The notes under the pieces are model-generated. The model ran no database searches and was not told where the DNA came from. It saw only the letters and a list, made by a program, of their open reading frames with translations. Shown one piece after another: positions 1 to 40,000 of a stretch of DNA of 40,000 nt. The stretch comes from Dialister sp. i34-0019-2H8. GTDB taxonomy: Bacteria > Bacillota > Negativicutes > Veillonellales > Dialisteraceae. The stretch covers positions 1,542,826-1,582,825 of the forward strand of contig NZ_BAABYQ010000001.1 in assembly GCF_042846925.1 (NCBI RefSeq), written 5' to 3'. The position numbers and the translations under genes are program-made. Within the stretch, counting starts at the first letter, position 1. Each line of letters begins with the position of its first letter.

Positions 1-7079: not shown

Positions 7080-7508
7080 CTATTTCTTAATCCATGCACA
7101 CAAAAGCCCGCCAGAAATTGCGATCCAGAGATTCCGCTGGCGGGTCTTTACCCTAATTTTCCTTTTTGCCTCTTGCTCTAACTCGATCAAGGATTGATTT
7201 GCTCTCTCTAATGATTTCTGCGTCGCTTCGTTCACTGTCTTGGAGATTACGATTTCCTTCCTCAATCTTCTCAATTCCTCGGCCTGCTTCTTGATTGTCT
7301 CTTTCTGCTGATTCAGCAAGGTCGCTTGCTCGGTCAAGACTTTCTGCCGTTCTTGACTGTGAGCTTTCAGCGTTTGTAAGTTCGTTTTTAATTGCGTCAA
7401 CTCGCTGCTGGATATCTGATACATCCCCTCGGCCCGCGAAATAGATCCAGCCGCTAGCCACAAGGAGCACGCCAGCAAGCAGATACATAATCTTTTTGCA
7501 GTCCACAT
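7080..7508 (-). CDS. membrane-anchored coiled-coil protein, frame A (lipobox-like LLAC, C-terminal TM; unimolecular-spanin-like topology)
   Basis: GGAGGG lies 4 nt before the ATG. N-terminus is MWTAKRLCICLLACSLW, followed by a heptad-rich middle and a C-terminal LWIAISGGLLCAWI. The stop abuts the terminator. It fully overlaps the frame-B ORF. Confidence 0.45.
   Translation of the reverse strand: MWTAKRLCICLLACSLWLAAGSISRAEGMYQISSSELTQLKTNLQTLKAHSQERQKVLTEQATLLNQQKETIKKQAEELRRLRKEIVISKTVNEATQKSLERANQSLIELEQEAKRKIRVKTRQRNLWIAISGGLLCAWIKK
7153..7506 (-). CDS. alternative frame B: N-terminal TM anchor plus acidic coiled-coil (i-spanin/XhlA-like topology)
   Basis: GTG start 2 nt after the frame-A ATG. 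It has IMYLLAGVLLVASGWIYFAG followed by a D/E/R-rich helix. First codon positions are G/A-rich, which favours this frame. I cannot decide between A and B by eye. Confidence 0.4.
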   Translation of the reverse strand: MDCKKIMYLLAGVLLVASGWIYFAGRGDVSDIQQRVDAIKNELTNAESSQSRTAESLDRASDLAESAERDNQEAGRGIEKIEEGNRNLQDSERSDAEIIRESKSILDRVRARGKKEN

Positions 7509-7541
7509 TATGCCCTCCTTTATTTTATCCTTCCCACACTC

Positions 7542-8036
7542 TTAATCTAAATAAACAGCGTCGATTTCGCCTTTACTTTGTGCAGCTTCGACCTGCGCCT
7601 TTGCCGTGCGGTATGCAATATGCAGGAGATTGGAGCGTACGGCGACCGCTGCTACAATAGCGCGCAGGTCCTGAACCGTAACCACCGCATCATCATTGTC
7701 TGCCGTGGTCCAGCTGATGCTTGCGCCTTCTCCCTGAAGCGCCAACGCGATTATTGCTGCTGCGATGCGGTCGCGAGCTTTACTGTCGTAATCGTAGAGG
7801 TGCCCGCCATACGCAATCGGCTCAACCTCCGCATCATCGCGTTGGCGCTTCAGTTCAAAAATTTTGCGGGTGCGGATATTTTCAATCGGCTCCTCAGCCT
7901 CACCGATAGCAACACCTAAACATCCCAAATCAGCATCCGATATGCTGAGTGGGATAAATGTGCCATCCTGTCCCATGGCCTCTGCCAAATCATAGAGGTT
8001 GTTATAGATATTGTCCTTGTATGTGTATGTTTTCAC
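7542..8036 (-). CDS. phage protein, DUF4376-like (fibre-associated)
   Basis: AGGAGG 6 nt before GTG 8036. The pattern ...YDYDSKARDRIAAAI...WTTADNDDAVVTVQDLRAI...AKAQVEAA..GEIDAV recalls DUF4376 domains found beside tail fibres. Confidence 0.55.
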   Translation of the reverse strand: MKTYTYKDNIYNNLYDLAEAMGQDGTFIPLSISDADLGCLGVAIGEAEEPIENIRTRKIFELKRQRDDAEVEPIAYGGHLYDYDSKARDRIAAAIIALALQGEGASISWTTADNDDAVVTVQDLRAIVAAVAVRSNLLHIAYRTAKAQVEAAQSKGEIDAVYLD

Positions 8037-8047
8037 TGCTTGCCTCC

Positions 8048-8488
8048 TTAGTTAAACACAATTTCGACTTTATATTTTTTACCCACATTAGCGGCGGTAA
8101 ACATGCTTGATATATTTGACGGCACACGTTGCAAAAAGGTATAAAATCCTACTAAGTCACCTTGATATGACATTTTGCCTACTGTCAAATTAACAGTTAC
8201 ACCCGTTTCAAGCGGTGTGATGTTAAGGCTGATATTGCGACTACCGCTCGTAACACCATCCCCCTTAAAGGCTACATCAATCCATCCACCATAATAAGAG
8301 AGTATAACAAGAGTAACAGCTCTTCCTTCGTGTGTAACATTGCCTGTAACTTCACCATAGTAACCGCTGTTGGCATTATATCCATATTGACCACTTTTAG
8401 TTCCCATAGTCATGATAAAGGCATTATCCCCGGTATCCCCGCCGCTTCCAGCAGATTTTTTGATAAACATCATCCTGTTAAGTCCCAT
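8048..8488 (-). CDS. hypothetical phage structural protein
   Basis: GAGGTGA lies before ATG 8488. The track start at 8497 is a GTG inside the RBS. Gly/Tyr-rich beta-type sequence in an AT-richer segment. Confidence 0.6.
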   Translation of the reverse strand: MGLNRMMFIKKSAGSGGDTGDNAFIMTMGTKSGQYGYNANSGYYGEVTGNVTHEGRAVTLVILSYYGGWIDVAFKGDGVTSGSRNISLNITPLETGVTVNLTVGKMSYQGDLVGFYTFLQRVPSNISSMFTAANVGKKYKVEIVFN

Positions 8489-8498
8489 GGTTATCACC

Positions 8499-9044
8499 TC
8501 ATGTCAGCTTATTAGCCTGCACGATGCTGGTCAGGCTCCCGTTGCCATCCTTAGTCATAAGGATGTTAAGTAGCAAGCCAGCACTCGTTATTGCTAGGTC
8601 GGAAGCAGTACCGATGTATTTAATCGTTCCGCCGTTGGTGATGGACAGCGCATAATCACCACCAGCAGTGATGTATGCCGTAAACACTGTTGACTGATTA
8701 CTGCCCAACAGTGCTGATAACGTCGCAAGGTTAAGAGTAAACGCTCCTGTTGCATGATAGTATGCTGCTGACGTAGATGGGCTGACGGATGATGTACTGC
8801 GGTTAGGCGTAGTATACTGCTCATATCCAAGAGTTGCCAAATTAAACGTCTGCTGCGCTCCCCACACGTTTTGTCCGGATGTTTTAACATAGCCATCCAA
8901 AGACTGATGCTGCGTCAGATATCCGCTGTCATTCGATAATTGTGATACCTTAGTCGGTACATCGGATTTCTTGGCAAATTTCCCGTTCAGCTGCGTACAT
9001 AGCTTTCGAATAGCCCCCAGCAGCGAGTCCTTGTAAGTGCTCAT
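8499..9044 (-). CDS. tail-fibre-like protein
   Basis: N-terminal ...KFAKKSDVPTKVSQLSNDSGYLT... motif typical of Firmicute phage fibre proteins. Confidence 0.65.
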   Translation of the reverse strand: MSTYKDSLLGAIRKLCTQLNGKFAKKSDVPTKVSQLSNDSGYLTQHQSLDGYVKTSGQNVWGAQQTFNLATLGYEQYTTPNRSTSSVSPSTSAAYYHATGAFTLNLATLSALLGSNQSTVFTAYITAGGDYALSITNGGTIKYIGTASDLAITSAGLLLNILMTKDGNGSLTSIVQANKLT

Positions 9045-9057
9045 GCTAGCACCTCAC

Positions 9058-9663
9058 TTATATAATCGTTTCATTAACAATAGCGGTAATCTCATCATCA
9101 GTCGCCAACGGAAAGTCATTGATTTTCATGTAGGCAGATAAGTCGACCACGCCGGAGAGATTATCCCATGCGTTGCCATTCCAAACTACGTTATCCCCGG
9201 CTTTGATTCCGTTAGAAGCATCAGCCGCCACAACGTTGTATACATCGCCTACAGCCTTCCCGTTAACGGGGAGCTCCGCATAGGTGTTCACGCTCCCGCG
9301 GTACTTGTAAACGGTTGTGATGTCTGCTTTTTTCGCATAAGTACGATCTATATCGGCGCTCTTTGCGTAGAGAGACAGGTCCAATTGCCCCTGAATAGCG
9401 GAAATCGTACCGTCTTCGGAAATAGTCACATTATTGCCCGCCTTGACGCCACCGATGGTGCTTGCTGTCGGTGCTGGAAGGACGTAGTTATTCGCTCCTG
9501 CTGCTACGCCTGCGAGCTTTGCTTTTTCTGCGGCAGTATAATCATTGGTAGAAAGGCCTTTCCCAGTTTCCTTCCTGACAAAAAGGCTATTCAGCTTTGC
9601 AATCAAAGCGGTCATAGCGGCAGCAAAATTGGATTTTCTCAGAATTTTATCAGTAGTAGCCAT
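9058..9663 (-). CDS. tail-fibre-like protein
   Basis: KGLSTNDYTAAEKAKLAGV and repeated ...TISEDGTIS... fibre-repeat motifs. Confidence 0.7.
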   Translation of the reverse strand: MATTDKILRKSNFAAAMTALIAKLNSLFVRKETGKGLSTNDYTAAEKAKLAGVAAGANNYVLPAPTASTIGGVKAGNNVTISEDGTISAIQGQLDLSLYAKSADIDRTYAKKADITTVYKYRGSVNTYAELPVNGKAVGDVYNVVAADASNGIKAGDNVVWNGNAWDNLSGVVDLSAYMKINDFPLATDDEITAIVNETII

Positions 9664-9664
9664 A

Positions 9665-9829
9665 TTATTCTCCTTTTAGTAGATTATCAAAAATATCATC
9701 AATGACAGCCACGCATTCCGCATCGGTTGCATAATCTGCCACGAAATCGCCAGTATCAGCCGGAGTCAACACACCAGTTAAAACTCCTACGGCAGACAGG
9801 ACTCCCGTAAGCGTTTCGTTATCACTCAT
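9665..9829 (-). CDS. small acidic phage protein (54 aa)
   Basis: ATGA start/stop overlap with the upstream gene at 9829. The stop lies 1 nt before the next ATG. Translation is MSDNETLTGVLSAVGVLTGVLTPADTGDFVADYATDAECVAVIDDIFDNLLKGE. Below the track cut-off. Confidence 0.5.
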   Translation of the reverse strand: MSDNETLTGVLSAVGVLTGVLTPADTGDFVADYATDAECVAVIDDIFDNLLKGE

Positions 9830-10155
9830 CAGAAAGTCACCTCTTCTGTTAGTTTCAGCATGTGTGGTGGAATCACAGTCGCAACAAATCCATCAGGCCG
9901 GCGCAATTCGACATCATAGTAGTATGTGCCATACGCCAGATTATCTGTCTCTCTAGGAACAATGGTGATGCAATTATTAGCAGCCGCTTTTTGGATAACG
10001 ATTTCCTCATCGTTTGGGGATCTTTTTACTGTAAAAAGCACCTGATCATCCGGAGTGATTTCGTAGTCAGTACCGTCTTGATTTTTAATTTGCAGTCTGA
10101 AAGTAGCAGTATCTCCTCTTGTCAGACTAATTCCATTGTTGACCACTTTCAGCAC
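9829..10155 (-). CDS. hypothetical phage protein (beta-sandwich-like)
   Basis: 108-aa ORF tightly packed after the endolysin gene. No family recognised. Confidence 0.6.
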   Translation of the reverse strand: MLKVVNNGISLTRGDTATFRLQIKNQDGTDYEITPDDQVLFTVKRSPNDEEIVIQKAAANNCITIVPRETDNLAYGTYYYDVELRRPDGFVATVIPPHMLKLTEEVTF

Positions 10156-10167
10156 AATATCACCTCA

Positions 10168-10746
10168 TCAGTACCATTCACTTAAATCATATTTCCGCCC
10201 ATCAATTTCAAAAGAATCAGTATATTGCCAACCAGCAAGGATTCTGCTCGGGAAATAATCATGGAAATCACATGCACCGGCATATTGGGCAATCCATACG
10301 GGTACATAATCAGCTAGATCATCAAGATTCAGGCAGTCTGTGATAGTAGACAGACTTGCATAGATTCCGGCAGAATAACCCGCTGCATTGCATTCTGAAA
10401 TAAAAGCACTGCAGATAGCCGTCACATCATCTCTACCCTGTCCAATGACCTCAGGGGCTTCCGCATCAAACCAAATCCCTAACGGCGGTGTACCGTACCC
10501 CAATGCATTCAACGCCTCGATCACTCGATTTGCTTCTTCTCTTGCTCGCTCGGTAGTTTGTGCGTGCGTGTAGCAATAGGCGCCCCACGGCAATCCCCTA
10601 GCCTCCGCACCGGCGATATGTTTTCCGTGCAGTTGAGTCAGGCTTCTGCCCTCGGAAATCTTCACAATCGCACCACCGACTCCTGCGGCGATGAGATGAG
10701 ACCAGTTAATGTGATCATTCCAGTCACTTAAATCAGTTACCAGCAT
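10168..10746 (-). CDS. GH25 muramidase endolysin, catalytic domain only
   Basis: MLVTDLSDWNDHINW...GGAIVKISEG...GAYCYTHA...WFDAE...WQY pattern of glycoside hydrolase family 25 lysozymes. There is no C-terminal wall-binding domain. Confidence 0.9.
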   Translation of the reverse strand: MLVTDLSDWNDHINWSHLIAAGVGGAIVKISEGRSLTQLHGKHIAGAEARGLPWGAYCYTHAQTTERAREEANRVIEALNALGYGTPPLGIWFDAEAPEVIGQGRDDVTAICSAFISECNAAGYSAGIYASLSTITDCLNLDDLADYVPVWIAQYAGACDFHDYFPSRILAGWQYTDSFEIDGRKYDLSEWY

Positions 10747-10841
10747 TCGTTATCCTCCTTTTTCCAACGTCCCTTTATCCAATCCCCTACGGTAAACAAA
10801 AAGGCTGCCACGTAAATAACAACCCATTCTTTTAATTTCAT
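10737..10841 (-). CDS. possible 34-aa membrane peptide between holin and endolysin
   Basis: ATGA overlap with the holin stop. Translation is MKLKEWVVIYVAAFLFTVGDWIKGRWKKEDNECW. It overlaps the endolysin start. Very short. Confidence 0.3.
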   Translation of the reverse strand: MKLKEWVVIYVAAFLFTVGDWIKGRWKKEDNECW

Positions 10842-11344
10842 GTTGGACTCCTCTTTTTAATTACTGCAGCTAAATTATGGACCATAGACACGCCAGCATC
10901 GTCCAGGTTTTCCACGATGCTGAGGAGCTCAGTGGATGCCAGGTAGGCAATCACGATCTGTGCAAAATTGACATGACCCACAAGGATATCGGCTAGACCG
11001 CCAGCAATCACCAAAAACATATAAGCAAAGATTTTCCCTGCAAACTGCGTCTTCATTTCATGGCTATTGATGATACGAGCCCGATGTGCCGCTGGAATGC
11101 CTCGGATGGAATCAACCAGCGAGGGCTTTTCCACGTTGTTCTCAATCAGCCAGTGATAAGACAGGGCGATAAATTTGGCGAACAAGTCAAGAGCCACCAA
11201 CACGGCGAATGCGGTAAAAAGCATGATGTGCTTCGACATGGCGATGAGTAAGATCCCCATAAGAATTTTGTAGGGCCAGCCATCCGGGATACTGCAAATC
11301 GCACGATCGGCGGAATTGTAAATTTGAATGAAGATTTCAGTCAT
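10838..11344 (-). CDS. holin (phi LC3 / TcdE-like family)
   Basis: Multi-pass hydrophobic protein with ...STELLSIVENLDDAGV... near the C-terminus, immediately upstream of the endolysin. Confidence 0.8.
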   Translation of the reverse strand: MTEIFIQIYNSADRAICSIPDGWPYKILMGILLIAMSKHIMLFTAFAVLVALDLFAKFIALSYHWLIENNVEKPSLVDSIRGIPAAHRARIINSHEMKTQFAGKIFAYMFLVIAGGLADILVGHVNFAQIVIAYLASTELLSIVENLDDAGVSMVHNLAAVIKKRSPT

Positions 11345-11478
11345 GTTTTATCCTCCGCATCTTTCTTTTCTTCCGTTTCATCTTTGGGTGTCAGCGGCTT
11401 CGATCTGATACATTTCGCATTAGTGCAAAGTCCAGTCTTATTATCCATCTTGCGATGGCAAAGGAAACATCTTTCCAT
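11341..11478 (-). CDS. small zinc-ribbon protein (45 aa)
   Basis: Starts directly after the upstream stop and ends in an ATGA overlap with the holin. Begins MERCFLCHRKMDNKTGLCTNAKC (CxxC...CxxxxC). Confidence 0.45.
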   Translation of the reverse strand: MERCFLCHRKMDNKTGLCTNAKCIRSKPLTPKDETEEKKDAEDKT

Positions 11479-11910
11479 TTAAATCGCTCCTCTCTTTTCT
11501 GTGTATTCTGCAACCAGTTCTTCTCTTTCAGCTTTGAGGTCATTGTAGTAGTCCTCATCTTCTACGGCTTTTGCTTTCGCCATTTCTGTTTCGATATCGC
11601 TGATTTTTGTTGAGTATTCCGCATCAAGAGATGCGAGTGCTGCCTCGCGCTTCTCGTCCTCTGTTGGTTCGGGCCGCGGCACGTACTCCCCGTTCTTGTA
11701 AAGCAGATCATGCTGTAAGGCGTTATTATAGGTCAAAGCATCCTGCACTACATGCGTAAAGGTTGGATACTGGTTATTTGCCAGCTCTTCCAGCTCCTCT
11801 ACCGTCTCCCCATGCACACCGGTGACGTAGGATGTGACACGTTCCCCGCTCTCCTCGTAAATGGAAACATACGTGAGAGCAGGGTTCGTGATAGAAATTG
11901 ATTCACTCAT
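11479..11910 (-). CDS. hypothetical phage protein
   Basis: AAGGAGGG lies before ATG 11910. 143-aa acidic protein, no family recognised. Confidence 0.7.
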   Translation of the reverse strand: MSESISITNPALTYVSIYEESGERVTSYVTGVHGETVEELEELANNQYPTFTHVVQDALTYNNALQHDLLYKNGEYVPRPEPTEDEKREAALASLDAEYSTKISDIETEMAKAKAVEDEDYYNDLKAEREELVAEYTEKRGAI

Positions 11911-11936
11911 TTTTACCCTCCTTGAAAGGAAACACT

Positions 11937-12942
11937 ATGAAAAATCCAAACGGTTATGGCTGTGTCAAACATTTAAGCGGATCACGGAGGAATCCGTTCG
12001 CCTTTGTTGTAACAGACCACGGAAAACAGATAGTGAAGGGCTACTTTCCTACCAAAATGGACGCACTCGCCTATCAGGTTGAATACTGGAATATGCATGG
12101 CCGCACCCGTCTTTCTGAAATCACACTTGAAGAATTGTACGCCGAATGGCTGCCAGCGCACCGCCCCCTACGTTTCTGAAAGCACCGTGCGAAGCTATCA
12201 ATCAGCCTATGGTCATCTCTATCCCCTCTATGGCATGCCAATCAAGGAAATCAAATACAAGCACATGCAAGCCGCCCTGGACGCCATGGGTGGCTTATCT
12301 TATGCAAGCAAAAAGAAAGTACGCAATCTCCTATCACTGCTCTGGGCATATGCAAGGCAGATGGACTACACAAGCAATGACTATACCGGCCTGCTACGTA
12401 TAGGAAAGAACCGCCCTGTGAACCCACATCACGCTATCAGCCGCCGCAAAGTCAATGCCCTATGGAAGATGACAGACGTTCCCGGCATCGATATCATCCT
12501 CATACTGATCTACACCGGCCTGAGAAACGGCGAGCTCCGCGCCCTGCTGAAATCCGATGTAAACCGTCGGCAGAAATACATCCGCATACGGAAATCAAAA
12601 ACCGCGGCAGGCGTGCGTATCATACCTATCCATAGCCGCATATGGCCTTTTGTAGAAGTGCGCCTATCCTGCAATGGTTCCCATCTGATAACCGACGATA
12701 GCGGCATGCCCTATACATATAGCCGTCTAGCCCGCCTTTTCACCCATGTTATGGAATTGGTGCACGGCGAAAAGCATAAGCTCCACGACACCCGCCACAC
12801 CTGCGCCACGTGGCTTGATGACGCCGAGGTGAATGACAACGCCAAGAAAATGATTCTCGGGCATGCACGCAATGATGTGACGAACGGCGTCTATACCCAT
12901 AAAAACTTGCGCCAGCTGCGGAAAACCATCGAGAAAATCTGA
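11937..12942 (+). pseudogene. tyrosine recombinase (phage-integrase family with AP2-like N-terminal DNA-binding domain), frameshifted at a C5 run
   Basis: Frame 1 (11937-12179) reads MKNPNGYGCVKHLSGSRRNPFAFVV...GYFPTKMDALAY...LEELYAEWLPAHRP. Frame 2 (to 12942) reads YVSESTVRSYQSAYGHL...IRKSKTAAGVRIIPI...HDTRHTCATWL...LGHA...YTH. Removing one C from 12164-12168 joins the two frames. Confidence 0.8.
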
Positions 12943-12981
12943 TACCAACCTGTTACTAACGGCTACCTATTGCAACAAAAA

Positions 12982-13013
12982 AGTATCGCGGATATCGAAT
13001 GATCCGTGATACT
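12982..13013. terminator. 12-bp hairpin after the recombinase gene
   Basis: AGTATCGCGGAT pairs with ATCCGTGATACT. A6 precedes the hairpin and a weak T tail follows. Confidence 0.4.
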
Positions 13014-13116
13014 GATTTGTCCCATAGAAAGCCCACGATTTAGCCAGTTTTCGCTCTTTCTGTACAGAGCAATGCGGGGCGGCTGAGATTAGAAAATACG
13101 CGACGGAGACTGAAAA

Positions 13117-13130
13117 TATACAGGGTGGAA
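13117..13130 (+). repeat. crossover-site candidate A
   Basis: TATACAGGGTGGAA, 14/14 identical to the reverse complement of 13747-13760. Confidence 0.7.
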
Positions 13131-13312
13131 ACTGCGGGACTAGCACCAAAATTGGCTTCCCAGTTGCATTCCCAAAATTTTGCGGAGCCGTCACTTTAGG
13201 ACAGATTTATGGCGGTAACAGGAGTGACCATTACGGAAACCTCGGGAAAATAACAGCGACAGATTTCACTAAAGACAGCTGGAATAGTATGTACATCGCT
13301 ATTGGCATATAG
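13121..13312 (+). other. silent alternative tail-fibre tip cassette A (63 codons, no start)
   Basis: QGGNCGTSTKIGFPVAFPKFCGAVTLGQIYGGNRSDHYGNLGKITATDFTKDSWNSMYIAIGI*. Compare the expressed tip QGG...VSYPIAFPNACFTITGS...EWVAIGR*. Confidence 0.7.
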
Positions 13313-13324
13313 ACAGGGTGGAAT
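13313..13324 (+). repeat. crossover-site candidate B
   Basis: ACAGGGTGGAAT, 12/12 identical to the reverse complement of 13746-13757. It directly follows the TAG of cassette A. Confidence 0.7.
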
Positions 13325-13508
13325 TGGTGGTTCCGGTTTCACATATCCGCTTGCCCTGTCTAGGGTTTTGACAGTTGCGTTTTCGCTCAATAGCGGCGTC
13401 TGGGCTTATAACTGGTATACGCAAGATTCGAAGGTAAATATCAGCAATACAGATGCATCAAACCCCAAAGGATTTCCTTACAATTGGTTGGTTATTGGCA
13501 TTGCTTAA
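13314..13508 (+). other. silent alternative tail-fibre tip cassette B (64 codons, no start)
   Basis: QGGIGGSGFTYPLALSRVLTVAFSLNSGVWAYNWYTQDSKVNISNTDASNPKGFPYNWLVIGIA*. Its stop overlaps the expressed gene stop in the palindrome TTAA (13505-13508). Confidence 0.75.
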
Positions 13509-14416
13509 CGGCCGATAGCTACCCACTCGAAGTATTGACCTTGCTGCTCTGTACCGATCGCATAGCGAAATTGTGATTCATTTTTCCAGACAATGTGGTG
13601 ACCGGTTCGGTACGCATACCTATCATTCTTGTTGCGTTCTGGGCTGCCTGTAATCGTAAAGCATGCATTAGGGAATGCAATAGGGTAGCTGACAGTGTAA
13701 GCAGGCGTGGCCCCATCGTTCTCCCAGTTCTTTCCATTGTTGTGCATTCCACCCTGTATAATTAGCGGCACCGCGCCGCTAAGCTTCACCCACCATGCAT
13801 TAGCGTTTGACACATCGCCTGCAATAACCCCAACACCAGGCTCATTGATAGCCCCAATAGCCGTACGCACTTCTGCTGCCGTCGCTTTACCAAGTACGTC
13901 GCGCATGAATTTTGACAGACTGGCAAGAGATGCTGCGTTCGCTCCTGTGAAGTAAGGTAATTTATCAACTGATGGACTGAGTCCGCCTAATGCTTTTAGT
14001 GCAGTAGTTAAATCAACTTCGATATCAGCATTATCACTTCCATCAAAAGAAGCAGCCTTGCCCGTCAGACAATCTCCAATAACGTTGATGTATCTAGCCG
14101 TTTTCAGCTTAGTGGCAGATGCTGCATTTCCCGCAATGCCATTAGCATGGGATTGGGCGCTTTTGTTATGATTTGCAAGCGTATCATCTCCGGCTGCTTT
14201 GTTAGCATCAATAGCTTCTTTTAATCGGGCATCGTTAGAGAAGAGCTGACTTGCCATGTCGTTTTCCAGTTTATAATGAACCGGATCAGATGAGATTCGC
14301 TGCGGAAATCCGTCGGAATTGAAGTCAAGAGTATCATCGATTCCGTCTGTTGGTCTTGTCACATTCCCCGCCGAAGCGGGAAAATCAGTTTTCCATTTAT
14401 CAAGATATTTTGCCAT
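13505..14416 (-). CDS. tail fibre protein with gp53-like distal knob
   Basis: GGGAGGAATAGAC lies before ATG 14416. ...ATKLKTARYINVIGD...LPYFTGANAASLASLS...AAEVRTAIGA... are fibre shaft motifs. The C-terminal ...IIQGG...YPIAFPNACFTITGS...WVAIGR is a receptor-binding-knob pattern. Confidence 0.85.
   Translation of the reverse strand: MAKYLDKWKTDFPASAGNVTRPTDGIDDTLDFNSDGFPQRISSDPVHYKLENDMASQLFSNDARLKEAIDANKAAGDDTLANHNKSAQSHANGIAGNAASATKLKTARYINVIGDCLTGKAASFDGSDNADIEVDLTTALKALGGLSPSVDKLPYFTGANAASLASLSKFMRDVLGKATAAEVRTAIGAINEPGVGVIAGDVSNANAWWVKLSGAVPLIIQGGMHNNGKNWENDGATPAYTVSYPIAFPNACFTITGSPERNKNDRYAYRTGHHIVWKNESQFRYAIGTEQQGQYFEWVAIGR
13746..13760 (-). repeat. crossover-site candidate C inside the expressed tail-fibre gene
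   Basis: Minus strand TATACAGGGTGGAAT encodes I-Q-G-G-M at the start of the distal domain. Confidence 0.7.
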
Positions 14417-14418
14417 GT

Positions 14419-14958
14419 CTATTCCTCCCATTTAGTAATGGACGAACCATAGGTATATTTCCCATCAAATTGGATTTTTCCATTCCATGAAAAGCCTAGA
14501 TACACATTGAGTCCCAAATGTGCCGGCTTGTAATAGATGATTGTATTCTGCATCTGTTTCAAATCCTCTGTATTTGTGGATGTAGTGTAGATATTGAAAT
14601 AGTACTTGTCGTTATGTTCCTCGATGTATCCATATCCGTAGGCATTCACCACTTTCCCCAAAAAAGATACCGTGCTGGTTTGCGTACCTTGCAGCTTAAC
14701 CAGCACTTTTTTGCGCCGTTGTTCATAAGTATCTTCCGGGCTAGGGTGCAGGTCCAGCACTCGTTCCCACATGGATAGTCCCCAAGTCGCTTTCTCGACG
14801 AAAAACTGATTCAGCGCATCGAGAATAGCATTACGGATGTTTTCATGCTCCCATGAACACGCCTCACATACTGCACGGAAATGAGGATCTTTTTTTAGAA
14901 AAGGCGGCAAGTACTGCGTGATATCTATTTTGTCAGATGACCTTAGTAGTCTAGTCAA
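14419..14958 (-). CDS. XkdU/YmfQ-like (DUF2313) baseplate/tail protein
   Basis: Position after baseplate J. LPPFLKKDPHF...EHENIRNAILD...YEQRRKKVLVKL pattern. Confidence 0.8.
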   Translation of the reverse strand: MTRLLRSSDKIDITQYLPPFLKKDPHFRAVCEACSWEHENIRNAILDALNQFFVEKATWGLSMWERVLDLHPSPEDTYEQRRKKVLVKLQGTQTSTVSFLGKVVNAYGYGYIEEHNDKYYFNIYTTSTNTEDLKQMQNTIIYYKPAHLGLNVYLGFSWNGKIQFDGKYTYGSSITKWEE

Positions 14959-16006
14959 CCCTAGTCACCCCCATAGTGCCGGCTCTAGGCAGGTATCCTG
15001 ATGGAATTCTTACATTACTGATACCACCATTGATTTTTAGTGAGTCATAGTCTGAAATAGCACCACTATTAAGCAGTACCTTGCCGACTTGGGCAATGGA
15101 TACATAATCACTATCAAATCCACTATCTACCAAGTACGCATCCAGTGTATTTTTCAGCACAGACGCATAATCCTGTAAATATTCCTGATTGACCTTTACG
15201 TTAGCCGTCACGTTGATATTGAGATATGCCGGCGCCGTTACGGTCACAGTGGCACCGATGGGCCGTACCGTCTCGATATAATCAGCCACCTTTTTCTGCA
15301 GTTCCTGACTGGCTGCATTTTTATTGACGTCGGTAACAAGCACCTTGACCGTGCCATTGCCGTTCCATAGGGGAATGACTTTCACATCCCCCACACCAGC
15401 TACGGAGAGAGCCCATTCCTTATAATGCATCACATTTCCCGACGTGGCAGGCGTTCTGACATGTACCAAGTACCGTTTCAAGAGAGATTCGTCTGTTTCC
15501 TCTTCAAACCCATCGTGGGTAGCATCCTTATTGATGACTTTCGACACCCCGGGAATACTCATAGGGATCTTGTCGATGGTGTTGGCCCCCACATTACCCG
15601 AAGTGCCAGCGATCTGCGCCGTGATTTTTACATCCACGGTCCCGTTATCAGCGATGGTACATGCTGCATCAGTCGTAAAATATACATTATTGTCGGTTGA
15701 AAATACGGAGCCCTGCGGGACGATGATACCTTTGGTCCCGGTGATAGTCAGGGCCCCAATGGCTTTAACGGCCGGCTTCCTATCAATGCCGAACTCCGCG
15801 GCGCGAAGTGTCAAGTATTCACCCCATGATGTATCCGCAAAGGCAGCCTTATAGAGCTGCTCAATTTCAACTTCGCTCTTCGCAAACTCAAAGCTATTGG
15901 ACGCCAACACATCATTTTCAAAGGTTCCTTCGATTTTCGACGCTTCAATCCCGCTTTGTCTTTGTAATTCCTGCAGGATTCCGTTCTGATCTCTAGCTAC
16001 ATACAT
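14951..16006 (-). CDS. baseplate J-like protein (XkdT-like)
   Basis: 351 aa. ...YLTLRAAEFGIDRKPAVKAIG...GTSGNV...VRPIGATVTV... typical of the Baseplate_J family. Confidence 0.9.
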   Translation of the reverse strand: MYVARDQNGILQELQRQSGIEASKIEGTFENDVLASNSFEFAKSEVEIEQLYKAAFADTSWGEYLTLRAAEFGIDRKPAVKAIGALTITGTKGIIVPQGSVFSTDNNVYFTTDAACTIADNGTVDVKITAQIAGTSGNVGANTIDKIPMSIPGVSKVINKDATHDGFEEETDESLLKRYLVHVRTPATSGNVMHYKEWALSVAGVGDVKVIPLWNGNGTVKVLVTDVNKNAASQELQKKVADYIETVRPIGATVTVTAPAYLNINVTANVKVNQEYLQDYASVLKNTLDAYLVDSGFDSDYVSIAQVGKVLLNSGAISDYDSLKINGGISNVRIPSGYLPRAGTMGVTRVD

Positions 16007-16437
16007 TACGCACTCACCTCCCCATAGACCGTTGTCAGGTCAATCGTTACTGTCGCCTTTCGCCCTTCCTGTGAAAATGAAATATCATTGATGGATAGAA
16101 TGTAGGGATTTACCATAAGGCATTCCGTAATCATTCGTTTCAGCTCGCTGATTCGTTCCTGTACTCCCATCACCAATCCTATAAATGGCTTGATTTCAAT
16201 ACCGTACTGCCACGAATAAGCAAGGTATGTATAGCGTTCTGTGGCCAATGCTTTATATACCCATATCTTGATAGCCTCGGTGCCTTCTAGCAGGATATGC
16301 TTCCCCGATTTGTCATACAGAAAACAATTCTTTTCAAAATCCCATGCGAATTCTTTAAATAACGGTAGATCCTGCGTATCAGAGGAAGCCTGAATCAAAG
16401 CCTCGCTGGCACCGACAAAAGGAAACGCTTCACTCAT
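16006..16437 (-). CDS. XkdS-like (DUF2634, gpW/gp25-like) baseplate wedge protein
   Basis: Synteny and size. ATGA-type coupling to both neighbours. Confidence 0.75.
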   Translation of the reverse strand: MSEAFPFVGASEALIQASSDTQDLPLFKEFAWDFEKNCFLYDKSGKHILLEGTEAIKIWVYKALATERYTYLAYSWQYGIEIKPFIGLVMGVQERISELKRMITECLMVNPYILSINDISFSQEGRKATVTIDLTTVYGEVSA

Positions 16438-16844
16438 AGTTTCACCCCGCTATCTGCTATCCAATATAGCTGATTTCCTTCTAGATTCTTTGAACCTTCC
16501 AAAGGTATCACTAGGACGATAGTTCCCTGCTTTAGCGTATCCGTCCATGTCTCATCGTTATCAATAGGATGATTGTGGCTGGCGTATTCCGCATAACCGC
16601 CACCACCGCCACGATAGGACGTCTCGCCTACCATGTGCCTGGTATAACCGGGCATGAGGTATCTGGAGATATAAACATCTTCCTTGTGGAGCTGGATAGT
16701 GTTGACATCAATAGCGATATCGGGAGGCGGCGATCGCACGATACCCATCTGAGCCATTTGCACCTGCTCGTCTTTCCCTGCCTGGTGCATCAACCCGATC
16801 ATGCGATTGGCCGACTGCTCGATAGTTGGAATTTTATCCGCCAT
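16434..16844 (-). CDS. XkdR-like (DUF2577) baseplate protein
   Basis: Synteny between the XkdQ-like and XkdS-like genes. 136 aa. Confidence 0.7.
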   Translation of the reverse strand: MADKIPTIEQSANRMIGLMHQAGKDEQVQMAQMGIVRSPPPDIAIDVNTIQLHKEDVYISRYLMPGYTRHMVGETSYRGGGGGYAEYASHNHPIDNDETWTDTLKQGTIVLVIPLEGSKNLEGNQLYWIADSGVKL

Positions 16845-17832
16845 TGGCTCCCGCCTCCTCTTTGGTCATAATGTTTTCAAATTCCAGTTCCAGTTTCATG
16901 GTGTGCATACCATTCTCAAAGATATGGCTATCACTCTTGATCCAAAACTGGCCTTTGAAATATTGCTCCTGCACGGCAATGGAATAGGGGGCTACCACCC
17001 GATAATCGCCCAGCATATCTAAGGTGCCGGTTCTATCAGGGCCTTTTAGCAACGATTCGATTTCCTGCTGCGCATTGGCTTTTGGATTAGTCTTATATAC
17101 ATCCTGTATCAAGCCATATTTTTTGATTTGGTCATCTTCGGATTGATAGCCGGTGGCATTCCCCTCTGCATCAGTGATCACGACCTGATTCACCATGTTT
17201 TCAATGCTTTCGGCAAACCGTTCATTCAATACATTGGTATACCCATTGGCTTCGTAGTCCTCGATGAGAGTTCCCTTTTCGACTACATCCAGCTTACTGC
17301 CATTCATCAGCAGGGCATATTTCTTCTTGGTTTGCTTCGCCGCCTCGGTATATGCCATGAGAATAATCTGATAGCCAGATTTCCTGACAGCAATGAAAGA
17401 AACGGGCGTCCCTGTAGCAAGGATATTGCCCGTTTCGATTCCCAGTTCATTACAAACCGACTCTGTGATACTTTCAGGAGTCATGTCTGTAAATTTACGT
17501 GTAGTTTTGCTTTTATTTAGGATGAACAAATTGTCATAGGCAGTGACAGAGACTTTGGACGCCTGCACGTCCCGCTCCAGATGAAATATATGCCCATGGA
17601 ATCGAAGCGTGCCGTCCTCATCGTACCCATATACCGTATCGCCATTATCCAATGGATGATTAGGTAGGTTAGGATCTCGATAGTCCTGCACTACATCAAA
17701 TACCAGCCGGCGGGCTGCCTGCAAACGGGACCCGGACCACTCGATGCGACTGATTAGCTGCGTGATGTCATCTACATGCTGAGTCTTTTTCCCATCACTA
17801 TCAGTCGTTATGTATTCGTGTTTGACAATCAT
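16834..17832 (-). CDS. XkdQ-like / late-control-D-like baseplate hub protein
   Basis: 332 aa, following the LysM-like protein and the tape measure as in PBSX-type tails. Confidence 0.75.
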   Translation of the reverse strand: MIVKHEYITTDSDGKKTQHVDDITQLISRIEWSGSRLQAARRLVFDVVQDYRDPNLPNHPLDNGDTVYGYDEDGTLRFHGHIFHLERDVQASKVSVTAYDNLFILNKSKTTRKFTDMTPESITESVCNELGIETGNILATGTPVSFIAVRKSGYQIILMAYTEAAKQTKKKYALLMNGSKLDVVEKGTLIEDYEANGYTNVLNERFAESIENMVNQVVITDAEGNATGYQSEDDQIKKYGLIQDVYKTNPKANAQQEIESLLKGPDRTGTLDMLGDYRVVAPYSIAVQEQYFKGQFWIKSDSHIFENGMHTMKLELEFENIMTKEEAGANGG

Positions 17833-18536
17833 TTGATGATCAACCTGCCAATCTTATCCGCGTTATTGATAGCCAAATCTTTCAGATCATTGCTTTGGGC
17901 AATACGACGCCATTTGTTGGCCTGCCCGTAGCATTTCTTGGCCACGTCCACCACATCCTTCGCCTTTTTCAGTTTAGCTGCTAAATCTGCTTTTTTGTCT
18001 GGCGATGGTCTGTCTTTCAAGCCCGTGGTCTTATCTACCTGCTTATTGTTGTTGGCAAGTGGCGTATTCAGATCCTTGTACTCGGTGAGAGTCAAAGCGT
18101 AGTAAATATCCCGACTTCCATCCTGTTCTTTGTAATCGAATTTCATGATACCGGTCATAAGGTTGACCGGCGAATCAGTGATAATGATTCTGACAGGCTT
18201 TCTGCTTTCCTTCCACTTCCTTAGTTTTTCGACGAAAAAAGACGGTTCGAGTGCATCCCCAACTACAAAGGGGTAGTCATGTACCGAAGCTGGAAAAAAA
18301 CACTGGAAAGAAATCCGTTGCGCCTGAGGCAGCCCAAAGACGAGTGCTTCGCCTACCTGCTCGACGTTGACAACCTTATTCCCCTGCCCGGTAGATACCT
18401 CGTATACACGCGGCGTAACAGGCAGCGTGACTTTTTCTGTTTCACAAGAAAGAATGATCTGCCGCTTCGAGCTGCCTCCACCTAAGATTGCGGAGGCGAT
18501 ATTTAACGCGGTACCAAGTGCTCCCCATGCCTTCAT
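17829..18536 (-). CDS. XkdP-like tail protein with degenerate LysM-like motif
   Basis: Immediately downstream of the tape measure. C-terminal ...VAKKCYGQANKWRRIAQSNDLKDL... is LysM-like. Confidence 0.65.
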   Translation of the reverse strand: MKAWGALGTALNIASAILGGGSSKRQIILSCETEKVTLPVTPRVYEVSTGQGNKVVNVEQVGEALVFGLPQAQRISFQCFFPASVHDYPFVVGDALEPSFFVEKLRKWKESRKPVRIIITDSPVNLMTGIMKFDYKEQDGSRDIYYALTLTEYKDLNTPLANNNKQVDKTTGLKDRPSPDKKADLAAKLKKAKDVVDVAKKCYGQANKWRRIAQSNDLKDLAINNADKIGRLIIK

Positions 18537-21352
18537 TACGCACCTCCGTAGTTTGCATAGCCCTGTTCGAGGGCTCTCATGATGGTATAAGCGATTTTGT
18601 CCATATCGGCTTCGTTTCGCACAACGAACGTATTTCCCGTAACCATGACAGTGTTCCCAGATGCGGTCGAATTCTGTACTTCACGAGAAATGATCTGTGC
18701 TGTTTTCCCCGCCGGATAGATCCGGCTGCCCTGCGGCAGGTCGATGAGTTCGCCACCGTGTTCATTGATTTGCGCCAAACCGCCAGAGAAATGCATATCC
18801 CCTACGGCGTCCATCGGCACGCTGTCACCGACACGCACAGTGCCATCGCTTCCAAAAGAGTAATGACTCATAGCACTGGCAGAAATCTGCGAAATTTTAG
18901 AGGAAATCGGTGCCATGACGTTTGCTTTAAACCATGCTGCTGCGCCGCTCCATGCACCCTGCACTGTGCTCCACGCATCCGTAAACGCGGATCCGATGTC
19001 AGCTCCCGTAGTCCCTGCGCTGGCGTCAATAGGATCCCAGACGGAAGCGTCATACCAGCCCGCTGCATCGCTCCACTGTCCTTTGATGGACTCGACGGCT
19101 TCCTGTCCGTGCGCCTTGAGTCCTTCCCAGACGTTATTCCACAAGTCTCCGATCACCTTCGAGCGTTCTTCCGTTGCCTGCTCCATGGTTTTAGTGATGT
19201 CGTCATAGTCCTCGTAGGTCATACCGCGAGACGCATTGTCCCGATACATGGCCGCTTCTTTCATAGACTGCAGACGGCCTGCACCAAAAGTGCCATTAGC
19301 AAGACCGTTCCCGATATAGTTGCCGAAAACGCTGCCACCCAGTCCACCAATAATCGAGCCTATCATTGCGCCAGGAACAGCACCTATGCCGCCGAAAGCA
19401 CCTCCGATGGCCCCGCCGGCCAGCGCACCAGCTTTGGAACCGGCATACATGCCGGCAAGTGAGCCGCCCGCCTTTAGGGCTGCAGCACCACGTTCTTCCG
19501 GCGCTGCACGGTAGACCTCGTAAGCAGAAGTGGCAAGAGCAGCGCCCATCATGACGCGTCCGAAGATTTTTCCGTACCGGGCGGCTTTCCCTGCATCCAT
19601 CTTCCCATCCGCTTTTGTACCGGGGATAGAGCCAGCTCCGCCGACGCCTGTGCCGCCAGAGCTTACCGCACCATTGACGATAACTGTGTTGGCAGACACC
19701 ACCATGTCATTTAATGCACCGTTCCTGCCACCGGCAATGCCGCCAGTCTTAGGATGCAGCACACTGGAGACAGCATCGACGCCGTTCTTCGTCAACTTTG
19801 CGATCTTATAGAGCGCCCCGGCCAGCGCTCCGCCGGCTAGAACGGAGCCTACGCCATCAAGCTGCAGGAACTTGTTCTTCAGATCGACGACGAGCGTCCC
19901 GACTATATCAAATACGTCACCAAAATCCAGCCCGTCCTTGATATTTTCATTGAACCGATTTAAGAGCTTCGTACCCTCCTGCGCCAAATCGCGAAGGCCG
20001 CTAGATACGTGGCCACTCAGCAGGTTTTTCGTCAGCCCGTCCCATGCGCTGGAAAGATAGGTCAGATCGCCCGCCAAATTGTCCAGGCGAGTCTTTGCCA
20101 TCTTATCCGCGGCACCGCGTGAACCGTCGATGGCTTTCGTCAGCCGTTCGAACTTGTCATCCGATTCGTTGACGATAGCCAGTAAACCGGACATGGCTTC
20201 CTGTCCGGCAAGATCAGAGGCAACTTTGCCCTGCGTGGCTTCGTCGAGGCCTTTGAACCCTTTTCGCAAATCCAGCAGAATCTTCCGGAGCGGTTTCATC
20301 TTCCCCGTTGTCGTGTCGATAGCAGAGAACCCGCCGTCGATGTGCTGGCTCAGTGTCGCCATCGCTTCTTTCACGTCTTTTGTCGGCGATACCAGGCGGG
20401 TCATCAATGCACGAAGCGACGTGCCGGCCTGCTCCCCTTTGACGCCGCTGTCTGCCATTGCGCCAATAGCGAGCGCCGTGTCCTGAATGTTATAGCCAAG
20501 AGCCCCCGCAAGCGGCGCTACATACTTGAATGTGTAACCCATCTTTCCGACATTGGTATTAGAATTGGCAGCCGCTGCAGCGAGCACGTCAGCGAATTCC
20601 CCCGCTTCATCAGCCCCCATTTTAAAAGACGTCATAGCGTCCGTTACGATGTCTGATACCGAAGCCAGGTCTTCGCCAGAGGCGGCAGCCAGATTCATGA
20701 TGCCAGGAAGACCGCCGATCATTTCCTCAGTCTTCCAGCCCGCCATGCCCATATAAGTGAGCGCCTGCGCCGCCTCCGTCGTGGTGAATTTCGTTTTCGC
20801 CCCCATCTCCAAAGCGGACGCCGTGAGCTTCTGAAATTCTTCGTCTGTAGCACCGGAAATCGCCTTGACGCCGGACATGGTCTGCTCGAAGTCCATGTAG
20901 CTTTTCACAGTATTATAAATACCAAAGCCGACTCCCGCACCGCCAAGCATCTGCAGCGAAGTATTCATAAGCATGCCAGAAGCAAGCCCATCAAGACTGT
21001 TTTTCAGCTTGCCGCCCTTCTGCACCAGGTTAATAGCTACCTCTTTCGAGCGGATGCTGTTCATCTGGTTCCTGATCCGGGTAATCGCAGGCGTTGCCTT
21101 ATCCGTCACGGATACTGCCGCCCGATGATTTCCCTTGATCCCAGAAAGTGCGCTGGCGGTCTTCTTGATTTCAGCCGCAGACTTGACAGCAGATGCCGCC
21201 AGTCTGCCATTGGCCGTCGTCAGCCGGTCGACCGCCGACAGCGAACCCACTACAGAAGTTTTAAACCCGGAGACGTTTTTCTTCGCGGTCTTGATGGCAG
21301 CCGTCATCTTATCCCGCATCTCGAGCGTAGCGCTCAATACATACTGGCTCAT
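18536..21352 (-). CDS. tail tape measure protein
   Basis: 938 aa. ...KFTTTEAAQALTYMGMAGWKTEEMIGGLPGIMNLAAASGEDLASVSDIVTDAM... is the TMP core, and Gly/Ala-rich segments follow. Confidence 0.95.
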   Translation of the reverse strand: MSQYVLSATLEMRDKMTAAIKTAKKNVSGFKTSVVGSLSAVDRLTTANGRLAASAVKSAAEIKKTASALSGIKGNHRAAVSVTDKATPAITRIRNQMNSIRSKEVAINLVQKGGKLKNSLDGLASGMLMNTSLQMLGGAGVGFGIYNTVKSYMDFEQTMSGVKAISGATDEEFQKLTASALEMGAKTKFTTTEAAQALTYMGMAGWKTEEMIGGLPGIMNLAAASGEDLASVSDIVTDAMTSFKMGADEAGEFADVLAAAAANSNTNVGKMGYTFKYVAPLAGALGYNIQDTALAIGAMADSGVKGEQAGTSLRALMTRLVSPTKDVKEAMATLSQHIDGGFSAIDTTTGKMKPLRKILLDLRKGFKGLDEATQGKVASDLAGQEAMSGLLAIVNESDDKFERLTKAIDGSRGAADKMAKTRLDNLAGDLTYLSSAWDGLTKNLLSGHVSSGLRDLAQEGTKLLNRFNENIKDGLDFGDVFDIVGTLVVDLKNKFLQLDGVGSVLAGGALAGALYKIAKLTKNGVDAVSSVLHPKTGGIAGGRNGALNDMVVSANTVIVNGAVSSGGTGVGGAGSIPGTKADGKMDAGKAARYGKIFGRVMMGAALATSAYEVYRAAPEERGAAALKAGGSLAGMYAGSKAGALAGGAIGGAFGGIGAVPGAMIGSIIGGLGGSVFGNYIGNGLANGTFGAGRLQSMKEAAMYRDNASRGMTYEDYDDITKTMEQATEERSKVIGDLWNNVWEGLKAHGQEAVESIKGQWSDAAGWYDASVWDPIDASAGTTGADIGSAFTDAWSTVQGAWSGAAAWFKANVMAPISSKISQISASAMSHYSFGSDGTVRVGDSVPMDAVGDMHFSGGLAQINEHGGELIDLPQGSRIYPAGKTAQIISREVQNSTASGNTVMVTGNTFVVRNEADMDKIAYTIMRALEQGYANYGGA

Positions 21353-21537
21353 CCTATCACCTGCCTTGTCATGCCTACTGCGACCAGTTTAGCCGCCCTC
21401 TCATCCTCTGCCTCCATAGCCGCATGGCAGAAGATCTTCTCGACCGGCGACAGTGAGAAGAAATAAGAGAGAGAATGACCATGGGAAACTAAAAAGGCCG
21501 CCGTAGCAGCCTCCCAGTTCCCTTCAATCAGTTTTTT
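21349..21537 (-). CDS. -1 frameshift extension of the tail assembly chaperone
   Basis: Slippery A AAA AAC (reverse complement of 21531-21537) ends at the chaperone stop. The -1 frame stays open: KLIEGNWEAATAAFLVSHGHSLSYFFSLSPVEKIFCHAAMEAEDERAAKLVAVGMTRQVIG*. It ends in an ATGA overlap with the tape-measure start. Confidence 0.6.
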   Translation of the reverse strand, partial: KKLIEGNWEAATAAFLVSHGHSLSYFFSLSPVEKIFCHAAMEAEDERAAKLVAVGMTRQVIG

Positions 21538-21896
21538 GCGTCGTCGTGAACCTTTCGCACGATGTTTTTGTTATAACCTGCACAATCAAGAATAGCCACG
21601 GCGATCCGAGTCATTTCGCCTGCATCAAACAGTTTACGCACAATATCCGTCGGTTCCACGCACCCATAGGCCTCCTGCAGCTTGGCATCCTTCAGATTCG
21701 GGGATACTACGCAGTTCAGCACGAGATACGCATCTCCATCCCCCTCCGTAGCTTTGGATTCGAGCACCATCGCTGCCGTCGGTTTCTTTACCGTGATGAC
21801 GCCGATGGATGTTTCCATGTCATACTTTTCTTTCTTCGCCGCTGCTACGGCTTCTTTCATTTCGATCAGTTCTTCGATACTTACAGCCATTCTCAT
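21528..21896 (-). CDS. XkdN-like tail assembly chaperone
   Basis: 122 aa between the tube and tape-measure genes. Confidence 0.8.
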   Translation of the reverse strand: MRMAVSIEELIEMKEAVAAAKKEKYDMETSIGVITVKKPTAAMVLESKATEGDGDAYLVLNCVVSPNLKDAKLQEAYGCVEPTDIVRKLFDAGEMTRIAVAILDCAGYNKNIVRKVHDDAKN

Positions 21897-21902
21897 ACCT
21901 CG

Positions 21903-22358
21903 CTATTCTACTGTTTCAATAAATTTCGCATCCTCAGGAGTGAATCCAAAGGGAAATTCCTTCTCGACCACTTCACCCTTCTTGAAATTCATCAGAGCAA
22001 GCTCATTAAAGAATACATTATCAATGGACACGCGTTCCTTCTGTCCATCTACGGCATCCGGATCATCCAGCAGACCCACAAGCGTAGCTCTCGGATCATG
22101 GCCATTTTTCCACTCCTCCAGATAGGCGTTAATGTTGCGGTTAATGACAGACTTGATTGTCAGCGTACCCGAACCGGTGAGGGATACGATTTTGGAGTCT
22201 TTGGAATTGCCGATCAGCACGTCCTCGCGGTCTGCCGTTACCTTACATTCAAAGGATTCAATTTCAAAGAGAAGTTCACCATCCCACCATACTTTTCCGT
22301 GGGAACCATTCCAGCGACGACGACCTCTGTATTTCACATCTTCTGCAGCTCTAGTCAT
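21903..22358 (-). CDS. tail tube protein (XkdM-like)
   Basis: ...GKVWWDGELLFEIESFECKVTADREDV... XkdM-type core tail protein, directly after the sheath gene. Confidence 0.85.
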   Translation of the reverse strand: MTRAAEDVKYRGRRRWNGSHGKVWWDGELLFEIESFECKVTADREDVLIGNSKDSKIVSLTGSGTLTIKSVINRNINAYLEEWKNGHDPRATLVGLLDDPDAVDGQKERVSIDNVFFNELALMNFKKGEVVEKEFPFGFTPEDAKFIETVE

Positions 22359-22375
22359 TATTCATGCCTCCTACA

Positions 22376-23506
22376 TTACATAATAAATACAATGTTCAGA
22401 TCTTCCATGGCGTTGACTGGCTTCACACTGCCAGCCAGTACCACATTAGTACCTGTATTGTACTGACGAATCTGCATAGCCGTCATGGTGGATGTATCTT
22501 CCCCGTGGAGCTTAGCATAATTCGCCTGATACTGTTCATCGATATCTACCGTGTTATTGCCGTCACGGTCAAGAACATTGCCTTTGATTTCATCGAAGTA
22601 TACCAGAATAGCGGTGATGAAGAGCATTTTATGGTCATAGCCATTAATGACTTTGCCCACATAGTACTTCTTGAACGTATCACGGATATCATCGGTAATC
22701 ATATCGAGTGCTTCCATAATCTTGATGTATCGGAAATCTTCGCCTTTATCAGTGGTGAAGGTAGTCAGAGAATTGCATGCTCGGGCAATCTTGACTCCAT
22801 CCCCATCCTGTTCATCAAAGAGAAGCAGCTGGCCTTTATCAATAAGAGAATCGATATCTTCATACTGTTCTACCTCTTCGATTTCGGTCAGCTTGAAATA
22901 GGTAGCAGAACGGTCAAGCGCAAGGCCGGCCAAAATACCGGTGATACGAGCGGTGTACTGGAGAGCAGTGTAGGTGGTATACACCGGATTTCCCTTGGAA
23001 TCGGTATCAGTCTTTACCTTGATGCCGCCGGTACAGAAATTGATGATGCCTTCATGGTCCGCTGCCTGATTAGCTACCACAGCCTTGAAAGTCTTTCTCT
23101 TGTTTCCGCGTTCAGACTTGATCCAAGAAACGATATCCTGCTGCTCCTGTTCAGTACTGTTCGGATAGCAGAGATAATTCCATTTTACGCTTTCCAGTTT
23201 TGCAAGGGTACCGGCCAGTGTCTGAGTTGGTTCAGAGATGTCTGCTTTTGGCAGGGTATATACCAAAATGCGAAGCGGTGTCCCCAGCAAGCACTTTTTA
23301 ATCAGATCTACGTTTTCCGCGGTCAGTCCTTCATCTGGGATGTCAGAAACATCATTGATTTTGTAGTACTTGCTGACATCAGTTTCCTCATTTTTGAGGA
23401 TCATCGCCACAATGCCTCGAGCGCTGCGCTTGATAGCCGTAGTTCCCTTGGTTTTAAAATCAATCAGTACCTGTGGCAGGCCAAAAACTTCAGCTTCATT
23501 TGCCAT
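22376..23506 (-). CDS. contractile tail sheath protein (XkdK-like)
   Basis: 376 aa. Position and sheath-family pattern. Confidence 0.9.
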   Translation of the reverse strand: MANEAEVFGLPQVLIDFKTKGTTAIKRSARGIVAMILKNEETDVSKYYKINDVSDIPDEGLTAENVDLIKKCLLGTPLRILVYTLPKADISEPTQTLAGTLAKLESVKWNYLCYPNSTEQEQQDIVSWIKSERGNKRKTFKAVVANQAADHEGIINFCTGGIKVKTDTDSKGNPVYTTYTALQYTARITGILAGLALDRSATYFKLTEIEEVEQYEDIDSLIDKGQLLLFDEQDGDGVKIARACNSLTTFTTDKGEDFRYIKIMEALDMITDDIRDTFKKYYVGKVINGYDHKMLFITAILVYFDEIKGNVLDRDGNNTVDIDEQYQANYAKLHGEDTSTMTAMQIRQYNTGTNVVLAGSVKPVNAMEDLNIVFIM

Positions 23507-23510
23507 ATTG

Positions 23511-23954
23511 TTACTCCTTCCTTAAATTGAGCGTCAGCTCTTCCATCAGTTCAAATTCTTTCTGACTCATGTCAGCGTCCGTGAACTGTAACCGGAAAAT
23601 ATAATGCAGCACTTCATCATGGACAGTGGTTTCGGCTTCCGGAATGGTGATGGCTCTATCTTCTACATAAAAGACAGGGCGAATCGCCAAATCGAGAATC
23701 TGACCAATATCATAAATCTTCATCCGATCAATCCGTCCGAATAAGTCCTCATCAGGAATATACTGGATGTCAATCTCGATATTGCGGTCATGATATACGC
23801 CTTCCCCATCCACCGTTGATGTGTAGGGCTGCATTTCGACATAAAAATAAGGCGCATCCGACTTTTCAACGTTGTCAAAGTGCACCTTACAATCTGGAAA
23901 TTTGTTTTTTAGTAACGCCGTAAGCGTTTTCTTGAGACTTCTATAGGTAATCAT
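23511..23954 (-). CDS. tail terminator/completion-like protein (XkdJ-like)
   Basis: Synteny only, just upstream of the sheath gene. Confidence 0.55.
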   Translation of the reverse strand: MITYRSLKKTLTALLKNKFPDCKVHFDNVEKSDAPYFYVEMQPYTSTVDGEGVYHDRNIEIDIQYIPDEDLFGRIDRMKIYDIGQILDLAIRPVFYVEDRAITIPEAETTVHDEVLHYIFRLQFTDADMSQKEFELMEELTLNLRKE

Positions 23955-24349
23955 GAGAGCAAATCCTCCATGATGGTTTCTGCATCCGCCTTGAATTGCC
24001 TTTCCGTTTCCGCCAATCCTTCATGAAGCATCTTCGCACCGGGAACGAACCGCGTGCGGCCCTTCCTATCCTTCGCCCACCCGCCTCCGCGCTTTCGTAT
24101 GCGGTGCCCGAATTCTACATGCCCCGCATAATGCGTATTGTTGTAAACTGTAGCAGCCCCCTTGACGGCGCGGCTCCTATGCCAGCCGTTTCGAAGCGTA
24201 CCGGTATCCACCGGTGTGTTGTCCTTGACACGACCGTTCAGAAGCTCCGCCTGCTGCGCGACGAACTTGTTTCTCTTAGCCAGTGATTGATCCAAAATAC
24301 TTTGCAACTTGGCATCCAGCTGGTCGAAGCCGGTGATTTCTTCGCCCAT
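23951..24349 (-). CDS. HK97 gp10-family head-tail joining protein
   Basis: ...NTPVDTGTLRNGW...YAGHVEFG... hallmark motifs. Confidence 0.8.
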   Translation of the reverse strand: MGEEITGFDQLDAKLQSILDQSLAKRNKFVAQQAELLNGRVKDNTPVDTGTLRNGWHRSRAVKGAATVYNNTHYAGHVEFGHRIRKRGGGWAKDRKGRTRFVPGAKMLHEGLAETERQFKADAETIMEDLLS

Positions 24350-24717
24350 CAGGCCTCCTCCCCTTCCCGTTCTGCGTTAATTTCCTTGTGAGTAGGATAG
24401 TTCAAAGCCTTACCGGCACGAAGCAGAAACTGCTGCTCCGCTACCGTCTGAATGGCCAGAATGTCATTAGGCCGTATATCATACTGGGGGTCACAATCAA
24501 TGCGGAGCTTTTGTGTCAACACATCGCCCCGATCGGACTGTTTCCCGGTCAAGCTGATTTCGTAGATGCCAAAATGACAGGGAATCTCGTGATAGATTTC
24601 ATCAATCCTATAGTCGTCAGCTCCCTCTGCATCCAAAGAAGCGACTTGTCTGGACACAGTCATGCGGTCATTGTACATAAACTGTTTCAGCAACCGCTTC
24701 ATTCTTACGAATTCCAT
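24349..24717 (-). CDS. head closure / head-tail adaptor protein
   Basis: Synteny between the gp6-like connector and the gp10-like protein. Confidence 0.6.
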   Translation of the reverse strand: MEFVRMKRLLKQFMYNDRMTVSRQVASLDAEGADDYRIDEIYHEIPCHFGIYEISLTGKQSDRGDVLTQKLRIDCDPQYDIRPNDILAIQTVAEQQFLLRAGKALNYPTHKEINAEREGEEA

Positions 24718-25112
24718 GGCTGCCTACCTCCCACCTTGCGGAAACGGTTCAGCTTTGGTTTCAAGCTCTCAAAGTCTGCTTCATGGGGATTCCCAGTAGA
24801 AGATACATCAGATACCGCAAAGGTAAATTCCGTATCATTCTGCTTCAAAGATTTCAGCGGTGCTTTTTCTCCTGAAGTCTCCGCATCCATCCACTTAGTA
24901 ATAAGCTCCACCGCCGTATAAATCAGGCTATCAGGGAAATCCTCTCGGTGGCAGTAATCCATCACATCCACTACAAACTTCTCCACGTACATTCGGAGCT
25001 TTGTATCGTTGATGATAGGCGATTCCTCTACCATACCGTTATAATCCCCTTTGACCTCCATGATTTTGTCATAAATGGCCGCATCGGCTTCCTCTTGAGA
25101 AATATATTTCAT
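24705..25112 (-). CDS. gp6-like head-tail connector protein
   Basis: First gene of the connector block. N-terminal ...EEADAAIYDKI... pattern. Confidence 0.65.
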   Translation of the reverse strand: MKYISQEEADAAIYDKIMEVKGDYNGMVEESPIINDTKLRMYVEKFVVDVMDYCHREDFPDSLIYTAVELITKWMDAETSGEKAPLKSLKQNDTEFTFAVSDVSSTGNPHEADFESLKPKLNRFRKVGGRQPWNS

Positions 25113-25137
25113 CGCATCACCTACATTCTAGGGTATC

Positions 25138-25164
25138 AAAAAAGCACCTGCAACTCGCAAGTGC
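25138..25164 (-). terminator. rho-independent terminator after the moron block
   Basis: Minus strand GCACTTG-CGAGTTG-CAGGTGC followed by T6. A 17-nt piece, AACTCGCAAGTGCTTTT, recurs at 25457-25473. Confidence 0.5.
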
Positions 25165-25170
25165 TTTTGC

Positions 25171-25431
25171 TTACCAATCTATATCTGGCAAAATATCTTT
25201 AAAAGGCCTGCCCATAATCTTAAAGTTTGCCAATGCCTCATCAATAGAAGAATATCGGTAGTCATCATCAGTATCTGCACGTCCACAAGTATATTCGGTA
25301 GGATCATTGTAAACTCCTGTTTTGGAGTCAAACACTTCACCAATGAAATACCAATGTCCTTTATAAGAAAATGTTAAATCCTGTGCAGCATCTAAATACT
25401 CAATAAGCTCTCTGCGTGTCAATGATCTCAC
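25171..25431 (-). CDS. small protein, paralogue 2 of candidate immunity family (G.PF...LPD.DW C-terminus)
   Basis: ...YKGHWYFIGE...SSIDEALANFKIMGRPFKDILPDIDW aligns with the 25796-26065 product. AT-rich. Confidence 0.6.
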   Translation of the reverse strand: MRSLTRRELIEYLDAAQDLTFSYKGHWYFIGEVFDSKTGVYNDPTEYTCGRADTDDDYRYSSIDEALANFKIMGRPFKDILPDIDW

Positions 25432-25480
25432 CTCAGATTCCTACCAACTTCTTTTCTATCAACTCGCAAGTGCTTTTGGT

Positions 25481-25720
25481 TTAAAATATCACTGTATCCC
25501 AAATTTCCTTGTCAAATTGAGGAATTGCTTGCTTCGTTTTTATCGCACGCCAAAGTTTCTTCGCTGCTAATTTATACTCACTTGCAACAGGGTGTACAGG
25601 ATCCAATAACGTAACACGCTCAAGAGAATGCTGTCCGAATACTTTTAAGTATTCCGTCTTTGCACGAGTTAAATCCGCCATTGCTATATCAAGATTCGTC
25701 CCGAATGCGTCTGCAGGCAT
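25481..25720 (-). CDS. hypothetical small protein (79 aa)
   Basis: ORF between the two paralogues. A G-rich RBS lies before the ATG. AT-rich. Confidence 0.5.
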   Translation of the reverse strand: MPADAFGTNLDIAMADLTRAKTEYLKVFGQHSLERVTLLDPVHPVASEYKLAAKKLWRAIKTKQAIPQFDKEIWDTVIF

Positions 25721-25795
25721 ATTAATCCCCCCATTTATGCCATTAATATCAGACCAGCATGTTCGCCAGCACTTTTCAACAAGTGTTTTTTAGGG

Positions 25796-26065
25796 TTACA
25801 TCGCATCCCAATCCAAATCTGGTAAAAGACTTCTGAATGGCTGTCCATCAAGGAATGTAGCATTCATAAAGGCCTCAAAATCAGGAAAATCCCAACATTC
25901 CTCATCTTTCAATGTATCATATACGCAAATATAGTATCTTAAATCACCCGGATCGTGCTCAACAGAATATCTAATTCCTTTATACCAAAATGAATTATTA
26001 TACAGTGTCCAATTTTCCATCCCATCACGTAGTTGCTTTTCGCTTAACTGCAGCTTCAATCTCAT
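25796..26065 (-). CDS. small protein, paralogue 1 of candidate immunity family
   Basis: Overlaps the 3' end of the MuF-toxin gene by 41 nt. Contains ...FWYKGIRYSV...FPDFEAFMNATFLDGQPFRSLLPDLDWD. Confidence 0.6.
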   Translation of the reverse strand: MRLKLQLSEKQLRDGMENWTLYNNSFWYKGIRYSVEHDPGDLRYYICVYDTLKDEECWDFPDFEAFMNATFLDGQPFRSLLPDLDWDAM

Positions 26066-27461
26066 TTTTCATCCACTCTCTTTCCCTATCGCCAAGCTCT
26101 TTCCCTTTATCAGGGCTTCCCGCCCATTTACCGGAAGGTTTCTTCTTCCATTGCCAAATATGCATATGCTCTCCGACTTCGCCAAAGGGATGTTTTTTGG
26201 AATTTCCATGTGGCCCGCAATGAATCTGTACTGCCATAAAACCATTGCTATCATAAAAATCAAAATCGTATTGTAAGTCATTTCTGTTAGATTGGTGCAT
26301 TACTACGCTATTAGGTAATCCTCTACTTGGAGTCTGCTGATGAGCACTTTGTGCATATTTGGTAGCAATAATCGTCCCATCTTTTCGAGTAGGCCATTTA
26401 CCCTCGCCTGTTGGTACAAGCCTTGGTTCTATATAAGTATTATACCACGACTCATAGGTCATATTCTTTGGAACATGAATGGTTTTCTTTTCGTAATTCC
26501 TAGCTGTTCGAGTTCCATCTTCGTTATAGACGTCTCGCAAACTACCAGCGATAGTGCTACGACAATTCGGATGCAACGGTGGTGCATTTTCACCAGGGCG
26601 GTATTCATCAATGGAATAGACGTGACCGTCATGTGACCGGCATATAGCAGAAGTACGCCTGTCTAATGTAGCAATGAAACGGTAGTATTTCATGCCGGAC
26701 TCTTTGATACTGTCAGCGGCTGCACGATTCTGAACATAGTTCATTTCCGTCCGTACTAGCCTTCTCGCATTGGAGAGACCGGCATGCATTTTGTCTTCTA
26801 CCATTTTTGCCATCTGAGGGACGGACAGCCCGCGGTGCAGCCCATTCGACACGACTGTGCGAAGGGCCGTGCCGAGCTGCTGGTCATTCTTCCAGATACG
26901 CTGACTATAGGACTTTCCGCTCCACGGAGCAGCGGCGATTTTTTGTGCCGTATCGTCATCAATAGCGACATTCGCCTTCATGATTCCCGTCCGTTCTGCC
27001 ACGTCATAAATGCCGTGGTAGAAACGATCCTTATAGGCATCCATCAGAAAGTCCGTCATGCGGTCTTCTGTCTTGCGTCCCAGCCGGTCAAGAGCCTTCA
27101 GCGTTTCTGCATAGAGCTTATCCAGACGCGAAATGCGGCTTCGCATAGCGAGGGTGTTCAGTTCCTCCGACAGAACGCTGCCGTTCTCGATCCCCTGCAG
27201 GTATTCTTCCATGCTCATCCGCCAGACGCGATATTCATCGCCCGTCAACAGTCTGTGCGCTTCTGCCATAGATAGTTTGTTATCTTTCGCGAAGCACCCA
27301 TACAGAGCAGCGATGTCCCTTTGGATGTCAGCCAGAGCCTGCTCATAATACGCCGCCAGATCGCGCTCTACGGTAGTCTGGCAACGATTGTGCCAGGCTT
27401 CTTCATAGGCTGCGGCCCTGGCGGCCCAGTATGCTTCATTCTCTGACTGCTTATCCATCAT
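26025..27461 (-). CDS. full-length MuF/SPP1 gp7-like head morphogenesis protein with C-terminal His-rich toxin-like extension
   Basis: MuF core ...ARRLVRTEMNYVQN...RTSAICRSHDG...PPLHPNCRSTI. About 170 further residues end ...DFDFYDSNGFMAVQIHCGPHGNSKKHPFGEVGEHMHIWQW.... The extension DNA is visibly AT-richer than the MuF part. Confidence 0.85.
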   Translation of the reverse strand: MMDKQSENEAYWAARAAAYEEAWHNRCQTTVERDLAAYYEQALADIQRDIAALYGCFAKDNKLSMAEAHRLLTGDEYRVWRMSMEEYLQGIENGSVLSEELNTLAMRSRISRLDKLYAETLKALDRLGRKTEDRMTDFLMDAYKDRFYHGIYDVAERTGIMKANVAIDDDTAQKIAAAPWSGKSYSQRIWKNDQQLGTALRTVVSNGLHRGLSVPQMAKMVEDKMHAGLSNARRLVRTEMNYVQNRAAADSIKESGMKYYRFIATLDRRTSAICRSHDGHVYSIDEYRPGENAPPLHPNCRSTIAGSLRDVYNEDGTRTARNYEKKTIHVPKNMTYESWYNTYIEPRLVPTGEGKWPTRKDGTIIATKYAQSAHQQTPSRGLPNSVVMHQSNRNDLQYDFDFYDSNGFMAVQIHCGPHGNSKKHPFGEVGEHMHIWQWKKKPSGKWAGSPDKGKELGDREREWMKNEIEAAVKRKATT

Positions 27462-28429
27462 TAGCCAACCTTATGCTTCAGGGCTACCATGCGGATAGCT
27501 TTGGATTCATATACACGATTCCAATTGGTGGCATCCGCCAGTTCTGCGCGAGTTGGGGATTCCGGATTGGTCCTCCTCTTGTTGGTCCATGCTACTCCCC
27601 GTGGATGCATGATAAAGCAACGGCGGTTATAGAGCATGTCTACGCCAGCGCCGTCATCCGGGTCACGTTTGGTTTCGGTCTGCACGAAACGAACCGGAGA
27701 ACCTTCGCCGTAAGCAATAGCACCGGTACCAAAGAAATAGGTGGTGTATACGCCAGCAGATACTGGGCATCCATCATCTACAATGACACGGCGGCCCTGG
27801 TATGTATCAAATTCCACATTGGTAGAATCTCTTTCGGTAGCAATGAGGTTCTTTTTCTTCAGGTATGCTTTGGTAGCAGAATGCATCACCACAGCGGAAA
27901 GCTGATCCTGTGCATCGCCCATGAGCTGGAGGGTATCGATGACTGCAGAGGCAGAAATGTTGGCAGCTTCCCCTTCCAGTGCAGAAATATCCAGAATATG
28001 GTCTTTCATGGAAGTAGAAGCGAATACGCCAGCAAGGATATTGATGAGTTCCTTCTGGTACTGTCTAGCCCAATAGCCTGCTACCAGATCGCCAATAGCG
28101 GCCATCGGGTCCTTACCAGCCAGTGCGGCAGACAGATTGGAAGCACTCCATTTCTGTCTGCGCATGATGGTAGTGGATACATCTTTCTTGGATGTGATTT
28201 TCTGTGCTTCGATAGTCTGCCCTTCTACGATGTTGTCAGCGTCTCCCTGCAGATCTTCGAAGAATGGCATGTTGTGAGTACGTGCTGCTTCGCTCGCCAG
28301 GGCATCGAATGCCGGGCTTCTAGTAATAATACCGGAATTGAAAAATGCAGATTTCTCCATGGTTTTCTGCACTACGTATGGATTAAACAGTTCCGGGACG
28401 ATGATATCGGAAATAGTAGTTCCTGCCAT
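27461..28429 (-). CDS. major capsid protein (XkdG-like)
   Basis: 322 aa after the scaffold gene. The sequence pattern resembles PBSX-type capsid proteins. Confidence 0.85.
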   Translation of the reverse strand: MAGTTISDIIVPELFNPYVVQKTMEKSAFFNSGIITRSPAFDALASEAARTHNMPFFEDLQGDADNIVEGQTIEAQKITSKKDVSTTIMRRQKWSASNLSAALAGKDPMAAIGDLVAGYWARQYQKELINILAGVFASTSMKDHILDISALEGEAANISASAVIDTLQLMGDAQDQLSAVVMHSATKAYLKKKNLIATERDSTNVEFDTYQGRRVIVDDGCPVSAGVYTTYFFGTGAIAYGEGSPVRFVQTETKRDPDDGAGVDMLYNRRCFIMHPRGVAWTNKRRTNPESPTRAELADATNWNRVYESKAIRMVALKHKVG

Positions 28430-28449
28430 TTGTATTGTCTCCTTTTAGA

Positions 28450-29073
28450 TTAAATGGTTACTCCGGCGGCCTGTGCAAAGGCTTTGGCCTGTTCCGGATT
28501 TTCTCTGAGCAATCTTCCCTGTTCAGTGAGGTTAAACGTATCTTTTGCGAATGGATTGGTGCTGGGGTTTCCGTTTCCGCCTTTGGGATCATACTTCGGG
28601 TTAGGGCCGGCCTGCTTAAACAAAAATGCTTTGTTCTTCTGCAGTTCCTTCAGCTGTTCGTCCAATCCGGTGATTTTTCCATCGTCACCAAGGATGAGTT
28701 TGGTCTTGTCGAACAAGCTGGAAACAATGTCCACATCCTGCGCTTTGTCCACAATAGCCAGTTTGATAGCGTCATTGATACGGAGTTCTTTCATTTTCGC
28801 ATCAGCTTCCTCTTGGGCCTTCTTGTTGGCATCCTGCAGGGATTTAATCTGGTTCTTCAATGCGTCCAGATCACCTGTAGACTTTTTGAGGGTTTCCAAT
28901 TGTTTGTCACGGTCCGCTACAGTAGCGATTAAGGTCTTCTTTTCCTCGTTGACCTCATTGAAACGAGATTTTGGTACATACGCACCATCTAAGAAAGCAG
29001 TCAGCGCTTTTTTCGCTGCTTCCTTTTTATCGGCTGCGATGCCCAATTCAGCAAATAATTCTTCCTGATTCAT
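28450..29073 (-). CDS. scaffolding protein (GP20-like)
   Basis: Coiled-coil K/E-rich 207 aa between the portal and capsid genes. Contains ...YVPKSRFNEVNEEKK.... Confidence 0.8.
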   Translation of the reverse strand: MNQEELFAELGIAADKKEAAKKALTAFLDGAYVPKSRFNEVNEEKKTLIATVADRDKQLETLKKSTGDLDALKNQIKSLQDANKKAQEEADAKMKELRINDAIKLAIVDKAQDVDIVSSLFDKTKLILGDDGKITGLDEQLKELQKNKAFLFKQAGPNPKYDPKGGNGNPSTNPFAKDTFNLTEQGRLLRENPEQAKAFAQAAGVTI

Positions 29074-29127
29074 AAAATCCTCCTCCGGTTTTTACCGTGG
29101 TTCACCTGCCACGTTAGGAAATAAAAA

Positions 29128-30522
29128 CTAGTCATCTTTCTTGCCATCTAAATCCCCTCCATAGGGATCAGCCTGCGCATCCTGCTCTTTGCGTTCCTTT
29201 TCGATCTGTTTTGCTTCTGCTTCTGGATCATCCACGAATGGATGGCGGGATAAGATCGTCTTATTGGACACAATGCCCACGGAATTGCTGCACATGGTCA
29301 CAAGGTCAGAGTCATTTTTAATGGACGTTCTCGTCCATGTCTGTACGATGCCTGCTGTGTCCCTCCCATAATGCTGCAGTATCGCATGAAGCAATTCGTC
29401 GAATCCCATACGGAATTGGACTTCCATCTGCCCCGCCTTGAGCTCCAGCAGGGAATAAACGAATTTCATGGCTTCGCCGGAAGTCTTATCCAGTCCCTGC
29501 TGCTCCGGATCTACCCCCTGTCCCATGGTAAAGATCGCCTTTCGGGTGATTTCCAGCATTTTATCCCTGGCTTCTACCGGAATATCAATATTTAGAGTGG
29601 ACACCCCAGACGAATCCCCTGTGCCTGCAGATTCCACGGAAATGGTTTTGTAGTATTTCAGGTTCTTCAGGAATTCGTTTAGGTCTTCCCCGCCGTAATT
29701 GGTCAAAATAAAAATGACCTCTTGAATATCCTCTAGGTCATTCATGAAACCGCTTAACGTTTTGTCATAAGCGTCTATCAGCTTTTTGATTTTATTGAGA
29801 TCACTGGTAGCTCGTTGATTGTTGCGGAATGGGATAAACGGCACCCGGCCGAAGTTATGGATAAACTGGTTATCCGCTTCAGACAATCCCGCATTGTAAA
29901 AATCAGCAAAGCAGCTATAAGGGGATAGCCTATCCATCGTTTCATCCGATTCCGGGATTCGATAAGCCTCACATTCCCGGTCATTCCAATACTCATAAAC
30001 CTTGTAGGCATCACCGTTATCATCGTACTCACGATACACGCGGAGCACTGCCAGCAGATCATGGGACAATTTGGGCGACCAAATCGGGATAATCTCCTCA
30101 CTGGGTACTACGGCATACTGGAACTTCTTATTCTCATCAATCCAGTAGTGCAGCCATCCGACCCCTGCATTGGATGCATTGGTGGCCAGCTCTTGGATTT
30201 TGCTTGCATAACCGCCTCCCAGTGTATCAGTAATCACCTTATTGACGTCATCGCTATGTGTATCAAACAAAGGCGGGGCAGTAAAAAGATAAGACACCTT
30301 CTGATCCACCAGCAGGCTGTAAAAGCTCATGGGGATTCGATTGTCTGCCGTGCGCATGGGGTTCTCGATATCACCCTTTGCCTCTTTCTCCTGCCTGCTG
30401 GGGGCGAATAGGATATCATTCAGGTTGTTGTAATACCGGTCAGCCGTCAGGGCCTGCTTTAAAAATTCGCCGTGACCGGTGACATATTTCTGTATCATTT
30501 TTCTAGCTACGGTTAAATCCAC
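29128..30522 (-). CDS. portal protein (SPP1 gp6-like)
   Basis: 464 aa directly after terL, with portal-family pattern. Confidence 0.9.
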   Translation of the reverse strand: MDLTVARKMIQKYVTGHGEFLKQALTADRYYNNLNDILFAPSRQEKEAKGDIENPMRTADNRIPMSFYSLLVDQKVSYLFTAPPLFDTHSDDVNKVITDTLGGGYASKIQELATNASNAGVGWLHYWIDENKKFQYAVVPSEEIIPIWSPKLSHDLLAVLRVYREYDDNGDAYKVYEYWNDRECEAYRIPESDETMDRLSPYSCFADFYNAGLSEADNQFIHNFGRVPFIPFRNNQRATSDLNKIKKLIDAYDKTLSGFMNDLEDIQEVIFILTNYGGEDLNEFLKNLKYYKTISVESAGTGDSSGVSTLNIDIPVEARDKMLEITRKAIFTMGQGVDPEQQGLDKTSGEAMKFVYSLLELKAGQMEVQFRMGFDELLHAILQHYGRDTAGIVQTWTRTSIKNDSDLVTMCSNSVGIVSNKTILSRHPFVDDPEAEAKQIEKERKEQDAQADPYGGDLDGKKDD

Positions 30523-30526
30523 GTTC

Positions 30527-31771
30527 TCACCTCCTTAAAATCTTCACTCTTGCCCTAGCCATTTCATTCTGGCAGGCGTATCTCGTGGCATCGATGGCGT
30601 GGTTGTCTGCGTCAGGGTAGGCAGAAATAAACTGCCCCTGACGATTTCTCTCGTATTCGTAGCAGGTAAATTCCCTGTATGTGTTCGGGCACCTGCGCTT
30701 ATCGATGTATATCTTCCGCCTTCCCTGCAGCCATTTGATGCCGTAAGCTACACTGTCAGGCCCTTTGCGGCATCCGATAATATTGACGCCCATGTCACGT
30801 ATTTCAGCAATACTCTTCGGCTCTGCAGAATCGGCGATGATCGGTGCCGTGAGGTGCTTGGCACGCAGGATTTGCGCTACAGCGCGGTTCGTGAGTTTCT
30901 GCTGGTATACCTCGTCAAAGATATACAGCTCCTCCTTCTTAGCATCATAGTGCATCTGAACGAAAGCCAGAGGATCTACCGCGAAACCGAAGTCCAGCCC
31001 GCAATGCAGCCTGTCGAATTGTGCAATCATCTCATCGCTCATGTGCAGATCCTCCACATTCTCGAAGACGGCACCGCCGGTCCCGGTGACTTTTCCCAGA
31101 TACTCATGCTCGTAGCTCTTGAGATTCTTCCCCTTCAGCTTGTCCGCTTCCAGCAGGAACTGGCTGCCTAGCCATTCCTTCGGGACCTGCAAATAGGTGG
31201 AATGGTGTATCAGCCTATCCGCATCGTCATAGAGCTGCTCTTCGTTCACCCAGTTGTTTCTCGACTTTGGCGGGTTGAAAGAACAGAACTCCCAGTATTT
31301 ATCACCGCCGCGAAGCAAAGACTGGTTCAGATTCCGGATCTCTTCCATACCGGCGAACTGGTCGAATTCTTCAAACCACACCACGCCGATATAGCCGAAT
31401 GGCGGCTTGATGGACTTGAGCTTCATGGGATCATCATCGCCCATGAAATAAATCTTCTGCCCCGTATGCTTCAGGGTGATTTCCGGCGGGGAAATCTTTG
31501 CGGAAAACAAACCATTAAGGCCCATAGCATCGATTCCCCATAACACCTGCGGATAAACCGATGTCTTGATGGTGTTCCCGACTTTTCGGAGTACGACCGC
31601 ATGGCACTTGGGGTTCTGCAATAGCAGGATAGGCAGCATGACACTCACAAAAGAGGACTTCGTACTGCCACGGCCGCCTTTCATCCAATAATGGGTATGA
31701 CGGTGATGAATGATGTCTTGGAAGACGGCATCAAAAGCAGGCCCAACATGGTCCGCTACGTTAATCTCCAT
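30527..31771 (-). CDS. terminase large subunit (PBSX/Terminase_3-like)
   Basis: Start taken at MEINVADH (ATG 31771). Walker A KGGRGSTKS, plus a C-terminal nuclease part. Confidence 0.95.
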   Translation of the reverse strand: MEINVADHVGPAFDAVFQDIIHHRHTHYWMKGGRGSTKSSFVSVMLPILLLQNPKCHAVVLRKVGNTIKTSVYPQVLWGIDAMGLNGLFSAKISPPEITLKHTGQKIYFMGDDDPMKLKSIKPPFGYIGVVWFEEFDQFAGMEEIRNLNQSLLRGGDKYWEFCSFNPPKSRNNWVNEEQLYDDADRLIHHSTYLQVPKEWLGSQFLLEADKLKGKNLKSYEHEYLGKVTGTGGAVFENVEDLHMSDEMIAQFDRLHCGLDFGFAVDPLAFVQMHYDAKKEELYIFDEVYQQKLTNRAVAQILRAKHLTAPIIADSAEPKSIAEIRDMGVNIIGCRKGPDSVAYGIKWLQGRRKIYIDKRRCPNTYREFTCYEYERNRQGQFISAYPDADNHAIDATRYACQNEMARARVKILRR

Positions 31772-32213
31772 CGTCCCCGCCTCTTTCAAACTTGAATGTA
31801 ATGTGCGCCTCACCGTCAACATCTTCCGGCCTGTCCAGTCCGTAGCGCTTCGCCAGCTGCACCGCCGCTTTGATACGGTCATTGGCTCCGATCTGCTTTT
31901 CTATGGTTTTTGCTTCGCTGCAGCCGTCGCCAGTCCCTTCCACGACAACGACCTCCTCTTTGATTTCGCCGCGCATGGAAGACGTCAGGAACTCCATCAC
32001 TTCTTTCGCCTTGGCAATGCGGTTCTCCTCTATTTCCTTGAGACGTTTCTCCAAAAACGCTTTCACATAAGGCAGATCTAAGGTTTTGGATGCAATGAAT
32101 CGGGCGTTCTTTTTTGAATACCCGGCTTTAATGGCCGCCTCTGTCTGATTGCCGGTCTCTATAAAATAATCTACCAGTCGTTTTTGCTTTTCCGTTAGTA
32201 CCACTTCAGCCAT
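31761..32213 (-). CDS. terminase small subunit
   Basis: Start taken at MAEVVLTEKQKRLVDYFIETGNQTEAAIKAGYS (HTH of Terminase_2-type small subunits). Overlaps terL by 11 nt. Confidence 0.85.
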   Translation of the reverse strand: MAEVVLTEKQKRLVDYFIETGNQTEAAIKAGYSKKNARFIASKTLDLPYVKAFLEKRLKEIEENRIAKAKEVMEFLTSSMRGEIKEEVVVVEGTGDGCSEAKTIEKQIGANDRIKAAVQLAKRYGLDRPEDVDGEAHITFKFERGGDDGD

Positions 32214-32240
32214 TACATCCTTCACCACCTCTGTTTCTGC

Positions 32241-32272
32241 CAAATAAAAAGCACTCACTATCAAAATGAGTG
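32241..32272 (-). terminator. rho-independent terminator after the AT-rich moron
   Basis: Minus strand GCACTCA-9 nt-TGAGTGC followed by TTTTTATTT. It lies 12 nt after the stop at 32284. Confidence 0.55.
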
Positions 32273-32283
32273 CCTAAACCTGA

Positions 32284-33192
32284 TCAATTTTGCTGTGTAT
32301 ATTTGACGACTTGCGTTATAACATTATCTGTATGTCCCAATTTCCTATGATTTTTGATTTGCTGATGCTTTTCTAATTTTACATCAAGCAAGTCTTGCGG
32401 GCCTAATCGAATTTGACCGGCTGCAATTTTCGCAAGGAAATCTTTGTCCGCCACAGTTGCTGTAAAAGAGGTATCTCCATCATTAAACTTCCATTTATGA
32501 GAACCATCAAAAACGGCAGCTTCTACGGTTACAGATATGACATAACAGGAACATTTTTCCTCAATCACATCTTCCGGGACTGTTTTGACATATTCTGATT
32601 CTTCTTTATTGATACTCATAACGGGACGAGCCATTTCATGAATATCTCGAACCTCAAAATGATCAACACCTGCTTGCTCCAAAGGTTTAACAAGGCCGGG
32701 CAACGCCTCTCTAACATTTTTGTCTACAAACAAATTATATACTGGTTTGTAAACAATAAATGGAGCACCTTTATCTGGATGCACTTCAACTTGCCCATTC
32801 TCTTTTTCCACAGTCTTAATAATTCTTCGGGTACGTAACTTCTTAATTAGCCAGAAGAGCCCGCCACCTACTGCGCCTGCAACTTCGATACCGTTATTAG
32901 TTAAATCAAGGAATTGGGCAATTTGGTCAATGCTGTAGCCAGCAACAAACAAAGACTTGATTTGTTCCGGCAAGGTCTGAATCAAAGCCAAGACAATTTC
33001 AAACGATCCTTTTTGAAAATCTGCCTTTACCCTGACATCTATAGAAGAATTATCATTATTCAATAGTCGATTGGCTTGATTGACCAATGAACTCATTGAA
33101 ATCAGAACTTCGCCTAGTGTCTTAGCATCCATAGAGCCATTATCAACACTAGGTCCACAATAAGCAATGCAAATCTTCGTGCTCTTTTCCAT
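32284..33192 (-). CDS. AT-rich moron: 302-aa protein of unknown function with one central hydrophobic helix
   Basis: GGAG lies 7 nt before ATG 33192 (MEKSTKICIAYCGP...). Central GIEVAGAVGGGLFWLIKKL segment. The base composition is visibly lower in GC than both neighbours. It has its own promoter-like and terminator signals. Confidence 0.75.
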   Translation of the reverse strand: MEKSTKICIAYCGPSVDNGSMDAKTLGEVLISMSSLVNQANRLLNNDNSSIDVRVKADFQKGSFEIVLALIQTLPEQIKSLFVAGYSIDQIAQFLDLTNNGIEVAGAVGGGLFWLIKKLRTRRIIKTVEKENGQVEVHPDKGAPFIVYKPVYNLFVDKNVREALPGLVKPLEQAGVDHFEVRDIHEMARPVMSINKEESEYVKTVPEDVIEEKCSCYVISVTVEAAVFDGSHKWKFNDGDTSFTATVADKDFLAKIAAGQIRLGPQDLLDVKLEKHQQIKNHRKLGHTDNVITQVVKYTQQN

Positions 33193-33284
33193 ACGGATAC
33201 TCCAAAACATTTTCATACCCCTACAAGAAACAGACAACCATCACTAGCAGCCTGTTTCTTTTGTCGCGCAATTTTCACAATACT

Positions 33285-33293
33285 ATTATATCA
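33285..33293 (-). promoter_or_regulatory. extended -10 (TGaTATAAT) upstream of the moron
   Basis: Minus strand agTGaTATAATagt, about 95 nt upstream of the ATG. A 9-bp-stem hairpin (33225-33260) lies in the putative leader. Confidence 0.35.
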
Positions 33294-33322
33294 CTTTCAA
33301 AGTGCTGATTTGTGCTGGCCTT

Positions 33323-33748
33323 TTAATCGGCTCGCACTTTCTCCAACTCCTCTACCGTGCGACGAGCAAGGTCTCGAGTATAGCTCTTCCCATAATGCAG
33401 CCGTTCCGCCACGATACCCCACGGCACGCGATAGAGATAGTGTTCCTGCACCGCCGCCTTCCCCGGACCATCAGGTACCTTCTCCATGAGCTGATACAAT
33501 TCCGCCCGATGCCGCATAACGCGTTCTAGCTGACGGGCAATCTGTTCATTGATTCGCTCCCGTTCCTTCTCGATATTAAGCAGCACATCGGTCAGATCAC
33601 CCTGCTTCCCGCCAGATACTTTGTCTTTATCGTATCGGATCGCCTTTACACCGGCGTTGTCCGCTATGATCATGTCCTTCTGCCTGCGGGACGTCTCCAG
33701 CAGCCCAATCTCCCTATACACCTGTCGAAGCAAATCCAATACTCTCAC
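33323..33748 (-). CDS. DUF1492-like / sigma-70 region-4-like late transcriptional regulator
   Basis: AGGAGG lies 9 nt before GTG 33748. Architecture ...AIRYDKDKV...EKERERINEQI...VQEHYLYRVPWGIVAERLHYGKSYTRDLARRTVEELEKV matches phage DUF1492/ArpU-like regulators found before terminase genes. Confidence 0.7.
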   Translation of the reverse strand: MRVLDLLRQVYREIGLLETSRRQKDMIIADNAGVKAIRYDKDKVSGGKQGDLTDVLLNIEKERERINEQIARQLERVMRHRAELYQLMEKVPDGPGKAAVQEHYLYRVPWGIVAERLHYGKSYTRDLARRTVEELEKVRAD

Positions 33749-33788
33749 TACTGATGCCCTCCTATGTCGATGTCTATAGAACGCCAAA

Positions 33789-33817
33789 ATGAAGCAGCGG
33801 TAAAGCCGCTACTTCAT
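33789..33817 (-). terminator. rho-independent terminator upstream of the late regulator
   Basis: Minus strand ATGAAGTAGCGG-CTTTA-CCGCTGCTTCAT (12 bp, one G-U) followed by TTTTGG. Confidence 0.5.
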
Positions 33818-33951
33818 CCTGTACTCAATCCATTCCCGATACAGCTCACAGATCGTCCCGCAGCCACCACGTGGCTCTGTTGCCTTTTGTGGTGGCTGTT
33901 ACTGCCGCTGGCTGCGCAGCTTCTCGAAGAAATCTCTAACCTCTTCCTCCG

Positions 33952-34440
33952 TCATCCTTGTTTCTCCTTCTTCTCACGCCGGTGCGCCTCCTGCCAATAC
34001 CGCTTCTGACAGTCTACGCTGCAGTACTTCTGCTTTGCGGTGTTCGGTTGAAACAAGTGACCACACTCCACACAGAGCCTTGGCTTGTATATCTTCCCAC
34101 AAAGAGACTGCCTTTTCTTCCGTTTTCGCTCGAGCGCGTGTTTCTTCTTCTCTGCCGTGTCGCTTGCCTCGGAGTACTTCAAGAGGATGACCGCGCCTGG
34201 ATAGTCGTCTGCCTCCCACCCGCGGTCAGAAAGCTGACGCGCCTTCGTCCAGAAGGCAGCGCTTGCCATCCACTCCAGATCGAAGTGCTCTCGCTCGCTG
34301 GGCATGATCCCGACATGTCCCCGTGCGTCGCTCTCGATCACCATGAAAAGGTAACCTTTTGTAAGCATGCCAGGCCTCAGGGTATCCTTCGCCAGCAGGA
34401 GCTCGGTCACTCTGGCTCCCTTTCGGAAATAGAGGATCAT
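33952..34440 (-). CDS. hypothetical early protein with C-terminal zinc ribbon
   Basis: 162 aa, with ...CGKIYKPRLCVECGH...KYCSVDCQKRYW. Confidence 0.65.
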   Translation of the reverse strand: MILYFRKGARVTELLLAKDTLRPGMLTKGYLFMVIESDARGHVGIMPSEREHFDLEWMASAAFWTKARQLSDRGWEADDYPGAVILLKYSEASDTAEKKKHALERKRKKRQSLCGKIYKPRLCVECGHLFQPNTAKQKYCSVDCQKRYWQEAHRREKKEKQG

Positions 34441-34856
34441 ACTTTGGTCGCCTCTTTTCTTCCTGATGCTAGTGAGCTTGGGTGCTTAAACCGCACACCG
34501 GCTTCCTCAAATAAACACTGCCTCAGCTCCGCCGGCGTTACGAACCCTTTCTCTACTGTGTCGTAAAGTTCGAGACACATCTCAGCAAAGCGCTCTTCTC
34601 TGCCGTCTTTCTTCATAAGCTCGCCGAAGTGGTCGTGAATGACCATGACCGGGATCGCGATCAGTTCCTCGAATAGCCTTGATACAGCCTCATTTTTGGC
34701 ATGTGTCGCTAATTTTTCTGCTTCCTGTTGGACTGCCTGCGAGCACAAGTCTTTTAGATACTCCGGCTTGACCGTGAGTGTAGCGTTTTTGTTTTTTTGC
34801 CGCTCGATCTTCCTGCGTACTTGTCTGCTGAGCAGGGATCCGGTTGTGTCGATCAT
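34437..34856 (-). CDS. hypothetical early protein
   Basis: 139-aa ORF coupled by a 4-nt overlap to the next gene. Confidence 0.65.
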   Translation of the reverse strand: MIDTTGSLLSRQVRRKIERQKNKNATLTVKPEYLKDLCSQAVQQEAEKLATHAKNEAVSRLFEELIAIPVMVIHDHFGELMKKDGREERFAEMCLELYDTVEKGFVTPAELRQCLFEEAGVRFKHPSSLASGRKEATKV

Positions 34857-34868
34857 GATTATCTCCTC

Positions 34869-35303
34869 CTAACGCCATCCGTTTGCATTATCCATCTGGA
34901 AGACGTGCACCTGCAGCCCCGCGGGACGGGTTGTGTCTGCATAAACTTTTTTGCACTGAGTCAGAACTACTTGCTTATCGTCCTCATATGCGATGCCGTT
35001 CAGTCCGTCGAGTACGACTTTCAAGATGTTGTCAATGTCAGGCTTCCCCGGCGGAAGTTTCCCCGCCATCGCCTCTGCTTTCTTTGCCCGCGGCCATGAC
35101 TTCGGGATCGAAAAGACCGCCTCGATCACGACCATCACAGCCCCCTCGAAGCAGGGACCGTGCTGTGCTTCATAAGCCTCCGCGATCTGCCGTTCATAAG
35201 ACTTTGTTTTTCCCGGCGTGTAGACAGTCCCGCTTCGCGAAGAGAAGCGCGGTCTCGCTTTGCCCTGCACCTTCCCCGGCACGAAGAAATATACCATACT
35301 CAT
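34869..35303 (-). CDS. rusA: RusA-family Holliday junction resolvase
   Basis: GGAGGAAGCG lies before ATG 35303. MSMVYFFVPGKVQGKARPRF...YTPGKTKSYE...KPDIDNILKVVLDGLNGIAYEDDKQV are RusA motifs. Confidence 0.85.
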   Translation of the reverse strand: MSMVYFFVPGKVQGKARPRFSSRSGTVYTPGKTKSYERQIAEAYEAQHGPCFEGAVMVVIEAVFSIPKSWPRAKKAEAMAGKLPPGKPDIDNILKVVLDGLNGIAYEDDKQVVLTQCKKVYADTTRPAGLQVHVFQMDNANGWR

Positions 35304-35400
35304 CGCTTCCTCCTGAGTAACCATTCGACGGTGAGAAGGATGGAAGCAGTTGCCACCAGCGAGCCCGTCGGCACACCAATGAAGAACCACACCGTACTGT

Positions 35401-35625
35401 TCATGAGATCCTCCCTTCTTTCTTTAGTCTTTCCGCTCCCCGCGCTGCCATGGCGTCCACCTCTGTCTTTAAGATCACCAGGTCACGCATCACTCCCCGC
35501 TGGTCGTCCTGCAGGTCAGCGACGGCCAGCCAAAGATCCCCGATCTTCCCGAAAAGGAAAGCAATCGTCGCCAGCAGCCCCATCCCGACGATGCAGACGA
35601 AGAGCAGGACTTCCCACTCAGTCAT
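35401..35625 (-). CDS. small membrane protein (74 aa)
   Basis: N-terminal TM segment VLLFVCIVGMGLLATIAFLF, then a charged helix. Confidence 0.55.
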   Translation of the reverse strand: MTEWEVLLFVCIVGMGLLATIAFLFGKIGDLWLAVADLQDDQRGVMRDLVILKTEVDAMAARGAERLKKEGRIS

Positions 35626-35905
35626 GAGACCCCTCCATGTATCTATTCAGCACCTCTCTCATACGGATGACGCAGTGAGGGCATTCATCAAAGAAGAGCC
35701 ACTTATTCATTTTCTTACACATCATCTCGAGCATCTGCTCCAATTCATTTTTTGAATAGCTGAACACTGTCAGCTTTACAGCTTTCACTCGATCCGTACT
35801 GGACAAGTCCGCGTAGATATGCAGATGTCCATCTAAGTCCTTGTCGATATAGATTTCTTTCGGGTCCGTGACAATAGCCCCGTCTTCTGTCTGAATAATA
35901 ATCAT
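35618..35905 (-). CDS. hypothetical early protein (95 aa)
   Basis: GGAGAAATC lies before ATG 35905 (MIIIQTEDG...). ATGA overlap with the upstream stop. The longer track ORF start is unlikely. Confidence 0.55.
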   Translation of the reverse strand: MIIIQTEDGAIVTDPKEIYIDKDLDGHLHIYADLSSTDRVKAVKLTVFSYSKNELEQMLEMMCKKMNKWLFFDECPHCVIRMREVLNRYMEGSHD

Positions 35906-36144
35906 GATTTCTCCACTGTATAACCGTGAAACTCCATCCAATACTGATTCACTTCTCGCATTTTCATCAAAGCCTCTGCCTCGCTCTTGCACGGGAAGTC
36001 TTTGTTCGTCCATTTATCCTCCTTCTCAATGTAGCGATGCATCTGCAGCAATACTTTTTTCTTCGGCGTCCGCCCCGTCCGGTCCGTATAGCTCCGGATC
36101 GTCAGCTCGATGCGGTCAGCGCCCTTCACAAGATGGCTTCGCAT
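35902..36144 (-). CDS. hypothetical early protein (80 aa)
   Basis: GGAGGGAGG lies 6 nt before ATG 36144. It is the first gene after the operator-rich region. Confidence 0.55.
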   Translation of the reverse strand: MRSHLVKGADRIELTIRSYTDRTGRTPKKKVLLQMHRYIEKEDKWTNKDFPCKSEAEALMKMREVNQYWMEFHGYTVEKS

Positions 36145-36160
36145 GACTTACCTCCCTCCT

Positions 36161-36180
36161 AAAATACAGATCTGTATTTT
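36161..36180. promoter_or_regulatory. 20-bp perfect palindrome (operator candidate)
   Basis: AAAATACAGATCTGTATTTT, 17 nt upstream of the 36144 start. It is followed by a tandem TTTTTCTGAC x2 (36177-36196). Confidence 0.4.
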
Positions 36181-36204
36181 TCTGACTTTTTCTGACTGCT
36201 TACA

Positions 36205-36218
36205 AAATCAGCTGATTT
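36205..36218. promoter_or_regulatory. 14-bp perfect palindrome (operator candidate)
   Basis: AAATCAGCTGATTT, between the putative -10 and the 20-bp palindrome. Confidence 0.35.
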
Positions 36219-36221
36219 GCT

Positions 36222-36252
36222 ATCATAAAAAGATATGTCTAAATCCAGTCAA
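36222..36252 (-). promoter_or_regulatory. candidate early promoter
   Basis: Minus strand TTGACT (36252-36247), 19-nt spacer, TATGAT (36227-36222). The spacer is long. Confidence 0.3.
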
Positions 36253-36261
36253 CTCTTTTTA

Positions 36262-36332
36262 CGGTGAGTGAAGGGGTGGAAGGGGTGGGTGTGTATGTTA
36301 AGGAACACCCACCCTTACACCCCCATTCACCG
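36262..36332. repeat. long imperfect G-rich/C-rich inverted repeat with internal GAAGGGGTG tandem
   Basis: CGGTGAGTGAAGGGGTGGAAGGGGTGGGTG ...12 nt... CACCCACCCTTACACCCCCATTCACCG. No T-run follows on either strand. Confidence 0.5.
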
Positions 36333-36341
36333 CGTGAAATG

Positions 36342-36388
36342 AAACTAGACCATTCTATCTATATTTCTATATAGAGTTGGACTAGTTT
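36342..36388. repeat. nested inverted repeats just after the primase-helicase stop
   Basis: AAACTAGACCA / TGGACTAGTTT (1 mismatch) enclose CTATAT-TTCT-ATATAG. Confidence 0.4.
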
Positions 36389-36398
36389 ATGAACCACT

Positions 36399-38453
36399 TT
36401 AATGCCTTTCGTCTAGTCTTCGGATTCGAGCATTTTTCCCTGTCGTAATCTCATATACTTGAATCGGCTCGTTTGCTTGCTTCATGTATCGTTTAACCGT
36501 TGACACAGACACTTGCATCTCGTCCGCCAGATTGTTCTGATTCACTACATCCCCATTCGCTAAATGATGCTCCAGCGTTCGGATGAATTCTTCGTAGCGA
36601 TCATTTTTGTTCTGCGTCTGGGTGATGTTCCCCTTGACGCGGTTCCCTTCAATGCTGCCCTCGGTGCGCTTCGGATCGATATCAGGGGCGAGCGTGTGGA
36701 GCGGATACTGGAAGAGGATGGCTTTCGGCTTCGGCGTCTTGAATTCGCGAAGAATGCAGGTACAGCAGTAAGCGACATCGCACCCATACTGTTCCTTTTC
36801 CTCCTCTTTCAGCTCAATCGCCGTCAGGTCGATGATGGCATCTGCATCGCGGGAGAAGACTCCCGAACCGCTGCCGCGGTCGGTCGCTCGCTTGGCACCC
36901 TGCGCGCCCTTAGAGTGATGATGGCAGTAGATGACAGAGCATCCCAGCTCTCGGCAGATGTAGTCGAACTGATTCCCGAAGTACGCCATATCGCTGGCGG
37001 CATTTTCGTCACCCGTGATGACCTTGTAAATAGGGTCGACGATGATCGCCTCGAGATGCATATCCTTACACCGCCGGACGATGATCTTTGCCAGCTTATC
37101 CATCGGGAGCGCCTTGCCCCTGAGATCCCACACGATGAGATTGCTGGAGCTGGGGTGCATCGGCATGCCCTTTGCCCGATAGATGTGCTCCAGTCGATCG
37201 ATGAAAGACTTCTCGTCGATTTCCAGATTGATATAGAGGACTTTCCCCTTCCGGCATCTCCATCCCAGAAACTCACCGCCGGACGCAATGGCAAGTGCCA
37301 GTTGCATCAGCCAGAAAGACTTCCCCGCCTTCGAGGGGCCGGTCAGTATAGCCTTGTGCCCCAGACGGAGGATGCCGTCGATCAAGACCGGATTCAGAGG
37401 CGGCGGGTCATCGATGACCGTATTGAGCGGCAGGAAAGGCGGCAGGTCATCCTGCTGCTCCTCCGTCCATGCGAGCCATGCCAGATAGTCCTTCTGCCCC
37501 TGATGGACGCCGATCAGGAACTGCTTCTTGCCATTCCGCGTGACGCCCGGCATGCGGGACAGGCGAGACGGGTTCTTGTTCTGCTCGTCGACCTTGAAGC
37601 CGTTCTTATTGCAGATGTCGTAAATATGGGCGACGCGTTCATAGTATTCCTTCTGTGTCGCGGCGTCGACATGGACGATGGCATGCACCGACTTCCTGCC
37701 GGAGTAGACGATGGCAGCGCATGGCAGCTGCATCTGGCGGATGAGCGCCAGCTGCTGGCCGAGAGGCAGCGTGTCCGACTCCACCAGCGCATAGCGGAAA
37801 TCTGTCACATTCGCATTCTTAGCCCCTTCTCCGTCCAGCGGATTGATACGGATCCATGCCCCTGCCGCCTCATTCTGCAGGCTGCCGATGGCACTGGACA
37901 TCTTCCGAGAATGCTGCAGCGCCTCGACGATCTCTCCGCACGTCCGCTTACACTGGCCATTATCGACAGGCTTCCATTTCCCGTCCTTAGCCAGGAAGGA
38001 ATTCACTGCCAGCCCGACATACTCATCCGGCTTGAAGAGCGCCTGCAGATAGGAGATGAGGTCCCCTTTCTGGTCCCATTCCCCATCACTTGGCTCGCAG
38101 AAATCTTCCGGCTCGACCGTCGATGGATCGATCAGAAAATCGGAATCCGTGAAGGTGAACCCCGTCACGGTGTGAACCGGCCCTTCATGACGTCCGGAGG
38201 GCTTCCACCCGCCTTCCTTCGCCCACTGGGTGATGACGGCGCCGGTGACTGGTTGCTCGCGGTCTTCATGGAAAGACTGCCACTTCTTGACGCATTCCCC
38301 TTCATGGAACTTCCCGCCCCTGCGGCTCCACGCTTCCCAGACAGACAGGGGATAGCCCTCCTCCTGGAGAGCCATACCCACTTGGATCCATCGTTCATAG
38401 CTGTAGTCTGGGTCGATGAAGGCTAAGAGCGGCACTAGATCGATTTTGCTCAT
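36399..38453 (-). CDS. primase-helicase: PriCT-2-like N-terminus, AEP primase-polymerase-like core, RecA/AAA_25-like ATPase, C-terminal HTH
   Basis: ...YERWIQVGMALQEEG...WEAWSRRG...KKWQSF (PriCT-2-like). ...IVYSGRKSVHAIVHV (AEP-like). LTGPSKAGKSFWLMQLALAIASG (Walker A). C-terminal ...LADEMQVSVSTVKRYM. Confidence 0.9.
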   Translation of the reverse strand: MSKIDLVPLLAFIDPDYSYERWIQVGMALQEEGYPLSVWEAWSRRGGKFHEGECVKKWQSFHEDREQPVTGAVITQWAKEGGWKPSGRHEGPVHTVTGFTFTDSDFLIDPSTVEPEDFCEPSDGEWDQKGDLISYLQALFKPDEYVGLAVNSFLAKDGKWKPVDNGQCKRTCGEIVEALQHSRKMSSAIGSLQNEAAGAWIRINPLDGEGAKNANVTDFRYALVESDTLPLGQQLALIRQMQLPCAAIVYSGRKSVHAIVHVDAATQKEYYERVAHIYDICNKNGFKVDEQNKNPSRLSRMPGVTRNGKKQFLIGVHQGQKDYLAWLAWTEEQQDDLPPFLPLNTVIDDPPPLNPVLIDGILRLGHKAILTGPSKAGKSFWLMQLALAIASGGEFLGWRCRKGKVLYINLEIDEKSFIDRLEHIYRAKGMPMHPSSSNLIVWDLRGKALPMDKLAKIIVRRCKDMHLEAIIVDPIYKVITGDENAASDMAYFGNQFDYICRELGCSVIYCHHHSKGAQGAKRATDRGSGSGVFSRDADAIIDLTAIELKEEEKEQYGCDVAYCCTCILREFKTPKPKAILFQYPLHTLAPDIDPKRTEGSIEGNRVKGNITQTQNKNDRYEEFIRTLEHHLANGDVVNQNNLADEMQVSVSTVKRYMKQANEPIQVYEITTGKNARIRRLDERH

Positions 38454-38459
38454 AACCGT

Positions 38460-38945
38460 TTACCGTTCGGGCTTGTAGTACTTCTTGATGACATTGCGCG
38501 TGGTCTGCTTGCCGTTCCACTCGGACGTTTCATTATCGACCTCGAAGTCCCCTTCCTGCCCTACGGCGGTCGCCCAGAGCGGGTCATCTGCACCGCCGAT
38601 GCCGTTCTCTTTGAGCGCATCACCAAGACCGATGGCATCGAAGAAGCAGGCAAATTTCCACTTCTGATTGCTCTTGTAGACCAAGTAATCTGTAAGGCGT
38701 GTCTTTGTTCCGTCTTCGTGATGGATGTCCATCAGGATGGTCTTCATCAGTGTGTTATCCTTCTTCGTGAAGCCGGTCTGGCAGTCATAGACCACGAAGT
38801 GATAACGGCCTTTCGGGATGGGGTCAAAGAGACCTCCCTTCTCCTCGAAATCATCGTCCGTAAAATTAGAAAACCCGGTAACCACCATTGCCTTTTCCTT
38901 CTCGGTATCCGGTGTAGCATTTCCAAACTGTCCAAAATTCGGCAT
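38460..38945 (-). CDS. DUF669-like phage replication-module protein
   Basis: 161 aa between the AAA ATPase and the primase. ...PIPKGRYHFVVYDC... matches the pattern and synteny of DUF669 proteins. Confidence 0.7.
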   Translation of the reverse strand: MPNFGQFGNATPDTEKEKAMVVTGFSNFTDDDFEEKGGLFDPIPKGRYHFVVYDCQTGFTKKDNTLMKTILMDIHHEDGTKTRLTDYLVYKSNQKWKFACFFDAIGLGDALKENGIGGADDPLWATAVGQEGDFEVDNETSEWNGKQTTRNVIKKYYKPER

Positions 38946-39045
38946 AGTATGTTCCTCCTAAAATGTAAAATTTGTAACTTAATGTGTGAAAATTGAGGAA
39001 AAATCCCTCAAAATCATGATTACAAACAGAAATCGTGGTTATAGA

Positions 39046-40000
39046 CTAAAACGGAGTGCGGATGTTGTTCAGCACATAGTATTTGAATCCCGCCCATGTA
39101 TCGGGCTTGATGAGTGCTTCTACATAGTCCGCCGGGATCTTCGCCAGATTCTCGGCCTTCGCTGCGGGTTCATTGGGGTCTACTTCGCGGATCGCCTTCA
39201 GCAGCTCCCCCTCCGTGATCGGCGAAGGGTCCGCTTCCGATACGCCGAGCGCCATCAGACGCGCGAGCTCGTCATACACATTCGTGGGCGGGGCTGGCTT
39301 CGTTTCTGCGGGCTCCTCGGCCGCTTTAGGGGTGATTCCCTTCTGCACCTTCTTCTTCGCCTGATACGCCTTTTCCATGGTGGTTTTCGGCGGCGTGACA
39401 GGACGGGCGGGGATGATAGACTGGATTTCCTTGAAGTCGAAGTCCAGAATATCTGCGAGCCCGAAGCGGTTCTTAGCGTCTGCGAACGGCGTGTGCGTCG
39501 CGCGCATTCTCCGCTGGCCGCCTGCCGCCTTGCCTTTGCCGTCTGCGCCCTGCCGGATGATGACTTTGTAGTCCGCGAAGAGCAAGAGATCCGCCCACTC
39601 TTTGAGAAGAGCCCCCAGTGAATTGTTCTTGCTCCCGGGGAGCTTCATTTCCCAGTGGTCATAGCTCCCGGTATCATCCGGGCGGGTGACCGTCCGCTGC
39701 ATCGCGTGTGCCAGGAATACGACATTGAAGCCCATATTCACCAGCACCTCCGCATTGACCAAGAGCTTTGAGAATTCTTCGGCAAGGATCACATAGCCCT
39801 TGCCGTAGCCGAATTCTTCGATACTCTTCTTGCTGCCGTTTGCCTTGCAGATGTAGGCACTCGCCAGTTTTGCCGCCATATCCGCCGTATCGATGACGAT
39901 CGTCGAATAGGGAAGCGACGGGTCGCGCTGGATCTGATCCAGCGTGCCCATGAGAGCGGGCCAGTCCTGGATAGAGTCGATGCGATCGACATCCATCCGG
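39046..40000 (-). CDS. AAA_24/Sak4-like RecA-fold ATPase, N-terminus beyond window
   Basis: The frame is open to the window edge. ...YSTIVIDTADMAA...GYGKGYVILAEEF...NVVFLAHA... is the AAA_24 core. Confidence 0.8.
   Translation of the reverse strand, partial: RMDVDRIDSIQDWPALMGTLDQIQRDPSLPYSTIVIDTADMAAKLASAYICKANGSKKSIEEFGYGKGYVILAEEFSKLLVNAEVLVNMGFNVVFLAHAMQRTVTRPDDTGSYDHWEMKLPGSKNNSLGALLKEWADLLLFADYKVIIRQGADGKGKAAGGQRRMRATHTPFADAKNRFGLADILDFDFKEIQSIIPARPVTPPKTTMEKAYQAKKKVQKGITPKAAEEPAETKPAPPTNVYDELARLMALGVSEADPSPITEGELLKAIREVDPNEPAAKAENLAKIPADYVEALIKPDTWAGFKYYVLNNIRTPF

Follow-up and report, generated by a model that had tools for sequence, protein, structure and literature searches.

We propose that the fibre locus of the window studied here, a 40-kb stretch of the genome of Dialister sp. 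i34-0019-2H8, is a multiple-inversion switch (shufflon) of the receptor-binding foot domain of a contractile-tail prophage, a reading to which we assign a probability of about 0.85 and which is strongly supported by comparison with related sequences. The fibre module lies on a prophage with a PBSX-like contractile tail, after genes matching Baseplate_J and Mu gp48-like families in a Pfam scan of the window's open reading frames, and the fibre protein matches tail-fibre families in a PHROG scan. In the organization that we propose (Table 1), the shaft of 220 amino acids is constant and only the last domain, of 62 to 83 amino acids, exchangeable, the boundary between the two being a TANACAGGGTGKAW site. 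Downstream, promoterless tips devoid of a start codon each possess their own copy of the site, with the tyrosine recombinase gene placed after the last cassette. The recombinase would bring together the site inside the gene and one of its inverted copies and invert the intervening DNA, thereby fusing a new tip in frame and storing the old one as a silent cassette. Recombination C x B would invert 445 bp and C x A 638 bp, and the fibres predicted after switching are 284 and 283 amino acids long, respectively, compared with the present 303. Cassette B would be left in direct orientation by C x A, a mixed-orientation state of the kind seen in relatives. A scan of positions 11300-14500 returned no promoter or terminator exceeding shuffled expectation.

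Table 1. Features of the putative fibre switch (positions are those of the window).
Feature	Position	Strand	Basis or remark
Fibre gene, expressed	14416->13505	minus	303 aa; exact protein WP_390153034.1 of Dialister sp. i34-0019-2H8
Fibre shaft, constant part, 220 aa, ending ...AVPLII before Q-G-G	13757..14416	-	Open reading frame and alignment of homologues
Site C, inside the expressed gene	13747..13760	-	Reads TATACAGGGTGGAA on the minus strand; encodes I-Q-G-G
Tip C, expressed variable tip, 83 codons and stop	13505..13756	-	Pfam and R1 pyocin fibre sequence matches
Site B (13313-13323) and silent cassette B, 64 codons and stop, without a credible start	13313..13508	+	Sites and translation
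Site A (TATACAGGGTGGAA, 13117-13130) and silent cassette A, 63 codons and stop, without a start	13117..13312	+	Sites and translation
Spacer, recombinase stop to outermost site	12943..13116		Alignment of 15 loci
Tyrosine recombinase gene, presumed invertase	11937..12942	+	Pfam and PHROG; +1 frameshift in a C-run at about 12164-12168
143-aa gene, far boundary of the module	11479..11910	-	Late/lysis string (holin, GH25 lysin) resumes here

The 11-mer ACAGGGTGGAA occurs exactly three times in the window, at 13120-13130 (+), 13313-13323 (+) and 13747-13757 (-), all inside 640 bp. The fibre gene contains one of the copies, and the other two, which are inverted, each head an in-frame cassette without a start codon. 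One extra match with a single mismatch is located at 18116; among 100 shuffled sequences, which gave a mean of 0.53 hits, none reached the observed count of 4, and the clustering of the three copies is not due to chance. The copy at 18116 is conserved within a 235-aa baseplate-region gene of all relatives and was set aside as probably coincidental. A 22-nt inverted repeat (13155-13176 and 13668-13689) was rejected as a recombination site, since it reflects homology between tips A and C where both encode FP(V/I)AFP. A repeat search of the window returned inverted repeats of 17 nt (94%, 13114-13130 and 13747-13763) and 15 nt (93%, 13310-13324 and 13746-13760), in agreement with the matches of 14/14 (site A versus C) and 12/12 (site B versus C) on which the original prediction of an invertible fibre switch was built. 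When the sequence was re-examined, the three sites given there, the coordinates and translations of cassettes A (13121-13312) and B (13314-13508) and the overlaps between stop codons all proved correct, the TAG of cassette A (13310-13312) adjoining site B and TTAA at 13505-13508 being common to the stops of cassette B and of the expressed tip.

Every cassette of the related arrays begins at the same site, whose consensus TANACAGGGTGKAW, obtained from 69 unique contexts, is short and asymmetric and has a core encoding Q-G-G. The flank of site C (TAATTATA followed by CAGGGTGG) is invariant in all relatives, and the outer flank (AAAATATA followed by CAGGGTG) is constant among them. Diverged arrays have the core CCAAGGGGGA (L011) or ACAGGGGGKA (L010); these changes are synonymous and Q-G-G is still encoded, and the site can thus change with the peptide unchanged. 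The recombinases beside these diverged cores are only 55-58% identical.

Tip C matches the Pfam family Gp53-like_C (PF21882; E=9e-11, 42.6 bits, cut-off 24.9), and the junction together with tip C matches the R1 pyocin fibre by sequence (6cxb/6cl5, E=2e-4). Tip A matches PF21882 weakly (E=1.3e-4, 22.9 bits, slightly under the cut-off of 24.9), and a profile-profile comparison of tips A and C gave E=5e-4. For tip B, the Pfam scan returned no sequence match to PF21882, and profile-profile comparisons (hhalign) of B with C and of B with A did not reach significance, owing to very shallow profiles; structure models were therefore used. The AF2 model of cassette B (pLDDT 78.6) has the R2 pyocin fibre 6ct8 as its top PDB match (probability 0.99, TM 0.64), and the top matches of the cassette A model (pLDDT 87) are the R2 pyocin fibre (6ct8/6cl6) and gp53 of AP22 (4mtm). 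Foldseek probabilities for these models of 63-64 aa are 0.99-1.0 and TM values about 0.6, but the E-values are weak (0.05-0.2), the pyocin link being read from rank and probability only. The silent cassettes, which had been predicted to encode fibre knobs, thus model as fibre feet, and A and B would share the foot domain fold. The distal receptor-binding domain represented by the feet of R-type pyocins and AP22 gp53 (6cxb, 6cl5, 6ct8, 6cl6, 4mtm; PF21882) corresponds to the unit exchanged here, whereas the Dialister tips are shorter (62-83 aa) and very diverse. We know of no R-pyocin or AP22 gp53 fibre that is switched by inversion.

The same 220-aa shaft is found in 20 or more related Dialister or Veillonellaceae contigs, where the invariant ...IIQGG is followed by about 40 tip families (grouped at 50% identity or more). 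Across 83 aligned database homologues, at least 90% of the shaft columns and the Q-G-G are invariant, and the tips are less than 30% identical. At least three site copies, one of them in the target gene, and in-frame 3' segments without a start are seen in the window and in 24 related loci; in these relatives the number of cassettes per array ranges over 3-10, sites occur in both orientations, and all the cassettes examined (77/77) are intact open reading frames. Each cassette type of the window is used in the opposite state in relatives, where A and B are expressed and C is silent. In many contigs, a shaft of 96-97% identity ends in an expressed B-type tip (84-95% identical). A-type tips are expressed in P0008, P0021 and L013, tips 70% identical to A being among those in use outside the window, while L022 possesses an identical tip C as a silent cassette, together with a cassette A that is 99.5% identical at the nucleotide level. 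The B-on and A-on proteins predicted for the exact strain were absent from a 15-billion-protein collection searched by exact look-up.

Pairs of close relatives point to recent rearrangement exactly at the sites. Loci L017 and L018 are 99.9% identical over flanks of 2.1 kb and 2.4 kb and differ only in that the same three cassettes are permuted and inverted, with breakpoints at the sites; L014 and L020 are one inversion of a B/C-type pair apart, and the window segment 13304-13763 (B-C) is inverted in L021, at 97.6% identity. Orientation polymorphism among homologous prophages, which the original prediction had named as a check, is therefore present in all three comparisons. In addition, the flanks within arrays follow the stop codon of the preceding cassette, which is the outcome expected of nested inversions.

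The recombinase gene ends at 12942, at a distance of 175 nt from site A, as had been stated in the original prediction, and the outer site is found 182 nt past the recombinase end in all close relatives, the length of the spacer being fixed in an alignment of 15 loci. Its product matches Pfam Phage_integrase (PF00589) and the PHROG_1 integrase family, and the intact homologue additionally matches Phage_int_SAM_3. About 60 residues precede the SAM-like domain; no Pfam model of an arm-binding domain matched the N-terminal 75 aa, and no specific NCBIfam model was reached, the weak Xer-like matches being far under the cut-off. No serine recombinase was found among the window's open reading frames scanned, the sole recombinase at the locus being of the tyrosine type (PF00589). 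Among isolated phages, the most similar proteins (30-34% identity) are canonical integrases adjoining lysogeny modules, and an IMG/VR scan with the recombinase returned only two truncated loci. A nucleotide search of positions 11800-14500 against 50,697 phage records gave no match and hence no cultured relative in that collection.

In the window, the recombinase gene is split at codon ~77 by a +1 frameshift (C5 at 12164-12168 versus C4 in three intact relatives), which fits the "repaired recombinase" that the original prediction had called for, and, compared with the intact recombinase of L005 (334 aa), the two fragments show 99-100% identity. Owing to this frameshift, the window copy may be locked with C on, or else the extra C is a sequencing error. 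Broken recombinases recur in relatives, the gene having lost 37 bp in L024, being split in L011 and missing altogether in L001, and many copies may for this reason be frozen. We infer that the recombinase next to the fibre gene is the catalyst, and it would favour inversion over deletion, since arrays with up to seven directly repeated sites persist.

Fibre tips are classic mosaic hot-spots, and the cassettes might instead be unswitched remnants of horizontal exchange or homologous recombination, the repeats reflecting only the conserved Q-G-G codons. The several broken recombinase copies would fit this explanation, as would L001, whose layout is a fibre gene with a fixed B tip, a vestige of the 5' end of the recombinase gene and then the 143-aa gene. 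We nevertheless consider a static mosaic very unlikely, because the conserved site also takes in TANA, 5' of the Q-G-G codons, and is conserved at the nucleotide level, including in the non-coding outermost copy, because sites of 14 bp are too short for RecA-type exchange, and because L017 and L018 are rearranged precisely at the sites in spite of their 99.9% identity. The intactness of all 77 cassettes examined also argues against it, and L001 is a deletion derivative, the cassettes and the recombinase having gone in a single deletion that kept 17-20 nt of the recombinase start. An assembly artefact, such as a mis-joined repeat in the fibre region, could be suspected from the short-read contigs that often break here (L002, L004, L007, L009, L016, L036) and from the L003 scaffold, in which an N-gap is accompanied by a duplicated cassette start, yet it is hardly credible: more than 20 assemblies made independently in different projects, as well as an isolate contig of 2.5 Mb, show the same architecture, the Logan contig L036 agrees with the window at 100% identity over the fibre, tip C and cassette B, and a heterogeneous invertible region would itself cause contigs to break at this place. 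The end of L036, 20 nt past site B, was considered as a sign of heterogeneity within the sample and rejected, the branch point being off from the C x B expectation at k=31 and other causes being possible.

A further explanation accepts the inversions and assigns them to another enzyme acting in trans, the adjacent recombinase being the prophage integrase or the enzyme of some other mobile element. Its closest homologues in cultured phages are indeed integrases beside repressor modules, it belongs by match to the PHROG_1 "integrase" family, no separate integrase was detected in the 40-kb window when its other large open reading frames were scanned with Pfam and PHROG, and an invertible fibre segment without a recombinase has been reported in bifidophages (PMC6109161). 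The missing second integrase is, however, uninformative, because the window does not extend to the lysogeny end of the prophage; when the search was extended past the 40 kb with exact proteins, the contigs found stopped before the lysogeny module. Moreover, the gene is flanked by fibre and lysis genes inside the late region, its distance of 182 nt to the outermost site is kept in every close relative, diverged core sites accompany diverged recombinases, and in L001 it was lost along with the cassettes. We thus regard this explanation as unlikely and retain the shufflon interpretation of the original prediction, with which it agrees that cassettes permuted or inverted at the repeats are all that distinguishes near-identical relatives, that silent cassettes serve as the expressed tip in other contigs, and that a recombinase at a fixed distance is co-lost with the cassettes.

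Several known systems resemble this putative switch. In the R64/IncI shufflon, the tyrosine recombinase Rci acts on C-terminal segments of pilV through 19-bp sfx sites. As in Dialister, a tyrosine recombinase performs multiple inversions at short asymmetric sites present both ways, the C-terminal receptor-recognition part is swapped in frame, and inversion is apparently preferred over deletion; the target, however, is the adhesin of a conjugative type IV pilus on a plasmid rather than a phage tail fibre, and the 19-bp sfx is unrelated. A tblastn search of the recombinase against 72,556 PLSDB plasmids (E<=1e-3) matched 56 records, only two from Escherichia and two from Klebsiella, and since no block of enterobacterial shufflon plasmids is present among them, no similarity at the level of Rci was detected. 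Gin (Mu), Cin (P1) and Min (p15B) are small serine invertases with a Fis-dependent enhancer, usually with a cognate chaperone (U/U') in the invertible segment, and a gin-type multi-cassette fibre shufflon is known from Enterobacter FRphi (PMC13418256). In these systems too, inversion exchanges the C-terminal part of a myophage fibre and alters host range, with multiple cassettes in Min and FRphi, but the enzyme is a serine recombinase, whereas the Dialister locus has a tyrosine recombinase (PF00589) and bare feet of 62-83 codons with no chaperone gene.

Closest in design is the Rin shufflon of Bifidobacterium breve and Bifidobacterium longum prophages, a multi-cassette switch of the receptor-binding protein operated by a phage-encoded tyrosine invertase (Mavrich et al. 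2018, PMC6109161), which has also been reported in Eggerthella lenta prophages (2022; PMC8778435) and whose variants differ between prophage and virion genomes (PMC6109161). Both Rin and the Dialister locus are phage-encoded and combine a gene for a constant N-terminal part, a promoterless array of C-terminal receptor-binding cassettes, each headed by a short asymmetric crossover site (11 bp), and a tyrosine recombinase at the far side. The rix site TTCCCTAACCC differs from ACAGGGTGGAA, as it does from the variant cores CCAAGGGGGA and ACAGGGGGKA, and the target of Rin is a siphophage receptor-binding protein resembling those of lactococcal TP901-1/1358, in monoderm Actinobacteria, whereas that of the Dialister locus, whose host is a diderm Negativicute, is a foot of the R-pyocin/AP22-gp53 type on the fibre of a PBSX-like myophage. 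Furthermore, the Xer-like Rin is described without an N-terminal arm-type domain, while the Dialister enzyme, of 334 aa with its ~60 residues before the SAM-like domain, is closest to phage integrases, the two being compared here by description only. A 2026 preprint (PMC13596623) reports a fibre shufflon in a BV01-like Phocaeicola vulgatus phage, with all configurations detected in reads. This is likewise a gut temperate phage with a multi-cassette region (1.7 kb) between a recombinase and the distal fibre end and with directional 10-bp motifs; its motif, TGGGAGAACT, its host, a Bacteroidota, and the way in which three non-homologous cassettes give six variants through different stop positions are unlike those of the Dialister locus.

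The system is less new than the original prediction suggested. Fibre shufflons with a tyrosine invertase (PMC6109161, PMC8778435) and a multi-cassette one in a BV01-like phage (PMC13596623) are already published, and tyrosine-recombinase and multi-cassette fibre shufflons, from Bifidobacterium and Eggerthella on the one hand and from Bacteroidota and Enterobacter on the other, leave the novelty moderate; our literature search found none for Negativicutes or for a PBSX-like myophage, and no characterised Dialister phage. The prophage is PBSX-like as proposed, but its host, called a Firmicute, is a diderm Negativicute and not a classical Gram-positive Firmicute. The Dialister locus is a genuine case of a type of host-range switch known from other gut phages, and it brings this type to a new group of hosts. 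Its site, fibre fold and recombinase architecture all differ from those of the published systems, and together the different site, the different fold and the integrase-like enzyme point to repeated independent invention. We lean, with reserve, towards a fibre shufflon that evolved independently and is confined to phages of diderm Firmicutes (Dialister, Veillonellaceae), in which an invertase derived from a phage integrase would exchange chaperone-less R-pyocin-like feet drawn from a pool of at least 40 tip families, with up to 10 cassettes per array, and in which the recombinase and the core site would co-diverge synonymously while the Q-G-G junction stays fixed.

By analogy with the feet of R-pyocin fibres, and since Dialister is diderm, the different tips may bind different outer-membrane glycans, and switching between them would then change host range. 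Such loci break short-read assemblies, and their silent tips are annotated as small hypothetical open reading frames; recognising the pattern would improve phage annotation and host prediction. Dialister is a prevalent genus of the human gut and oral cavity. A programmed host-range switch is indicated in its prophages, with a 14-bp site, a 334-aa recombinase and tips of 62-83 aa as its parts, and, these parts being named, host-range switching is directly testable with at least three defined fibre variants. The fibre-shufflon principle now extends from Actinobacteria (Rin), Bacteroidota (the BV01-like phage) and Proteobacteria (Gin/Min) to Negativicutes. If its independent origin is true, the locus would be the first such system for Negativicutes and a natural, compact platform of plug-in tips for studying and engineering host range in a genus of uncultured phages.

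The coordinates and translations originally predicted for the fibre gene and for silent cassettes A and B proved exact on reading of the window, ORF listing and translation. Three exact copies of ACAGGGTGGAA occur in the 40-kb window, the third (site C, within the fibre gene) being inverted relative to those heading the cassettes; shuffled sequence gave a mean of 0.53 matches, and as many as observed in 0/100 shuffles. The inverted repeats around the sites extend over 17 nt for A/C and 15 nt for B/C. The packing is as tight as had been proposed, the TAG stop of cassette A directly adjoining site B and the overlapping stops of cassette B and of the expressed tip (tip C) being held in TTAA, and a tyrosine recombinase ORF (Pfam PF00589) indeed ends 175 nt from site A. 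A one-mismatch copy of the site, ACAGGATGGAA (18116-18126, minus strand), lies within a 235-aa gene adjoining the tape-measure gene; it is kept in all relatives and is probably a coincidence.

Coordinates of the fibre locus and of other ORFs in the window
Feature	Position	Strand	Basis or remark
Fibre gene	14416->13505	minus	ORF listing and direct reading of 12000-14800
Cassette A	13121-13312	+	Translation
Cassette B	13314-13508	+	Translation
ACAGGGTGGAA site copies	13120, 13313, 13747	+, +, -	Exact-match scan of the 40-kb window
Tail-fibre or tail-protein-like ORFs	7542-8036, 9058-9663		
454-aa ORF, similar to SPP1 gp7-type head-morphogenesis proteins	5338-6702		Outside the head module
474-aa ORF, UPF0236 family (PF06782)	1547-2971		Window's left edge

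We estimate at about 85% the probability that this locus is a tail-fibre shufflon, a reading supported by comparison with related Dialister and Veillonellaceae contigs (L handles, followed by each contig's own coordinates), which revealed site-bounded isomers, a constant shaft with variable tips and a linked recombinase. The anticipated orientation polymorphism among homologous prophages was found. L017 and L018, from different samples, are 99.9% identical across flanks of 2.1 kb and 2.4 kb and 99.5% identical inside, and carry the same three cassettes permuted and inverted, with the sites as breakpoints; the difference is accounted for by two inversions in succession or by a single one in each contig, starting from a shared intermediate. 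L014 and L020 are one inversion of a B/C-type pair apart, and the window's convergent B-C segment (13304-13763) is inverted in L021 (97.6% identity) and lies elsewhere in the 10-cassette array of L022 (98.3%). The A-on and B-on proteins predicted for the window strain after C x A and C x B inversion were absent from the protein collection. A short-read contig (L036, Logan run DRR538050) 100% identical to window 18416-13293 stops 20 nt past site B; the ends of L002, L004, L007, L009 and L016 likewise fall within the array or at its edge, and the L003 scaffold is interrupted there by an N-gap with a duplicated cassette start. Contig breaks at the array fit mixed orientations in the samples, without being proof of them.

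Arrays in the fetched contigs hold 3 to 10 cassettes, with the fibre gene at one end and the gene for an intact recombinase of 334-338 aa at the other. The in-gene site has the constant flank TAATTATA and the outermost one AAAATATA, with the recombinase stop 182 nt away, while internal sites come after the preceding cassette's stop codon; 69 unique contexts give the consensus TANACAGGGTGKAW. L012, L013 and L022 contain sites of both orientations, as expected from nested inversions. In L005, a 125-aa silent cassette (5856-6229) is made of two tips fused in frame (...YVITIG joined to GFSSGYITYP...) where the conserved ...IGV tip end and the next tip's CAGGGTGG site have GGTG as a microhomology; the structure suggests an aberrant crossover or else a small deletion.

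A fibre protein search returned 611 homologues; in the best 120 of these the 220-aa shaft is almost invariant and the protein becomes hypervariable past ...IIQGG, at least 90% of shaft columns being conserved in 83 aligned proteins. Clustered at >=50% identity, the tips, taken together with silent cassettes of the fetched loci, make up about 40 families. Dozens of contigs express B-type tips, 84-95% identical to cassette B, at the end of a 96-97%-identical shaft; others express A-type tips (70% identity), and L022 carries cassette A (99.5% nucleotide identity) and, in silent form, exact tip C. In L012 (8118-8276), L015 (6995-7153) and L020 (6852-7005), this module of recombinase and cassettes goes with a different fibre shaft, which has in common only the final ~27 aa ahead of Q-G-G, the peptide encoded by the site core (...NANAWWVKLGG..PLIIQGG); the module therefore appears, from these sequences, to be mobile between fibre genes.

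The exchanged unit is the distal domain of the fibre. Tip C matches Pfam Gp53-like_C (E=9e-11), and the R1 pyocin fibre (PDB 6cxb/6cl5) aligns by sequence with the junction and this tip (...NGWW..LIVQ...FPIAFPSAC...). Cassette A has a weak match to the same family, slightly under the cut-off (E=1.3e-4), and cassette B none; in profile-profile comparison among the tips, A versus C alone was significant. AlphaFold2 models (86-row input alignment) are all-beta, with pLDDT of 87.0 for A and 78.6 for B. Searched with Foldseek against 350,542 PDB chains, both have as top match the R2 pyocin fibre 6ct8 (probability 0.99-1.0, TM ~0.6), with E-values (0.05-0.2) that are weak because the domains are tiny; 6cl6 is the second hit for A and the fourth for B, and model A also matches AP22 gp53, namesake of the Pfam family. 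The proposal that both cassettes encode fibre knobs agrees with these models; for B the assigned fold is probable and not proven.

The recombinase contains Phage_int_SAM_3 and Phage_integrase domains and matches PHROG_1 'integrase', with no specific NCBIfam model and no Rci-like similarity to enterobacterial shufflon plasmids. Its nearest cultured-phage homologues (Butyrivibrio Arawn and Fusobacterium phiHugo, 30-34% identity) adjoin lysogeny modules, as ordinary integrases do. A dedicated invertase is favoured by four arguments: the gene lies within the late region, its spacing to the outer site is fixed, diverged recombinases accompany diverged cores, and the recombinase is lost together with the array. 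Recombinases of L010 and L011, 55-58% identical, go with the cores ACAGGGGGKA (L010 7039-7298) and CCAAGGGGGA (L011 4468-5393), changed at synonymous positions so that Q-G-G is still encoded, which suggests that enzyme and site co-diverged at such positions. As to loss, in L001 the recombinase is absent and the B tip is fixed. Comparison of L001 4856-4925 with L003 8716-9147 and L021 5017-4587 showed the B tip followed by 17 nt of inverted C-tip end and by the opening 17-20 nt of the recombinase ORF; these remnants indicate that a single deletion took the shufflon and recombinase together, and L001 was rejected as the ancestral state.

In the window, the recombinase is split into two overlapping ORFs, each 99-100% identical to the intact 334-aa L005 protein, by a +1 frameshift at ~12164-12168 (an extra C, C5 instead of C4 in three intact relatives); the downstream frame retains the catalytic motifs ...TGLRNGE..., ...HDTRHT... 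and ...GHA...VYTH. Switch activity in this genome is uncertain because of this frameshift, which either is genuine and locks the switch or reflects a sequencing error in the homopolymer. Inactivation recurs in relatives, the L024 recombinase (5000-5975) having lost 37 bp between direct repeats of ATGCAAGC and that of L011 (3204-4225) being broken into two ORFs of 150 aa and 201 aa. Frozen shufflons seem common, and the window's frameshift may be real, the switch being locked C-on.

The prophage is PBSX-like, with a contractile tail, and the locus lies in its late region, downstream of genes for terminase, SPP1-type portal, tape measure, YqbQ-like, sheath-initiator, Baseplate_J and Mu-gp48-like proteins. 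The exact fibre protein is WP_390153034.1 (Dialister sp. i34-0019-2H8, 2.5-Mb contig) and the recombinase's closest genomic relatives are in Dialister and Veillonellaceae MAGs, making the host a diderm Negativicute. Past the recombinase come a 143-aa gene, then a holin and a GH25 lysin, the latter two downstream of the fibre and on its strand. Barring a separate promoter, late transcription would reach the lysis genes only by passing over the silent cassettes and reading the recombinase gene in antisense (window 11479-14416); a consensus promoter scan around the module found nothing exceeding chance. Beyond the lysin, virion-like ORFs (5338-9663) may be cargo or second-phage remnants, and the UPF0236 ORF, of a family that we take to be transposase-like, may mark the prophage end or an IS insertion.

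The closest published system is Rin, the tyrosine-recombinase receptor-binding-protein (RBP) shufflon of Bifidobacterium prophages, later also noted in Eggerthella prophages (PMC8778435). BV01-like Phocaeicola phages are reported to carry a multi-cassette fibre shufflon with a flanking recombinase (PMC13596623), and an Enterobacter phage one driven by gin (PMC13418256); tail-fibre genes also appear among the targets of programmed inversion catalogued in a systematic survey (PMC9881135). The Dialister system differs from Rin in its site, recombinase architecture, phage morphotype and host phylum, and in its pyocin-like foot instead of a lactococcal-type RBP. The novelty originally suggested for a tyrosine-recombinase multi-cassette fibre shufflon in a PBSX-like Firmicute prophage is reduced by Rin, since the kind is known; our search of the literature on Dialister or prophage tail-fibre tyrosine invertases, shufflons and invertons returned nothing on Negativicutes or on the present system. 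We thus regard it as a clean and well-populated example, apparently undescribed, of a known kind and not a new principle. Its scale is notable: a phage can carry as many as 10 cassettes, and the tips make up about 40 families.

Follow-up and report, generated by a model that had tools for sequence, protein, structure and literature searches.

A prophage of the gut bacterium Dialister encodes, in its head module, a minor head protein which continues well beyond a complete MuF domain, and this raises the question of what the additional C-terminal part, together with the small open reading frames (ORFs) located behind it, may be for. We analyzed this locus within a 40,000-nucleotide stretch of the genome of Dialister sp. 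i34-0019-2H8 (contig NZ_BAABYQ010000001.1; hereafter the window). The results make it likely that the locus belongs to the polymorphic toxins of MuF type, carrying predicted toxin and immunity genes within the head module of the prophage. A preliminary description, made from the DNA sequence, had proposed a virion-associated toxin of this kind with immunity-type genes, and comparison with related loci supports that proposal by (i) the conserved N-terminal part of the protein, (ii) the swapping of its end and (iii) the toxin domains present in its relatives.

Organization of the locus

The ORF calls placed every gene of the Dialister head module on the minus strand. The genes encoding the portal (29128-30522), scaffold (28450-29073), major capsid (27461-28429), MuF (26025-27461) and head-tail adaptor (24705-25112) proteins form a single block, which identifies a prophage head/packaging module. 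The same strand encodes three small ORFs, of 89 aa (25796-26065), 79 aa (25481-25720) and 86 aa (25171-25431). The MuF gene lies 3' of the capsid gene in the Dialister phage group and in two further loci (L119 and L121), whereas the usual portal-MuF order is found in a 52%-identical relative from the Veillonellaceae (L089) and in Streptococcus phages. The location after the capsid gene instead of the portal gene, already noted as unusual from the sequence, thus distinguishes the window from the known MuF toxins.

The 478-aa MuF protein is identical (exact look-up) to WP_390153079.1 of this strain, a "minor capsid protein". It matched PF04233 (aa 200-304; E = 2.8e-20), TIGR01641 (aa 203-306; E = 3.9e-28) and two minor head protein families, phrog_115 and phrog_2841, and therefore has the N-terminal MuF/gp7 domain of MuF polymorphic toxins. 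The complete gp7/MuF region and the approximately 170 extra residues of the preliminary description were both recovered, the extension beyond the MuF domain amounting to 172 residues. Within the protein we distinguished (i) an N-terminal region (aa 1-306; 26544-27461) ending PPLHPNCRSTIAG, which is 94-99% identical among sister prophages, (ii) a linker (aa 307-343; 26432-26543) with the pattern R.AR..GK..VP..MTY..WY..Y, shared by all alleles, and (iii) a variable C-terminal end (26028-26431), represented in the window by allele A1, a basic His-rich domain.

The GC content is 0.527 in the N-terminal part of MuF, 0.397 in the variable block (25169-26431) and 0.484 in the whole window, and the GC3 of the small ORFs is 0.28-0.34; the AT-richness ascribed to the extension and the downstream block was therefore confirmed (0.40 versus 0.53). 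As had also been suggested, the block closes with its own intrinsic terminator on the minus strand (25168-25138; 12-bp stem, 5-nt loop, U6; fold -20 kcal/mol, z = -3.49), which a simple terminator scanner did not report. The 5' half of this hairpin, the 19-nt sequence CAAAAGCACTTGCGAGTTG, is present in two direct copies. One of them (25460-25478), found by sequence reading and as an 18-nt blastn overlap, directly follows the stop codon of the 79-aa ORF, and the other (25151-25169; sequence and blastn) directly follows that of the 86-aa ORF, within the complete terminator.

Exchange of the C-terminal end and small genes among sister prophages

Near-identical Dialister prophages, whose capsid proteins are 97-100% and adaptors 96-100% identical, differ in a modular segment that begins near residue 340 of MuF and runs as far as the adaptor gene. 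Four haplotypes of this segment were identified: (i) the A1 domain with the 89-aa and 79-aa ORFs, (ii) the A1 domain with the 89-aa, 79-aa and 86-aa ORFs (the window), (iii) a 26%-identical allele, A2, with the 86-aa ORF only (L105), and (iv) a zincin-type end, allele B, with the 79-aa ORF only. The haplotypes are separated by sharp DNA breakpoints revealed by blastn, at 26431/26453 (the end of the linker), 25756, 25460/25459 and 25168. These delimit three modules: M1 (25757-26431), comprising the A1 end and the 89-aa ORF and absent from B-type and A2-type sisters; M2 (25460-25756), comprising the 79-aa ORF and present in B-type and A1-type loci, not in the A2 type; and M3 (25169-25459), comprising the 86-aa ORF, which is a 291-bp present/absent indel among A1-type prophages. 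The N-terminal part of MuF with the linker is a constant carrier, and the end from about residue 340 together with the small genes is an exchangeable AT-rich cassette.

At the same position, more distant MuF relatives carry Gln_amidase, CdiA_C and ADPrib_exo_Tox domains (above the Pfam cut-offs) as well as zincin ends, and one relative of 347 aa terminates right after the linker. These observations bear on the possibility that the C-terminal end is a non-toxic accessory or structural part of the head protein, which might for example use a cluster of metal-binding His residues to attach to DNA or to the portal, with the small ORFs being ordinary head-module genes. Such a role would fit the database name of the protein, the failure to recognize any toxin domain, and the four conserved His residues described below, which could merely hold a structural metal ion. 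However, sisters that are otherwise 95-99% identical have swapped this end for an unrelated zincin-type one or for the 26%-identical allele, which, together with the 347-aa relative, argues that it is dispensable for the virion; moreover, the domain and its partner are also found as a pair outside phages. We consider a structural role hardly credible.

The distribution of the small genes among the haplotypes suggests how they are paired with the alleles. The 89-aa ORF always accompanies allele A1, and for this reason looks like its cognate partner, which we propose to be an immunity protein. The only partner that accompanies allele A2 in L105 shows 100% identity to the 86-aa ORF of the window, which thus has the appearance of an orphan immunity-type gene belonging to that allele. 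In sister prophages allele B is immediately followed by the 79-aa ORF, and the two have diverged together (identity of 80% for the B end and 77% for the ORF, compared with 99% for capsid proteins); the window copy of this ORF would probably be a partner of that allele, present here as an orphan.

A widespread domain family

A word-indexed search with the 172-aa extension gave no match, and an exhaustive search was required to reveal the family, which comprises 203 representative clusters at 50% identity (E <= 1e-3) and is encoded on 303 IMG/VR contigs. Its loci were searched for with a core alignment, the first alignment being too diverse. A scan of genome contigs yielded a single relative, and megablast of the region against phage records yielded none. 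The hosts of the family are phages of Streptococcus pneumoniae and S. mitis, many phages of gut Firmicutes, and integrative elements; neither Dialister nor these Streptococcus phages are listed in the supplement of Jamet et al. (PMC5576092).

The domain either stands alone or occupies the extreme C-terminus of its carriers, ending 0-16 residues (4 in most cases) before the end of the protein in nearly all relatives. The carriers are Phage_Mu_F, Phage_min_cap2, VG15, the C-terminal end of portal proteins, DUF7211, DUF5662 with DUF7211, an ATLF-like zincin and a multi-zincin protein of 1924 aa; a literature search retrieved no paper on DUF7211 or DUF5662. In 31 of the 38 distinct lineages the domain is fused to MuF or min_cap2 within late head operons. 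The pair of domain and small ORF was also detected outside virion genes, (i) as cargo of a Tn916-like element, where it adjoins HTH regulators (L006-8), (ii) at a prophage end beside HicAB, and (iii) in a phage early region.

The prevalence of virion-internal carriers (MuF, min_cap2, VG15 and portal proteins) would also be expected of an injected take-over or anti-defence effector, which is delivered with the DNA and disarms host defence or reprogrammes the cell, the small protein being its chaperone, packaging adaptor or temporary inhibitor. This explanation follows the logic of the polyvalent proteins, in which injection is predicted for effector domains, such as PBECR, that are fused to MuF or portal proteins (Iyer et al. 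2017, PMC5512222), and the 1924-aa relative, with its two zincin motifs, resembles a protein of that kind. The likeness extends to the attachment of an effector-type domain to MuF or portal proteins and to the existence of solo versions on mobile elements. In contrast to PBECR and LPD, the window domain is predicted to consist of strands followed by a helix, not of a helix followed by strands, and its family, unlike polyvalent proteins, has a strictly linked inhibitor-type partner. Pfam models of the PBECR and LPD domains gave no match. The effector explanation accounts poorly for the stand-alone pairs without virion genes on the Tn916-like element and beside HicAB, for the retention of orphan partner genes without their toxin allele, and for the classic killing domains at the same position in relatives, and we regard it as unlikely. 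An injected effector and an antibacterial toxin are not mutually exclusive readings of such a protein.

The partner family

An acidic ORF of ~75 aa was found directly downstream of the domain in all 87 untruncated loci (40 clusters at 80% identity), overlapping it by 4 nt in most of them. The linkage of this small ORF (<150 aa) to the toxin end holds in further loci, including the non-virion contexts, and its family is represented in none of the 16 B-type sister loci, which lack the domain. The preliminary description had pointed out that phages keeping the extension without the small ORFs would speak against a toxin; the opposite was observed, since the small-ORF family is present in every untruncated domain-bearing locus examined. 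The identity of the domain correlates more strongly with that of the small ORF (r = 0.78) than with that of the carrier (r = 0.65), and domain swaps were seen in min_cap2 phages too. Some linkage and co-divergence of neighbouring genes is expected without any interaction.

A profile built solely from other loci matched both the 86-aa (E = 3.3e-11) and the 89-aa ORF (E = 1.3e-6) of the window over their full lengths, and none of the other 331 window ORFs even at E = 10. The two are also related by BLASTP (E = 3e-6 across the C-terminal 23 aa). Of the paralogy and duplication initially proposed for them, the homology is therefore upheld and the local duplication is not, since the 86-aa ORF is the partner of another allele. 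The 86-aa ORF matched phrog_3711 (E = 3.2e-10), and the PHROG match of the 89-aa ORF was weak (E = 0.14). Partners from Streptococcus phages, DUF7211 phages and an integrative element matched both phrog_3711 and phrog_15041, two families of small phage proteins without assigned function, which are thereby common to all the contexts of the domain.

The 89-aa ORF overlaps the stop codon of the MuF gene by 41 nt, in line with the overlap described previously, and its long start is favoured by the family alignment over the 74-aa call of PGAP. The encoded protein is acidic (pI 4.4), as is the 86-aa protein (pI 4.45), and is predicted by AF2 (pLDDT 83) to fold into a helix, a four-stranded sheet and two further helices. 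The fold match of this model to YkuJ (2ffg; E = 0.06-0.08) is uninformative on immunity. The 79-aa ORF (pI 8.0) is unrelated to the other two and was not matched by the family profile, and was therefore rejected as a third paralogue. Its link with allele B is known from one phage lineage only, and L105 could simply have lost it as one of the ordinary genes of the phage.

None of the small ORFs matched Pfam at E <= 5, and hence neither Imm50/Imm53 nor HTH/RHH nor antitoxin models. A type II antitoxin is DNA-binding and usually encoded upstream, whereas this partner is encoded downstream and lacks a DNA-binding domain and any Pfam antitoxin match. We therefore think it very unlikely, though a shade less so than a structural role, that the locus represents an addiction or abortive-infection pair resembling toxin-antitoxin systems, which simply became joined to MuF, is not delivered by the capsid, and serves either to stabilize the mobile element or prophage or to abort the infection of the cell by other phages. 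The overlapping arrangement of the two genes is what such a pair would show; stand-alone two-gene cassettes do exist in relatives (L006-8 and L128-9), on an integrative element near HTH regulators and beside HicAB, the window copy being fused to MuF, and Ntox24, matched weakly by some relatives, has also been reported in toxin-antitoxin-like systems (PMC3482391). However, PADLOC gave no match, and the late head operons in which 31 of 38 lineages carry MuF or min_cap2 fusions are an odd place for an addiction module.

Structure and possible activity of the C-terminal domain

The C-terminal end of allele A1 (~125 aa) contains a domain core at aa ~356-468, for which AF2 predicted five strands and a C-terminal helix (core pLDDT 75-90). 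Residues Y403, G407, H418, H424, E431, H432, H434, E460 and R461 are conserved in the family. The last 123 residues of MuF contain 7 His, and four of these (H418, H424, H432 and H434) occupy family-invariant or near-invariant columns, as part of a conserved constellation of His, Glu and Arg (H-x5-H-x6-EHxH). The window allele has F400 where 102 of 103 relatives have Arg and is devoid of the terminal KENxDIL motif of the family, and so may be altered or inactive.

Searches of Pfam, NCBIfam, PADLOC and PDB, the last with both sequence and profile, gave no match to the C-terminal end. No recognized toxin domain is thus present, which agrees with the preliminary description, and no known structural domain, which would have counted against a toxin, was matched either. 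PADLOC models likewise matched neither the domain nor the three small ORFs nor four relatives. Foldseek against BFVD returned homologues without function only, and its matches in PDB to SH2 and Cbl are noise. The best PDB match, 8owu_B (E = 0.2; TM 0.41 over 62 columns), is non-significant and serves as a lead only. This entry is the PT7(Bc)-PIM7 complex of a polymorphic DNase with its immunity protein (bioRxiv 10.1101/2021.10.19.465003), in which a short C-terminal polymorphic toxin is paired with an acidic immunity partner; PT7 has a novel topology and uses His/Asp catalysis with a metal ion, and it differs from the window domain in being linked to LXG and the T7SS.

Ntox24 (PF15529), a toxin predicted to be an all-beta, metal-independent RNase and reported with MuF and in toxin-antitoxin-like pairs (PMC3482391), was matched by 2 of 103 relatives below the gathering score (E = 0.003; 18 bits versus a cut-off of 24); the window protein gave no match at E <= 0.1. 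The window domain resembles it in being mostly beta, in its conserved Tyr and His, and in a family that includes both MuF association and stand-alone pairs; in contrast to Ntox24 as described, it has a long C-terminal helix and an EHxH cluster, and its partners are not Imm50/Imm53. Cupin, HIT, HNH and HExxH readings of the His cluster were considered and set aside, since they agree with neither its spacing nor the predicted topology. Since a basic domain (pI 9.4) is combined with acidic partners (pI 4.4) and a conserved His/Glu/Arg constellation, attack on nucleic acid is the activity that we would put forward first, tentatively, and a nuclease is a weak guess.

Proposed mechanism

By analogy with SPP1 gp7 and MuF toxins, the late operon would yield the MuF-toxin at the same time as the acidic 89-aa protein, the translation of the two being coupled, and the latter would bind and silence the toxin end in the producing cell. 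The MuF part of the toxin protein would mediate its incorporation, at the portal, into the procapsid, and the toxin would leave with the DNA at the next infection, so that the domain would act in the cytoplasm of the new cell. The window would accordingly combine one toxin and the immunity gene belonging to it with two orphan genes of immunity type, and these orphans would guard against capsid-borne toxins of sister phages, provided that they are expressed at the right time. A promoter scan upstream of the small genes found 2 promoter-like sites, versus 6.2 expected by chance, and none was convincing; expression in the lysogen, which the idea of orphan immunity needs, is thus unsupported.

Relation to known systems and significance

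MuF polymorphic toxins of temperate phages with downstream immunity ORFs have been described (Zhang et al. 2012, PMC3482391; Jamet et al. 2017, PMC5576092; PMC11699363). The window locus shares with them an N-terminal MuF carrier in a prophage head module, a variable C-terminal end and small immunity-type ORFs downstream, whereas neither its end nor its partner could be assigned to a described family of toxins or immunity proteins. The evidence supports a new family of toxin/immunity type, predicted from sequence comparison, within the known MuF polymorphic toxins. The two MuF toxin types tested so far, Apk2 and Bxa, have two immunity-type genes each (PMC11699363), and the window likewise has more than one; unlike theirs, its extra genes appear to be partners of other alleles rather than a further means of countering one and the same toxin. 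The constant carrier with a sharp breakpoint past a conserved linker, the swappable cassettes of lower GC content comprising a C-terminal toxin and immunity gene, and the displaced or orphan immunity genes kept downstream are reminiscent of CDI (CdiA-CT/CdiI) and Rhs systems. In contrast to these, delivery would be by the phage capsid and not by a secretion system, and orphan immunity-type genes only, no orphan toxin fragments, were seen.

The locus thus represents a widespread, undescribed pair of toxin/immunity type, which would justify two new family models and corrects the database names "minor capsid protein", "RimM protein" and "hypothetical". The near-identical Dialister prophages, whose differences are confined to the toxin end and the small partner genes kept, constitute a natural experiment, and cross-immunity between sister phages is therefore directly testable; its outcome would distinguish among phage-phage competition, a lysogeny decision and bacterial killing. 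It is possible, though rather doubtful, that phages carry within their capsids, in the form of the His-rich domain, a novel enzymatic fold of toxin, and that sister prophages in gut Dialister populations compete by means of their alleles while lysogens gather orphan immunity genes in the head module, thereby surviving or excluding sister phages. If so, the same pair would move among MuF, min_cap2, portal and DUF7211 carriers and integrative elements, DUF7211 would be an unrecognized capsid-targeting tag, and the toxin/immunity arms race would be one between phages, not between bacteria.

Organization of the head module

The head module is encoded on the minus strand and comprises the genes for the portal (29128-30522; PF05133), scaffold (28450-29073; PF06810), major capsid protein (27461-28429; PF20036) and MuF (26025-27461; 478 aa; PF04233, TIGR01641), followed by three small ORFs of 89 aa (25796-26065), 79 aa (25481-25720) and 86 aa (25171-25431), and the head-tail adaptor gene (24705-25112; phrog_132). 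Exact database look-up gives the names 'minor capsid protein' and 'hypothetical protein' for the window proteins. As anticipated in the preliminary description, a complete MuF domain (PF04233, aa 200-304; TIGR01641, aa 203-306) is extended by 172 residues (about 170 were noted), the extension and the DNA behind it are AT-rich (GC 0.397 in 25169-26431 vs 0.527 in the MuF N-part; window mean, 0.484; GC3 of the small ORFs, 0.28-0.34), and the three small ORFs are closed by their own terminator, a minus-strand hairpin (25168-25138; 12-bp stem, U6 tail; -20 kcal/mol, z -3.5). A promoter scan gave fewer sites than expected by chance. The capsid-MuF gene order, described earlier as unusual, is real yet lineage-specific: it recurs in the compared loci L119 and L121, and is not found in locus L089 or in Streptococcus phages.

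Exchange of C-terminal ends

Scanning metagenomes for the MuF N-part yielded 38 loci. Comparison of those whose capsid protein (97-100%) and adaptor (96-100%) match the window's revealed four states of the region that runs from MuF residue ~340 to the adaptor: (i) B, a MuF protein of 617-619 aa with an unrelated HEIGH (zincin-type) end and only the 79-aa ORF (16 loci), (ii) A1, the window's His-rich end with the 89- and 79-aa ORFs (5 loci), (iii) A1+, the same end with the 89-, 79- and 86-aa ORFs (3 loci and the window), and (iv) A2, a 466-aa MuF protein whose His-rich end is 26% identical to A1, with only an 86-aa ORF, 100% identical to the window's (1 locus, L105).

Sharp DNA breakpoints (26431/26453, 25756, 25460/25459 and 25168) delimit three modules: M1 (25757-26431), carrying the A1 end and the 89-aa ORF, M2 (25460-25756), carrying the 79-aa ORF, and M3 (25169-25459), carrying the 86-aa ORF. 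M3 lies between two copies of a 19-nt direct repeat, CAAAAGCACTTGCGAGTTG (25460-25478 and 25151-25169), which forms the 5′ half of the terminator hairpin. Since loci without this module have a single copy, the arrangement suggests that M3 entered by recombination at the terminator. Two sister contigs (L113:947-2340 and L114:2179-4027) have MuF in two separate ORFs, reflecting either a pseudogene with a frameshift or a misassembly.

More distant MuF relatives (38-73% identity) share the linker, which is followed by Gln_amidase, CdiA_C or ADPrib_exo_Tox (all above the Pfam cut-offs); in others an ATLF-like zincin follows, or the protein ends there (347 aa). Judged from the sequences, this exchange of ends behind a constant carrier is the pattern that defines polymorphic toxins. 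Sister and relative MuF proteins carry other ends or none, which shows that the virion can do without the C-terminal end. That isogenic phages replace the allele also contradicts a non-toxic structural end, a reading we consider very improbable. A natural 'short' allele is L124:4007-5050, a 38%-identical MuF protein of 347 aa ending directly after the linker.

The His-rich domain family

The preliminary description did not recognize the C-terminal domain, and neither did sequence and profile searches of Pfam, NCBIfam, PADLOC and the PDB. An exhaustive HMMER search recovered 203 representative clusters (E<=1e-3), in nearly all of which the match stops 0-16 residues (mostly 4) before the C-terminus; the domain defines a large, undescribed family, always at the protein end. 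It was found by tblastn in MuF proteins of Streptococcus pneumoniae and S. mitis phages (33% identity), and by pattern scan in 303 IMG/VR contigs. Its N-terminal carriers are Phage_Mu_F, Phage_min_cap2 (28 of 38 distinct lineages), VG15, the portal C-end, a 25-aa DUF7211 motif (41 of 103 relatives), DUF5662+DUF7211, an ATLF-like zincin and a 1924-aa protein. The last (P0072), which has two HExxH zincin motifs, a weak eCIS_core match and the His-rich domain at its C-terminal end, resembles the polyvalent proteins of phages or conjugative elements.

Conserved residues (MuF numbering) are Y403, G407, H418, H424, G427, G430, E431, H432, H434, E460 and R461. The window allele has F400 at a column occupied by Arg in 102/103 relatives, and does not have the RELTxxERKENxDIL with which family members usually end. 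The AlphaFold2 prediction (core pLDDT 75-90) shows five strands and, at the C-terminus, a long helix. Foldseek found nothing significant in the PDB (top hit, the polymorphic DNase/immunity complex 8owu_B, E 0.2) and homologues only in BFVD. Attack on nucleic acids is our best guess for the activity of the predicted toxin end, and a tentative one.

The small acidic partner

The preliminary description raised the possibility of homologous phages keeping the extension without the small ORFs; the opposite was found. A member of one small-ORF family lies directly 3′ of the domain gene in 87/87 untruncated loci (40 clusters at 80% identity), in most with a 4-nt start/stop overlap, and the family is absent from all 16 sister loci without a His-rich end. 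The profile used for the count, built from loci other than the window, matched the 86-aa (E 3.3e-11) and 89-aa (E 1.3e-6) ORFs over their full length, as expected of the proposed paralogues; the remaining 331 ORFs of the window gave no match. The 79-aa ORF is unrelated to these two and was rejected as a family member.

The family (at least 345 clusters, members of ~74 aa) has no Pfam domain; phrog_3711 and phrog_15041 are common to partners from all contexts. In the GenBank Streptococcus phages IPP40 and MissE1 the partner ORF (L001:5477-5704; L002:5477-5704) is named 'RimM protein', and appears to be a misannotated phrog_15041 member. PGAP predicts a 74-aa form of the 89-aa ORF, starting at Met16 (WP_390153076.1); the family alignment, which matches from residue 10 of the 89-aa form, favours the longer ORF and its overlap of 41 nt. 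The domain has a basic core (pI 9.4), and the 89- and 86-aa partners are acidic (pI 4.4). The 89-aa model (m7f270f4b432e; pLDDT 83) consists of one helix, a sheet of four strands and two more helices; the PDB structure closest to it, YkuJ (2ffg), is not significant (Foldseek probability 0.98, E 0.06-0.08, TM ~0.5). YkuJ is a small Bacillus subtilis protein of unknown function.

End and partner diverge together. Loci L090 and L106 have capsid proteins 99% and adaptors 98.5% identical, but B ends 80% and 79-aa ORFs 77% identical. Among 46 distinct pairs, domain identity correlates with partner identity at r 0.78 and with carrier identity at r 0.65. In min_cap2 phages from IMG/VR (L038/L047 vs L049), carriers are 99%, domains 51-54% and partners 22% identical, so cassette exchange within the His-rich family also occurs outside Dialister. 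This co-divergence supports a probable functional coupling of end and partner. The 89-aa ORF looks like the cognate partner of A1 and the 86-aa ORF like an orphan that belongs with A2. The 79-aa ORF probably belongs with B and would likewise be an orphan here, a link drawn from one phage lineage.

The pair in other contexts

The linkage recurs in contexts that are independent of each other: (i) Streptococcus phages, in which portal, MuF and small ORF follow one another in this order, (ii) DUF7211-headed proteins between terminase and portal, (iii) the early region of a phage, where the domain is fused to DUF5662-DUF7211, (iv) a stand-alone 166-aa domain protein with a 79-aa partner in Mediterraneibacter (L006-L008:5001-5737; 193 blocks of the collection by index), beside a cI/Cro-like HTH pair, and (v) a zincin plus His-rich-domain protein with its partner at a prophage end (L128/L129:2245-3208 and 4001-4932), a moron-like accessory region directly beside the toxin-antitoxin genes HicA/HicB. 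In L008 the stand-alone pair adjoins a Tn916-type integrase, Xis and Rep_trans, and the predicted toxin/partner pair of Mediterraneibacter is cargo of a Tn916-like integrative element. A toxin-antitoxin-like addiction pair, fused to MuF accidentally, is partly compatible with a polymorphic toxin and is an improbable alternative.

In each phage, two or three distinct small proteins encoded in the vicinity of terminase and portal (L003:1816-2319, 3161-3706, 6001-6486; L004:3160-4228; L005:36-1105) are headed by the DUF7211 motif, HHG[IV]KGQKWGVRxGPPYP. The motif looks like an unrecognized carrier or targeting tag, placed N-terminally to exchangeable C-terminal effectors; we found no mention of it in the literature.

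Proposed mechanism and relation to known systems

What we observe is the architecture, the family, the strict small-ORF linkage, the modular polymorphism and the charge complementarity. By analogy with SPP1 gp7 and MuF toxins (PMC5576092, PMC3482391, PMC11699363), the MuF part would bring the protein into the capsid, to be ejected together with the DNA; the co-translated acidic partner would silence the end in the producing cell, and the predicted toxin end would act in the newly infected one. An injected anti-defence effector with a chaperone is partly compatible with this toxin reading, and we regard it as rather unlikely.

Of the testable features that define MuF polymorphic toxins, the locus lacks one, a recognized toxin domain. 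Membership of Ntox24 (below threshold) and of any PADLOC system (no match) was rejected. It resembles CDI and Rhs loci in its conserved linker, its low-GC, swappable CT and immunity cassettes, and its (here putative) orphan immunity genes. Within a known kind of system, the locus represents a new candidate toxin/immunity family.

Follow-up and report, generated by a model that had tools for sequence, protein, structure and literature searches.

The gene that lies between the late regulator and the small terminase gene of this prophage encodes a stand-alone member of the gp29/PDC-S42/LAPAL family and, in our assessment, probably a dispensable, horizontally acquired anti-phage defense protein of a temperate siphovirus. 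The window (the whole stretch of DNA analyzed, 40,000 nucleotides) carries the gene on its minus strand, and the features discussed below are as follows, in the direction of transcription.

33323..33787, minus strand: the upstream neighbor, a late transcriptional regulator of DUF1492-like (LtrB) type (PF07374, E 0.006, which misses the Pfam cutoff; phrog_36, E 9.8e-8)
33302..33317, minus strand: direct repeat of CAGCAC (two copies, 10 nt apart), candidate site for an Ltr-type regulator (read from the sequence)
33285..33293, minus strand: extended -10 TGaTATAAT with no -35 match (read from the sequence; kept across relatives)
33271..33279, minus strand: second -10-like element, TGtGAAAAT, 8 nt after the first (promoter scan)
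33225..33260, minus strand: terminator-like leader hairpin AAGAAACAG...CTGTTTCTT (fold; leader z = -3.4)
32284..33210, minus strand: coding sequence of the gp29-like/PDC-S42/LAPAL family (ORF, profile matches, dN/dS, third-position pattern)
32240..32275, minus strand: intrinsic terminator that separates the gene from terS (stem of 11 bp with a 5-nt loop, then a T-run; z = -6.2)
32211..32239, minus strand: junction CAGAAACAGAGGTGGTGAAGGATGTAATG, with the terS ribosome binding site and an ATG-TAA-ATG start-stop that overlaps the start codon of terS (all cargo variants compared)
31761..32213, minus strand: small terminase subunit gene terS, the downstream neighbor (PF03592, E 3.3e-35; phrog_51)

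The open reading frame spans 32284..33237 on the minus strand. An earlier note on this DNA had described a 302-aa gene with a good ribosome binding site, which corresponds to an MEKST start at 33192 preceded by GGAG at 33203-33200 with a spacing of 7 nt. A second in-frame ATG, at 33210, has its own AGGGG ribosome binding site and yields a 308-aa protein (MFWSIR-MEKST). When three lineages were compared, most of the substitutions within the MFWSIR extension were in the third position of a codon, and only upstream of ATG 33210 was there an indel; thus, 33210 is probably the true start, and the reading frame, which is real and close to where it had been placed, probably encodes 308 rather than 302 aa. 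The GC content of the gene (0.388) is markedly below that of both 3-kb flanks (0.52 and 0.49), as had been noted, and ranks in the lowest 0.5% among all 909-nt windows; GC3 is 0.32, compared to 0.55 to 0.65 in neighboring genes. This composition supports the conclusion that the gene is foreign and was horizontally acquired. Comparison with orthologs at 84 to 89% amino acid identity gave a dN/dS of ~0.05 (0.04 to 0.06), and the gene is therefore under strong purifying selection.

The earlier note could not assign the protein to any family, but full-length, high-scoring models exist for it in three libraries: PADLOC PDC-S42 (PDLC05015; E 5.2e-61, residues 5 to 300 of 302), NCBIfam NF053583, named LAPAL_fam (216.6 bits against a curated cutoff of 60 bits; E 4.6e-64, residues 9 to 297 aligned to positions 3 to 289 of a 292-position model), and phrog_3243 (E 1.8e-53). 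The promoter-terminator unit holds no partner gene, which agrees with the single-gene layout of PDC-S42. All three entries are bioinformatic, and PDC-S42 is a candidate system, which counts against the defense reading. The family comprises 2,422 cluster representatives, every one of ~300 aa. Pfam gave zero matches for the window protein or for 60 family members, and a literature search on PDC-S42 and on the LAPAL motif returned nothing. The LAPAL motif itself is found in two relatives (P0008 and P0010) and is absent from the window protein, which reads T-LGEVL-IS at residues 25 to 32, with L26 and L30 kept and A/P/A replaced; LAPAL gives the family its name and is no demonstrated requirement for function. 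The invariant residues of the family are G, F, G, and W, among which we found no catalytic-looking motif.

The closest family member with an experimental test is gp29 of mycobacteriophage MichelleMyBell, whose identity to the window protein, at only ~23%, counts against the defense reading. Together with gp30, it was reportedly described by Dedrick et al. in 2017 as a prophage defense system, which has the DefenseFinder entry “MMB_gp29_gp30.” Two papers (PMC6426606, PMC8549241) have the MichelleMyBell prophage defending against phage Tweety in an abortive-infection type of response, with the block falling after DNA injection and with Tweety gp54 as a counter, and a third (PMC11856565) calls gp29 toxic and gp30 a membrane protein. 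In BLASTP, gp29 aligned with the window protein over 214 aa (E 2e-10), and, like that protein, it matched PADLOC PDLC05015 and NF053583 over their full length (2.5e-53 and 1.6e-16). The two proteins share family, similar length, and a central Gly-rich hydrophobic segment at the equivalent place, and both are products of dispensable accessory genes of temperate phages. By these comparisons, the window gene is a homolog of gp29. The settings differ, however: gp29 is located between lysis genes and integrase in a phage of Mycobacterium, whereas the window gene lies between the late regulator and terS in the prophage of a gut bacterium. Furthermore, the MMB system requires two genes, and the absence of gp30 from the window locus counts against the defense reading. 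We found no ORF of at least 20 aa with a hydrophobic helix on the gene strand, either from the stop codon to terS or overlapping the 3' end (gp30 itself has two helices and a maximum hydrophobicity of 2.61). A partner comparable to gp30 was seen only in a Vibrio element and possibly at one further locus (L007). Low hydrophobicity of the central segment did not correlate with presence of a membrane partner; the protein of locus L006 and the window protein have neither the hydrophobicity nor the partner.

Three other phage-borne members, Lactobacillus phage A2 ORF19 (PDC-S42 E 7e-77), Listeria phage vB_LmoS_188 ORF27 (E 6e-71), and BBP_0973 of Bifidobacterium prophage Bbif-1 (E 2e-39), are likewise stand-alone genes of temperate Firmicutes/Actinobacteria phages and lack gp30. 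They are all uncharacterized and are 23 to 27% identical to the window protein, and, unlike the window gene, they lie in the lysogeny module beside integrase (ORF27 on the repressor/integrase strand). Integrase-adjacent lysogeny modules also hold family members in the Vibrio Vinavirales element and at locus L019, and some members are isolated chromosomal genes. The family occurs as well in a pre-terminase slot ahead of three unrelated terminase types. A profile scan of genome contigs recovered three loci only.

Pfam and PHROG matches to the neighbors (the regulator, whose phrog_36 match is to a transcriptional regulator family, and terS/terL) bear out the placement of the gene, in the earlier note, between a DUF1492-like regulator and terS. 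DUF1492/Ltr proteins are late regulators, published as activators (PMC3753634). The survey of this slot proposed in that note was carried out in relatives with 95 to 98% identical terL, which are given here by locus number. The gene was present at L022 and L023, frameshifted at L021, and replaced at L020, L024, L025, L026, and L033, and the slot was empty at L027-31. The replacing cargo consisted of Abi_alpha/PDC-S47 (E 5.5e-39 and 3.9e-46), which runs antisense to late transcription; a Kiwa remnant, with KwaA (1.8e-37) and a KwaB fragment; an orphan methyltransferase (E 3.5e-38); and a ClpP-like (SDH) protease. Because near-identical phages carry other defense genes, a frameshifted copy, or nothing here, the slot is, on this comparison, a hotspot for defense cargo, and the window gene is dispensable. 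The methyltransferase and the protease are not obviously lysogen-defense genes, an observation that counts against the defense reading.

The extended -10 (33293-33285), the leader hairpin (33225-33260), and a terminator at or near 32241-32272 (the stem-loop proper is at 32275-32249 and is followed by the T-run) had all been described before and are present. They had been taken as the gene's own signals, making it self-contained, and that part of the description was not supported. A consensus promoter scan chose an overlapping TTGAAA-18-GAAAAT site instead of TGaTATAAT, and the 5 promoter-like sites found in the region do not exceed the 3.2 expected from shuffled sequences, so that the -10 motif alone is weak evidence. 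The real evidence for a promoter is conservation across diverged relatives: TGaTATAAT is invariant in lineages whose homologs of the gene are 84% and 89% identical. The promoter core GAAAGTGATATAATAGTATTGTGAAAATT is identical ahead of four cargos (the window gene family, the Kiwa remnant, the SDH protease, and Abi_alpha), and empty-slot phages L027-29 have a similar one ahead of terS. A second -10-like hexamer at such spacing occurs in many terS-related phages, and TGtGAAAAT may act either as a pause element or as an alternative -10. A candidate private promoter in GGGTATGAAAAT, just upstream of the start codon, was rejected as too close to the ribosome binding site and start codon. The CAGCAC repeats start right after the stop codon of the regulator; they are kept with this variant of its C terminus and are swapped together with the alternative variant. 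Ltr regulators bind direct repeats at the corresponding position (PMC3753634), and by analogy the regulator would bind here.

The hairpin and the downstream signals are distributed in the same way. At L024, an identical hairpin with a TTTTAT tail (z = -6.1) lies upstream of the Kiwa cargo, and an alternative, GC-rich allele is found both with a homolog of the window gene (L013) and with Abi_alpha (L026), so the two alleles assort independently of cargo. The terminator is kept, with compensatory changes, at L009, L013, L015, and L018, is homologous to the one after the Kiwa cargo at L024, and has analogs directly ahead of terS in empty-slot phages L027-31; a strict terminator finder, which missed bulged stems (L021, L022, and L027-31), recovered at least 24 of 35. 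The junction CAGAAACAGAGGTGGTGAAGGATGTAATG is identical or nearly so in every cargo variant and is recognizable at L018 despite an unrelated terminase. Since these signals also occur in phages with other cargo or none, the promoter, hairpin, and terminator are, as judged from the aligned loci, parts of a backbone late-operon leader and are not gene specific.

A classical moron carries its own promoter and terminator. The window gene resembles the morons of lambdoid phages in being an AT-rich extra gene with a patchy distribution, and it has both the presence/absence pattern among terL relatives and the deviant composition (0.388 versus ~0.50) of a moron; in contrast, no promoter and terminator travel with it, and the cargo appears to rely on the promoter and terminator that the backbone already has. 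The earlier view that position and autonomy were typical of defense genes is thus upheld as to dispensability, acquisition, membership in the gp29/PDC-S42 family, and residence in a defense slot and is not supported as to autonomy.

This anatomy does not, as read from the sequence, imply expression in lysogens. The gene lies downstream of an apparently Ltr-dependent late promoter and a terminator-like hairpin, and expression confined to the late lytic phase is therefore possible. The principal competing explanation, which we hold to be considerably less probable than defense, is that the gene is a late-expressed accessory gene for the phage's own lytic cycle (e.g., in late competitor exclusion, counter-defense, or as a packaging/lysis helper), transcribed only once the Ltr-type regulator has activated the promoter and RNA polymerase has passed both hairpin and terminator. 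The promoter comes after direct repeats located where Ltr regulators bind and is the sole promoter-like element between regulator and terS, empty-slot phages included; a terminator-like hairpin separates it from the gene; the family is found directly ahead of terminase genes of three different types; and the slot is shared with an orphan methyltransferase, typically a lytic-phase function. Elsewhere, however, the family lies beside integrase in lysogeny modules or in nonphage chromosomal spots, the homolog with test data is reported as an agent of prophage-mediated defense, the gene is missing or frameshifted in near-identical phages, and the Abi_alpha gene of the slot runs antisense to late transcription.

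An AlphaFold (AF2) model of the protein built from a 60-sequence alignment had a pLDDT of 87.5 and a pTM of 0.76; the alignment was needed, as the single-sequence model (pLDDT of 33) was unusable. The model has three domains: two alpha/beta domains, one N-terminal and one in the middle, with the conserved, Gly-rich hydrophobic-basic segment GGGLFWLIKKLR between them, and an OB-like barrel of five strands at the C terminus, which has K233, W234, D249, and D267 among its conserved residues; the predicted architecture is apparently nonenzymatic. Foldseek found nothing significant in the PDB (best E 0.02), although its high-probability partial matches were OB-fold structures; a profile search against PDB sequences was likewise negative (top match PEX13, E 0.7), and a BFVD search returned uncharacterized proteins only. 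The remote-homology and structure searches suggested in the earlier note thus gave a family (PDC-S42, NF053583, phrog_3243) and nothing significant in the PDB. Sensing or effector activity is not readable from the structure, which counts against the defense reading.

The “one hydrophobic helix” described previously is unconvincing as a transmembrane helix: its maximum Kyte-Doolittle 19-residue mean is 1.37, and in the model it forms a loop of low confidence and a short helix (112-119). On these grounds, we downgraded the central segment as a candidate transmembrane anchor. It appears improbable that the protein is a membrane-anchored superinfection-exclusion factor that uses its central hydrophobic helix to keep phage DNA from being injected at the cell envelope. 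The conserved hydrophobic segment, with basic residues behind it (GGGLFWLIKKLRTRR), would suit such a role, and hydrophobicity is transmembrane-like in some members (Listeria phage protein, 2.06; A2 protein, 1.76), but the value is 1.37 in the window protein and 0.97 to 1.09 in others, including gp29; the segment is short and Gly-rich, with a modeled helix of 8 residues; a signal peptide is absent; and the block in the MichelleMyBell system is described as post-injection. A role in the virion or its assembly, as the NF053583 product name “putative phage structural protein” and the adjoining packaging genes might suggest, is very improbable, as that name conflicts with a gene that is dispensable (missing or frameshifted in relatives with 95 to 98% identical terL) and foreign in composition to the structural module and with a family whose members occur in siphoviruses that have unrelated modules for morphogenesis, in a nontailed Vinavirales element, and in chromosomal islets devoid of phage genes.

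If the gene is a stand-alone gp29-like defense gene, as we favor, the protein would, by analogy with its characterized homolog, act after adsorption and DNA injection: the OB-like domain would probably sense or bind a component of the infecting phage, and phage production would then be halted in the manner of abortive infection, possibly by way of membrane association of the Gly-rich segment. Transcription would come from the late-operon promoter of the phage and not from a private one, the gene being situated between promoter and leader hairpin on one side and the pre-terS terminator on the other. Should the -35-less extended -10 have basal sigma-A activity, the prophage would make a low level of the protein; the hairpin would hold down expression of the gene, and the terminator would insulate the terminase genes. 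The leader resembles the lambda pR'-tR'-Q arrangement, in which a strong -35-less promoter and a -10-like repeat are followed by one or more terminators before the first late gene; the regulator here, however, is of the DUF1492/Ltr type, published as an activator and not as an antiterminator. A bolder proposal, which we offer as speculation and consider rather unlikely in its entirety, is that the slot is no ordinary intergenic site of insertion but lies within a late leader of the lambda pR'/tR' kind (a -35-less extended -10 promoter that is constitutive and has a -10-like element in tandem, then one or two terminators before terS), that defense cargo within it is expressed in lysogens through the borrowed late promoter, that DUF1492/Ltr regulators act by terminator read-through, and that the gp29-like protein is a single-protein abortive-infection module that works without gp30.

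These comparisons tie the gene to the one member with an experimental description in a family that is very large (>2,400 clusters at 50% identity) and is without a Pfam model, a solved structure, or a known mechanism. Most members go without gp30, which the DefenseFinder definition demands, and the product name given by NCBI, “putative phage structural protein,” is probably a misnomer. The hotspot between Ltr-type regulator and terS, where Abi_alpha, Kiwa, methyltransferase, and protease genes alternate, can be mined in Firmicutes prophages. Finally, the presence of cargo inside a late-operon leader raises two testable questions: how Ltr regulators really turn on late genes and whether phages express defense genes in lysogens through this leader.

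The AT-rich gene that is the subject of the earlier note (here called X) lies in a prophage whose minus strand carries, in order, primase/helicase, RusA, a DUF1492-like regulator, X, terS, terL, portal, scaffold, and capsid genes. The features around X, including the 302-aa reading frame that the note had placed between the regulator and terS, are as follows.

33787-33323, minus strand: DUF1492-like regulator, directly upstream of X
33317-33302, minus strand: two CAGCAC repeats, 10 nt apart, just upstream of the promoter and directly past the regulator stop codon
32284-33192, minus strand: X open reading frame, 302 aa, the same protein that the note had quoted
32213-31761, minus strand: terS, directly downstream of X

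The GC content of X was indeed below that of its neighbors (0.388 versus 0.52 and 0.49 for the 3 kb on either side), and just 0.5% of all 909-nt windows across the 40 kb were as AT-rich; GC3 was 0.32 in X versus 0.55 to 0.65 in the regulator, terL, and portal genes. An in-frame ATG at 33210, which has its own AGGGG ribosome binding site at a spacing of 7 nt, extends X by MFWSIR. Differences in these codons among three lineages were almost all at third positions (TTT/TTC, ATC/ATT, CGT/CGC, and AGT/AGC, with one Ile/Leu), and a 1-nt indel was found only upstream of ATG 33210; thus, the protein probably starts there and is 308 aa long. The dN/dS ratio was 0.04 to 0.06 with dS saturated, indicating strong purifying selection.

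A second AT-rich island (25171-26065, minus strand; 909-nt windows to a GC content of 0.383), flanked by Mu-F-like head protein and head-tail connector genes, contains three short genes (86, 79, and 89 aa). Two of them are paralogs, ending in ...PFKDILPDIDW and ...PFRSLLPDLDW, and none of the three matched Pfam or PADLOC; locus L015 has an opposite-strand DUF2513 gene at this position. The island is possibly another accessory or anti-defense slot. On the opposite strand, a 287-aa tyrosine recombinase (12079-12942, plus strand; Phage_integrase, E = 5.7e-17) lies between a tail-fiber gene (13505-14431) and a GH25 endolysin gene (10168-10746), an odd site for a gene of this type; the enzyme may be the prophage integrase, past the lysis genes, or a tail-fiber invertase. 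The left end of the window, also past the lysis genes, encodes a 474-aa protein of the transposase-like UPF0236 family (1547-2971, plus strand; PF06782, E = 2.3e-36).

The earlier note could not assign X to any family, but X matched models in three libraries and scored as a member under the HMM criteria of all of them: PADLOC PDC-S42 (full-length match to model PDLC05015, E = 5.2e-61), NCBIfam NF053583 (216.6 bits, cutoff 60; named "LAPAL motif-containing putative phage structural protein"), and phrog_3243, annotated as function unknown. A Pfam search matched no family. Relatives found by tblastn in isolated phages were ORF19 of Lactobacillus phage A2, with lysin on one side and integrase on the other; ORF27 of Listeria phage vB_LmoS_188, which adjoins the integrase; and copies in Bifidobacterium prophage Bbif-1 and in a Vibrio Vinavirales element, the last labeled "MMB_gp29_gp30__gp29" by its depositors. 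The gp29 protein of mycobacteriophage MichelleMyBell itself matched NF053583 (2.5e-53) and PDC-S42 (1.6e-16) and aligned with X over 214 residues at 23% identity (E = 2e-10). According to secondary sources, the MichelleMyBell prophage lowers its host's susceptibility to phage Tweety by four to five orders of magnitude through an abortive-infection type of defense that acts past adsorption and injection and is countered by Tweety gp54 (PMC6426606, PMC8549241); a further secondary source reports gp29 to be toxic and gp30 to be a membrane protein (PMC11856565). An exhaustive HMMER search returned 2,422 representatives of 50%-identity clusters at E <= 1e-3 (1,229 at <= 1e-10), essentially all ~300 aa long and aligned end to end. 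X is a divergent stand-alone member of the known gp29/PDC-S42/NF053583 family and not a new kind of system. The literal LAPAL motif is absent from X, which has LGEVL in its place, and the name "structural protein" that NCBI gives the family is probably a misnomer.

MichelleMyBell gp30, a membrane protein of 67 aa with two helices, is encoded by a gene that overlaps the 3' end of gp29. On the X strand of the window, no gp30-like reading frame (>=20 aa, with a hydrophobic helix) followed or overlapped the end of X, and the 70 nt between the X stop and the terS start are taken up by a terminator. Among 11 other loci examined, MichelleMyBell has gp30, and a comparable small hydrophobic reading frame was found downstream only in the Vibrio element and possibly in L007. 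Since so few loci have a gp30-like partner, the family is mostly stand-alone, in line with the single-gene "S" class of PADLOC; the X locus falls outside the two-gene gp29/gp30 definition of DefenseFinder.

Contigs with 99%, 89%, and 84% identical X orthologues all had the order regulator, X, terS. Orthologues of 48% and 44% identity likewise lay directly upstream of terminase genes, of the unrelated GpA-like and Terminase_6N types; a 27% relative adjoined an integrase and a BrnT/BrnA pair, and other relatives were isolated chromosomal genes with no phage context. For a survey of the same slot in related prophages, a check the earlier note had proposed, 80 viral contigs were retrieved by way of terS, and the positions of the regulator, X, terS, and terL were determined on them. 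The slot held X, alternative cargos, decayed X, or nothing.

Contents of the slot between regulator and terS in phages with terL 95 to 98% identical to that of the window
L022, L023: X
L021, 2973-3927: frameshifted X, split into 243 and 56 aa
L020, 2818-3738, plus strand: 306-aa ClpP-like SDH protease (PF01972, 1.4e-21)
L024, L025 (L024, 3205-3928, plus strand): a C-terminal piece of KwaB (54 aa), then KwaA (1.8e-37)
L026, 3068-3919, minus strand: 283-aa Abi_alpha/PDC-S47, on the opposite strand (5.5e-39/3.9e-46)
L033, 3142-3789, plus strand: orphan DNA methyltransferase (3.5e-38)
L027 to L029, L030 and L031: empty, 150 to 200 nt

Most cargos were AT-rich (GC content of 0.33 to 0.39 versus ~0.50 in the backbone; 0.47 for the methyltransferase slot). 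The frameshift in L021 shows that the gene is still decaying where it is not retained, KwaA with truncated KwaB is a Kiwa remnant in unusual order, and the Abi_alpha gene runs antisense to late transcription. Taken together, purifying selection and the slot comparison indicate that X is functional yet dispensable for the phage and sits in a defense-enriched accessory slot, which excludes an essential structural role. The proposal of a defense-type accessory gene is supported both by the gp29/PDC-S42 family and by the defense cargos of near-identical phages.

The signals that the note had described around X were all found: the extended -10 (TGaTATAAT, 33293-33285), the leader hairpin (33260-33225; leader fold z = -3.4), the ribosome binding site (GGAG, 7 nt ahead of the ATG), and the terminator (32275-32240; 11-bp stem plus T-run, z = -6.2). 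A motif scan was unconvincing on its own (5 promoter-like sites versus 3.2 expected); we consider the signals real because they are conserved in relatives. They do not make X "self-contained," since they are common to phages with other cargo or an empty slot. When the region from regulator end to cargo start was aligned across loci, the block GAAAGTGATATAATAGTATTGTGAAAATT was the same ahead of X, the Kiwa remnant, and the protease, and it was also identical behind two differing regulator C-termini and upstream sequences. The lineages with 84% and 89% identical X had nearly the same block, and upstream of Abi_alpha it deviated at a few positions (TGATACAAT); empty-slot phages L027 to L029 carry TGATATAATAGTAAAAGGAAAAT ~150 nt before terS, though their regulator is just 22 to 24% identical. 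The leader hairpin has two alleles, AAGAAACAG...CTGTTTCTT and the GC-rich GCCGTCCGAAATGGGCGGC followed by T's, which are independent of cargo: the first was found both with X and with Kiwa, and the second both with X (L013) and with Abi_alpha (L026). A proper T-tail makes the hairpin a terminator in L024 and L026. Empty-slot phages have a terminator directly before the terS ribosome binding site (a 15-bp stem in L027; GGCTCGCG...CGCGGGCTTTTTT in L030), the terminators after the Kiwa cargo and after X are homologous, and the junction CAGAAACAGAGGTGGTGAAGGATGTAATG beyond the terminator is common to every variant. This sharing indicates a layout of backbone promoter, backbone hairpin, cargo, terminator, and terS. 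An overlapping minimal start-stop, ATG-TAA-ATG (ATGTAATG), precedes the terS start codon after the ribosome binding site GAGGTGGTGA (window 32211-32218). It is kept in all cargo variants (L009 to L033), is recognizable in L018, whose terminase is unrelated, and may serve to control translation or as a linker for recombination.

On the simplest reading, the promoter before X is the late (terS) promoter, because Quiles-Puchalt et al. mapped the RinA, ArpU, and LtrC binding repeats to the same position as the CAGCAC repeats and found a DUF1492 (LtrB) member to be needed for terS expression (PMC3753634). One regulator C-terminus (...SYTRDLARRTVEELEKVRAD) goes with the CAGCAC repeats (33302-33317); in the other (...DYTRKSAYRCVELLEAIWQKEDPKSPEEK), the stop codon is the TGA within TGATATAAT. 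Each variant is tied to a differing sequence directly upstream of the common promoter core, a pattern consistent with covariation of the DNA-binding domain with its candidate site. A series of extended -10 (TGnTAnAAT), second -10-like hexamer 7 to 8 nt on (GAAAAT, TAGAAT, or TATATT), one or two terminators, and terS is widespread among terS-related phages (window 33271-33293 and 32240-32275; L027 to L065). Of 35 loci whose extended -10 lies no more than 300 nt from terS, at least 24 have a terminator in between, and terminator-like sites occurred in none of 60 control coding regions. This layout, similar to pR'/tR' of lambda, suggests read-through control by the Ltr-type regulator; that Ltr regulators act as antiterminators is, in our estimation, rather doubtful.

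The anatomy of the gene and its signals does not show lysogenic expression of X, and we regard such expression as a toss-up. It would follow if the perfect, -35-less extended -10 had basal sigma-A activity, so that the promoter-to-terminator unit is transcribed in lysogens. The hairpin would then attenuate, the terminator would insulate terS, and the regulator would permit read-through on induction. In its favor, Abi_alpha, Kiwa, and gp29-like cargos are useful only if present before a competitor arrives, the X family elsewhere sits in lysogeny modules, and terminators between the sole promoter and terS need some read-through mechanism anyway. In the alternative reading, the promoter would be inactive unless the regulator is present, and X would be expressed late; in favor of this are the activator model from the literature, the hairpin that precedes X, and the methyltransferase that occupies the slot. 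The reporters in the published study were terS fusions, placed beyond an intergenic region where the authors inferred a terminator (PMC3753634). Given the layout in the loci examined here, these fusions would lie past the pre-terS terminator and so would not separate the two readings.

In a 60-sequence alignment, four residues were invariant (G13, F64, G175, and W234), a handful of others, including K233, D249, D267, and R161, were nearly so, and no catalytic-looking motif was found; X carries a strongly conserved segment, GGGLFWLIKKLR. AlphaFold2 with this alignment gave a model (pLDDT, 87.5; pTM, 0.76) with an N-terminal beta-alpha-beta-beta domain, a flexible Gly-rich hydrophobic-basic segment, a middle alpha/beta domain, and a C-terminal unit (210-299) of strand-strand-strand-helix-strand-strand, an OB-fold topology. 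The hydrophobic helix of the earlier note exists as a segment but is short and Gly-rich (maximum 19-residue hydropathy, 1.37); in the model, which is confident overall, it is disordered at residues 101-107 and otherwise forms a helix of 8 residues. Foldseek gave no significant match in the PDB (best E = 0.02); its high-probability partial matches were OB folds (Rfa1 N-OB, ExoVII, and SSB). BFVD returned only uncharacterized phage proteins, one from mycobacteriophage Pipsqueaks, and a profile search of PDB sequences with the X family was empty. The modeled protein is apparently soluble and nonenzymatic, with three domains, the last OB-like.

X is homologous to a protein reported to be toxic and part of an abortive-infection-type prophage defense, and the best-supported reading, which we favor on balance, is that X is a defense gene of the gp29 family. 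Speculatively at each step, the OB-like domain, or another domain, would recognize a phage product or nucleic acid, and activated X would halt phage production at a stage past injection. Membrane attack or oligomerization may be the role of the Gly-rich hydrophobic-basic segment, and without gp30, control would need to be intramolecular or via low expression. The analysis adds evidence against the "structural protein" label, the definition of an Ltr-terS defense hotspot, and the finding that the cargo sits within the leader of the late operon.
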